Assembly (NCBI GenBank): GCA_052426225.1
Contig: JBNJNM010000011.1
Coordinates: 4,030,001-4,094,000 of the forward strand
Reading direction: 5' to 3'
Length of the DNA stretch: 64,000 nucleotides
From: Zancudomyces culisetae HAW-14-8
Lineage: Eukaryota > Fungi > Kickxellomycota
The translations under genes and the position numbers were made by a program. Shown here in pieces: positions 1-64,000 of this stretch (position 1 is its first letter; every line of letters starts with the position of its first letter). Under the pieces are notes generated by a model that searched no databases, was not told the DNA's origin, and worked only from the letters and a program-made list of their open reading frames with translations.

Positions 1-824
1 CAGGGTTCATAGCAACATATATACCCGAAGTCGATCAAGCGGGGCACGGATACGGGCCAAATAGTGTGGAGGTGGAGCACCAAGTCAAGATAGTTGATAA
101 AGCTATTGGATACTTGCGAAGGGAACTGGTAGGATTGGATTACGAGATTATGGTGGTTAGCGACCATGGAATGACAACATCACGTATCCCGAAGGATTAT
201 GTATACATAGAAGATTTGTTTTTAGATGAGGAGTTGGTTAATAATGTATGTGGACTTTATTTGTGGCCTATCGGAGGAATAGTTCCGTGTGACCCAGCAG
301 CGACAGAGTTACTCTATAACAAACTAAAACAGAGTCTTAAAGGCAACAAGAAATTACAACACGCGATACAGGGTGTATACCTCAAACACGAAATCCCTGA
401 GCGACTCCATTACTCCTCAGCAAGTAACCAACGGATTCCACCAATTTTGATATTGTCACGGCCGCCATTTATTATAACATCACGGAAGATCAACCCTGAT
501 TCGGTAATGATGACAGCGAATAACAGAAGCATGGGGGGAGACCACCACGACATACCGGAGTTTTATGATATGGATATGGATATGGATATGGACATGGACA
601 ATAAACGTAGTAGCCGCATTATTGGTACTCACGGATATGACAATGTGGTTGAAGATATGCAAGCAATGTTTATTTCATCGATCCAAATCAAAAATACAAA
701 AACTAGACAAAAGCTATATAAAAAAATCAAAAACGTCGACTTGTATAATCTGATGTGTTTGATGTTGGATATCACACCAGCGCCAAACAATGGAACCACA
801 TATTCTATCTCCAATCACATATAA
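1..824 (+). CDS. Nucleotide pyrophosphatase/phosphodiesterase (ENPP/NPP1 family), 3' part; 5' end outside window
   Basis: Frame is open from position 3: YIPEVDQAGHGYGP, VVSDHGM, GTHGYDN...DMQAMF and NVDLYNLMCLMLDITPAPNNG are typical alkaline-phosphatase-superfamily NPP motifs. Confidence 0.9.
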   Translation, partial: GFIATYIPEVDQAGHGYGPNSVEVEHQVKIVDKAIGYLRRELVGLDYEIMVVSDHGMTTSRIPKDYVYIEDLFLDEELVNNVCGLYLWPIGGIVPCDPAATELLYNKLKQSLKGNKKLQHAIQGVYLKHEIPERLHYSSASNQRIPPILILSRPPFIITSRKINPDSVMMTANNRSMGGDHHDIPEFYDMDMDMDMDMDNKRSSRIIGTHGYDNVVEDMQAMFISSIQIKNTKTRQKLYKKIKNVDLYNLMCLMLDITPAPNNGTTYSISNHI

Positions 825-911
825 ATTTATCTAAACCCATTTGATTCTATTCAAGGCTTTTATTTACTAGCAATAAAGGCGTTGTATACTTTTTTTTTTT
901 TGAAAATATAT

Positions 912-2645
912 TCAATTCATGCAATACAGATCGGGTAAAATTTGCGACCAAAATTCGTTCGATTTTTCTAGATATGAGATATAGCTTTTGCTGAGCGCTT
1001 TTAGACACCTGGTTAAATCACTTTGCTTTATGTGTTGGAATATCGCGTATTCGTTTTCTACACATGTTGAGAATTCGTTCTTTTCCTCTAGTGCCATATC
1101 CACCGCATTGTCCAGCTCTTTCAATCGCGAGTTTAGCCCGTTAATACGCGTTTGTCGTGATACGGCGGGGTCAATCCCTTGTATGTCTCTGATTTTTCCG
1201 CGCACATAGTTGGTAAACATCGACACACCTGTTGCTGACTGGTAGTTAAGCAGTCGATTGAGTTCAGTAGACGTTTTTTCTTTGTATACAATCAAGTCTT
1301 CGTAGACGATCTGTTTCTGGTCACGCAACTTGAGCAACTGTTTAAATGCCTCGCAGTACAAATGAAGCTCCTCCAAATCCATTCCGAATTCTATCTGGAT
1401 TCTATCACTGAGTTTTCGTAGCAGTTTTGCGTTTTCGTTGATTGACACGCTGGTCTTGGACAATATTTGATATAACCCAGTCTCAATCTCGGCTAGTTCA
1501 TTGTACCCCTTTCCTAGCTCATCATATAGCTTTTCAATTTCGTTTTGTGTCTTAGTTACCTTGGTTACCAATTTCTGTGCTTTGCTTATGTAATCTTGAG
1601 TTTTTCCAACACTCAGTTTCATATCTTCGTACTTCTGTTCTCTCTGTTTGACTTTACTAAATGTGTTAACTATTGTGTCACTCAATCCTTCTAAAAGCTC
1701 ACTGCCCTCCTGTTGTTGCTGTTGCTGTTGCTGCTGATTGGTTTGTTGTTGCTGTTGTTGTTTTTTATTGCTCTCATACTGCGAACTCCAATCCTTTGCT
1801 TCTGTAAATGTCGTGAATGCCTTGCTACTTCTCAACTTCGGATGCATGCTAACCCTAATCAGAAACCGTTCCAACATGTGCTTTCGCTTATTCACAAAAT
1901 CCACACCAAATCTGTCTCCCGAAATATACTCAACCCCCGAGCTTTTCGCCAGCGGTGGCACAGCCACGCTGCTATGTTCTTTTACTAGGCTTGAATGCAA
2001 CCATGCAAAATCTTGGTATCTTCGTCTTCGCTTTATTTTTTCTTTTACTTGACCCTCTATATCTAGTTTTGCAGTAGTTACCAAATATGTCATGTATCCT
2101 TTTACTGTTCCGTCCCCCTCCTTTCGTGGCTCAGTTACCGTTATCCTTACTTCATACCCTTCTCCCGCTTCTTCTTCTTTTAATAGATCTTCATGTTCAC
2201 CACTGTTATCCAACGCCCGTTTCGAGCTTGTTGTTGCATCTCCGTGCACATTATAATATCTAAATCCATCAGTATCGCCTGTTCTATCGTTGCTATCATT
2301 CTCGTCAATGCTAGATCCCCACTCATCTGGCTTGTTATATCTTTCATCTATAGTAAAGCCACGTGCATTTTTGACTTCACCCTCTTTCTGTGTATCTTCT
2401 AAAATAATTTCCGGTGTGCACTCTCGTTCCTTTCCCCCTGTCTTGCCTTTTTCTTCAGTTGCTCCTTCCTCCTGGGAATCGTATAAATTGGCTCCGAAGG
2501 GCTCTTCCACTTCTTCCTGTTCTTCTTGAACCCCATACTCAGTCTCTATGCTTACTTGTGAAAATATTCCATTACCCTCCTCTCCACTTTCTGTAGTAAA
2601 TGGATTTTCTTTCCAACCCACACTACCAGGTTCTGTAAACTGCAT
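912..2645 (-). CDS. SNX4: Sorting nexin 4 / Atg24 (PX-BAR)
   Basis: PX domain (YMTYLV, RRRRYQDFAWLH, VPPL, RKHMLERFL..HPKL) followed by a coiled-coil BAR region with LKLRDQKQ. First ATG is at 2645; internal polyQ. Confidence 0.88.
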   Translation of the reverse strand: MQFTEPGSVGWKENPFTTESGEEGNGIFSQVSIETEYGVQEEQEEVEEPFGANLYDSQEEGATEEKGKTGGKERECTPEIILEDTQKEGEVKNARGFTIDERYNKPDEWGSSIDENDSNDRTGDTDGFRYYNVHGDATTSSKRALDNSGEHEDLLKEEEAGEGYEVRITVTEPRKEGDGTVKGYMTYLVTTAKLDIEGQVKEKIKRRRRYQDFAWLHSSLVKEHSSVAVPPLAKSSGVEYISGDRFGVDFVNKRKHMLERFLIRVSMHPKLRSSKAFTTFTEAKDWSSQYESNKKQQQQQQTNQQQQQQQQQEGSELLEGLSDTIVNTFSKVKQREQKYEDMKLSVGKTQDYISKAQKLVTKVTKTQNEIEKLYDELGKGYNELAEIETGLYQILSKTSVSINENAKLLRKLSDRIQIEFGMDLEELHLYCEAFKQLLKLRDQKQIVYEDLIVYKEKTSTELNRLLNYQSATGVSMFTNYVRGKIRDIQGIDPAVSRQTRINGLNSRLKELDNAVDMALEEKNEFSTCVENEYAIFQHIKQSDLTRCLKALSKSYISYLEKSNEFWSQILPDLYCMN

Positions 2646-4301
2646 TTTTTTCTCCTCTCTCTTTCTTTCCAAACTATGCTAGTGAAAATGCTTTTTTTAA
2701 ACTAAAGATTCAGGATATTTTACAACAGTCACCAATATTTCTGCTATTGCCGATGTTTGCTTTTTCTTTTCTTCGCAAGTTGATTTTCACAGATTTACTG
2801 TCTAGTAAAAAAGAAACTATATCAGCGTATTTTTACTGGGTTTTTTATCCAAGTTGATAGTCTTTATTCAATTCTTTCTTTACAGTACTACCCTTTAATC
2901 CTATTTCTGTTTTTTTGTTTTCAAATTCTTCCTTTTTTCCAATCCAGCTTGTTTTGTTGATATATTCAATATTTTAATTGTGTGTATAAGATTCTTCCTT
3001 AGAACTTCATTTATAATTATGGTAGGGTTTTACTTTACCATTCCCAATTAAAAGCGAATACTGTTTATTAGCCTATGAGCATGTAGCTATTTTCGTTTTT
3101 GGCATTATTTTCTTTTTTAATTAAAGACGTTATCACATTATAAGCAAAAAACTATGCGATTTTTTTTATTTTTAATAAAAATGTGTCTTCAAAACTCGCT
3201 TCCTTTTTTCCTGGTTCGGAATAGGAATGTTCTTAATTTAACAATTTTTTTCTGAGCAAAATTACCAATTAATGGAAATATTTCTGTGCTTACTGAGTAT
3301 CAAGATATATTCAAGATATACAATAACGAAGCATGATTGAACATCAAGACTAATACTAGAAATAGAAATATGTAACATCTCAAACTCGGTGAATGGCAAA
3401 GATAGACCATGATCACAATTATGGGTTATGGTTCTTTGTCTTCATTTCACTTTTGCTTTTTTTTTTTTGCCACATGACTTTTTATCTGTACTACTCGAAC
3501 AAAAAGAAAACATGACCAAAGCCATTATGTTAGCAACTACACGTGTGATCATCACCATCGTCAATATCGACACCCTATATGTGTCTGTGTGCCGTTTCAA
3601 GTAATATGTGCAAAAAAAATGTTAACGACAGGAACGTACATAATGTGTTATAAGGGCTTCCGCCATTCTTTTACAGCAACACATCGAGTCCATTAAGATC
3701 AAAAAAAGAACACTCAAGTTTGCTCATTCCTTTATAAAGTTCAGCGGTTATTTACACGTTATTTCTGTTTGGGAAATATCTACCACCACCTAGTTAAACC
3801 TGTTTATGCACGTGTCATTTTTTACTAACAGCTGTCCTCTATTCCCCTCCTTCCTAGATCACATCCAAATTTTACTTTGACCAATTGAACACTTCCCTTT
3901 ATTATATACTCACTTATTTGTTCTTGCATGTACTTTGTGGGCAGAAAAAGCAATACCACCAAGACAAATTCTTATATATAGGTCTTGTAATCTAAGCGCA
4001 ACTTAAGGTAGCTTGTTTTAAGGACACACTTAGCTACATAAAAAGGCAATTTCCGATGTTCTGCGCTAAAAACAATGTATAAGCGAATCCAGGTCTCTAG
4101 CAAGCCTGTGTATGTTGAATCATATTCTATTATAAACATTTATAAGCATTATGTAAGCAATAAAAAAAATCTCGAACCCAACTCTTAAACCAAAAAAAAA
4201 CCATTGAACTATTACCCAGGTCCTTTTTTTTGTAGGGTCTGTGTTTAGATACCATCCACTCCACTCCCAATCATAATAATTTCAACAGCAACACAAACAT
4301 A

Positions 4302-5048
4302 TTAAACCAATGGTTTAAACTTGAAGTTTCCTAAAATAAAATCTTCGCTGCTCAAGTTATCTAGCATATAGAGCTGTTCTCTAACATAGTGGACCAAAAA
4401 CTCAAGATCGCTTGCGTTTTCGCTGTTCATCAACAAGTTTCTCCATATTGCCCCAGCAAGTACGCAATCATCTTTGATCAACCCTTCATCATAGCTCATA
4501 ATACTTCCCATATAACTCGACATTAAATCCTTTAGGGAGTCATTTATGAGCTTACCAGATTTTATCCCAGCTCTTTTGATTTTCTCCTCGGCCTCTTCAA
4601 AAAAGTTATCTACTAATTGCTGCTTTATCAATTTTGCATTTTTTTCATTTCGAACCTTCACCAAACACATCCAAACAAACAGGCTTTGCACACTAAACCA
4701 TGACTGGAAGCTCTGTGCTAGCAGGCATCGTGCAACCCAAAACTCAGTAAATTCTTTGCTGTTGACCTTACAGCTGTTGTAAATATTCTTTCCTATTGTT
4801 ACTGATTGATATTGTGGGACTATCCCCGAAAACACTTTTCTTAGTAGATTTGCTACTTTTTCATTTTTGATTGTGGGCCCTTGTTTTGCCACTATTTTCA
4901 ATTTCGGGGATTGCTCTTGATTGGAACCCTCTGTTGAATATTTTATCTTTGCCAATTTTATTCCACCGTTTACAAAGCTTGGTCCCTGAATCGCCGTACG
5001 GCCTTGTCTTGCACCTGCAGCAATTAACCTATTAGCTCTTGTTAGCAT
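4302..5048 (-). CDS. CBP3: Ubiquinol-cytochrome c reductase chaperone Cbp3/UQCC1
   Basis: Arg-rich mitochondrial presequence; FQSWFSV..LFVWMCLVKVR and SYDEGLIKDDCVLAGAIWRNL...LVHYVR motifs. Confidence 0.92.
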   Translation of the reverse strand: MLTRANRLIAAGARQGRTAIQGPSFVNGGIKLAKIKYSTEGSNQEQSPKLKIVAKQGPTIKNEKVANLLRKVFSGIVPQYQSVTIGKNIYNSCKVNSKEFTEFWVARCLLAQSFQSWFSVQSLFVWMCLVKVRNEKNAKLIKQQLVDNFFEEAEEKIKRAGIKSGKLINDSLKDLMSSYMGSIMSYDEGLIKDDCVLAGAIWRNLLMNSENASDLEFLVHYVREQLYMLDNLSSEDFILGNFKFKPLV

Positions 5049-5765
5049 TTTTTGATTGTTATCGCTCCTTTTATTTTATATTTTTATTTGTTTCAATGAT
5101 ATTGACTTTGTTCACGCAATTCTTGTGTTATCGAGAATTCAAGGCTAGGCCGTATTTCAGTAGTGAACTTGGTGATCGTGTTTGTAATTTTATTTATGTC
5201 CGAGTTCTTTTAGCACTGTATAGCAAGATTTCGGTTAGACAGTTTTATCGATGTTTCTTGTTAATGTTGGCCATATAAAAACCAAAATATACAGAGTATA
5301 TTTTACAATAGCTTGGGGGCTTCAAAGTTTATTAAAAGTTGAATGTCATATCACTTCACTATCTCACTTTATTCTCCAATAAATCAAGAAGAAAAAACGT
5401 CTCTTCCTCACAACTAATCAGGAGAATACTGTGCAAATATTTACAGATTCAGCAGGTATAAAAAAATTTTTTTGGCCACAAAATGTTGCTGGTTGTCGGT
5501 TTTTTAACTATTAGCGAATGGGAGTAATGGTATGGACAGAAACAGTGGATGAAATTTTTTTGCGGCAATTTCAGTTTGAGTTGGCTCAGTTCAATCATGA
5601 GCTTAATGGCTATTTGCGTCAATTCTACCATTCCTCGCTACATTTTATTCTAGCTTTTAGTTTCTCCACCCAAACTCAGGTTTTCAAAACTAAGAGTATC
5701 GCATTGTATTTTATCTAGGAGCAAGCACAATAGCACAGAGAATATCAACCCCCAAAGTACAAAAC

Positions 5766-6174
5766 ATGGATCCAAAAATCAGAGGTAAGTATATTTTTTC
5801 ATCCTATATTCATATAAATGATTATCACGCAATCAATAAGTTTGACAAGGCCAAGCCAGAATAACATGTTTAAACAAAGTCTGCTTCTGGATGAATTTGA
5901 AATAAAAGAATACATGATTTGTGCTGAACCGATTTGGAATTGTGTTTACATCAAAAAAAAAATAGTAATTTATAAATACGCGGACGATACACCTCAAGAA
6001 ATCACGACCCCTCTAGATTTAACCGCCGAGAGCAGCACATGTGACAAAAAGGTATTCTTTGATAGTTTGTCCGACAGTTTATCTACTGCTCAATCCAGTG
6101 TTAATACAATGCTGACGGAAATACTTGAAATGCATCCTCCAACTGCTTCAAAGAAAAGACCATTGGATGTTTAA
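5766..6174 (+). CDS. Small 75-aa protein, probable Gon7 (KEOPS/EKC subunit); exons 5766-5784, 5966-6174
   Basis: ATG GAT CCA AAA ATC AGA G|GTAAGT donor and AATAG acceptor at 5965 join in frame, giving MDPKIRVIYKYADDTPQEITTPLDL...KKVFFDSLSDSLSTAQSSVNTMLTEILE. This resembles the Gon7 pattern (N-terminal strand with Y, then L..L...L...Q..IN..LT). Confidence 0.55.
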
Positions 6175-6775
6175 GCTGGATTGAATTCTTTTCCTTTAGA
6201 TAAAAGCTTCCTTGTTTACATTTGTGTCGCTTTATCTTGACTTTTCACTGTGTTTATTTTCGTTTATAGAACAAAAGCGTATTTGCTTGACTATGAGACC
6301 GATAAATACAGCAAAAACTTGAAAGGTTGTGAAAAATGGCATATATTTTTATTTTGGGTCTCCCGTGAAGAGCCACGCTTTCCACCATCTATATTGTTTT
6401 CTTGTATTTTCGGTCATCTTGAACAATAATGTGAATAAATGTACAAGATAGTTGCTTATTGTCCATCATTCAGTTACTTTTGAGATAGTGATAAGCAACA
6501 GGCCCTTAGTATATAAAAATGTACTACAAGACACGTGCTTACTTGGTTGCCAGGCTTTTCTTTCCAGATCTGGTTCCTAAAACAGGTTAATTTGAAATGT
6601 TTCTTTTGGCCAATCACAATTTTAAAAAAATTTTCATTCACTTTTTGATTGATTTGGACTTTTCCATCTTGGCTATTTACAAGAGGTACTCAAAAAAGTG
6701 CTTGATTATGGTTTTGCTCATTAAAACAACAAAATCTCACTATTACATCGTGTTGATTTGTAGACTGTCATAATT

Positions 6776-7692
6776 ATGAACAAGCGGGTTTTAATAAGAT
6801 TGAATCTAAAATTACACAATGAGGGCGCCGCCTTGAAATGTAGCTTCAAGGCTAGATTTCAGGATGGATACAATTCGTTTTCGCGTATAGGTTGTTTCAA
6901 CATACAAACGCGTAGCTATAGCGACCAAAACCGTAATGACAGTGAATCTAATGGACTTAAAATTTCCTCTATTTTGAATCGAATGACCAGTAAATACAAA
7001 TCCAACTCTACGAACACTCATAAAGGCACTGATGATGAAGGTATAGAAAAACGTACCAAATTTGGACACAGTTTTTCTTCAAATAAACAGTTTGCCAGTT
7101 ATAATTTACAAGATAGAAATAAATGGTTCACTAAGATCGATTCTTCTAAAAATGCAACAACCACAAGAGAAAGGGTGCCACGAATAAAAAACAATCGAGC
7201 CAGTATGAGCGAGAGAAAAGCAGGAAAAAAACAGGATACTCTAGATTCAACATCGGAATTGGAAGAATCAGCAGACAAAGATGTTTCAGAACAATCAGTA
7301 GGATGGAGAACTAGAAGAGATGAGTGGAAAAGGTTAGGAAATGGGCACTGGAATCCCAAAAAGAAGGTGTCTAGAGAAACTATGGAAAAAATGCGAATGC
7401 TTCACAATCAGGTAATTTATTAGTGTACTTTTTTCTCACAAATGTTTATTATATACAGACTATGAAAGCTAACATTGATTTTATAATAAATCAATACACC
7501 TCTCTACTTAATACATAGTATCCAGACGTATTCGATATAAAGAGACTATCAACCGACTATAGAATTTCATTTGAGGCTGTAAGAAGGATATTAAGATCAA
7601 AGTTTACTCCCACCGATAAAAGGGCGCAGAAACAGGAGTTAAACAGAAAGGGAAATAATGTTACAAGCGAAGAATCAATCGGTGATAGCTAA
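6776..7692 (+). CDS. RRG9: Rrg9/Neugrin-family mitochondrial protein; intron 7412-7518
   Basis: Spliced product WNPKKKVSRETMEKMRMLHNQ|YPDVFDIKRLSTDYRISFEAVRRILRSKF matches the Neugrin/Rrg9 signature. Basic N-terminus. Confidence 0.85.
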
Positions 7693-7981
7693 AGATATCC
7701 TCGCAAATGAGCATATATTTATCTCGGTACAGTCTGTTTCATTTTAATATATGTTATTAGCATATAATTTGTAGCATATACAGTTGCTATAACTAAATAT
7801 GACTTTTTTTTCCACACATGCACACAACGAAGAGGCTAGTGGTTTGTATTAGAAGTGTTTGTAGAGTACCAATTTAGAAATATTTTATAAATTTGACAAA
7901 ACGTTTGGAAGCTAGTGATACGTACCTCCTGTATTTCCTATGCGGATAATACAGCGAAAAAGATTGAGAAAATAAAATTCC

Positions 7982-9322
7982 CTATAAAAAGCTGAAAGTT
8001 GGGCCTTTTGTTTTAAAGCTATCACTAAGATACTCCTCATTAAGGTTGTTTTGCATTTTTCTTGCACGGAGCAGGAATGTTGAGTCCATTTGAGGCTCGT
8101 TACTAAGAACCTCGTAGAGATTAATGACCTGGTCAATGTCAGTCAGCCTATTATCAGGTACCGCAGGCGTAAAATCACAGTTGTCGTCTAAATCTGCAAA
8201 TATGCGTTCCTTTTTCCAAAAACATAAACGCTTGGCTACGTTTCCAAATGAAAATCCGATGGACCACTTTACCTCGCGGAATGCTGCCTGGATGGCCGGG
8301 TCAAAAATAAATACGAAAACATAAATAAGGCCCGAATAAGCATAAAACATGTATGAGCTGCGCAATGTCTTAAGAGAATCTTCACTTTGATCCACACCCA
8401 TGATGGCCTTATTTATTCTGATGGCATTATATAGTGAAATGACTGTATATATCGTAAGTGCAATGGCGTACAGTGATATTCGTAATACACCTGTATAAAT
8501 TTTTCTGGCTGAGCTGCTATAGTAGAAGACTCTATCCCTTGGTCTGAAAAATCTAGCGACTCTTGATTGAGCAAGTCTATTCTTAAATCCGCCCACTCTT
8601 GAGTTGTTGCATTCGCTCCTAAGATTGTAGTAATCATCGCTACCATCACTACCATCACTCCCTCCTCCATTCTTTGCAAGTAGGTATATGTTTTTTTCTT
8701 CAAGCTTTCTTGAGTTTTCTTGACTAATTCGACTAAACTGTGAGTCAATTTTGCCTTTTTCGCTAATAATCTTGTAGCACACTAAAATAAATACTCCCAG
8801 GCTGTATATTCCCGGAATTATTATCCAGACATATGTTACAAAGAATTGTGTCAACATCAGTTCACCAAAACTAGTGTAGTCTCTAGTATCCGCCCAGCAG
8901 ATTCCAGCGCCTATTGAATAAAACAACTCACCAATTATTATGACAAATGCCAACCCAACGCTACCCATGACATATGTTGTAAATGACCATCTGCTATAGT
9001 AGCTTCGTTTTCGTAGAAATACAATATGGAGGTTGATTGCTATACACGTTAGTAGGTATGTGGAGAAGAGTGTTGTAAAATTCAAAAGAGGTAGTACTAC
9101 TCTGCAAGATACCGGGCTATTGTCAAACAGTGTGCTGGCTATTATCCGCAACAATGCATTTAAGGTGTTGGACAGGGCCATTAGCGTAACCAGTTTAAGC
9201 GATACTCTATCGACAATGTACCTTTTGTATATCCAAAACATCATAAAGAAAATAACAGCCAAGAATGAAAAACACATGGTTAGCCAAAGCCCAGCCTTCA
9301 TACCAGAATCAAAGCTACTCAT
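7982..9322 (-). CDS. Seven-transmembrane GPCR-like receptor (cAMP-receptor/Git3-like class)
   Basis: About seven hydrophobic segments, DRVSL after TM1, Cys before TM3 and CW in extracellular loop 2, long third intracellular loop, DP in TM7. Intronless; first ATG at 9322. Confidence 0.7.
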   Translation of the reverse strand: MSSFDSGMKAGLWLTMCFSFLAVIFFMMFWIYKRYIVDRVSLKLVTLMALSNTLNALLRIIASTLFDNSPVSCRVVLPLLNFTTLFSTYLLTCIAINLHIVFLRKRSYYSRWSFTTYVMGSVGLAFVIIIGELFYSIGAGICWADTRDYTSFGELMLTQFFVTYVWIIIPGIYSLGVFILVCYKIISEKGKIDSQFSRISQENSRKLEEKNIYLLAKNGGGSDGSDGSDDYYNLRSECNNSRVGGFKNRLAQSRVARFFRPRDRVFYYSSSARKIYTGVLRISLYAIALTIYTVISLYNAIRINKAIMGVDQSEDSLKTLRSSYMFYAYSGLIYVFVFIFDPAIQAAFREVKWSIGFSFGNVAKRLCFWKKERIFADLDDNCDFTPAVPDNRLTDIDQVINLYEVLSNEPQMDSTFLLRARKMQNNLNEEYLSDSFKTKGPTFSFL

Positions 9323-10729
9323 CTTTCCCTTTTTTTGGATTATTTTTTCTTTTGATTTGCAAAATAAAGTGTTATTAGTATTGGAGTGTTTATTGATCAA
9401 TGCTGCTTGCCTGTTATCAATATGTGAGTATAGGCTTCAATGTGTAATATCAAAAAAATGTTTTTGCTATTTGTTGGTTGAAAAAGTTTAAAGAAAAAGG
9501 TAAAAGCACAACAGGATGAAAACAGCATTTATATACTATTTGGGATTTTTAGTAAAGATTGATAACCGAGATGCCACTTTAATATTTATCCTTGTATTAG
9601 AGCTAAGATGAACGCTGAAAACGAACTCCTACCCATGTTTCATTTATTATTGTTGTTATTGTTATTGCATCGGCTTGATGTCTATTGATGTTGGCTATAA
9701 AATGTAATTGCTCGATTATTGAGGTTTACGAATAAATTGATTGTGAATAGGTTTGATGTGCTATTGATGTTATAAGGAGTGGGTTGAGAAAACCAAACAT
9801 ATGCAAGTTTTAGAAATCAATTTTTTGAGATCTGTAATGAGCAGGAGACGTCTAGATGGGTGAACGTATGGATCTACTTGCCTTGTTATTTAGGGAGGTG
9901 AGGGGGTGGTTAGAAAGTAAAGATATTTTAAACGAAGAAATTTTCACCAAAAAAATCCAGAATGGCCATGAATACTACTTTTTTTCTTGAAGATTAGCTT
10001 GAATTTGTGCCTATTTGAAACCACAATAGGCAAAACCGAATCTAACAAGAAAACATATATTGATATCTTTGTCACTGAACCCTGAAAAGGGTATACTAAA
10101 TCTATACATACACCCCACACTGTGTACTAGCAGTATACATCAGTATTCTTATCAATTGCACCACCAAACTGTTGTTTCACAATAGTTTTTCAATAACATT
10201 TCTAAAGAACTGATTGTCTATTGAGGAGTTTATTCATCAGTGAAAGCTCAATAATTAATAAGAGTTAATAGCTATTTTGGGTCAAATGTAAAATAAAGAT
10301 ATGATGTTGTGTCCAAAATAGGAAACATGGCAGGAAAAGGGTTCAGTTGGTCTGCTCTATGTTGGTATCTGCGTAGCACACACAAGAGACAAAATAGTGC
10401 AAAAATCGCAGTGTGAAACAAAGATGAAGTAGGGTCAGAGAAAATTAATGGTATATTGGTGCTTTTTTCTTTTAACAAAGGATTACAGATTGGGTATTTG
10501 ATAATCCTCAAGTATTTAGAAATGTGATTTTTTTTTAAATAAAACTCAAGAAATTATACCATCTCTAAACATCATCAAGTATTGATTTAAAATATATCCA
10601 CTACACGTTACAGTAGTACGACCACTCTGTTTATGGCACCGGGTTCAGACAATTAATAATACATTTTTTTTGTGTGACGGTAGTCACTTGAAAAAAGAAA
10701 ATAAGCTAGAATAGTACTAATGACGCCAA

Positions 10730-12335
10730 TTATTCACATAGGCTGTTGAACTGGCGCTCCCACTCTGCACTTAGCTCACTGGACATAGCTACCATTTTTG
10801 CATGCTCCTCATTCACACCATCAATAAAAGATAGACCAAGGCAGGATATCGACTTGATTTTCTTTTCCGAACAGGAAGAGACTATTCGTGCAAGCTGCTT
10901 CCGCGTATGGGAATAAATTACTGGAACATTTTGGGCTTTGCATTTCTCTAATAAAGAGGTCAGGTCTGCAGGGAACTCTCTTTTAGCATAATCAGTTGGT
11001 TGGATATTAACACTAACAATCACGCTGTGTATCTTTTTGCTATAATTTGTAGGAGCTAGACCCTTCTCGCTCAGCTTGACCTTTCTGCATACCTCCCTTA
11101 ATCCGGTATAGTACCTTTGTTTATACCCACTGCCCCCATTCTTGCTATTTCTGCTCTGGTACGTGGTCAGCTTTTCTATTATGCCTAAGACTATCTGTTG
11201 GAGCTCAGGCGTTATTAGCTGCGTGACATAGCTATTGTTAAGATACCCATTTGCATTAAGATTGTATTTGTAGCATGTTAATGAAATATTAAAAAAAATA
11301 CAATAGATACCTTTGGATTTCTGCCTCATTAGTAAACATAGCTTGGCTTTTTATCTTTTGAATTTGTTTGCAGACTTTTATACCGTTTTTGAAATGCTTT
11401 CTGCCATCATGCTTTTCATCAGCAGCAAATTTTATCAATTCTTGAACCTGGCTTTTCATTTTTAGCACCTCTGTACTTTCTTTTAGCGAATCCTTAAACT
11501 TTTCAATCTTTGCCTTTCGCATATCCTTTCTCATCTTGTACTCGTCTTTTGTGCCTACTTTACCATTAATATCTTGGACCCCCAAAGTACTATTTTTGCA
11601 AGATTGATGTTGAGGTACCTCTGTAGCCCTATCTGCCTCTTCCACATTGTTCGTGCTAATATTCGCGTCTGCCTGATCATTGCCATGCTTTATCTCATGA
11701 ATGATATGTTTTTGAACAAGATACTTTTTTTTTAACTTTGAAATTTTCGTTGTCTTTGGCAATCGCCTTTGTATACCTCTATATAGCTTGCTAGGTGCAG
11801 TTTTATCCAAAATATTATTCTCTCCGTATTTTACCTCGTTTTTATCTACTTTTGTCTTTCCTTGTAGTAAAAGCCTGTCCTTTTTATCGGGCAGGAGTGT
11901 TTTTTTGCGTATTTTTCTTTTAGTAACGGATATTTTTATCTGTCTTTTCTTCTTGGATGTTTCTTGACTGTGACTTTTTAGTATTACCTTGTTTCTGGAA
12001 TTCGGGCTATCTATCAACACATGCTGTCTTGTTCTATGTCTCGTGATGGGTTTAATATTGGAAGCTTTATTCAGGTCTACTCGTTGATCACCCTCCCTTT
12101 CATTTCTGGTGAAACAAGAGTCTGTTTTACAAACGTATTTTCCGGACGGCTTTACCCAAACTTCTGTGATTTTGGTTTGCCGATCACTTCCAACCTTTTC
12201 TAGTGCTTCTTCGATAACTTGAGATAGATTGAATCCTGATTGTGGTTTCGGCTTGGTCTTTTTTTTGGTCTTGACGCCAGTTGCGGTGCTACCAGATGCC
12301 TTCGAGCTTCGATTTGTAGCTTGATTATACTGCAT
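10730..12335 (-). CDS. SBP2: SECIS-binding protein 2 (selenocysteine insertion factor); exons 12335-11311 and 11231-10730, about 508 aa
   Basis: SID-like motif NILDKTAP..RGIQRRLPKTTKISKLKK, then YVTQLIT.EL...V..IIEKLTTYQSR, then an L7Ae domain (RYYTGLREV..KVKL, VIVSVN, QNVPVIYSHTRKQLAR, SCLGLSFIDG...HAKMV). A 79-nt GT..AG intron (11310-11232) joins the two ORFs in frame. Confidence 0.88.
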
Positions 12336-12727
12336 AACTCTAATATATCTTAATAGCTGTAAAATCTTCGAAAGTAACCTATGCAGAAGAGCGCAGTTTT
12401 GAAACAAAATCTATATTGCGTCTAAGGCATGCTTTTGATCATAAGCAAATATAAAGCTTGTAAAATACGTGATTCAAGCTTTGCGACTATTTCTTTTGTA
12501 TTTTATTCGCTAGCCCGAAAGGTCCAATAAAAATGTCAGTATTTTTGGTTGGCATTTATTAGCTCAGCCGTTTCGCGATTGGTGGGCAGAGTTTCAGAGT
12601 TGCATATTTCACTAAACTGAAACACAATTTGTCTCATGTATTGTATCTTTTGTTGTTTACATACTCTTATATTGAACGATTTGGAATAGTAACATTTTGT
12701 TATAAAGAGGGTTTAGACCGAAGAAAC

Positions 12728-14088
12728 ATGCAGAAGATAGTAGAGAAATTGAAAATTAATCTAGGTCTGGCGACCAATAGATTGAAATTGCTGAGAGAAA
12801 AGAAAAAGGCAATAGGAAAAGCAGAAAGAAAAGAAATATCGAGATTGCTAGAGCAAGACGAAACAATGGTGGCAAAGATAAGAGTAGGGATATTTCCAGC
12901 TTAAAGCATTATTTTATCTTTGTGATGGTAACCTTTAAATAAGAAAAATTCGGTATACAATGTGAGAATCCTAAAATAATTCGCGAATAGGTCGAAAAGA
13001 TAATCCAAGAGGACTATATAATTGAGGCCCTTGAGCTTTTGGAACAATACTGCAGAAGGCTGCAAAATAGATTGATACTTATTGATCAAAGCAAACAGCT
13101 AGACGATTCGACAATGGAGGTCATTTGTAGTATAATATATTCTTCAGGGAGGGTAAATGTCAAGGAATTTGCTACGGTAAGTATTGTTTTTTATGTTTTT
13201 TAAATACCAGTGAGAACGTATGCCCATTTTTTAAAGGATCCGTTAAACACTATTAAGAATGAATCTACAAAGAATTTAAATCATACTTTTCAGCGTTTCC
13301 TGGACACATGAGTAATCCACCCCAAAAAAAAGAAACACTGCTAACAGCTTAACATTGATACTCTAGATTAAAGACATATTTACAAGTCTATATGGACGAG
13401 AGTTTGTAGGGCATAGTCTAGACAATACGAATCTTAAGGCAAACGAACAGGTAACCTAGAAAATTTTGTAGTAGAGTTGAGCAATAAACAGTAAACAGCG
13501 AATGCTGTGGTCACACAGTGCTCGTATTGAATTAATTAACAAGTGATAAAAAAAATATTAGCTTGTAGCCAAACTCAATATCTGCGAATTTGATCCGTTG
13601 CTGATCAAAGAATATTTACGAGAAATAAGTCGTAGCTATGGAATAAAATGGGTACCATCAGATGAGGAACCGGAGGACGAATCGAGTGAGGATGATGATG
13701 GAAATGGCGGAGGAGCAAAGGAATCCGAAGCAAAGGTAACGTACCAAGGTGCATCTAAGAAATTTATCATGATGCACAGGTGTTGTTGATATAGTAACAA
13801 CAAAATAAGTATGCATATTTTTAGGAAGAGGAAAAAGAACGGGAAAAGGAAGTCGAAGCCAGACACAGCAAAGTAAATGTACCACAACAGAAAGTCAGAA
13901 AAAATGAGAATGATAACAGTGTGGATAAAGAATCCAGTACTAGAGATAGAGCCGATAATAGTAGTCACAGCAGTAACAAGGCACAAACTGGAGACGAAAA
14001 AAAGGTGTCAGATTCCGCTGGAAGCGCCAACCAGGTGCCGACAATGGATGAATTGATGAAGAGATTAGAAGCGCTAAAAAGAAACTGA
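12728..14088 (+). CDS. IST1: ESCRT-III-associated Ist1; exons 12728-12883, 12991-13176, 13367-13450, 13562-13735, 13825-14088
   Basis: KLKINLGLATNRLKLL, AKIR|VEKIIQED...LELLEQYC, YGREF, YLREISRSY and C-terminal MIM1 DELMKRLEALKR. All exons join in phase 0. Confidence 0.9.
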
Positions 14089-14251
14089 TGCTAGTTCAGA
14101 TAGATGTACATGTTTTGGCTAGAACATGAAAAACACCCAACTATTATTATTATTGTTATTATTATCATTATTATTGTGTGAGAGTGACGAGGCTGTCAAT
14201 AAAACAATACATGTTATAAAAGCGCTATGTGATTACAGGATACTAATGCTC

Positions 14252-15184
<933 letters not shown>

Positions 15185-15956
15185 TTATAGTTTGGACAAA
15201 GATCCCCAAGCTTTTTTTTTTGTGCTTGTGAAATTCTGCTTTGGTTATTTTTCTATTTGTGGAAACTAGAGATGCTAATTTAGATATGAGCAATCAAACC
15301 ACATATTTTTCTGTTAATGTATTTTTTTTTTTTGGTGGGGGGAGGGGTAAGAAATAATTATAAAAGGATAAAACAGGGACTAACTGGGTTAGTAGTGATA
15401 TTCAAAGAAACAAATGAAAGAATTGTTGTCTGATCTTGCAGAGAAAATACCAGTTTTTTTTATTTCGACGCATATATATAACCTACATACCGGAAAGGGT
15501 ATATATCATATAATAATGAGAAAAGACAAACTATTTAGTGAATATCAAGATTTGTTTGCCAATTCATTTTTGTAGAAAACATTTCTATGGCCAAAATGGC
15601 AACATGGGCGACATTAAATTAGTTTAAAAAGTGGCAAACGAAAACTGCACATTTTTTGAAATTCAGCAATAATGGCCAAGGCTGTTTATTGGGTTGAAAC
15701 AACAGCTACTAAAATAAAATAACAGCACTAAAAAAACAATAAAACACTAATGCTCTGCTAGAGTATTTTACAATTATTCATCTAGTTCCAGTCAAGTAAT
15801 TTTGCTATCGTTGTTCAATTTGAACTAAAAACTGAGGGTCAAAAGAGAAACAATTGAGAGAAAAAGCAATAAAAAGTAGTAAAGAAATCCAATCAAGAAT
15901 TAAATCAAAAAAACACAAGACGGGATTGAGCAAATAAAAACATATAAAAGACAAAA

Positions 15957-17346
15957 ATGTCAAGATTACCACCAGTAGTTATAGATAATGGAACAGGGTA
16001 AGAGAGTCTATAGATGCATCATATTGATATAATCTTTAGCAATAAAAAAAAATCAAATAACTGATAAACGACTGTTGAATAGGTATACAAAAATGGGATT
16101 TGCGGGAAACACCGATCCGCAATTTGTAATACCCTCAGTTATCGGCCTCCCAAACAAGAATATCAAGCAAACAAGTCGATATGGAATAGCTTCAAAGAGA
16201 GGAGTAGAGGATTTGGATTTTTATATAGGGGATGAGGCATTTGCTAATGGTCAAATGTATGGAGTTTCGTATCCTATGCGACAAGGGCAGATTGAAAACT
16301 GGGACCATATGGAGCGGATTTGGGAGACTAGTATATTTAAATACATGCGCTGTGAGCCGGAAAATCATTATTTTGTACTCACTGAACCACCACTGAATGC
16401 ACCAGAGAATCGGGAGCAGATGGCCGAAATATTTTTTGAGAGTTTCAATGTGAATGGGCTTTATATAGCAGTACAGGCTGTACTTGCGTTGGTAGCTAGC
16501 TGGACGAGCAAAAATAGTAATCAAAGTCTGACCGGGCTGGTTGTCGACAGTGGAGATGGAGTAACACATATTATTCCAGTGGCAGAAGGATATGTTCTGG
16601 GGGGAAGTTTGAAGAGCATGCCGATTGCCGGACGGGATATCACGAGTTTTGTGATGCAGCAGCTGAGAGATCGCAACGAACCAATTCCACCAGAACAAAT
16701 GATGGAGACAGCCAAGACCATCAAGGAGCAGTATGGGTACACATGCCATGATATTGTGAAGGAGTTCGAGAAGTACGATTTAGAACCAAGCAAAAACATT
16801 ATCCGACACATGCTGAAGGACAATCGTGGAACCATAGATGTTGGATACGAGCGGTTTTTGGGTCCCGAAGTCTTTTTCAACCCCGAAATAATTAGCACAG
16901 ATTACCTTACCCCACTACCAACCCTGATTGACCAAGCAATCCAATCAGCACCCATAGATACTCGCCGTGGCTTGTACTCCAACATTGTGCTAAGTGGTGG
17001 GTCAACAATGTTCAGCAACCTTGGTAAGCGACTACAGCGTGATTTGCGCAAAATTGTTGACGATCGCCAGAGCAGCAACCAGGCGCAACTGATGGCTGCG
17101 CGACTCAAAAATCCACTACAGCAACAGACTGGGGGTGGAGATAGTGGTGCATTTACAATTACAGCAAACCCAGTCGCAGTAAACGTGATTAGCCACAAGA
17201 AGCAGAGACATGCGGTATGGTTTGGAGGAAGTATTTTGGGCAGCACAGATCAGCAGTTCTACCAGGTTGCACATAGCAAGGCTGATTATGAAGAGTATGG
17301 GCCAAGTATATGTAGATATAATAAAGTATTTACCAGTCTCGGCTAA
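15957..17346 (+). CDS. ARP3: Actin-related protein 3; intron 15998-16082
   Basis: [14 protein letters not shown]|[56 protein letters not shown]. Confidence 0.97.
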
Positions 17347-17410
17347 CAGGTTTATTATTATTGCATTTCAGTATTTTATTTACGTTTTATTAATAAAAAA
17401 TTGCGTTAAA

Positions 17411-18049
17411 AATATGTCTAGCGTCTTGTGGTATGTTCACCAAAATGCACTGAAAGAGGAACATGGTATACTTTTATCAAAGGTGCTATAGTAGAAACCT
17501 AAACAAATTATAGGAGACTACATGATAAGTAGAACAAAGGTGTGGTTGGTTGAGAAAGGTGAACAGTTAACTGGTCAACAAATATACCACTGTGGTTGAG
17601 TTTGTTGCACCTAGTTATGAGTTACTAGCAACTAAAGTGAGTTGTTCAAATTGTTTAGTTAGCTCGATTTTCTAGGTTTAACAGAATTTATCTAGTGTTA
17701 ACCAGTACAAGGTTCAGGCTAGTAGCTAGCATTTTGGGTGTGCTCACAATTTCAGCTTGATAGATACCATTTCACTAAACTGTTGACCATGATGTTTTAG
17801 AGTAATTAGTAGGCTTAGGATAGTGGACATGATTAATGGCTATAGAGTTAGTTATTGTTGGTGTTGGTGTTGGTGTTGGTGTTGGTGTTAGTGTTGGTGT
17901 TGGTGTCAGCGTCAGTGTCAGAGCTAATTTGATGAGATGACAAAAAATAGGTGAATCAATATTAGTTGAGAGTTGAGAGGATGTTATAGTGTTTATTTGA
18001 CTTGCTAATATCAGAATTGGTCTGATTTTTATTTTAGTTGTTGTTTTAA
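17411..18049 (-). repeat. Dispersed ~0.65 kb repeat, copy A
   Basis: Long near-identity with 49976-50604 and, as reverse complement, with 32718-33117 and 63365-64000. Internal (GGTGTT)n tract. Confidence 0.95.
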
Positions 18050-18198
18050 TCATATTGTGGAAAAAAAAGAATGAAAAAGGATGAGAATATATTGGGAACC
18101 GATCCTGTAAATTGACGAAACACCAAGCTTGAAAACAAAGCCGAAAAAACTACAATAAAAAAAAGTAAAAGTAAATAAAAAAAGCTACCAATGTAGTG

Positions 18199-21100
18199 CT
18201 ATATTATTGAATCGATATTTAAATCCATTTCGTTTTCTATATCCAAAAACAAGCGTTCATGGTCAGAATATTCATCAATAACAGTGTGGTTGCTACTACT
18301 GGTTGAATCAACATGGTTATTGGCTTGACTAGTAGAGGGTACATCGTGTTCTTGATTGTAAAAATCGTCGTCATTAGCTAGATCGCAAGAGAGCAATGTA
18401 TCAGGTTCATTATCAGGTTCATTATCATTAATATCAGCGCCAGAACTAGGCGGATCGCTGGTCATGTTGTTTGAAAAATAGTTGTGATTACCATCGCCAT
18501 TGATGTTGGCATATAGTTTTGACATTGCAAACCGGTGGATATTATTATCTGCAGTATCGTTGGTAGCACCCAAGGAGGTATCAACATACCACCCATGTAA
18601 CTTACAATAATCAATAATGGATTTCCAAAGTGGACAACAGGCGAGGAGGAATGACTCGTTGCCCAATATAATACAGTGTGATTTTGATCGAGATAGTGCT
18701 ACATTTATGCGGTTTGGGTTGTTTAAAAACGTATTTATTCGAAGTTTAGGAGAATGAGATGAGCCTTGTCCTCGTGTGGTAATAGTTGTTGGTGCTGGCA
18801 GAGATTTGACGCAGTTGAAGAGAATAATATCCTTCTCGCTACCCTGAAATGCATCCACTGTACTTGTGGTGATTACAGAATCTTCAGCCACATCATCATT
18901 TTCATCATCATTATCAACGCCGTTATTCGGAGCTGAGTTCACGTGCCGGAAGAGATGAGGAAATGATGGTAGATGTTTTGAAAGCAGTTTGACTTGGTCT
19001 TTATAAAAACTAATTATCCCGATTGAATGGGTTTTGGATTGCCGACTAAAATTAGTATGTATAGATTTCAGGAGCTTTAAAGTCAATAGAAGCTCACTTT
19101 TGTTCATACAGCTAGTAGTATTTTTGGTTGGATTTGGGACTGAAGCGGTTGAGGAAGTTGGAGAAACAACGTTGAAAAAACAGATTGGTGGTAGGCTGGT
19201 AATTAGAGCAGGTCTTTCAGCCTCTGAAACCCCATTTATCAGCTGTTTGTTATAAAACAACGTATTCACAACCTCTGCAATCTTTGGATGGCAGCGATAC
19301 TGCGAACGCAACCTGATAATTGGCTCATGCTGTAATTTTATAAGCCGTTCAAAGAGTGTGTAGATAAATGGAATCCCAGACTCTGCATAGTACCGGTTGG
19401 TGACAATGCTGGCCATTGTAGGAGGCAGCTGTTTATGATCGCCAACCATTACCAGCACAGGTGGATTGAATTTCAACACCGGCACTGCCAACAGATGTTC
19501 TGTAATTTGACTAGCCTCATCTACCAACACAACGGGATACTTGGCGTCATTGCCCATGTTCATGCACATAATTGTAGTTGCACCTACTAAAAACTTGTTG
19601 TTGATATCTGCATTGCTAGCTGCCATCAAATAGGTGCGGATACTGCTACTAACGCGCGGCCGGCTACCCACTCGTGCTAGATCGTCAAACCCAAGTTCTA
19701 CTATTTTTTGCAAAACATTATCAACGGCACAGTTAGACATCGACGTCACCAGCATCCTCAGTCCACCATATGTCGGATGCTTCCCAAATATTTCTACAAA
19801 CTCTTGCTTTAGCGCTGCTGATACCACAACTATGACTGCAGTCACCAGTGACTTGCCTGTTCCAAATGGTCCATGGACTACTATTGCCTGTCCTTCTCCC
19901 TCTCGTCTGCATCCATTTTTATTCTTATTCTCGTTCTTATTCTTATTCTCGTTTTCTTCGATCTCAGCTTCATCTCTAGAACTGTTTGTATACAGCTTGA
20001 TTATATTGTCTATCACCTGCGTGACCACTTGCAACTGCTCTTGATTCAACTTATACAGTTGCTGTTGTTGTCCAATCAGTTCTTTTGCCCTTTTTTGTAT
20101 CCCGTTTCTCACTTCATCCTCAGTCTCTGCCATTATTTCCTTTGTTCCTTCCTTATCTGCCTTCCCTATCAAAACTTTTCCCAAATAAATGTCGTTCTCA
20201 CTGTCTTTTTCTACTTCCTCCAACATTTCCAAAATACTCCATTCATTCACACTTTCCACCATCCGTAAACAATACATCTCTATCTCCCTCTCCAATTCTC
20301 TATCCTTTTTCTGTAACATCTGTCTCTGATTTTTTTCCAAGCCAGCTCCGAATATCTTTTTTAGCTTGTCCTTATTATCATCATCTACCCCATCTATCAT
20401 TATTGTACCATCACTGTTTACTCCATAATATTCACTTTTGCATACTATTCCGTTGTGGAAATCTACCGTTTGTGAAATGATCCATGTATCGTTTTTTTGA
20501 TATTCTTCACTTTTCTTTTTTGCTCCCTTTTGTCCATATTTGTAAAAATTTCTGTTTGCACCGCCATTACCATTATTACCAGTAACTCCCGATATTCGGT
20601 ATCCGTTCATCCCCCTAACCAAACCGATTCCTTCATAATACTCTATCTTTTGGGTCTTCAATTTACTAGCCATCATCTTTTGATTGATATACTTTTTTTT
20701 GGTCTCATAAAACATCTTTGCTGTCTCTGCTATTGTATCTTGTATAAACTCTCGCAGCATTCCCTTAATTGTTCTACAATAGTCTCCCCAGTTCTCCTAT
20801 TTAATGCATTCATCCACCCATTTATTTATTATTTTTGACCCCTTGGTTAATCAATACATCCTACTCTGCCATTTACAAATCGATACTTACATAATCTAAC
20901 CTCAGCCTTACTCCCCCACTACCCCTCTTCTTGTAGTATTCCATCTCGATTTCTCGTTTATTTGGAAAACTTATTTTATTCACTTTTGTCCTACAGTAAA
21001 GACATTTCCATTCATAAATTTTGTTATCTTCAATATCGCTTACTTTATTCACAATATTTATATTATTTACCTTACACCATTAATCGTGACCTTGTTGTTA

Positions 21101-21998
21101 ACACTCGGTGTTTTTGTAACCACATCGCCACTCTGTTTTTGTGTGTCTGGCTCCTCTTCCTTTTGCACCCTCATTTTCTATTGTACATTCACTCAGGTTT
21201 AAAGATGCTCAACTCACCCTTACCCGCTTTATGCCATTATCGTATATTTAAGCCATGTTTTCCATCATAACCAGGATTTTTCTTTTAAAAAAGTATAAAT
21301 AAATACTTCACTTGTATCAATACCAATAATAAGACTTACTTTAAACGGTGAAATAAAAGTCGAATTCTGGCTCTTTTGAATCCCCATTTTGCGTTTTGCA
21401 ATTACTTTTGAAGTTATACCACCGCTATTCATATTGCTCATCAGGTACCTTCCTTTGATGCTGCTGCCTGCAGCATTATTATCACTCTTCTCTGCTTTTG
21501 AAGTTGTAGTAATATCTCCTTTAGCTATATCCCCATCTTCTATTTCATTGAACACTACCAAATATTTTCCCACATCAAGCGTTTCATCTATTTGAACCAC
21601 GTCTGTTTTCTTCTTCATGTACCTATTAGGTTCGCACGCAGTTTATAGTATGTTTTACATTTTTATTGTCAATTTAGCATGAAATGTTTTATTACTTGGT
21701 CAATACTGTCTTTTCCAGATCCTTCAGTATAATCTATTTTTACAATATTTGATTTAGTACTTTTGATTCGACCATTCTTGAAAAGTTAATAGAAATTATA
21801 TCGCAACCGTATAAAAACCCTACCGTTTTGTCGTCAACCAATTCCACTATTCCTATAGTTGCGTACAGTTGCCAAAAATTTAATAAATCTGTTTTAATTA
21901 AGAGATTACAGTAAAGACTACTTACCATCTTTCCAAATCACACCCTGCTTTTTGTACTTCTGTGACGTGTAGACAACCTGGTACCTAGCCATACTCAT
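18199..21998 (-). CDS. ZGRF1: ZGRF1-like protein: N-terminal DUF2439 plus Upf1-like SF1 helicase; about 7 exons
   Basis: Small 5' exons splice to MARYQVVYTSQKYKKQGVIWKDG|IVELVDDKT|IILKD...DETLDVGKYLVVFNE (DUF2439-like). The large exon has HGPFGTGKS, VDEASQ, GDHKQLPP, QYRCHP...LFY..QLINGVSEAER, TVDAFQGSEKD, RINVALSRSK. Confidence 0.82.
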
Positions 21999-23098
21999 TA
22001 TGTTTAAAATTCGTTTCTATAACGTTTGTTCGCTGTTTCTCTGGGTATATCCCTTTTATCTTTTTGGAAAAGCGAATTAGTTGAAAAATTTCTTTTTCCT
22101 CCATGCCCTTTTTTTTTCTACTTGCATTTTTATATACTCTTGATTACTTTATACGCCATTTGTATAAAAAAAGAAGACCTAACCAATCATGAATTAAAAA
22201 ACTCGAAACTGGACGCATTTTCTTGTCATTTCAAATTAAGACCCAACCAAACAACGCGAACTGACTTAAGAGTTAAGCTATATATATGTTTATTAACGGG
22301 AATCACAGCTCTAACTGGCAAAAGTAAAGTATTACCAATAACACTAACCAAATCCATCACATGCTACATAAGTATTTTAAAAACTTTTTAGAATGTAGGT
22401 TATACAGTTAACAATCTACCCCGTTTCTTGAACTCGTATGCCCACAAGTTCATGTGTTTTGGAACAAATAAAATGGAAAAAATATAGTATTATGAGAGAG
22501 TCGGTCGGGTTTATTTCTTTCTCTATATTACATGTATACTCAAAGTTGACCAAGATACAAGTACATGATCTTAAAAATGCACAAAGTCAAACTCGGCTCA
22601 GCAGTTCTTGGTTTTGGTTTGGCTCTAGTTGTGGTTTCTCAAATATTTAAAATAAAATCACGCCGTCTCAAAACCTCACCAGACTGGAGTGAGACCATAC
22701 ATAAACATAAAAGAAAAAAGACATTGCATTTTACAAATCTGTTCATATAGGTGGATTTGTAATTTATTTTTTGGCTGACATTTTCAAGTTGTTACGGCAT
22801 ATGAATTCAAAAAGTGTCTTGATTTGCATGTGAATAAATAATTATTAGCACATCAAAAAAAAAGTAACTACACAAAACAAAACAAAAAAAAGATAGACAA
22901 CATTTTCTCTTTGCTGAGCACAAAAACAAAACCAAAAAAAAAAAATTACCAAGCACAAAACTTCATCCGCTTGTATCTATATTGAGTGGCTTGCTGAAAT
23001 TTTTATTTCCTTTAAACATTATTTGAATCAGTTGCAAGAGTATATTGAGACCATCTTTGTAGAAGAATATTACAAGTAAATTTATACTCTGGTACACA

Positions 23099-24396
23099 AT
23101 GTCGGTAAGTTTTTTTAATTAAAATCGCATCTAACTACCCACAAAATCAAAAAAAAAAGTCGAAATAATGAAAAGTAAAATTACAAATACAAAAATGTAA
23201 ATCTTGCTCTGGAATAGACTAAAGAGGTATATCTAGTGGTTGGTGGTGAGGGTTTTTTGGGTAAACGAATCGTCCTGGCGTTGATTGAAAAGAAAAAAGC
23301 GCAGTTCGGTACATATGATAATTCTGAGATCCGGGTTCTTGATATCAAAAAACCGGACGGAGAATGCAACGGCTATAAATTCTACCAAAGCGACATAAAT
23401 GACAAGGAAAAAATACGAGCAATCTTGCGGGATGGAAACGTAAATGTTACAACAGTATTCCATACAGCTTCCCCGATAATGAAAGCAGCAAAGAATATCC
23501 ACAAAATGGTAAACATCGATGGTACAAAGACACTTTTGGAAGTATGCAAGGAAGAAAAGGTGAAGAGCTTTATCTACACAAGCAGTGCAAGTGTAGTGTA
23601 TTCCGGTGCTCCCCTGGTTAATGTTGATGAAACTATTCCGTATCCACAAAAGTTTGCAGACTATTATTCAGAAACCAAAGTATGATCATTCACAGTAATG
23701 TATATTTTGTTTTTTTATTGTATAATTGTGCCCTGAATTAGTTTATCCAACTACTTACACAACTACAACAATACATAGGCGATTGCAGAGAAAATGTGTC
23801 TTGCTGCAAATAGTCCTAGTGGAATGAAAACACTGGCCATCAGGCCGTCTGGAATTTTTGGCCCTGGAGATGCCCAAACTACACCTGGCGCGCTAATTGC
23901 GCAGAAAAAGAACTTCCCGGTCTTGCTGCAAGTAGGAAACAATACGGCGCTGTTTGATTTCACGTATGTTGATAACATTGTTGATGCCCACATCTCTGCC
24001 AGTGACCTCCTCTCCTCTAGTCACAACACACAGATCCAAGGCCAAGCCTTTTTCATCACCAATGGCCAACCAATCGGTATGTGGTCTTTCCTACGCCTAA
24101 TATGGGCCCAGGTTGGTGATACTAGGAAGCCGCTTATCATTATCCCAAATATAATCGCTACGTTCATCTTGTATTTTCTCAAACTTCTGGCCTGTATTGG
24201 GGTTGTCAAGCATGAGGTTCCGTTTGTCTTTGGCATGACCTTTACTTCTCGTTATTTTAACATCACCAAAGCTAAAACTCTACTCAATTACTCTCCAAGG
24301 ATTTCTTATGCACAAGGTGTGCCTATTGCTGTCAAATCCTGTCTTGAAAGGTGGAAATCTCAGGATCCGGGCTCCTCAGATAAGAAAACAAACTGA
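23099..24396 (+). CDS. 3-beta-hydroxysteroid dehydrogenase, ERG26/NSDHL-like; introns 23105-23217 and 23680-23778
   Basis: LVVGGEGFLG Rossmann motif, VFHTASP, YTSSASVV, YSETK|AIAE (YxxxK), IRPSGIFGPGD, DFTYVDN, GQAFFITN. Confidence 0.88.
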
Positions 24397-24546
24397 TCTC
24401 TTTCCTGTTTTTGTTTTTGTTTTTGTTTTTGAGTTTCATATTACTTTGCCCAGTCATTTAAATATTGGTTTTTTAAAAAAATGTCACGTTTTTTCCATTT
24501 TGCTTGATTTATTGCTATTTGGAATTACCTATTTGTGTTGATTAGC

Positions 24547-24566
24547 CAAAAAAAAATTTTTTTTCA
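24547..24566. promoter_or_regulatory. RRPE-like AAAAATTTTT element upstream of BUD23
   Basis: AAAAAAAAATTTTTTTTCA about 220 bp upstream of a ribosome-biogenesis gene. Similar tracts occur near 5460, 5550 and 6625. The AT-rich background makes this weak. Confidence 0.3.
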
Positions 24567-24787
24567 CCAATTATTATTGGGAATTGGAACACATCTGTTA
24601 ACTAAAATCAAAAAAAAAAAAAAAATACAAAATCTTTTGTTGCAGTGTATAAGAAAGACAATCACAATACGAAATTAAGAATTAGACTTTTTATTGAATC
24701 TAGATCACCGAAGAAAAGCAATTACATTTTGCTCTATATTACACTACTCTTCAAAACAAACTAAAAAAAACAACACAAAATTCAACC

Positions 24788-26230
24788 ATGTCTAGACCAG
24801 AGCATATATCGCCTCCAGAAATTGTAAGTATATAGAACACACGATTCGAATGCGCTATTAATTACGTTTTTATTTGAATTTCACTTTCAATTTAAAATGC
24901 ATTTCAACAAAGTTCTATCAAACCGAATACAAATAGTACTACAATGATGATATGGCAAAAAAATACACTGAGAAGTAAGTCAATACGTGTACAGTTACAT
25001 ATTTTAGCACTATTTTTTTCCATTCATTTGCAAATAAAACGTTAAATTTCTGACTATACACAAAAAATAATGACCTTATTAGTACTCGAATCACCACTAT
25101 ACAAGCTGAAATGAGTTTGAGAGCTGTTGAATTACTTTGCCTTCCAGAAGATCAAACTGCGTTCTTGTTGGATATTGGGTGTGGATCTGGTTTAAGCGGA
25201 GAGATACTTGAAGAAGAGGGCCACGTTTGGGTAGGCATGGATATCTCGAAATCAATGTTAGGTAAAAAATCTTTTTTTTATTTAATTTACTAAAATACCA
25301 TTTTTAATAGAAAGTAGTGACAAGTGTATTAAACGCAAAAACATCTTGATACAATTTAGATATTGCTGTTGACAAAGATTTGGAAGGCGATCTGTTTTTG
25401 CAGGATATAGGACAGGGAATGGGATTCAGACCAGGCACATTTGACGGAGCTATAAGGTATTACACCGACTATTCCCTTGTTACATGTATTTTTACTTTTT
25501 GCTACCCTCTCCTACCTGCGTTTGTTGGTATTGAGCAGCTTCGATAGGTGGGAGGAAGATTGCTATGTAATGAAATAATATTTGCATAAAGGCATTAAAA
25601 TACGATAAATTACAACTTTCAATAGTATTTCAGTTATTCAATGGCTATGCAATGCAGACAAAACTATAAACAATCCTAGAAAGAGATTAAAGCGCTTTTT
25701 TACCACTCTGTTTATTGCACTTCGAAGAGGAGCACGTGCAGTATTCCAATTCTATCCAGAGAACGACGATCAAATAAACATGATTATGGAAAGCGCTACA
25801 GTGTGCGGATTTACTGGTGGTGTAGTAATTGATTATCCAAATTCCAAGAAGGCCAAAAAGTACTACCTATGTTTATTTGCTGGAAGTTCTGGCGGCCACA
25901 ATGGTAAGGCTAATGGTGCAGCCAGTCATCAACAACTTCCACAGGGGTTGACCGGTGAACACGAAAACACTGTCGAGAACTCGAATTCCAATTCTCGGTT
26001 CAATGGCTTTTCAAAGTAAGTTATTTTTCTGTTTCGAATATTGCTTTCAGCTGAAATTTGTATTAAAACCCATGATCGATGTGTAAAATAGAGGCAAAAA
26101 GGGTAAAAGGGTTTCAGTCAAATCCAAAGATTGGATTCTCCACAAAAAGGACATTCAGAGGAAAAAAGGTGAAAAGCCTGTTCCTCGTGATTCAAAATAT
26201 ACTGGAAGAAAAAGACGAACCGCTTTTTAA
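24788..26230 (+). CDS. BUD23: 18S rRNA m7G methyltransferase Bud23/WBSCR22; 6 exons
   Basis: [12 protein letters not shown]|[78 protein letters not shown]. Confidence 0.96.
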
Positions 26231-29094
26231 TGGTTTCCATCATTTCCCCATCTCTTTATTTTTTAAGATATGATTATTGTTTCATCGATTGATCCACTGT
26301 TGTTGTAAATATTAAGATAGTTTAATCCTCCTATATCTACTTTTTTTTTATAGAAAAAAGAGTGAATACATTACTAAACATAAATTGTATATGCCAATAT
26401 CACTACATTTCACTATCATTAATATGAAATTCAGTTATAATAGCACATTTGATAATACCCTTCTCTTTTACTCAAAGTTTGATTACAACACTATGGTTTT
26501 CGTGCAGCTATTTCATAAACCATGAGGAAAAAACATCAAGCAGAAACAAATATGACTATACAATTGTCTGGGCACTATTTGATAGAGACCTTGTTCACTT
26601 AAACACATTCTTCATAGTGTAGATTATCATCTATGAAGGAGCTAATTCCAGACAAGCAATCAGCCTCATACCTGAGTGCTCCATTTTAAACAGCGCACAG
26701 ACAACAGTCGGAGCACAAATTGAGCTAAAATAGTGATTCCATCATGGTGTTAGAGCTTTTATCGCGCGTTTCATGTATGTTTATATTGTCTTGTGGTTCT
26801 TTTTTATCAAGTCTTGTACTGTTTTGTCTAATTTTTAATCTTCATCCCCTGCTACACTGATAAACAAAACAAAACAAAACAAAACAGACTGATGTCTATT
26901 TCACACATGTAACCACACAATTCGCACATTGCTATTGAAGTATTATGAATACTTGTTGCATTGAGAATTCAGAGCTCACTCTCTTCGTTTTTGTTTTAGA
27001 ATCTCTCAAAAAACTATGCTTCAAGAGCTGTTAAATAGTGCCTACTTCATGGTGATACAGCCAGTTTGCCGATTTTATTTGTTCGATAAGCTTTATATTA
27101 ATTTAGATAAAGATTTTTTACCGAATAGAATAGCTGCGATAATCGATCCACCCCTCCAATAATTTTAACGTCTTGTGATAACAAAAATTGGGGGGTAACA
27201 CAAGTGCAATTTAAAATAGAACAAAATCTCGCTCTAAAAGCACTGCACAAGGAAAACAGGTCAATTAAAAAGTTTTCTCGTTCAAATTACCAAACCCAAT
27301 GCCGATAATTTGCCCAAATTCACAGGCTTCGAGGTCATTTTGCCTCTAAATAAACGATCTGAAAGCGTGGTTATATCACTGAATAGTCGCAGTTTTCTCC
27401 CCTTTCCCCTCCCCCCCAATATTTTGGGTCGTTATATTTGGAATTGTGAGAAAAAAAATGTAGCATAATCCAAAAACAGGGAGCTAGGTATAAAAACAAT
27501 TGCAACAAGGCGAAAAAAAGCAAATGTCATGTGATTGACGACATGATACCAGCACATTCACAGACCACCATACCAACAATCACTTGTCAAGTAAATATAG
27601 TACTACTGGATAAGACGAAAGGAACAGGTATAATTTACAAAGCAAAAAGTTTTTTTTTGTTTTAAGCTATCTAACCATTCTTACTCGTGGAAACTTCATT
27701 ATCAGTGCAGTGATTTGTCTCATTAGATAATCATGTTTAAGCTATATTTGTGGTAGATGCCCCCAGCACTAAAAATATTACCCTTGTATATTCGCATCCA
27801 TATATTCGTTGTTTTATTTTGTGTTTTAGCCATCGTATTCATTTCTTCCTATAGTTTTATTTCTATTATGTAACACATCAAACTCCTTAAAGTTTATAAA
27901 CTTTTTTCTCCAATAGTTTTTTTGATAACCACTCCCCTCCCCTTCTTATGCATTCACTTGTCCATTCCCCCGTACTGGTGCTGCTTTTGTTCACTTTCTA
28001 GTTCCTGATATCCTACACACCGTATTTGACCTACTCTAGACTTGCAGGACAAAAAAATAAAGTCACAAGTGCCAAACTAAAGGGAAAATGGGCGTGACAA
28101 CTAAGTAAAAAAACCTCGAGATGAATTTTAGGATAGTTTGGTTAGATGCTTCATGACTATGGTAAAAAAATAATGAAGTGAGAGAGGAGAGAAACAATCT
28201 CATGTCACATACACCACCTTAAAACCAAAATCTATACACCCCCTTGTTGTATTCAACATCATTTTGCAATTTATCTTTACACCACCTACTTGAGCAATGA
28301 TTGAATACAGTTACTTGAAATTTTTGAAAGCAAATCACAAAATTTCAAAATAGTATCAATAAAAACCCGCAAACAAATTTTAAAGACTGGGTATGTACAT
28401 ATAAAAGCTAATATCCAAAACCGACTTGCTCTATTTCAAAGTTACTCTTAACAAAGTATCAAAAAACCCAAAAACTAGTTGTTATATCTCTGCAGCTTTT
28501 ATTATTATTACAAATAATACTTTATAATTTTACACCAACCGGCGGTATAGTTTTTTTTTCAAGCGTACTTGTCAACCACGACAGCGAATTGATGTAAGAA
28601 CTCACCATTAGCTATTTTGCATAGATGGGAACGTAAAAACTTAGTATGCATTTAAGGGAATGGTATCAGTATTTATGCGTTGGTGGTTAGCTGAAAACTA
28701 TAAAAACCTGCAAGATATATAATAAAGGCACAGTCTAACATATATACTCTTTTTGAATGATGTGTATGTACATAGAGCAGTAAGACAAGCTAGAGGCCTT
28801 TTACAAAACTTAAAAATTTTGTATCATCCTCGGTGCGTTATTATTGGAAAGGGATCTTCATAGACACCACCTCAGACATAACTGTATTATTTAGAGCCAC
28901 TTTATTTTCTGTTGGTGTCTTTTTCTTTAGATATTTATTAGTTGGGGAGAAAATATTTCTTTGAGGTATTAGATAGCTAATATCAGAATTCTGTATACTT
29001 TAATTCACTGTAAATAAGGAGGAATTGTGCTAGAGCACCGCGAAAACGTCTAAACAATTTATACCGAAACAAAAAAAATAATAAGATACAAACC

Positions 29095-31023
29095 ATGGAG
29101 ACCTGTGGCAGGAAGATAAGCGATCTTACATACCTTGACAACGCAAAAAATGTTCCGAAGTTACCCGTTCCAACACTAGAAGAAACAGTTGAGCGACTTT
29201 TGAAATCAATAAAACCACTTTTCTCGGAAGAAGAATATGAGGAATGCAAAGAAAAGGCGGAACATCTTCTTGACCCGACCAAGAGCATCGGAAGGACACT
29301 ACAAAGAAGGTTAGAAGAAAGAGCAAGTGATCCAAACATTGTATCATGGGCCGAGGAGTGGTGGAATGATGTGGCATATTTTCAAAACAGACAATCCCTA
29401 TGCTTTTATGTCAACTACTTTTTTGCATTTAGAGATATCAAGGTTGTTGATGGGAACAGTGGTCAGCAAATACGACCGGCACAAACTAAACTTGCCGCCG
29501 TGTTGCTTAGGAGCATTTTAGAGTATAGACAAGAAATTATCGATGGAACTTTTAAGACCGATACCGTGCGTGAAAAGATTCTTTGTATGAAGCAATTTAT
29601 GTATCAATTTGGTGGCTGCAGAATACCAGGAGAAAAGGTAGACACGACCAAAATATATCCATTTGAGGAGAGTAAACACATTGCGGTGTCACACAAGGGA
29701 AAGTTTTACACACTTGACCCATATAATGAAGATGGAAGCATAAAGCCGATCGATCAACTGGAACATATGCTTCTAGCACTAGTAACCCGGGACAAATCAT
29801 ACGAGCCAGTAAGAGGAAAATCTATTGGAGTTTTAAGCACACTGAAACGTGGAGATTGGTATCGTGCTAGAAAAACTTTATTGTCTGTGTCAGAAAAAAA
29901 CAAAAAATCACTAAAAATGCTAGAATCATCTGCATTTTTGTTATCTTTAGATTCGAATACACCCGAGACATATGACGAGCTTGCAAATGCTTGCTATCAC
30001 TCGGATGGAATCAATGGCTACTTTGATAAATGTTTTCAACTTCTAGTCTTTAAAAACGGCCGTTATGGGTTTAATGGTGAGCATTCGCTGACAGATGGGA
30101 CAACTGATGTTAGGCTTGCAAATCATATTGTAACATTTGCTGAAGACTACTTTACACAGAATGAATATATGGTGGAATCGGAGTCTTCAGGTAATCTCAA
30201 AGTTCAACCCACCGAGCTCGAATTCGATTTGAACGATATGCTAAAGAGATATATTAAAAGAGCTGTAACATATTTTGATCATCAGGTATTTAGACAAGAA
30301 ATGTCTGTGCTTCGATTTGAAGATTTTGGAAAAGAAAGAATCAAGAAATTCAAAGTTAGCCCAGATGCATTTGTCCAAATGGCACTACAGCTTGCCTATT
30401 ACCGGCTTTATGATCAGTTTGTAGCTACCTACGAATCTGCATCTACGAGGGCATTTGCACACGGAAGGACTGAAACCTCACGATCAGTTTCAGAGGCAAG
30501 CGTTTCTTGGTGTATGAAAATGGTTTCTGGAGAGGACGAGCCGAAAGAAAACCAGGAAAAATTTATACTCGAAAAAGCAACATTATTAAGGGACGCCATC
30601 AAGTATCAGTCCACCTACACTGCAGCTGCAGCACAAGGTCGTGGTGTTGATAGACACTTTATGGGTTTGCGCCACTGCGTTCGTCAGGGTGAACAACTTC
30701 CAGAGTTGTTTTTTGATGAGACTTTTAATGCTTCGAGCTATTGGCAGCTTTCAACTTCTCAAATAAGCGAAGAGAGGATGATTGGCTATGGCTGGGGACA
30801 GGTTGTAAACGATGGGTTTGGTATTGCCTATATGGTTCAATCGAACAACCTCCATTTCAATGTGTGCAGTGCCCATCTGGGATCGAAGAAAATGTGCGAA
30901 TCCATTCGCCAGTCTCTAGTTGATATGGAATCACTGCTTTTAGAGGAGGCAAGGATTCTAAGCAAGGGAGAGGAGGAGAGCCTTTGTAACGGTTTGGGGT
31001 CGGCAAAGCTGAACGACAAGTAG
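29095..31023 (+). CDS. Carnitine O-acetyltransferase (Cat2/CrAT family)
   Basis: PKLPVPTLEET, FNGEHSLTDG (catalytic His), SPDAFVQMALQLAYY, TYESASTRAFAHGRTETSRS, GRGVDRH, LSTSQ, GWGQVVNDGFGIAY. Confidence 0.93.
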   Translation: METCGRKISDLTYLDNAKNVPKLPVPTLEETVERLLKSIKPLFSEEEYEECKEKAEHLLDPTKSIGRTLQRRLEERASDPNIVSWAEEWWNDVAYFQNRQSLCFYVNYFFAFRDIKVVDGNSGQQIRPAQTKLAAVLLRSILEYRQEIIDGTFKTDTVREKILCMKQFMYQFGGCRIPGEKVDTTKIYPFEESKHIAVSHKGKFYTLDPYNEDGSIKPIDQLEHMLLALVTRDKSYEPVRGKSIGVLSTLKRGDWYRARKTLLSVSEKNKKSLKMLESSAFLLSLDSNTPETYDELANACYHSDGINGYFDKCFQLLVFKNGRYGFNGEHSLTDGTTDVRLANHIVTFAEDYFTQNEYMVESESSGNLKVQPTELEFDLNDMLKRYIKRAVTYFDHQVFRQEMSVLRFEDFGKERIKKFKVSPDAFVQMALQLAYYRLYDQFVATYESASTRAFAHGRTETSRSVSEASVSWCMKMVSGEDEPKENQEKFILEKATLLRDAIKYQSTYTAAAAQGRGVDRHFMGLRHCVRQGEQLPELFFDETFNASSYWQLSTSQISEERMIGYGWGQVVNDGFGIAYMVQSNNLHFNVCSAHLGSKKMCESIRQSLVDMESLLLEEARILSKGEEESLCNGLGSAKLNDK

Positions 31024-31521
31024 TATGCATTGGTTGTTTCTAGATTATTCATTTTTAGCCACGTAATTATTTTGTTTTGTATTTCATTGATTTGTAGTTT
31101 CGATATATTTAATTTAATGGATGATAGCTGTAGCAATAAAATACCATAAATTCAAAAGTGTGTTTGATTCTTGCATTCCAGGTGAAAGAAGAAAATATGT
31201 TTGCATTGAACTTGTTAGTACAAGAGTGGATCCCCCCCTCTCCCTCGCGGAGTTATTTGAAATAGATGCACAACATCCATTGATTCAACGCATGGAGGTT
31301 ATAAATGAGGGGGAATGGCTAAATCGCCTTGCAAGGTTTTTAGTATATTTTGTGTTATTTTATTCAGCATATACAAATTAACAAAAACAGGAAAATAGCA
31401 GTTACTAGAGATACCAAATATAAGAAATAGCAAGATAATTCAAGGATAAAGCACCCCCCCCACCCTCTTCCAACGAATATTTACGATCCACAGGTTTTGA
31501 TATTTCGCTGCCTTGACAACA

Positions 31522-32539
31522 TCATCCTCTCTTTCTAGAAAGGCCGAAGGACCCACTTCCATATTTCTCTATATATTCCCCAGTGTCATTTTAGATATAA
31601 ACAACCAGATCCATGAAAGTGTGTATTGAAAAACAAATTAAGTCAAGAAATACTTACTTTTTCCTTCAATTTCGCCATTAATTTCACCCAGAGGCGTAAA
31701 GGTTGGTGTTAACGAAGCAGAAGAGGCTGCGTTTGATCTACAGACAATAAGGTAGTGTATTGATGTTTAATTTTATCACAAAATCACACCATCCCTCTTT
31801 TCTTTTAACATGGGATTCGCTACTTTTTGCTAAAAAGAAAATACTGATAAAGACATACCTCCTACTAGCTACTCTCCTCGAGTTAAGCCCCATACATTTA
31901 TCCATGTGTGACGCAAATCTCGATGAGGGATACTCACGTCTACAATTTGGACATGCAAGTGGCTCAGAGTTAAATGACTGGGGATCTTGACCAAAGATGT
32001 CCACACCAGGTAGATCAACTAGTTTGTATTTGTATTTTCAATATTTACCAAATCAGTAAAAATTACAACGCCGTTTTCGTAAAATTTATATCAAGTTACC
32101 GAATGTTCTGCATCTACTCCAAAGTAGTATAAGAATTGTAAGTGAAAAATAAGAACAAAAATAATATTCCATATTTGATATTTTTACATACTTAGTTAAA
32201 CAAAGGGGACAAGTAGACAGTGATTGTTTTGTTTCTCTGTGGCATTCAAATACTATTTCCATCGCCAAATCCTCGATTATCTGAGAAAATACCTCCTCAG
32301 TCTACGCAAAATAAATGGTGTGTTTAATAACGTTTGCTGACATCCTTTATGACTGTTAATAAAAGTGTTTGTGAGAAATAAACATCAGGATGAAAAATAC
32401 ATACCATTTCTGATTTGAAAAACTCATCCTGGTCGCCTTTCGAGTTTTGAGGCTCCAATTCTGCCAAGTACTTTTTAATGTTTTTTAGTCGTCTTATATG
32501 TTCATCGTAGGTAGATAGTAGTTTTTCTGATACCTCCAT
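31522..32539 (-). CDS. SGF11: SAGA deubiquitination-module subunit Sgf11/ATXN7L3; multi-exon, 3' end tentative
   Basis: IIEDLAMEIVFECHRETK, GVDIFGQ, and zinc finger CPNCRREYPSSRFASHMDKCMGLNSRRVASRR, with GT-AG introns between the segments. Confidence 0.85.
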
Positions 32540-32717
32540 TTTAGTGAATTGGTAGCTGAACACAGCTCATCTTTACTATACCTTTCGATTAATCGTAAGT
32601 CTCGAAGAAGAGCCAAAAAAACGTAGAATAGCTTTAGTAGTTGTGTAAATCGTTTTTTAAGCAAATGATGTTTTGATGTAAATAAATTTCAATAGCTCAT
32701 TTACGAATCCCTACCTA

Positions 32718-33117
32718 GTAATAAGTTTGAATATGCAACAAATGAGTTTCAATGGTATTTTCACCCTTCTTTTCATAAACTGGTTAAAACAACAACTAAA
32801 ATAAAAATCAGACCAATTCTGATATTAGCAAGTCAAATAAACACTATAACATCCACTCAATTATCAACTAATATTGATTCACCTATTTTTTGTCATCTCA
32901 TCAAATTAGCTGTGACACCAACACCAACACCAACACCAACACCAACACTAACACCAACACCAACACTAACTAACTCTATAGCCATTAATCATGTCCACTA
33001 CCCTAAGCCTACTAATTACTCTAAAACATCATGGTCAACAGTTTAGCAAAATGGTATCTATCAAGTTGAAACTGTGAGCATAGCCAAAATGCTAGCTACC
33101 AGCCTGAACCTTGTACT
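32718..33117 (+). repeat. Dispersed repeat, copy B (truncated, ~400 bp)
   Basis: Matches copy D from 63365 nearly base for base from GTAATA.GTTTGAATATGC and stops abruptly after CCTTGTACT. Confidence 0.95.
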
Positions 33118-34350
33118 AACTCTTTATTTGCATTTATATATCTAAAACTCTGCTGAATAAAGAGTTGCGCTGTTCTTCATCAAGATACAACCAAAAATTA
33201 CTCGATAAGAATATTATATTTGATGTTTCCTTATTGCTTTTACCTTTTGTTTCTAAATGTGTAATTATTGATAAGCAAAATATTGACTCCAACAATATTT
33301 CTTGCTCATACTCACTACAGAAACATACAATACATGTATGATAAAACAAAGGCTTTCTAAATGTGTGGCAAGATAGTAAGTGTGTATGATAGATAGCCAG
33401 GCTTCAGATTGGACTTTAAGCCCTGATACTATCGGGTTCTAGTGGTATTGGTATTGGTATTGGTATTGGTTTTTGTTTTTGTTTTCGTTTTTGTTTTCGT
33501 TTTTGTTTTTGTTTTTACATCCTTTTATCCTACAAGACTAGTTCGCTACAACACCATCTTATCGGCCTTCTTACTACTCAATAGTACATTTTCAACACTT
33601 TTCTTTTGATCACAGGCTATTGGAACTACAATTGTAAATGTCAGCTGATAAATACCAAGCACATGGAATGGGTGAAAGCCAGCCGAAATTGATGGGTGTG
33701 TATAGGCCCAGCACTCTCCTTGGCTTAATTGCCGTACAACGATTTCTAAAAGCCGTTTTTTACTTTTTCTTTTTTTAGCCCATATCAGCTAACTGAGTAA
33801 TAGCAGCTTGACAGCGAGTTTCGAATTTTGGTAATGGAAATATTTATTTCCCATCCCTGTTATTTGCAGTTTGTTTAAATATGCAACAAGGGCTTGTGAA
33901 TTTCTAAAAATATAACTTTGGCCTTTACCTCAATCTTGTTGATTTATTTGAAAGGCAAATCAAATCACAATGTTAATACCTGTGATGGTATCTTTTCTAT
34001 TGGAAATACGTTAATTGAGCAAATAAGAGGCAAATGTGTTGAAAAAAAACATCTAGATTATGGACTACTCTCTCTGCTAATGCTATTCGCCAAACATTAC
34101 TACTCCTTACCAACTATTTGCTGGGCTTCCAAAACAGAAAACTTCGCGAAAATTATATCGGTTTTTTTTGACGTGTTCTACTAAATGCTTTCTAGCTTCA
34201 AGATGGTGGCAAAAATAAACTACATTAAAAATCTCAGACTGATCTTGGTTTAAAAAATTTAAAGTTTTTACTTTTTTTTGTATAAAAGTACCATAGTTTA
34301 GTCTTCTTACTTTTAATTATTGAAGAGGTTCATAGTAAAGAATATCCAGA

Positions 34351-35239
34351 ATGTTCGATAGTACTCTAAAGCGAAAATACGTGGATTATGCCATGTACCA
34401 TAACAACACTTACAACAGAGCCATCCACTTGTTTTTTAACTCAATAGCAACACTATGCTTTTTGGGCTTTTTTACAGCTTCTGGTCCCCTGGTGGCGATG
34501 CCAAAGTGTCTGGAGCCGTATTCCGAACTTTTTCCAGGACAGAAAACTGACATAAACATGGCGATGATCATCGCTATTCTTTACATAGTATACGTCTTCT
34601 ACCATGAGCCTTTCCTTGCGGTAAGTATTTCCATTTTGGCCAGATGCAAATGTTTAAAATATATATATACATAAAAAGGAAAAGAAAAAAAAATATGACA
34701 TGCCCTTCTATTAAAACAGCATGGCCTCAACTGAATATGGATTTCATATTATAACAAATAGCTGCTTTTTGCACCTGTTTATTTAATGATGGTTGGGTGT
34801 CTTAGTTACTATGCCAGCAATGTGGATATGGCTTACCATCATTTTTACATTGCAATGATGTTTTCAAGATTAATGGATATACTGGGACACTACTATCTTG
34901 AGAAAAAAAAACCAGCTATTATGCATGGAAACATCGAAGGTGAGATTATATTTACTACGCTCTTGACTATCTTTATATTACTGTTTTCATCTAAACCCTC
35001 TTTACCTATTCTATTTGTTATCCACAACAATGATACTAACCAATTGTATATTTTCAATGACATTAGGTTTGTTCTTTGGCCTTATATATGACACTTTGGG
35101 TCTTTTGATGTATTTTGGTTACAGACAAGAGTTAAGATATGATCTTGAAGATTTGGTTGAGGAACGATTCGAGGAATTAGAAGAGGCTAGATTGGCTCAA
35201 ATCAAAAAACTTGAAAGCGAAATGAAAAAGGAAAAATAG
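34351..35239 (+). CDS. Mpo1/DUF962-family ER membrane dioxygenase-like protein; exons 34351-34620, 34762-34939, 35067-35239
   Basis: Y..YHNN..NRAIH and ILGHYYLEKKKPA His motifs, several TM segments, FGYRQEL near the C-terminus. Confidence 0.8.
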
Positions 35240-35654
35240 GCATTCGCTATCTATTTGTTTGGTGTTGAATGAATATGGGAGGGGGGGGAGGGGGGAGGGC
35301 GAATGTGGAGAAATATCTAAATTCCCCATTTCCGTCGCAGCCTGTCTTGGGTTTTTTTTCTTTGCTAGACTCTTTCACTATCACACATATAAAAGACTCT
35401 TCTTTTTTTTCTCTCTCATCTCACCACCACTACCAATACTACCCTTTACGTTTATGTTCCTTTTAATTTTTAGAATGTTTTATCTTTTAACGAGTTACTT
35501 GGAGTATGTGTGTATGCGATTATTTTCTCAATACTACTTGTTGTTTCAATAAATAGTTTTTAGTTTTTGTCTATGAACGGTATACTACACATAAAAGGCC
35601 TAAATAAAATAAAATAAAAAATAAAAGATTTCAGACACACGTGCACTCGTATAG

Positions 35655-38600
35655 TTATGGGTCGGCATTGTGCATCTTGTATACTCTTTGTAGGGCGACT
35701 CTGAATGGTTTTACATACTTTGAAGAGTGTAACTGATCTGCAATACTGCATATATCCAGGTACAGTTTATTAAACTCGCGTCTCTCCTTATCATTCAGAT
35801 AAATATCTTCAACCACACTGTTTTCCGGGGAAACAGCAATCGATGATTTGTTATCATCTTGATTATCTTTACACACAAAGTTTTTACTGACATTTGCATC
35901 ACAGTCACCGCGATTTTGTGATGTGACGGAGTCTGAGCCTGAAGAAAACCCGGAGTTCTCCCGATAATTTTTGCTACAACTTGTATACAACTCGGGTTGA
36001 TCTTTTTGTACTCCATTCTGGTTACTCCCCAGTCCATTCTTGCATTTTGTTTTGGGTCCTTTATCAGCAATAGTTTTAGAGCAGTCGTTATTGCTGTAAG
36101 TTCCCAGGTTTGATGGTGCTGATTCAATAGGTGCACGTTTGGCATTCACATCATCCTGAGGTTGAGAAGCTGGTGATGTTTTCGGTGCATTGCTTGAAAA
36201 TTGAGCTTTTGAACACGCTGGTGCACCTTTTGCAGGTTTGTCAATCGTATCCTCACCTGGAGGATTTGTTGAGCTTTGCTTGTTGATAGATACGCTGTTT
36301 GATTTATTTTCTAAAGGTAGGGTCAAGTCATTGGCTGTAGGATCGGCCAGGAGAGGAGCTTCGATGTTTAACTTTCCCCATGCAGCCTCAACATCATTTA
36401 AGACTATGGCGTTGCAAATATATCGTGATATCAACTCCACGCTTTCAAAAATACTTGGTCTTTTTCCGGCTATTGGATTATTAGTATTAGTGTTATATCT
36501 TTCAATCACTCTTTTGTGAAAGACATTAATAAAGTCTATCAGTTCCATCTTTAAATTTGTCATTTTTTCCAGGCTGTTTCTGAACCACCACGACTTTTCA
36601 AGCATACCAAGGTTCATATCATCCTTGCTGAGGAAATCCACTTTATCAATATCTCCGAAGACGTATCTTGCTGGAATTATAACTTTACAGGCCATATCAT
36701 AGTTTTCAGTATTTGTTGGACAAACTTGATTAGTTAGTTTGGATTTTGAGTCGAATAATAAACCCACAGCTTGTGGCTGATTACAAAAGGAGGTGGAAAA
36801 TGAACTATCATTTATGCAAGGGTTAGATGTGGGATCATTATTTTTACTCGTATCTGTTCCAACTCCGGCAACTGTATTATTATTAGGGTCTATCTCTTGA
36901 ATTTCGAACGGTTTGTACTTTCTTCTCAATTCCTCATTTGCCTTTATATCAGAAAGTATTCCATAGAAAATATTTTTCATCAAAGTCAGTCGTGGCAATG
37001 TTATAATAAAATCGGAATCCATATCCAAGAGCATATCTTTTGTAATTACTCCCTCATTTAGCGCATTTGTATATGACTCTGACATAGAAACCGCCAAAAT
37101 CAACAGATCTTCAAACTGCGGTTTTGGATTGCTATCAGTTCTCGACATCGTGGTGGAGATGTTTCTTTGAGGCCTGTTATTTAGAGCAGAAGTGGTGGTG
37201 TTTGTAGCTGCAGTCGAAGGCGGCCCAAAAATCTTTGAAATTATTTTGTTTCGCAGACCACTAGCTCCCATCGATACAGTACGATCACTAGTATTTGAAT
37301 TGTTCGATGAACCACCCCTTCGTGTTGCAAAAGCATCTCCATTTAGACTGGCAAAAAAATACTTGAGCGGCTCCAATCTTACATTATAATACCAAAACTG
37401 TAACTCTGTGTTAAAACAGACTAAACGCTCAAAATCCACCCATGCTTTATCGAAATCTACCTGCAATTCAACCATGTTTGCGGTTATACTTAAAAGATAG
37501 CTCGGATTCTTTGTTACTGGCTTCTGATTATCTACTATTATTTAGAATATCACTTTCACGTTAGGCATCAATTCACTTTCGTAAGGTGTTACAATCATTA
37601 CTGAGACTTGTAACATTGCAAATAAAGAATATTCATAAAGAAACCAACTTGCTGCGACTCTTACCTCTACCTCCTATGTCTTTATTTTCGTTTATGCTCT
37701 TATTAATACTTGAGTTTGAAGCATGTGCATGCGAGTTGGTATCGTTTTTCTTCTCTTTGAAAGTCAATTCCTCAAACACTTTATCCATAATCATAATTAT
37801 TTTTGTTCGCAAATCCCCAAGTTTAGCACACAGCCTCCTCGCCAAAACCTTTGCCTCGATATTTTGTAAGCTTTCATTGTTCTCTGACACCCCACTCGCC
37901 AAAATTTGAGCAGTGAATAGCAGCATTTCAGGATACTCATCGGATCTCAAACCAAGTACGTCGATATTGTTTATATAATCCTTAAATGCCCTGTTAGCTC
38001 GCTGGCTTAAAGGTATATTCCGCTCAAGCAGCTCGTATATCAATTTCAATATTTCAGTTTGATTTTTAGCTATTTTTTCGTATAGCTTGTACTGTCGTTG
38101 TCTTTTTATTTGTCTGCTGTTTTTTATCGCGGAAAAGACAGTGGAAGGTAGTGAATGCAGCTTATTAAGTGACCCATGAGCCTGGCCAGCCTGTATCTTG
38201 ATAAGCTTTTTTAGACTACATTCGAGCTCCTTCTCTATAAAGAAAATATTTGTAGATAAATTAGCTAAAATTACAATACAGCTAAATTCCTCATGATATT
38301 TTTACTATTGTGATCAACCACAAAGCAAGTTATATATACATAACAAAACTAAGTGACTTTGACTTTTGCAGATGAAAAAAAGACTTGCCTTCTATGTATA
38401 TTCGGCAGTATATTTGTAAGATGAGCGCGTTGTGACTCCTTAGTCCTAATATTTGCTGAATCAGTCTTCGCTCGTTTATCAAATTCAACTTCAAGCCAGG
38501 AAGATTGTGATCATCATGGTATGTGCTATCTTCATTGAATATTGAGCCATGCGAACTGTTTTTTTTATTTGTGGCGTTTATCTGCCTTTGGTTCAACTGG

Positions 38601-38833
38601 CCCCTTCCATTTTGAAACATCACCTCACTACCATTGGTATCCAAAGATCTTTCATTCATATACACTCTTTGGCTGCCTATATTCAATGACTGATCACTGA
38701 TTTCAATGATTATTCTGGTTTCTTCGTTTATCTCCAAATCATTTTGATGACCCACAGGAACAATAGGCGCATGGTTGTAGTCAGTGCTTAGCAAGTACAC
38801 AGGTGTACTGAGTTCTGTGTTGTTTTCCGCCAT
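35655..38833 (-). CDS. LST2/ZFYVE28-like protein lacking the FYVE finger; 3 exons, first intron GC-AG (38388-38235)
   Basis: EMLLFTAQILASG..LARRLCAKLGDLR, FDKAWVDFE, ALNEGVITKDMLLDMDSDFIITLPRL and KLYLDICSIADQLHS.Y...FRVALQRVY parallel the conserved LST2 helical blocks. Confidence 0.72.
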
Positions 38834-41448
38834 TTAAACACACGCAATTTCCAAATTTTAGCTATTATCTCTACCCAGATAGCGAAATAAATGTATTTCG
38901 GATACCCTATTTATTGATATAATTTGATAAATAACATCTCACTATTGACCGAGTAGTACGAATAAGTACGTATTTTTTTCGTTAAAAGTTATTTCGGTAT
39001 TTCAACACAAGATAATATAGTATAGCCATAGTCACAGTCACAGCCACAATCTTAATCACAACTGTCAGACACTGGACACCGAATACTGAATATTGAAGAC
39101 CGTATTACCTTGTACTATATACTTTGAGTTTGTTAGATATTTATGATAATAGCCCTAATTATCATATTAAGAGTTTATTTCACTTTTTTTTAGAAACCTT
39201 GGGTATTCATACCAGTTTTTTCACTACTCGTTATTATTCTTTCTTTGTGAAGTATATCAGATACTATGATATGTGACTATTTCGCTTGTTCTCTAATATA
39301 AATAAACATATATACTTTTGCTTATACCGCTACAGTTGGTATTAAAAAACATAAAAAAATTTTAGCTGAGATTTAAAGAGCTAGTTATATGGAACGTGTC
39401 GCTTAATATTAATGCTTAAAGATGATCTTCATATAAATGTTGTTGCAGAGTTGCACACTATTTTTCATATCCGCTCTAATTCTGGCACTCTAATGATAAT
39501 ATCTAGGTCCTACTCGCTATTGGTTTACATAAACACAAGCCCTGTTGGTTCCTAGTCTATTATTATGTTATTTGAAACAACGAATAATGGTGACCCGTTC
39601 TGCTCTTTACTGGAGATTTTATGCATCATTACTCCGAATATATGAGCTTTGCTATGAGCCGTTCGTAAACTTTGACTATGTTAATGCGATTTGAATACCA
39701 CAGAATTTTATAAAAAGAAAGGCGTCTGATTCACGCATAGTATTTATTAGTAATGTTTATGTTCTCTGCATTTACATAAACAGAAACTTTTTCTATTTTG
39801 ATATCCTGCATTATTATTGGTAAACCGCAGTTTGTGAGGTGGAAATTCAACAAAAAGATATTAATTTCCGCCAATATCCTATTTTATTACGAGTAAAGCT
39901 AAGGCATCCAGAACATACACCCAGCAAATGATTAGGTACTCTACTTCCTTCGTACCTATTCTTCGGAGTGCCAATGAGCGAAAAAACTGACTTGGCTAGC
40001 CAGTATTTTGCATGTGATTCGTGAGATGCACCTATGTACATCAATATCAATTCACTACCCTCTGAACTAGTGATACTAGGCTAGGCTGCAGAGCCTGTTC
40101 TGTCTATAAAAGCTAAAATACTTACTAGCATTAATCATGCTAATATGGTGAATAAAAAAATGATATTCACAAACTCAAGGACTATGCGTTCAGCGCCTGG
40201 AGTGTGAAAAAAACATATTGCTCAGAAATACCACCACAGTCATTTTTTATATACCAAGAGCTGTTGGTTTAGTCTCTGAAAAAAAAGACGTATTAGCTAC
40301 GTTCTAGGCTGTCCTCAAAAACTTATTTTTTTACAGCATCGATTTATTTACGATTAGCACCAGCTAAACATTACTTCAGGTCTAACCATTAAAGTTTAAT
40401 CGTTGGCTTGGATGAGCTCCTTTCGCAAGGAACATTGAAAAAAATAAACCAAGTATTCATAGACTTCAAACTAGCATATTTCACAAGTGCGATGCAAGCA
40501 AAATATCCAGCACCAAGCATTCAATGGATAAGCAGTTGTCTGTTGTTCTGATGACAGGTTCGTGCACATTTTTTGCCCTTTGAGTACTTGTAATTTTTAT
40601 AATTTTTATAATTTTTATTATTTCACCAGAACATCTTGCAAAAAACCTCACTCTAAAAATAATAACTAAAAACACTTTCGAAATGATAACTACACAATTA
40701 TCTATATGGTTGGTATGTGTTATTTACCTGTTTATACTCTTTTTTTAAAAAAAAACAAAAAAAACGACTTTTCGTTTTTGGAAACGGGCTGTTTGCATCC
40801 GTCCCATATTGCAGTAAAACACTGTATAAATTGGAAACCATCTGCCTAAAATGTACCATTTTGACATCTAACCAATATGTACAGGGGATTCTGTACCCAT
40901 TTGTGGTTTGGTTGAAAACGTGGTAAAATGTAGACCTTTGGATCGGATCGCTTACCTTTAAACAAGTCTAACATATTGGTGTGAACTCAGAGTCCACAGT
41001 TTAGTTTAAACATATTTGAACAAAAGTATATCAAAATGGCTGAGAATAACTCACAATAAAGAACAGAGAATGCCGATATACTTTTGTTAGTAGGGTACTT
41101 GTGTATCGTCTTATAATTATTTAGTAGATGGTTTTACTAAGTGCAGAAAAAAAAAGACATTGAAAGTGTGAGTGAAAATGAGGTGATGAAGGGACAAACT
41201 AGCGGAATGATAATGCTCTCATTTGCTTTGCCGTCACGTGCATTTTTTAAAATTGTGCGCAAATATCCGCAATAAAACTAACTATAGAAATTGGTGCGAG
41301 AAACAAGAATTGAATGGGAAAATGGATATTAAAGCGCAAAGTACTAAAAATATTCTGAATAAAGTTGTTTAACTATGAACACCAAAATACATACATGCAA
41401 CATAACAAATAAAAACAAATGAGTAAATGTCGAATTGAATTGTAGAAT

Positions 41449-44400
41449 ATGGGACAACAAATATCTCACGCTTTGGTTGCGGCCACAGATATTCAAAACC
41501 GAGTTGGAACAAACGTAGAGACCTTGGGAGAGAAGTTGGGCGGAATACTGCAGTATGAAAAAGGGTAAATTGCGCTTTTAGGAAAACTGAGTAGTGCTCA
41601 TATTCATGCTTATACATATCTCCACACTTTTGCTTACAATTAAAATATTACAAAATAGGCTTGGGAGTACTAGATTTACAAAAACAATAAGGTACAAACA
41701 CAGTGTTGAGGGTCCAATCGTGGTCAAGATCTTTAAAGTGCCTGATGAAGTGGAAATTGAAACCGACAAGTATATTGACGGAATTAATAGTAAAGCAACT
41801 TTATTAAAAATCTTCCGTAGTATAAATACAAGAAATATGTATTATGAAAGGTGGTAAATTGAGCCAAAAAATGTGTAAAAAATAATAGAGCAACACGAGA
41901 TTCTGGGGAGGGCAGATGGTGTAATTAGCTATGTAACAGCATTTAGAGTTGACAAATGTGTATACTTGGTCAGACAATATCTCAGGCACAATTTATACGA
42001 TCGGATAAGTAGAAGGCCGTTTTTGAACGATATAGATAAAATATGGATTACATTCCAACTACTTGTTGGATTGCAAGGCCTACACAATCGAGGAGTAAGT
42101 ATATGCTTTTTTTCAGTATACCGATCAATGTAAATGGGATTAGCGATTAAAACTAAGCAGCCGTTGGATAAATATTTTAGATTATTCATGGCGATATCAA
42201 AATCGAAAATGTAGTATTGACGAGTTGGGAATGGGTTTATTTTACAGATATTGGAAGTTTTAAGCCAATATATTTACCAGACGATGATCCTGCAAATTTT
42301 ACATTCTTTTTTGATCTTTCTGGAAGAAGAACATGTTATGTGGCACCAGAAAGGTTCGTTAATGCCAAAACTGAGCAAAAAAAGTTGCTGGATAGGAATA
42401 CTCACCAACTGGAGAAGAGTATGGATATATTCTCACTCGGCTGTGTGATAGCCGAGCTTTTTATTGAAAATACAGGATTGTTCAAGTTGTCGCAGCTTCT
42501 TAAATACAAAAAAGGCGAATACGACCCGACTGAAACGTTGGCCAAAGTAAAAAACGTACAAGTACGAGCATTGATAGAGGAGATGATTCAACGAGAACCA
42601 GGTAAACGGAGAACAGCAAAGCAATACCTGGAAAAATACAAGGGAAAGTTATTTCCAGTGCATTTGTACGAGAATCTCTATAAGAATATGTCCAAAATCG
42701 GAAACATACTTCCTCAACAGAAAAAAGGAAAGACAGACGTGGAATATTTAAAGGTTCAAGACCTAGGGGAAAGCATTGTGGCAATAAACGATCTGGAGTT
42801 TAACGAAATAGTAACAGAGGAAAAAATAAAAACAGTTAGTGATTGGAGAATTGCACAGTTACAGGACTGTTGGTGTGAGATTATAATGAATACGACAAAA
42901 ATATCGAGCCAGGTTCTGTTGAATTTTATATTTAGCAATCTAGAAGTTAATAGCTTTGCAACCAGCAAGAGAATAGCGCTCCTAAAGATTCAAGAATTGA
43001 GGGTACATGTGGATGACGAAGTGGTGATGGATCGAATAGTTCCAAATGTTGTCCCATTGCTTGAGGACGAAGAGCCTGCGATCCGAGGTCTGGCTATTGA
43101 GGTCCTATCGCGAGCAATGGAGGATGTAATTACATTCAAATCGATAGATAAGAATATCTTTGAAGATGTGTTCATTCCAAGAATTAAAAAGCTATGCTAT
43201 GATAAAGAGGAGATTGTGAGAATATCGGTGGGAAAACAGCTGGTTAGGTTAGCAGAGATTGCAGAAAGAATTACATTTAGCTTTATTAGCAGGGAGGACG
43301 AGTGGGATAAATACCGTGATGCAAAAAGAAACTTGGCAGAGATGTTTGTTGAGTCGACAAGCGTCCTGCTTAGCGATAGTTCGTCAGAGGTGAAAAGTGC
43401 AATACTGGACGATATTGAAAATTTGGTACTATTTTTCTCGCGAAACTCCACTGCAAAAAAGGAATCCAGTGGTATAGATTTTATCATTGGTCATCTGATA
43501 ACATTTTTGAATAGCAGAGATAGCTGGCAGTTAAAGGTTAGATTTTTAGAAAGTTTACATCAACCAATGGCGCTGTTTGGGGGTAAATATGCTGTAGAGG
43601 AATATATAGTTCCGCTAATAATGACAGCCGTTGAAGATCCAGAGGAGTTTGTGATAGCAGCGGCGTTGTATGCATTCGAAAAGCTCAACTACATGGGGAT
43701 GGTAGGACAAAAAAGCATGATGAGCATCGTTGACAAATGCAAACCGTTGCTTATTCATCCAAATACAATTTTATCCGGGCACTCAAAAAAGTTGATACAG
43801 TCAGCAGTAAAAAAACATGGTGAAAAGTGGTTTATGATTTATAACAAGCTCTATCGCGACAACCTGATCAACTATCTTCCTTTTAAACCGCTGAATGCGG
43901 AGGAATTTGAGCTAGTGTTGGCAGAAAAACTAACAAAGAAGCAATATTACTATGGTCTTTCGGAACCGGGTGATGAGCTATCTCTTCTTAAGGGGTTTAG
44001 GCGCTCCAAACAGCGGATACTGGAGAGTGCAGCCGAGCGACTTGAGCCTACCTTATGCGCCAGAGAGCTAGGACTGACTCTGCATACAATGTTTATAACA
44101 CAACAGGACATTGAAGGATATGACTCAGACACAGATTATAGTAGTAACGAGAGTAATTGTGGGGACGTGGATGGAAGTGAGAATGAGAATTGTACTGGAA
44201 ATGAGAGTGACAGTAATAGTGATCTTAGTATTGGGATCCGTGATAGGAGTTATATCAGGGAAAGTAGTATGGGAAAATCACAAAGTGGTTTAGCGACTGG
44301 CGGACAGTTTACAACAAAATCAGGCCCCCATACACTGACTCCACAAGAACCAAGCTTTGGTATGTCTTATTCTGATGGTATGGCGCAAAGACTGGATGCG

Positions 44401-46473
44401 GTGGGGACGCCCATTGGAATGTCACCAGGATACCAAGGGAACAAACAGTCGCCGACAGTACAGCTAAGTAGCAAAACAGCTTCAGCAATATTCTCCAAAC
44501 CGCATGCCATCCACAAGATGGATGGTGGGCCTGAACATGCCTCGAATAGTACTCCTGATAGGTTTAATAGTTCTGAGCAGTTTTTTCCTAATAGAAAGAA
44601 AGAGCGTGCTAACTCCAAAGCTGAAATTGACTGCGTCAAGATAGGCAAGTATGATCATAAGCACACCATTTTGAAGTTGGTTCGAAGGAAGGCGGTACAA
44701 ATACCCAAAACAGGTGACTCGGCATTTTCAGAGCAGATGTTTGGAACTGGCGAAGGGATGAACATTGGTATGGGCGTTGGTGTTGGCGCTGGTGCTGGTG
44801 TTGGTGTTGGCACTGGAGTGAGCGCGGGTTCGGGCTCGGGTTTGGGTTCAGGTTCAGGTTCAGGTTCGGGCTTGGGCTTAGGTTCGGGTTTGGGTTCGGG
44901 CTTGGGTCTAAGCTCAGGTCATACAGAAAAAAAATCACAACAACTGCTATTGATTTCCAATCTATTAGAGCATCGACAAAAGATAATCTCGTTTGACTAC
45001 TGTGGTAAGAAAAATATTATTTTTTGCTCCTTAAGTGATGATGGAGGGATCAAGCTGTGGAGCCTGGATACGTTTTTAACAAACATTATGCATAAATCTA
45101 TCACAACTATCAATACGAGCGGTAAAAAAACAGTAGCAAAGTTTTTGAACAACCAAGAAATGCTAATCTGCAGCGATAATGGACTTATTAAAAGATACAG
45201 TATCTTTGAAAAGAAAACAACACTTGAATATTTACTTTCAAATGGATATGCGACTCATTTATGTGTATTAAACCAGCACTGTATTTTGGTCGCAACTGAC
45301 ACAAACTGTCTTTTAAAATTCAAGCTGCTTAGGTCCAAGTTCATTGTTAAGGATAAGATCAAACTGAATATCAGCGGCGGAAAAATTGCTGCCCTTTCTA
45401 TATGCAAAACAACTAACAACAAATATGGGAAATTTGCACTTGTTTCTCTGAAAAACGATACGGCTCCTGGAAAAGTCTATCTGATTGATCTGCGGTTTTT
45501 TATAGTCGTGAAAGAACTGACATTTATCCCAGATTGGCTGGATGTTTTTCAGGTAGATAGTATGGAAATCTTTGCCGACCATTTTTTGTTGATGAGCTGT
45601 AAAATTACTGGGCTTGTGGTTTTGTACAATCTGAAAACCGACAAAATTGTTGGTGTTTTTTCGTTCTTGAACTATGTTCAAACGATTGAGGTAATAAAAA
45701 ACTCGACAACCAATCTACAAACACAATCTCGGGCCCAATCTCCAGGACCGAGACAAAACCAAAATAAACACCAAAACCAACACCGATACCAATACCAGAA
45801 ACAGAACCAGAGCCAAAAGCAGCAGTATCAATATCCACATTTGTCAGGCAGCATTTATGGGGTTGGCAGTGATGGGTATTTTCTAGTGACCAGTAACTAC
45901 TATGGATTATTACTTTGGAACTTTAAGACACTGAGCTGTTTACAATTCTTTCCATCATCAACCACGCCAACAAACGTCTCTTCTCCTTTAATATACGGTC
46001 AATCGTCAACCAAGCTGGCAGTTTTATCGCAAACATTTAATGGAATCGATTTTCACTGTGTCGAAAATATTACACTAACAGGAACTTTAGTCAAACACAA
46101 TAACATCCTATTCCCAACTATCCATGCTCACGAAAATAATCAAAACAAGCCAGTTGGATCCAGTAGCGGTGGTGACCAAAACTATTACAACCTTAGATCT
46201 TTGATAAGTTCTGTAAAAATTATTCCTCTGAATGAGGGCTTTGGGGCATTGTTTCCGAATTCTGTGTATGGTAGTAGCAATTACAATACCACTGGCCATT
46301 CTCGCAGCAATAGCTCCTATAGCAACAAAAACGTTAACGATAGTTATAACAACGGTGGTCTTAGTGGCACTTCTGGCTCTCATAATTTTGTACAAAGCAC
46401 CATTTTGGAGAAATTTAGTTTTGTTTTGCTATTAGGCTACTTTAATGGAGTTATTGACGTATTTCTATTTTAG
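41449..46473 (+). CDS. VPS15: Vps15/PIK3R4 kinase-HEAT-WD40 regulator of Vps34; three 5' introns
   Basis: MG start, LGSTRFTKT, YLVRQYLRHNLYDRISRRPFL, HGDIKIEN, FFFDLSGRRTCYVAPERF, MDIFSLGCVIAELF, HEAT repeats, then WD region (SDDGGIKLW). Confidence 0.95.
44767..44919 (+). repeat. Coding hexamer repeat giving a (Gly-X)n tract in Vps15
   Basis: GGTGTT/GGTGCT/GGTTCA/GGCTTG units encode GMGVGVGAGAGVGVGTG...GSGSGSGSGLGLGSG. Confidence 0.9.
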
Positions 46474-46852
46474 CTGTGTTTTGTATTCTGCCTTTTTTTC
46501 TTACCTTTTTTTTTTTAGTAGTCTCCACATAGTATTAATGGTTTTGGTTCACTTCACTGAGTTGAGTTGAGCCCTGTAATTATGTTGAAGGTACTAAGTC
46601 TGCGCATATCAAAACCGTTACACCAACCAATCGCTAATAATATTATTTGTAGACTTGTTATTGTTTCAAAAATATAACCAGATATTCATATATTGCACAA
46701 AGTTCCTGCCATCCAGAAAAAACGCAGGTCGTTAAATAAATACCAACTAAATACATCAACAAAACAGTCAAAAAATAAAAATAAACACTTTACAGAAGAT
46801 TAAAGTTGAAAAACAAGAAAAAAAATAAACAAGAAGAGTAAAAAGAGTGGGA

Positions 46853-47524
46853 TTATGCGCTATTGATACCATTCTGCTTAATATACTCAATAAGCCCATT
46901 AATACTGATATATTTGAGTCCGTGCTCTTTAGCAAACTTGTAGCTCTGTGGCCTTCTCATGCAACTACCGTCGGTATAGTTGTTAACCAACTCGCAAAGA
47001 ACACCCGCAGGATAAAGGCCTGCCAACCTGGCCAAATCGTAGGCGGCTTCCGTGTGACCGTTTCTTCCGAGTACTCCCATATCGTTTGGAAGGAGAGGAA
47101 TTACATGCCCTGGTCTGCGGAATTGCGTCATATCTTCACTTTCGTCGGCCAATTTAGCTAGGGTCAATGCCCGATCCTGTGCGCTTATTCCAGTGCTGGT
47201 GGCGATGTGGTCCACAGGCAATGTGTACGATGTTCGGTTTGGATCGGAACTCTTTTCTCTGGGGACCAACAATGGGAGTTGCAGATCATCCAATCGTGAC
47301 GGTTTTACAGCACAGCAGACATACCCACTTGTGTGTCTAACCGTAAATGCCAGCAATTCTGGTGTTGATTTTTCTGCAGCAAAAATCAAATCAGCTTCGT
47401 TTTCCCGGTCTTCATTATCTACTACTACTACAGCTTTACCCAATTTTATGTCCGCAATTGCTGAATCCACGCTATCGAATACCACTTTCTCGACACAGTC
47501 GCCTTTGTTCTCAGAAGCTCCCAT
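46853..47524 (-). CDS. RIB3: 3,4-dihydroxy-2-butanone-4-phosphate synthase
   Basis: VVVDNEDRENEADL, TGISAQDRALT, FRRPGHVIPL, GVLGRNGHTEA, GVLCELV. Confidence 0.96.
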   Translation of the reverse strand: MGASENKGDCVEKVVFDSVDSAIADIKLGKAVVVVDNEDRENEADLIFAAEKSTPELLAFTVRHTSGYVCCAVKPSRLDDLQLPLLVPREKSSDPNRTSYTLPVDHIATSTGISAQDRALTLAKLADESEDMTQFRRPGHVIPLLPNDMGVLGRNGHTEAAYDLARLAGLYPAGVLCELVNNYTDGSCMRRPQSYKFAKEHGLKYISINGLIEYIKQNGINSA

Positions 47525-49975
47525 TTTTTTTACAGTTTCGGTTTTGCGTTGCTTCTGTATCTACTCTTTCCAGCCTTCAATTATACGACTTATATTGTAG
47601 TCTTTGTTGTCTATTGCACTTGTGGCAATTTATTTTCTAAGGGCAAAAAAAAATCAAAATAATGTGTTTTAAAATGGGATTATGGATGTTTTTAAAGCTA
47701 AATCGTGAGCTTGTGGGAATTGGAAATGTAAAAAACTAGATTTTGCGGTTTACAAAAAAAAAAGCTGTTAGCCAACCATTAGATTAGATTCCCGAAATCT
47801 CATTTGTTTATATGAAGTTTAAAATGCCACAACTTACGATTTTACTAAGGACGTTCGGGTTTAGTCCCTTTGCTTTTTTTTTTAGTTTGCTTGATTACTA
47901 ATCTCAATGATAGTAGTTGAAGACGACCCAATTTTATGGTAGGGTTGGGGAGAACTAAACAAAAGTTGATTGTTTAATCTTTTTTTAAATGTTAAGTGAA
48001 GAAAAGAAAAGAAAAGAAAGGGAAAGAAGCGGATTCCGCGTGCTTTAATACTTTTCGTTTGGAACGTTATTCCCTTAGTTAAACACCTTTTTTTCTCTTT
48101 CCCTACTCCATCACACTTCCCTCCAAGAAAAAAAAATAGGAAAAGCTTATGAAGTTATAAACGTATTTAAAAGCCACAGAACTAGCTGTAGCAAGGCTTT
48201 TCTGGTGTTTGAAATGCTCATTTCGGCAGGGTGCTGCATGTTAACGTGAAAGTATTGCTGTTGCTAATTTACCCATTTAGCCAAATAAAGCTGAATGTGA
48301 AAAAACACTCCAAAAAATTTTTCTTTTGAAAAATCGAAGGAAAAGCAGATAACTGCACGAGCCCTCTAAAAATTATCTGCTCACACCTTTTATGGAAAAA
48401 AAAAGTATTTCCAGGGTGCAAAATGTGCTAATACATATTACACCAAGAAAGATAAGTGCAGAAAACGAAAAACACAAACAGTTTTTTTCTATATTTCCCA
48501 TTTATTTCCAGCTTGCATTCGCTTAACAGCACCTATATCCAATTATCAAACGGCTATGCATGTTGGTAATTACATTCTATAAATCGAATTCTTTATACAA
48601 GTCAAGTCCTATCATGCAACGGCAATTCCGTTACAATTGTATCTTAAAGCTAAAGCTAACAGATATTATATGATAGAGGTAATTGGAAGTGCAAAGTTTA
48701 CACCATATCTTTTTTAGTCTCATTAAATTGTAATATTGCATCTGAAAATTGCAAAAACCCCTTTTTAACAATAAACGCTTAATGCATACTTGAAGTGTGT
48801 TCTTAGTTATATTCCTTTTTTTTCCCCCAGTGTAGAACATATCTGCAAAAAAACGATACTTGGATTCATGCAAGATATTTGTTCCTCCCTTCATTTGCCT
48901 TTCTTGCATCCCCTCCTAATACATGTTTGGTTGAAATTGTGTATTTCCTGATTTTCGTTTCCCAGTGTATTGTTTAAAGGGTTTCACATCCTATACCCTG
49001 CTTATCCATTGTATTCGCAATACGTATACCCCAATAGACTTGACAAAAAAAAAGGGTTTAGATAGTGTATTTTGGATTTTCCTCTGATTTGTGTACTGTA
49101 TGCGTCTACAGTCGCCAGAAAGAAAGCTAAATAAGAACCAGTAAATGTCACAATCAAAGCTGATAGAATAATAAAACACAGAACAGCTTAGCTTCTATTA
49201 CTCTGTTAATAAAGTATAGTTTAATGACTTTAGAAACATGACTCTTAATGTTTTAATATTCCCACAGTTGACCATCCCTAAATACAGTTGAATCTCCTTA
49301 GAATACTACCAATTCCACATTTTACAATGGCAACGATGTAAATGTTTAGCTACAGTTATTTCAATGAAAACCCATTAGTTTTGCATCAGTATCATAGAAT
49401 GGATTTATGACCAAGTAAATAAAATAAAACCTTTGTATTAACACGCCACTACAATAAAGTGAAATGTGTGTATTTGCTTACTTTACTAGGCTATGTGGCT
49501 TTTTCCGGTTTTGGAATGTTATATATATAATCATTTTCACCAAAACCTGCTTATGGTAGGTAGAAATAGGCTTTTCTATGGTTAGCATTGAGGTAAAATG
49601 TGGGCTGATGAGGGTTAAATGGCAAAAGAATACTACTAGCCTTGCGACATCAAAAGTAATCAAATAAACATTCTTCTCCATCAAACACAGGAAAAGCAAA
49701 GTGTCTCATTGGTGTGGCAATTTTTGTAGAAAGCTGATAAAATTAACAACAAATAATCGCTTCGAATATGCAAACTTGGTATTGGTATTGGTATTGGTAT
49801 CTGGAATAATCGTATTTATAGCAGTGTGTGTTATATCTGGTACACAATATCAAATGTTCCTATAGTAATGAGCTGATAAACTTTTATGTGTCTTTTTTTT
49901 ATCATCAAGTGTGATTTTGTAAGAAATAGCAGCGAGGAAGTAAAAAAGATAGAAAGTTTCTAAGCCATCGATAAC

Positions 49976-50604
49976 AACATGTTTAAAGTGTTTTATATAT
50001 TCACCAAGATACACTGAAAGAGGAACATGATATACTTTTATCAAATGTGCTATAGTTAAAACTTAAATAAATTATAGCAAACTACATGATAAGTAGAACA
50101 AAGGTGTAGTTGGTTGAGAAAGGTGAACAGTTAACTGGTCAACAAATATACCACCGTGGTTGAGTTTGTTGCACCTAATTATGAGTTACTAGCAACTAAA
50201 GTGAGTTGTTCGAATTGTTTAGTTAGCTCGATTTTCTAGGTTTAACAGAATTTATCTAGCGTTAATCAGTACAAGGTTCAGACTAGTAGCTAGCATTTTG
50301 GCTATGCTCACAATTTCAGCTTGATATATACCATTTCACTAAACTGTTGACCATGATGCCTTAGAGTAATTAGTAGGCTTAGGGTAGTGGACATGATTAA
50401 TGGCTATAGAGTTGGTTAGTGTTGGTGTTGGTGTTGGTGTCACAGCTAATTTGATGAGATGACAAAAAATAGGTGAATCAATATTAGTTGATAATTGAGT
50501 GGATGTTATAGTGTTTATTTGACTTGCTAATATCAGAATTGGTCTGATTTTTATTTTAGTTGTTGTTTTAACCAGTTTATGAAAAGAAGGGTGAGAATAT
50601 CATT
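49976..50604 (-). repeat. Dispersed repeat, copy C
   Basis: Collinear with copy A over about 600 bp; shorter (GGTGTT)n tract. Confidence 0.95.
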
Positions 50605-52509
50605 ACACATATTTTATTTTCATGTCAAACAAGATGTTGTATCAAGTAGATAATGGTTATGTAGGACAAAAGAAATAAGCTATTTTGGATGTTAAACTAT
50701 TAAAGCAGCACATATACCTCCGTCTGTCGATAGTTAGCGCAGATCACCAAGCAATAAGGGTGTATTCAATCCCAACTGGATCTTAAACCCAAAAAAAAAA
50801 ACAGAGGGCCAAATAAATGGCAGATTTACTAGCGTACTCACCCGAAAAAAAAATAGTTGGGATTGATGTTACATTTTTTTGGGCTTTAAACTTTCAAATA
50901 AAGAATGTTAGGGAGGAATATAATATCTGGGGGATTCTTTTTTTCTTGGACTGGGTTAATTGCTTCCAAAAATAAGCTAAAGGTTTCAGATTTTATCACA
51001 TGACTGAGAAATGCCAAATCACGTAATATTGTGTGTGTGTGTTTTTTTTTAAAAATATAAAACACGTTTCTGGTCTTTTACTTTTGAGCATCTCTAAAAG
51101 CGAATCATAGTAATAAAAAGAAAAGTGGTACTGTTTAAAACTAACACTGACCAATTTATTTTAGATGAATCATATTTAATTGTGACTAAAACTATAAAGG
51201 TGATCTATAATGGTGTAACTTGTGTTTGTAATTACTAGTAATAACAACAATAGTCAAGTAGCAGGAACTAACACTGGAGGTTGCTGTAGTACTGGTTGGA
51301 GTAGAGGTACACATAAACTCTGGTGAGGGTGATTTTAGAAAACCACGCCAAAATTACAAAAATTCTAATAACTTGAAAAAATAGATTCTTCCTGACCAAA
51401 GAAAATATCAAGTTTGCAAGTGTGTTTTATGCATCGATAAAGGTCTAGATACAGGAATGAGTGGGAGAAAGATTATCTTGTTACCTTAGAAACACAAAAC
51501 CTTACTATTAGCCAACACCATAATCTAAATAAGCATAGCGAAGAGTAGTAGGTTAATTTAGGAAGAAGCAAATGGAACAAATATTTGACAAATATGTGTA
51601 ACACAAACAACAATAAAAAAAAAGTTAAAGGTCAGGTTAACAGTCAAACTCGCTAATCCGGCTGTTGGTGATGAAAACAGTCAGCCTTTATCTACTTATT
51701 CACTTGTATTTATTCCCAAACTAAAATCCCAGTAGCAAATTTTTTCCCATGTAATTTTGGCCTTTAGTTATCAACTACTACTACTAATCGATTTACATAT
51801 TACCTAAAAATGATGAAACAAAACACAAAAAAGAAAATAAAGCATAAATCCATTCAAAACAGGAGATTATCTGGAGAAAGCTTTCGTTTTTAAGCAGGGC
51901 TTGATGAGTGGAGTGGAAAATACGATACTTGAGATAGGAAGACAAAAGGGAAAGGACAGAAAAAAAACGGAGGGAAGGAATGGAAGGGAGTGGAGGGGAG
52001 TGGAAGAATTTAAAGGTATGGGATAGGGCAAAATCTGGAACCACACAAACAGGCATAGCCACACGCTTTAAATGACAGGATCATGTAATTCAAAAAAGTG
52101 TCATTTTTCCACCAGCATTTAACCATTATTTTGCGGGTTTATGCGATATGGAAATGCCTTATAAAGCAATAAGATTTTTATAATAAAAAAAAGAGGTGCA
52201 TTACAAGTACCGAAAGTCAAACAAAGCGTTCAAAAATTCCGTATAAAATCAGCTAATTTTTATTTACGTTTTGCTAATTTGCTTATTTCAGTTGGATTAA
52301 AGTAGGGAGTATGTGATTAAATCGGCTATTTTATTATTCACAATAAATAGCGGAAAAGAATAAAAATTGCCAATAATAAAAGGAAGAGAAGGAAGGAGGG
52401 AAAATTAGTTTAACTATTATATTTTGTTTTTGGAGCAAATATATATACTTTTCGTTTGGGCGATTGACAAAGGAAAAATAAAAAACAACCAAAAGGGGAT
52501 CTATCAAAA

Positions 52510-54003
52510 ATGCAAAGCAAAAGACACGGAATATCAGGTCACACCAGAGGAGGAAGCCGTGACAAGATAGAGGCAGGAGGCACGCTGGGAGCTGTGCGCC
52601 AAGTGATGGATGGAATGATTGAAAAGGCAGGAAACGACAAGCGGTTTGCACAGGAAATGAACGACTGCTATGACCAAATCGGACGCTACTTGCAGGAAAA
52701 GAAGGTGCGCGTAGAGCTAGACTGGGAAAAGGTGAAGAGCCCAAAGCCAGAATATGTGTTGGGATACAAGACCCTGGAAAAAGTAGGGTTTGATGATATT
52801 ACAGATATACTCAGCAAACTAGTTGTTCTTAAACTCAATGGTGGGCTGGGAACAACTATGGGGTGTGTGGGGCCAAAGTCGGCAATTGAAGTACGTGACG
52901 GCCAGACATTTTTGGATCTGACGGTGCAGCAGATCGAGTATATCAACACGGAACATAATGTAGATGTACCATTGATTCTCATGAACAGTTTCAATACCCA
53001 CGATGATACTGATAAGATTATCAAAAAGTATGCTAATTCAAATGTACCTATCTATACATTTAACCAGTCGCAATGGCCACGAATCAAAGCCGACACAAGT
53101 CTGCCAATCACAACATCCAAGGACTCACCAACCGAGATGTGGTACCCACCAGGTCACGGTGATTTATACAAGAGCTTCTACAACTGCGGGATGTTGCAGC
53201 AGCTGATTGATGAGGGTAAAGAGTGGGTGTTTGTGTCCAATGTGGATAACTTGGGTGCTACAGTTGATCCAGTTATTTTGAGGCACTTGGCTAATACCGA
53301 TGCAGAATACATTATGGAGGTAACAGACAAGACCAAGGCTGATATTAAGGGAGGAACAATTATTGACTATGATGGACAAATCAGACTTCTGGAAATAGCA
53401 CAGGTTCCAAAGGAGCACCAGGACGATTTTAAACGCGTCAAGAAGTTTAAAATTTTCAACACCAATAACTTGTGGATCAACTTGAAGAGTATGAAGCGTC
53501 TTGTTGAAGAGGATCAGCTACAGCTGGATCTTATTATCAACAAGAAGGCTACTTCTGATGGAACACCTGTTATTCAACTTGAGACAGCAGTAGGTGCTGC
53601 CATCAAATATTTCGATCGCGCCCATGGTATTAATGTTCCTCGCTCTCGCTTCTTGCCCGTCAAATCTACGTCTGATCTTTTCTTGGTGACTTCCAACCTC
53701 TATATTATGGAAAATGGCTACCTACGGATGAATCCAGCTCGTACATTCTCCACAGCTCCAATTGTCAAGCTTGGCGATCACTTCAAAAAAGTCAAGGATT
53801 ATTTGGCTCGTTTTAAGACGCCACCTCAAATCCTTGAACTTGATCATCTCAGTGTGACTGGTGATGTCTTTTTTGGCGCTAATGTTACACTTACAGGTAC
53901 TGTAATTGTTGTCGCTAATCACGGTGCTCATATTGACATTCCTCGTGGCGCTGTTTTGAACGATAAGGTTGTATCCGGAGATCTTCGTATTTTGGACCAT
54001 TAA
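52510..54003 (+). CDS. UGP1: UTP-glucose-1-phosphate uridylyltransferase
   Basis: VLKLNGGLGTTMGCVGPKS, LMNSFNTH, WYPPGHGD, KTKADIKGGT, FNTNNLW, VPRSRFLPVK. Confidence 0.98.
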   Translation: MQSKRHGISGHTRGGSRDKIEAGGTLGAVRQVMDGMIEKAGNDKRFAQEMNDCYDQIGRYLQEKKVRVELDWEKVKSPKPEYVLGYKTLEKVGFDDITDILSKLVVLKLNGGLGTTMGCVGPKSAIEVRDGQTFLDLTVQQIEYINTEHNVDVPLILMNSFNTHDDTDKIIKKYANSNVPIYTFNQSQWPRIKADTSLPITTSKDSPTEMWYPPGHGDLYKSFYNCGMLQQLIDEGKEWVFVSNVDNLGATVDPVILRHLANTDAEYIMEVTDKTKADIKGGTIIDYDGQIRLLEIAQVPKEHQDDFKRVKKFKIFNTNNLWINLKSMKRLVEEDQLQLDLIINKKATSDGTPVIQLETAVGAAIKYFDRAHGINVPRSRFLPVKSTSDLFLVTSNLYIMENGYLRMNPARTFSTAPIVKLGDHFKKVKDYLARFKTPPQILELDHLSVTGDVFFGANVTLTGTVIVVANHGAHIDIPRGAVLNDKVVSGDLRILDH

Positions 54004-54145
54004 AAATATATTTTCCACCACATTTTCATACTTTTTGTTTTATGATTTTATGATTTTATTTTTATTTTTATTTCTGCTTTTTAACCCAACAAAAATACAT
54101 TTTACAAGTTACTAGTAAACACAAATAAACTAATCCCATTCAATA

Positions 54146-56711
54146 TCAAATTCTCTCGTAAAAGAGAAGATATGGATTGGCACCAAGTGCCTCCTCAACA
54201 TCTACTGATAAAACTTCTTCATCTGATACTAAATACCATCCATCGTTATTGACATTATTAAGATTCCGGGTTTGATTTTGTTTTTGATGTTGGGTTTGAT
54301 TCTGTTCTTGATAATAATATGATTGTAGTTGTGAATATGAATGCGAATGACTATTGATACTGGGTTTTCGCCGATATGTAATAAAATGCCCATACGAATG
54401 ACACCCAAAATGCACAATTACAGCCTGTAACTGATAAATGTATTTTTTCCCATTCATTTCATCATTATTGGCGCCTCTAACGTTCATTTCGTGTAAATTA
54501 GATGATGACATTGATTGATTTGGATTAGTTCCCAAATATCCACTTGTCACAAATTCATCCAAAACCAAGTATTCGGGATATTTCACCTGTACAGAGTTCT
54601 TTACAATATAGCCCGTACTCATCGATATCGTCGACCGCTGCAGGTGCAAAATTAGTGTCTTTGGTAGATTCGCCAACATTGTCTGCTTAGTTTTGAGGCT
54701 TGAGTATACCTTGATACGTCTAACATCCTCCGCCACCTTCCTCCTTATGTTGTCTATACTGTATATATCATCACTTTTGTACTCATCACGACTACCATCA
54801 TTACAATCATTATCCTCACTGCAATCACCATTTTCTCTCTCTTCCTCTTCCTCTTCATCACTGCTATCTAGTTCTTCTGAATCTTGTAAAAAAAACGTCC
54901 ATAGCGTGTTTGTACGAATGCTTTTGGCCAACATATTTATTTGTCCCTTCAGAAACTCCACTCGTTTCCCCTTTTCACGTTTACTAATACCACTATTATT
55001 GATACTTGCTAATTTGGTCAACTCTTCAACCTTATTTTTGATAATATAATTCACTGTACATTTCTTACACTCTATCTCCCCCTCCAACTCTTCCAGCTCC
55101 ACGTACTCTCGTAATACATCAATCAATTCCACTACATTTTGCTGTGTATCTGAATTTGCATTTAAAATTTCTTCAGATCCCTTTGGTGCCGGTACCGGAA
55201 TCGATAATGGCAGGGATACCGGAATTGGTGGAAGGCTTAATGATATATTATCGAATCCAAAGTGTCGGATGGCTTCAGTATATCCACAGTTGACACAGGA
55301 AAGTCTGCTGGCCAATAGTCCAAAAAACGGTGGCTTGATGCCTTCTTGTTTCTCTATTCTTTCCGCCTTTCTCGTATTATTGTACTCACCACCTTCCTCT
55401 TCATCAAATAGTGACATTCCAAGTACTCCTGTCATACTTTTTTTAATACTATTCAATACCTGTTCCATTCGTACACACTCTTCCGTCAACGCTGCACTGA
55501 GTAGTTGAAACGCCTCTTGAGCATCTTGTTGTTCGCTGATCTGCACCTTTTTTGAAATTGCGTGCAGTAGCCTGTATGGTTTAATCGCTGACGGTTCAAT
55601 TGCCATTGTATTGATAAACTTCAGCGTTTCATATAACCCATACGTTACCTCCATGTCAAAATCAAACCCTAAATCCAAATCCTCTATATCAAACCCAAAC
55701 CCAAAACCATCTCCTAATCCTCTGTTATTGTTATTATCCCTATTCCTCAGCCTTTCCTTTTGATTCCTGCTGTTGCTGTTTGAAAAATAATTTCTATCCC
55801 TTTTATCCTTACCATAACCATTCAGATTGTTTTTTTGTTTCGTCAGTATCCTACATGTCCTTTTAATCTTCTCCACCTGTTTGATTTTCTGCTTTAAATA
55901 CTTTTTCAGATACTGTGATGAAGCCAACGCCTGTAGCACGCTATTCAAAAAACACGTATTTCCTGTATTTATCAATCCGTTAACCATTCCATTTTCGCTT
56001 CCACTCCTATTCAGTTCTCCTTCATATTCATCACCTTCCTCCTCGCTTTCTGTTACCGATGTAGTTGTCATAGATAAATATCCTTCATCTATTTCCAAAT
56101 CCTCTTCCTCGCTATCATAATAATCCTCTTCATCATTCTCCTCACCATACTCATATGAATTATCCTTGTATCTCTCGCTTGTCCGCATACATCTGATACC
56201 TGCTCTACTTCGTTTTCGTAATTGTCGCTCGCGCATCTTTTTTTCCAACTCTTGCTCCCTCAAATCTTCTGCCTGCTCCTCCTCTACCTGTTCCCGAATA
56301 ATCATCTCATATTCTACCGACAATTCTCCTTCTAACTCTGCTGTGTTGCAAAGTTTGTTGAAAAATAAACATATCACTCTAAAGACCAACTTTATATTTC
56401 GTTCTATTCATATTATGCTTTTCAGCTTAGTACTCTCAATTTTCATCTAAATACCTGTAATTACCAAACTAGATAAACATAAAGCACTTACTAATTGGTC
56501 TAATCACTGCCCTATTTATTTTGCTATACTTGTATAACACTCTTTTGGTTACCCTATTTGTTTTTCTGTATATTCTCTTGACATAGAACCTTATTAGTCC
56601 TCTCGAATGTATCATCTGACTTATGACCTCCCACTTGAAATATATCGCCAACGTTATTCCAAAAAATGCAAGAGCCCCTAGATATAGGTATATTATCGTT
56701 TCCGACTTCAT
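54146..56711 (-). CDS. Ubiquitin-specific protease with N-terminal TM anchor (USP30/Ubp16-like); intron about 56491-56341
   Basis: Exon 1 has a hydrophobic helix (IIYLYLGALAFFGITLAIYF) and a basic flank, and splices in phase 1. Cys box GLINTGNTCFLNSVLQAL, QQDAQE, His box HFGCHSYGHF, WYLVSDEEV. Confidence 0.85.
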
Positions 56712-58362
56712 CTTCCCACCTTATCTTATCTTAGCTTATCTTTTTCTTTTTCTTTGGATTATTATTTTATTTGTTAGTATTGTTTCTTTTATACCCAATT
56801 CCAAATAGAGTAAGATTTGTTACGTGGAATTAGCCTACCAAAAAAATAATAATCATAAATTAGACTGTTAAGGGTTAATCCGAATCCAGGTTAGAATGTC
56901 TCTGTCTATCTCATGTTACACTACGCCAGTTGTATTGTCACTTTACTGATTCCTATTCTCTCCGTCACTACCAAATGTTTTCGCTGGATTTTTCCCGCGC
57001 TTTTTCCTTTTCCTTTTGTTTTTTTGTTTTTTTTGTTTATTCAACCTGAAAACATTTTTTACAAAATTTACGGAGATTTCTTTTTAACACCAGAAGCACA
57101 AGAGGAGGCTAGAAAAATAAAGTAGGCTCAATGATTTAATTTTAGTTTTAATTTTATTTTTTTCATCACAAATTTCAAAACAGATTATAATTTGAAGAGC
57201 GGAATCAGTTTGTATATGCAATGCTTTGGGATATCTATTTGCTCATTTCTTTACTTGAGAGATTTTTTTTACTTTGTTTTGCAACAGGTGTGCTCAAAGT
57301 AAAAGTTGCAAGTATAAACTAAAAGAGTAAATATGTATACGATGAAGCGTATTACTACTGAATCATCAAATTGCATTTTTTTTTACTAATTCTTTAACAT
57401 GGTAAATTTTATAATAGCTATAGTCTCCAATGTGTTGGTGTTTAATTTCAGATAAATAGGCCTGTTCATGTGAATTGGTTTCCATTTAAGCACCAGATAT
57501 TCATCATTCTATTTCTACTTCTATTTCAGGGATGTCGAATCACACTTTGTTATTAAAATACCCCCATGGTACCACCTTTTAAGCCACACATCTTTTTTTG
57601 GTTTGCATTTTGACCAAGCCTGGCCTTACTTTGTGGTTTACTTTTACTTTTACTTTTACTTTTACTTTTGCTCTATCTACAAAGTTAACGCCAATCGAGA
57701 TTTAATGAATCTGTATTTCCTCCTACCACCACCTCCCGATGTACTTTTATATTTATATACGCAGTTGCTCATCACTACTCATAGAGTACTGTTGAGTTTC
57801 TACACGCGATTAAAAAAAGATGTATGAAAAGCAAATAGATATATTATTATATGATTATTTTGGTCGTGTGATTTTTGATTATCATCAACAATATCCAAAT
57901 TCGCTGAATTTCCAGTTTTTACGCTAATTTTATGCTCTTAATTGAATGTTAGCATAGTTTTGGTAATTGAGCTTTCAAAAATAAAAATAAAAATAATAAA
58001 AAAATAAAATCACACAACCCATTCTACATTAAACTTGATTATCTATTTTGTAATTATTTTTTAATACATATTTCAGTCGCAAAAAATTTAAATCCCGCAT
58101 TAACTGTAAGCATTCTTCCATCGGAAAAAAAAACATTGGAGTTTTTTATCCTAATCTGTTTATTGTAAATTCATATTCATTTATTTCCGTTTTAACAATA
58201 TTATGAATACCAAGTTCTAATTAATATTCTTTGTTCTAGACCTTCTTAAATAGCCCTGTATGGACAAAAATTTACGATTAAAAGACAGATACGGATATAT
58301 CTAACTTACAGACGGTTAAAACGAGAGTAAACAAAAAATATATACATATAAAACAGCAAAAA

Positions 58363-61282
58363 ATGAACACTATTCAATTTGAACCCATAAAAACCACAAT
58401 TACGCCTCAGTTTTGGACCGAGCTAATGAGCTTTAAGCTATACGATGCCAAACTGGACTCACAAAAAGTTGAAATCAAGGGCTGGTATGAAGGTGGGAGA
58501 TACAAAAGATTAAAAGCGGTACTTAAACCGACAGCTGCAACCTCAACCTCCAGTACAAATAAAGATCAGTATAACATTTACGAGGCACCAGCAACTGTAA
58601 GTTTGCAGGAATTCCATTCAGATTCGGCTACTAGTCGAGATAAAAAAGCACAGGGTTGGCAGTGTATCTGTGGAGATTTATACAATACTAACACAATCGA
58701 AGAGTTTCTTAAACTCGACAGAAACAATTTGATGAAAGAGTACACGAAACAGGTAAATTAGTTTTATTTTATTTTAAAAATAACATAAATGCGAAATGCA
58801 GGAGTAATGGAGGGAGAGAGAAGATATATTGATTATAAATTGCTACCAACTGAACTAGATTCAGCAAGATATCGAAAGCGGACGAGCTACCAAAGATCCC
58901 AGCTTGCTGTTTAGGTTTATCGCCACTACATTTGCAGACTTGAAAAAATATAAATTCTATTACTGGCTAGGATATCCCAGTATTGTGGAAAAGGTGCAAT
59001 CCAAAGGTCTATCAAATGGTGATAATGCTGACCTTTATAGCAAGTTGGAGCTAGCGGTGGATAAATATGGAGAAAAAGAGGTACGCTCTTACTTATTATT
59101 ATATAGATTGGTGATTGCTTTTATAAGCCAGTATTAGTATTCTGTGTTAACAGAGTACCACGTTACTACTTTCATGAAATTATTAAGCCTGTGTGTAAAA
59201 TGATGATATAGATGATCGAGCTATGCCAGGAATATAAAAGGCATACCGAAAGGAAAGATGGACAAACGGAAATCTTTTGTATCGGTAGAAGAAAGGGAAA
59301 AAACGAGATAGGGTCGACACAAGAAGGCAGAAGCGGGCAAATCAATATTGAAGATGGTAGTGGTAATGAAGCAGTGTGGAAAATAGGAAATTTGGTAGAA
59401 TGGGAAGATATGGAGCGGGACCCCAGTATCGAAAAGGTAATGGTTGGGTTCATTGATCCAACGGGAAATAGGCAAAAAATGGGATGGATGTTAAGAAATA
59501 TAATGGTGTGGTTAAGACGATGGCATCGAAAGGGAAGCGAGGAGGGGGGAATTGAGATTCTTAGCTTTAGGGATTATAAGTATACAGAAAACTATCAAAG
59601 TTTGGTGGTTACAGTTGATAGTAATATTAACGAAGTTGGTAAGTCCGATTAGTTACACAGATTTTTTTTTTACTCTACATAGTCTTTCCACTAACAGGCG
59701 AGTTAAATCCAATGTAAAAAAAATAATAAATAATGGAAATAGGCTTGAAAGAATATAAAAGTGTGGGCTGGGAAAGGAACATCCAAGGGAAACTACAGCC
59801 CAAAATGGCGGATTTATCATCAACTATGAGTACTGAAAAGTAAGTGATTGATATGAGCATATGCACATCGACACATGCTTTCGGATACTGAAACAAACGA
59901 AATATAAAATAGAATTGCAGAAACATCGCTGAATTTGAATCTTCAGTTAATGAAGTGGCGGGTAGCACCAAAACTGGATTTGGAGCTTATAGCGAATAGC
60001 AAATGCTTGCTTGTTGGGTCAGGAACGTTGGGATGTTATGTTTCCCGATCCTTGCTGGTAAAAATCGCATATTAAGTATATACGCAGGGGTATGACTACT
60101 TATCAAACGAACATTATAAAAATGAGAAAATGGTACATATTTTAGGCATGGGGAGTCAAGAAAATCACGTTAGTAGACAACGGAACAATTTCATACTCCA
60201 ATCCACCACGACAGCCTTTGTTCAATTTTGAGGATGTTGGTAAACCCAAAGCGATCTGCGCAGCTGAAAATATAAAGAAAATATACCCAGGAATAGTAAG
60301 AAAATTATTAATTGATCACACCTACTATTTAATTGTATGAAAGAAAAATTGAGTGGAAAACTAATCGTGTATTAATAATTGCTATTGGATTGCTTTTTTT
60401 TTGTAGGAGGCACAGGGGGTTCAGCTGGAAATTCCAATGCCAGGCCATCCAATTTCCTCAAGTGAAAAAGAACAGCAGGCTGTTTTGGATGCCATAGAGA
60501 AGTTAGATGAACTTGTACAAAGCCATGATGTGGTGTTCCTGTTGACAGATAGTCGCGAGAGCCGATGGTTGCCGGCTGTGGTGAGTGCTGTACACAAAAA
60601 GCTAGTAATATGTTCGGCACTCGGGTTTGATGGGTTTGTGGTGCTGCGGCACGGTGTAGACAAAGCTGTTGGTGAAAACAGCGAACAAGAGGGAGGGGAT
60701 AATGCTAAACTTGGTTGCTATTTCTGCAATGATGTAGTTGCACCAACTGACTCGGTAAGCGATAGAACGCTGGATCAGCAATGTACGGTTACCCGACCAG
60801 GACTAGCTCCAATTGCTGCTGGCTTTGCAGTAGAATTGATGGTTTCTGTGCTCCAGCATCCAGATTCTGTACACAGCACACCTAAACAACGAGCCATAAA
60901 CGCTAAAAACAAAGGTGCCAGTGATTCTAGCGAGAGTGATGAGTCTGATTACCGATTCCAATTTGGCAAATATCCCCCTCACCAAATTAGAGGCTTTTTG
61001 GGTGGGTTTGAGCTGCTCTCGATTTCTGGTCCTTCATATGATAAATGTACGGCTTGTTCGGCCACAATTACCTCTGCATACTCTGAATTCAGAACAGATT
61101 TTCTGCTAAATGCTTTTAATGACAGCTCGTACCTAGAAGATTTGACTGGCCTTTCTGAGCTACACAAATCGCTTGCGTTTAGTGACGATTCCTTTGGCTC
61201 AGATGGCGATGAAGGCCAGGAAAACATCGGCTCCAATAATGGTACCAACGAGAACGATGACGACGATTTGGTGTTTATTTAA
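58363..61282 (+). CDS. ATG7: Autophagy E1-like enzyme Atg7; multi-exon
   Basis: [80 protein letters not shown]. Confidence 0.97.
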
Positions 61283-61371
61283 TTTGTATCCCTTTTTCTT
61301 TCTTTTTTATATATAAAAAAAACGTTATAAATATATATTACAGTTGCAATAACACTGGAATGTATATTTAC

Positions 61372-62910
61372 TTATGCTCTAAATACATGAACTGTTCGGC
61401 TTATGTATTCTCGACATATTGGACACTCCTTTCGCTCTCCCTTAACTATCAATTCCGCACATTCTACACAGCAACACAAATGCCCACAGTTTAAAAATAC
61501 ACAATCTGTTGGCCTATCCAAACAAATCTTACATAAATCCTTGTCTTCCATCTCATCATCATCATCATCGTCATCATTATCATTGTCATTCACTCTTGTC
61601 TCACTTTCTTCCTTTCCACTTTTTTCGCCTTTTCCATTTATGTTTCCATCTTCTCGTTCTTTTTCTTTTCTTTTCTTCTCAGGTTTTTGTTTGCTATTCA
61701 CCAACATCAGTAGTTTGTCTATTAACTCCTTGCGCTCCAAAACCAAACTGCAATCCACTTTGTTTTTTTCTAATATCTTTTTGATTGTCTTTGATGACAG
61801 TGTTTCTATTGCTATTTTGTTTCTAATTATATCCTGTACTGTTATCACTTCTTCATCCCAATTTTGTGGTCGTCTTTGCTGTATATTCTCTTGCCTTTGC
61901 CGTTGTTGTTGTTGTTGTTGTCGCACCTCCTCCCTTTGCAAATTTGATGAAATATTACTGCTACTACTACCGTTATTGCCACCACCGTGATTGTAGTTGT
62001 GATTGTAATTATAGTTGTAGTTATGGTTAGGGTTATTACTGTTTTGCTGGCTTCCTCTATTTGCCATCCCGCCTCTTCGACCATTTCCAGAGCCAGCATT
62101 ACTGTTTTCTGAATTTCCTCCCCCAAAAAACTTCTCTATCCTGTCGCCAATCCCCATCGCCATATTCTCAATCGCATTCCCAAAGTTGCTTGCTTCTACC
62201 TCAATTCGTTTGCCAAAATTACCTGCCTCTTCTTCTATTCGTCTGCCAAATTCGTTGAAATCGAATCCCGTCACGCTACCGCCACTATTCTGAACATCAT
62301 TACTACCAGTCCGACTAATCCCGTTACTTCCAAATTCTCTGCTTTTTATCTCTTGTGGTTTTGGTACCTGACTCCTATAATATCTTTCATTTCTATTTGT
62401 TGGCACAGTTTCTCGAATAAACTTTATCATATCCCCTCGATCAAGCACAAACCTTCTGCTACCACTAAACATCCCGTACTTTTTCAAATACCTAATCAAC
62501 TCCTTATTGCTATACCTCTCCAATTCCTCTTCATTAGACACCGAAATCTTCAAATAATAATCGCAACAATTACACGTATTTACTGGCTCTTTAAAACCAA
62601 ATTTCGGTATGTACCATCGGTTATTTGAGCATTCGCTACAAACAACCTGCCCACAGTTCTTACAATTCGTTTTTGCTTTTTTTTTGCCATTTGCTTTACT
62701 AGAGCCGAAAAGTGGAAATGAATGGTTCGAGCTGAAAGCCGAGCCGCATATTATACAAGCCTTATATGCTTCCGGATTGTTCAATGTCGGAACCTCAAAA
62801 CGGACTCCTTCATTGTCCAGAAGAGGTCCCCGGATCTGCTCCAGTTCAAGCTTTTGCTCAGGCGTCAGTGCATTTTCCCTATCATACTTTACTGGTTTGC
62901 CTCTATGCAT
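61372..62910 (-). CDS. RNF34/RFFL (CARP)-like E3 ligase: FYVE-type finger, two SAP-like helices, C-terminal RING
   Basis: CIIC...CKNCGQVVCSEC...CNCC; LERYSNKELIRYLKK and IETLSSKTIKKILEKNKV...ERKELIDKL; DLCKICLDRPTDCVFLNCGH...CPICREYISRTVHVFRA. Confidence 0.8.
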   Translation of the reverse strand: MHRGKPVKYDRENALTPEQKLELEQIRGPLLDNEGVRFEVPTLNNPEAYKACIICGSAFSSNHSFPLFGSSKANGKKKAKTNCKNCGQVVCSECSNNRWYIPKFGFKEPVNTCNCCDYYLKISVSNEEELERYSNKELIRYLKKYGMFSGSRRFVLDRGDMIKFIRETVPTNRNERYYRSQVPKPQEIKSREFGSNGISRTGSNDVQNSGGSVTGFDFNEFGRRIEEEAGNFGKRIEVEASNFGNAIENMAMGIGDRIEKFFGGGNSENSNAGSGNGRRGGMANRGSQQNSNNPNHNYNYNYNHNYNHGGGNNGSSSSNISSNLQREEVRQQQQQQRQRQENIQQRRPQNWDEEVITVQDIIRNKIAIETLSSKTIKKILEKNKVDCSLVLERKELIDKLLMLVNSKQKPEKKRKEKEREDGNINGKGEKSGKEESETRVNDNDNDDDDDDDEMEDKDLCKICLDRPTDCVFLNCGHLCCCVECAELIVKGERKECPICREYISRTVHVFRA

Positions 62911-63364
62911 TCTTTTATCTCTTTTCCCTATTATTTACTCTATTTATTCTTGCTATCTTTTCGTCTTTTTTTTGTGGAAAATCTGAATCTATGCTTGCGC
63001 TAGTCGAGAATATATCATTCCTGAACCCCACTTTTATTGTTATGTTTTACCTTTGGTTTTAAGTCTGTGACTGTGACTTTGCTTAGTTTTGTAGGTAGAT
63101 TTTTTCTTTACATTTTTCGGTAATTGTTTCTTTCTATGGGAATTTGATGTCCAATAGATGCTTATTAGCAATCAAGCTTTACCCACGAGACTTGAACTTG
63201 GCAAAGCATTAAAAATCGTTGGGGATAAAGAATAAGGGAAAACAGCCAAATATTCTCGATTCAACTTCTTGGAAACCAAATGCCAAACCATTCTACCATC
63301 GCACCCATTTATTTATAACCTTAGTCTAGTTCGTTTTTCTTATCTTATTGCAAACCTGCGTGTG

Positions 63365-64000
63365 GTAATACGTTTGAATATGCAACAAATGAGTTTCAAT
63401 GGTATCTTCACCCTTCTTTTCATAAACTGGTTAAAACAACAACTAAAATAAAAATCAGACCAATTCTGATATTAGCAAGTCAAATAAACACTACAACATC
63501 CACTTAATTCTCAACTAATATTCATCCATCTATTTTTTGTCATCTCATCAAATTAGCCCAGACACTGACACCAACACCAACACTAACTAACTCTATAGCC
63601 ATTAATCATGTTCACTACCCTAAGCCTACTAATTACTCTAAGGCATCATGGTCAACAGTTTAGTGAAATGGTATCTATCAAGCTGAAATTGTGAGCATAG
63701 CCAAAATGCTAGCTACTAGTCTGAACCTTGTACTGATTAACGCTAGATAAATTCTGTTAAACCTAGAAAATCGAGCTAACTAAACAATTCGAAAAACTCA
63801 CTTTAGTTGCTAGTAACTCATAATTAGGTGCAACAAACTCAACCACGGTGGTATATTTGTTGGCCGGTTAACTGTTTACCTTTCTCAACCAACCACACCT
63901 TTGTTCTACTTATCATGTAGTTTGCTATAACTTATTTAAGTTTTAACTATAGCACCTTTGATAAAAGTATATCATATTCCTCTTTCAGTGTATCTTGGTG
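63365..64000 (+). repeat. Dispersed repeat, copy D (runs to the window edge)
   Basis: Reverse complement of copies A and C; shares its left end with copy B. Confidence 0.95.

What the first reader, a model, noticed from the sequence alone, without database searches (positions are those of the whole stretch)
10730..12335. Intact SBP2 gene: this fungus probably decodes UGA as selenocysteine
Seen: two ORFs join through a 79-nt intron into about 508 aa, carrying in order the Lys-rich SID motif, a YxxQ...LxxYQxR segment (vertebrate RFQDR region) and an SBP2-type L7Ae domain. Known: SBP2 binds SECIS elements and works with eEFSec; most fungi lost Sec, and it is reported only in a few early-diverging lineages, including Harpellales. 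Inference: the genome should also encode tRNA-Sec, eEFSec, PSTK, SecS, SPS and selenoproteins that gene callers truncate at TGA. The ORF track splits this gene, so automated annotation could miss it.
Basis: partly seen in the sequence, partly recalled or inferred. Interest (0 to 1): 0.85.

Follow-up and report, generated by a model that had tools for sequence, protein, structure and literature searches.

The report
Known fungal SBP2, ankyrin tail lost
This is the real, intact gene for the protein that lets the mosquito-gut fungus Zancudomyces culisetae read some UGA stop codons as selenocysteine, a trait already published for this species; the new details are a missing ankyrin tail and unusually stretched recoding signals in its target mRNAs.

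Summary
Confirmed. Window 12335-10730 (minus) is a two-exon, 508-codon, single-copy SBP2 gene: K-rich SID, RFQDR-like helix, and an L7Ae domain whose best sequence and fold match is human SECISBP2. The intron position is shared with Smittium. The genome is Zancudomyces culisetae and holds tRNA-Sec, SepSecS, eEFSec, PSTK, SPS with an in-frame TGA and SelenoH with an in-frame TGA. All of this is published (Mariotti 2018 preprint/2019; G3 2025), so the headline is already known; the scan had also noted the other machinery genes on other DNA of this genome. Side results I found in no held paper: (1) five fungal SBP2s from four phyla carry C-terminal ankyrin repeats, and this gene lacks them; (2) Harpellales SPS 3'UTRs hold a SECIS core whose halves lie 74-269 nt apart, against 44-58 in other fungi, closed by a separately supported outer helix in three of five species, which would explain why standard searches miss it; (3) four more fungi have TGA-bearing SPS genes. 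The final 2019 paper was unavailable and may already describe. No RNA run was listed; the joined protein was not searched.

The parts
11311..12335 (-). SBP2 exon 1 (ATG at 12335; 341 codons + 2 nt), mostly Lys-rich and low in conservation
   Evidence: tblastn with Smittium SBP2 covers 11870-11304
11709..11816 (-). K-rich SID (residues 174-209); human IILKE is replaced by KYLVQ and the R540 position by K
11313..11372 (-). Segment just before the intron conserved with Smittium SBP2 (C..QIQKI.S..F..E.E.Q), at the place of the animal IHSRRF/FRDY block
   Evidence: positional equivalence inferred
11232..11310 (-). 79-nt GT-AG phase-2 intron, same position in two Smittium species
10730..11231 (-). 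SBP2 exon 2 (RNA-binding domain, ends at TAA)
11150..11164 (-). TYQSR, equivalent of human RFQDR 654-658
   Evidence: alignment to 7zjw_B, A1
10781..11116 (-). L7Ae core with the invariant Gly (residue 385 = human G676) and an 11-residue insertion after the RNA-binding helix
9401..10729 (-). Non-coding stretch where other fungal SBP2 genes continue into ankyrin repeats; no trace of them here

Best explanation
The gene encodes the single SECIS-binding protein 2 of Zancudomyces culisetae. Shown here: gene structure, domains, family, single copy, and the presence of all partner genes and of two selenoprotein genes (SPS, SelenoH) with TGA at the Sec position. Inferred from animal SBP2: the L7Ae domain binds the kink-turn (tandem G-A) core of a 3'UTR SECIS, the K-rich SID contacts SECIS and ribosome, and the complex lets eEFSec deliver Sec-tRNA(UCA) to the in-frame UGA. 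Inferred from comparison here (less sure, about 0.6): its SPS target keeps a normal core and both helices but has an enlarged apical part (74 nt between core halves). The protein works without the C-terminal ankyrin repeats that other fungal SBP2s carry, so those are dispensable or accessory.
For: Only PDB sequence hit of exon 2 is human SECISBP2; the profile of its homologues scores SBP2 200 bits against 46 for L7Ae; the predicted fold matches SBP2 in the SECIS-80S structure best, TM 0.79, E 1e-8. Named homologues are SBP2. Tree: with Smittium 100/98, all seven fungal rows on one side of a branch 88/91 (113). Single copy. Partner genes; Sec TGA in SPS (49) conserved in eight other fungi; SelenoH TGA. 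Species identity: 98% SPS protein and 98.3% DNA identity to Z. culisetae COL-18-3, contig sizes matching the HiFi assembly. Published: 10.1101/314781, PMC12611240.
Against: The domain is divergent: below the Pfam cut-off, P-x-K-A-K motif before the L7Ae core lost, 11-residue insertion, IILKE replaced. No Rfam SECIS in either target. No reads for the junction. No biochemical test of any fungal SBP2 was found in the held papers. The tree had no non-SBP2 outgroup.
Confidence: 0.93

Rival explanations
1. It is a true SBP2, but recoding in this fungus no longer uses a SECIS-type core. The signal is another element (for example the conserved TGKGAAACCT motif in the SPS 3'UTR, or a structure next to the UGA), and the enlarged SECIS candidates are chance folds.
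For: No Rfam SECIS. The SPS candidate is not more stable than shuffles (z +0.46); the SelenoH candidate has p 0.3 and a U in place of the purine; S. megazygosporum has no outer helix. The TGKGAAACCT motif is conserved after the SPS stop in five Harpellales (0 of 1000 shuffles) and is not explained by the SECIS model. The pattern was defined after looking at the data.
Against: The same core pair is the top-scoring pairing in all nine fungal SPS UTRs; the pattern occurs in 24 of 570 background windows and 0 of 17 window genes but in 5 of 5 Harpellales SPS UTRs; the outer helix is the best or nearly best partner in S. simulii, Furculomyces and G000 with unrelated sequences; the first two pairs of helix 2 show double-sided changes in G000 and Endogone.
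Confidence: 0.3
2. It is an SBP2-derived protein that has lost its Sec role and the Sec system of this fungus is decaying.
For: Loss of the ankyrin tail, divergence of SID and L7Ae flanks; only two selenoproteins found; a related species is reported to have lost the trait (from memory: Smittium mucronatum).
Against: Frame intact, invariant G, Q, R, R, E kept; all partners present; TGA codons identical in two strains and across Harpellales; transcripts of the machinery reported.
Confidence: 0.04
3. It is another L7Ae-family protein (Snu13, Nhp2, eL30, eL8, Gadd45, Rpp38) and the upstream exon is unrelated.
For: Pfam gives only the general L7Ae family; the language-model search returns unnamed L7Ae clusters at scores below 0.9.
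Against: SBP2 is far ahead in sequence, profile and fold searches; SID present; intron shared with Smittium SBP2; other L7Ae genes exist elsewhere in the genome with scores of 25-31 bits against 162.
Confidence: 0.01

Closest known systems
Z. culisetae / Harpellales Sec machinery (Mariotti et al., bioRxiv 10.1101/314781 and Nat Microbiol 2019; G3 2025, PMC12611240)
   Same: Same species, same gene set (tRNA-Sec, eEFSec, PSTK, SBP2, SPS, SecS) and same two selenoproteins; the preprint already notes divergent fungal SBP2 and missing SECIS.
   Different: Those texts, as far as held, do not describe the ankyrin fusion or its loss, nor a SECIS with a long insertion; the 2025 genome-level Selenoprofiles list lacks SBP2. 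The final 2019 text could not be read.
Human SECISBP2 (PDB 7zjw/7zjx)
   Same: SID, RFQDR helix, L7Ae with invariant Gly; same fold (TM 0.79).
   Different: 508 against 854 aa; about one third identity in the domain; IILKE replaced, PxKAK lost, 11-residue insertion, no C-terminal tail.
Fungal SBP2-ankyrin proteins (Smittium simulii PVU95764, S. megazygosporum PVV00852, Gonapodya KAJ3338991, Paraphysoderma KAI9143475, Bifiguratus OZJ04102)
   Same: Closest relatives; shared intron with Smittium; same clade.
   Different: All five continue into several hundred residues with ankyrin repeats; this gene stops right after the last L7Ae helix, as most non-fungal hits do.

Membership tests
SBP2 (SECISBP2 family) | L7Ae-type RNA-binding domain closest to SBP2 | tested here: met
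SBP2 (SECISBP2 family) | Invariant Gly of the L7Ae motif (human G676; PMC2746813) | tested here: met
   G43 of exon 2, invariant in 26 rows
SBP2 (SECISBP2 family) | RFQDR-type helix N-terminal to the L7Ae core, absent from other L7Ae proteins | tested here: met
   TYQSR, Q and R conserved; helix 8-30 in the model
SBP2 (SECISBP2 family) | K-rich SID upstream (consensus in PMC2673426) | tested here: met
   14.4 bits, above all 2000 shuffles; IILKE part diverged
SBP2 (SECISBP2 family) | Co-occurrence with tRNA-Sec, eEFSec, SepSecS, PSTK, SPS and UGA selenoprotein genes | tested here: met
SBP2 (SECISBP2 family) | Binds SECIS and ribosome and supports Sec insertion | not testable with these tools
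   needs binding and translation assays
SBP2 (SECISBP2 family) | Spliced, expressed transcript | tested here: inconclusive
   no RNA run listed; two SBP2 predictions in the published transcriptome of what is probably this strain
Fungal SBP2-ankyrin subtype | C-terminal ankyrin repeats after L7Ae | tested here: not met
   present in five relatives; not found here
Eukaryotic SECIS (Rfam RF00031) in target mRNAs | Canonical-length SECIS reaching the family score | tested here: not met
   the one weak genome hit lies inside an acetyl-CoA carboxylase-like coding frame
Eukaryotic SECIS (Rfam RF00031) in target mRNAs | RUGAN/KGAW core flanked by helix 1 and helix 2, any apical length | tested here: inconclusive
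   met in form for SPS, weak for SelenoH (p 0.3); function untested
Snu13/Nhp2/eL30/eL8/Gadd45 | Best match among L7Ae proteins, no SID | tested here: not met

The most novel reading that the evidence does not exclude
The 'missing' SECIS of Harpellales selenoprotein mRNAs is an ordinary kink-turn core and two helices whose apical loop has grown from about 45-60 nt in other fungi to 74 nt in Z. culisetae and 120-270 nt in Smittium and Furculomyces. Fungal SBP2 ancestrally carries an ankyrin-repeat tail that Z. culisetae has lost, and the Sec trait reaches more fungi than the nine published (Synchytrium microbalum, Polychytrium, Endogone, Quaeritorhiza, perhaps Paraphysoderma), and none of this is already in the 2019 paper.
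Probability: 0.35. Interest if true: 0.6.

Novelty: already known. Interest (0 to 1): 0.33.

Why it matters
The headline adds nothing to the literature: Sec use and SBP2 in Z. culisetae are published. The value lies in the by-products. They give an exact gene model that a genome-level selenoprotein pipeline missed. They give a concrete, mutable candidate for the fungal recoding signal, which the discoverers left open. And they show a natural ankyrin-less fungal SBP2 of 508 aa from a culturable species, a compact part for testing fungal Sec machinery in yeast, an experiment proposed in 10.1101/314781 and PMC10573291.

Tried and rejected
Word-index homologue search with exon 2 found nothing; the full HMMER library did. 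Exon 1 alone gave no PDB or useful Pfam hit. SelenoH was missed by PF10262 and TIGR02174 and found by a codon pattern; its pieces hit no family model, so its name rests on the CxxU motif, the C-terminal motif as I know it from animal SelenoH, and the published list. Rfam SECIS searches failed; the single weak hit is inside a coding frame. A further exon after 10730 through the GTGAAT near the stop was rejected: no homology or ankyrin trace in 9401-10729. Fission of the ankyrin tail into a separate gene was not supported: nothing with the Smittium tail, only generic ankyrin proteins with the five-row profile, nothing next to the DEAD helicase that neighbours SBP2 in Smittium; the genome has many ankyrin genes, so a very diverged separate copy is not excluded. 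3'UTR introns as the cause of the long SECIS insertions were not consistent across species. A circularly permuted SECIS built on the TGKGAAACCT motif gave no consistent pairing. No RNA run was listed. The final Nat Microbiol paper and one review were not held; one search fetched an unrelated paper through a wrong id; one script crashed.

Full report
Observation. The minus strand has an ATG at 12335 and an open frame to 11311, a GT-AG intron of 79 nt (11310-11232) and a second exon to TAA at 10730; 1527 coding bases give 508 residues. The intron is 23% GC against 37% and 43% for the exons. The SBP2 genes of Smittium simulii and S. megazygosporum have a phase-2 intron at the same codon, which is independent support for the junction. 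No RNA run was listed for this stretch, so the junction is not shown by reads.

Family. Exon 2 hits only human SECISBP2 in the PDB (E 7e-4). In the full HMMER library it finds 32 proteins; those with names are SBP2 or hypothetical proteins of Sec-using eukaryotes, and one is a chance PAS protein. A profile of 26 of these scores human SBP2 at 200 bits and the best archaeal L7Ae at 46. The AlphaFold model (pLDDT 87.5) matches SBP2 in the SECIS-programmed 80S structure first (TM 0.79, E 1e-8). The Gly equal to human G676, and the Q and R of the RFQDR motif, are kept (definitions in PMC2746813). Exon 1 holds the K-rich SID at residues 174-209: it aligns to vertebrate SID and beats 2000 shuffles with a non-fungal SID profile (14.4 against at most 10.1 bits). 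Differences: KYLVQ for IILKE (the pentapeptide that sets SECIS form preference in PMC2673426), loss of the PxKAK motif, and an 11-residue insertion. In a tree of the domain the protein joins the two Smittium rows (100/98) and all seven fungal rows lie on one side of a branch (88/91); there was no outgroup. It is the only SBP2 in the genome.

The genome. G000 has a tRNA-Sec over the Rfam cut-off with UCA anticodon at C12:2376020 (9-bp acceptor and 4-bp T stem by inspection), SepSecS at C14:532619-534278, eEFSec at C6 near 500800, a PSTK-like 440-residue frame at C21 near 3237800 (weak: E 2e-8), and SPS at C21 with TGA in K-G-U-G-C-K at 463453. SelenoH lies at C11:3954420, 76 kb from the window, with TGA in C-T-R-U. 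The species is Zancudomyces culisetae: SPS is 98% identical to the COL-18-3 protein, the SelenoH locus 98.3% identical over 3.5 kb, and contigs of 5.24 and 2.52 Mb match the largest contig and N50 of the HiFi assembly of strain HAW-14-8.

What is known. The 2018 preprint names Z. culisetae as a Sec-using fungus with SBP2, SPS and SelenoH, and notes divergent SBP2 and missing SECIS elements. The 2025 genome paper adds SecS and reports expression of the machinery.

Mechanism. Shown: gene, domains, partners, target TGA codons. Inferred from animal SBP2: L7Ae binds the tandem G-A core of a 3'UTR SECIS, SID contacts SECIS and ribosome, and eEFSec then delivers Sec-tRNA to the UGA.

Side result 1, ankyrin tail. 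The five full-length fungal homologues (two Smittium, Gonapodya, Paraphysoderma, Bifiguratus; four phyla) all continue into ankyrin repeats; none of the 12 other SBP2 hits scanned does. The tails align from a shared P-I/V-W-x-A motif right after the last L7Ae helix. This gene ends at that helix. A profile of the tails finds nothing downstream, nothing specific in the genome, and nothing beside the DEAD helicase that flanks SBP2 in Smittium and lies 720 kb away here. The simplest reading is an ancestral fungal fusion lost in the Zancudomyces line, perhaps when the gene moved. Two paper searches for SBP2 with ankyrin found nothing.

Side result 2, the recoding signal. Rfam finds no SECIS after SPS or SelenoH. 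Allowing up to 300 nt between the two halves of the core, the best pairing in each of nine fungal SPS 3'UTRs is RUGAN...KGAN with helix 2 starting G-C, C-G in seven, G-C, A-U in G000 and A-U, C-G in Endogone. The inner length is 44-58 nt in Synchytrium, Polychytrium, Endogone and Quaeritorhiza (p 0.005 or less for three of them), 74 nt in G000 (core halves at C21:461932 and 461853), and 121-269 nt in Smittium and Furculomyces. As a separate check, the 28 nt before the 5' half pair better with the 28 nt after the 3' half than with any other window in S. simulii and Furculomyces, and better than 97% in G000; S. culicis is neutral and S. megazygosporum fails. An AATAAA follows the 3' half within 4-42 nt in four of five Harpellales. 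The pattern occurs in 24 of 570 background windows and 0 of 17 window genes. Against it: the pattern was set after seeing the data, the G000 element is the local minimum-energy fold but no more stable than shuffles (z +0.46), and the SelenoH candidate (C11:3954785-3954853, 60 nt inner, U for R) has p 0.3. I put the SPS element at about 0.6. First-stage readers of this scan noted both G000 hairpins on their own (seen after my tests). A second motif, TGKGAAACCT, 60-240 nt after the SPS stop in five Harpellales (0 of 1000 shuffles; not enriched genome-wide), remains unexplained. I recall that the abstract of the final 2019 paper mentions 'other RNA structures'; I could not read it, so these may be known.

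Side result 3. SPS genes of Synchytrium microbalum, Polychytrium aggregatum, Endogone sp. FLAS-F59071 and Quaeritorhiza haematococci have TGA at the Sec position, and Paraphysoderma (Blastocladiomycota) has an SBP2. Reviews of 2023 still count nine Sec fungi. I did not check the rest of their machinery or contamination.

Verdict. Observation confirmed, interpretation supported, system already known. Interest 0.33, carried by the testable SECIS candidate and the ankyrin architecture rather than by the gene itself.

Noticed in passing
L009:1243-1252 minus (G000 C21:462002-462011); L055, L056, L059, L060 3'UTRs: Conserved 10-nt motif TGKGAAACCT after the SPS stop in five Harpellales, upstream of the SECIS candidate; 0 of 1000 shuffles; no structure or role found.
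   Followed up: partly
L009:1094-1173 minus (G000 C21:461853-461932); L055, L056, L059, L060: SECIS-like core with 74-269 nt between its halves in Harpellales SPS 3'UTRs.
   Followed up: yes
L039:950-1769 (G000 C11:3953949-3954768): SelenoH gene with a long low-complexity N-terminus, TGA at C11:3954438, an 82-nt intron, and a weak SECIS-like hairpin starting 15 nt after the stop; annotated in NCBI as a 163-aa hypothetical protein ending at the TGA.
   Followed up: yes
L009 near 2860 minus (G000 C21 near 463620): The SPS frame has a TAG just before its first conserved residues; the start is probably an ATG followed at once by an intron. This may be why the published run lists SPS as 'unaligned'.
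   Followed up: partly
L078, L079, L080, L081: SPS with in-frame TGA and clear or probable SECIS in Synchytrium microbalum, Polychytrium aggregatum, Endogone sp. and Quaeritorhiza haematococci, none named in the held 2018 preprint; Rfam scored none of these SECIS.
   Followed up: partly
P0004: SBP2 with ankyrin repeats in Paraphysoderma sedebokerense (Blastocladiomycota), a phylum not listed among Sec users in the held papers.
   Followed up: no
P0011: Bifiguratus SBP2 model is joined at its N-terminus to an EFR3 domain, probably a gene-calling merge.
   Followed up: no
G000, many contigs: At least 160 ankyrin-repeat matches, many in open frames of about 1050-1250 residues: a large expanded family in this genome.
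   Followed up: no
window 7982-9400 minus: Neighbouring gene with several hydrophobic, membrane-like segments, GPCR-like by eye, no Pfam hit; a similar frame lies 4 kb from the DEAD helicase (L082:7913-9220).
   Followed up: no
window 12629-20760: Ordinary neighbours: Ist1, acyl-protein thioesterase-like hydrolase, actin-family protein, UPF1-like helicase; no Sec genes nearby, and the Smittium neighbourhood (Rad10, DEAD helicase, amino acid permease) is not kept.
   Followed up: partly
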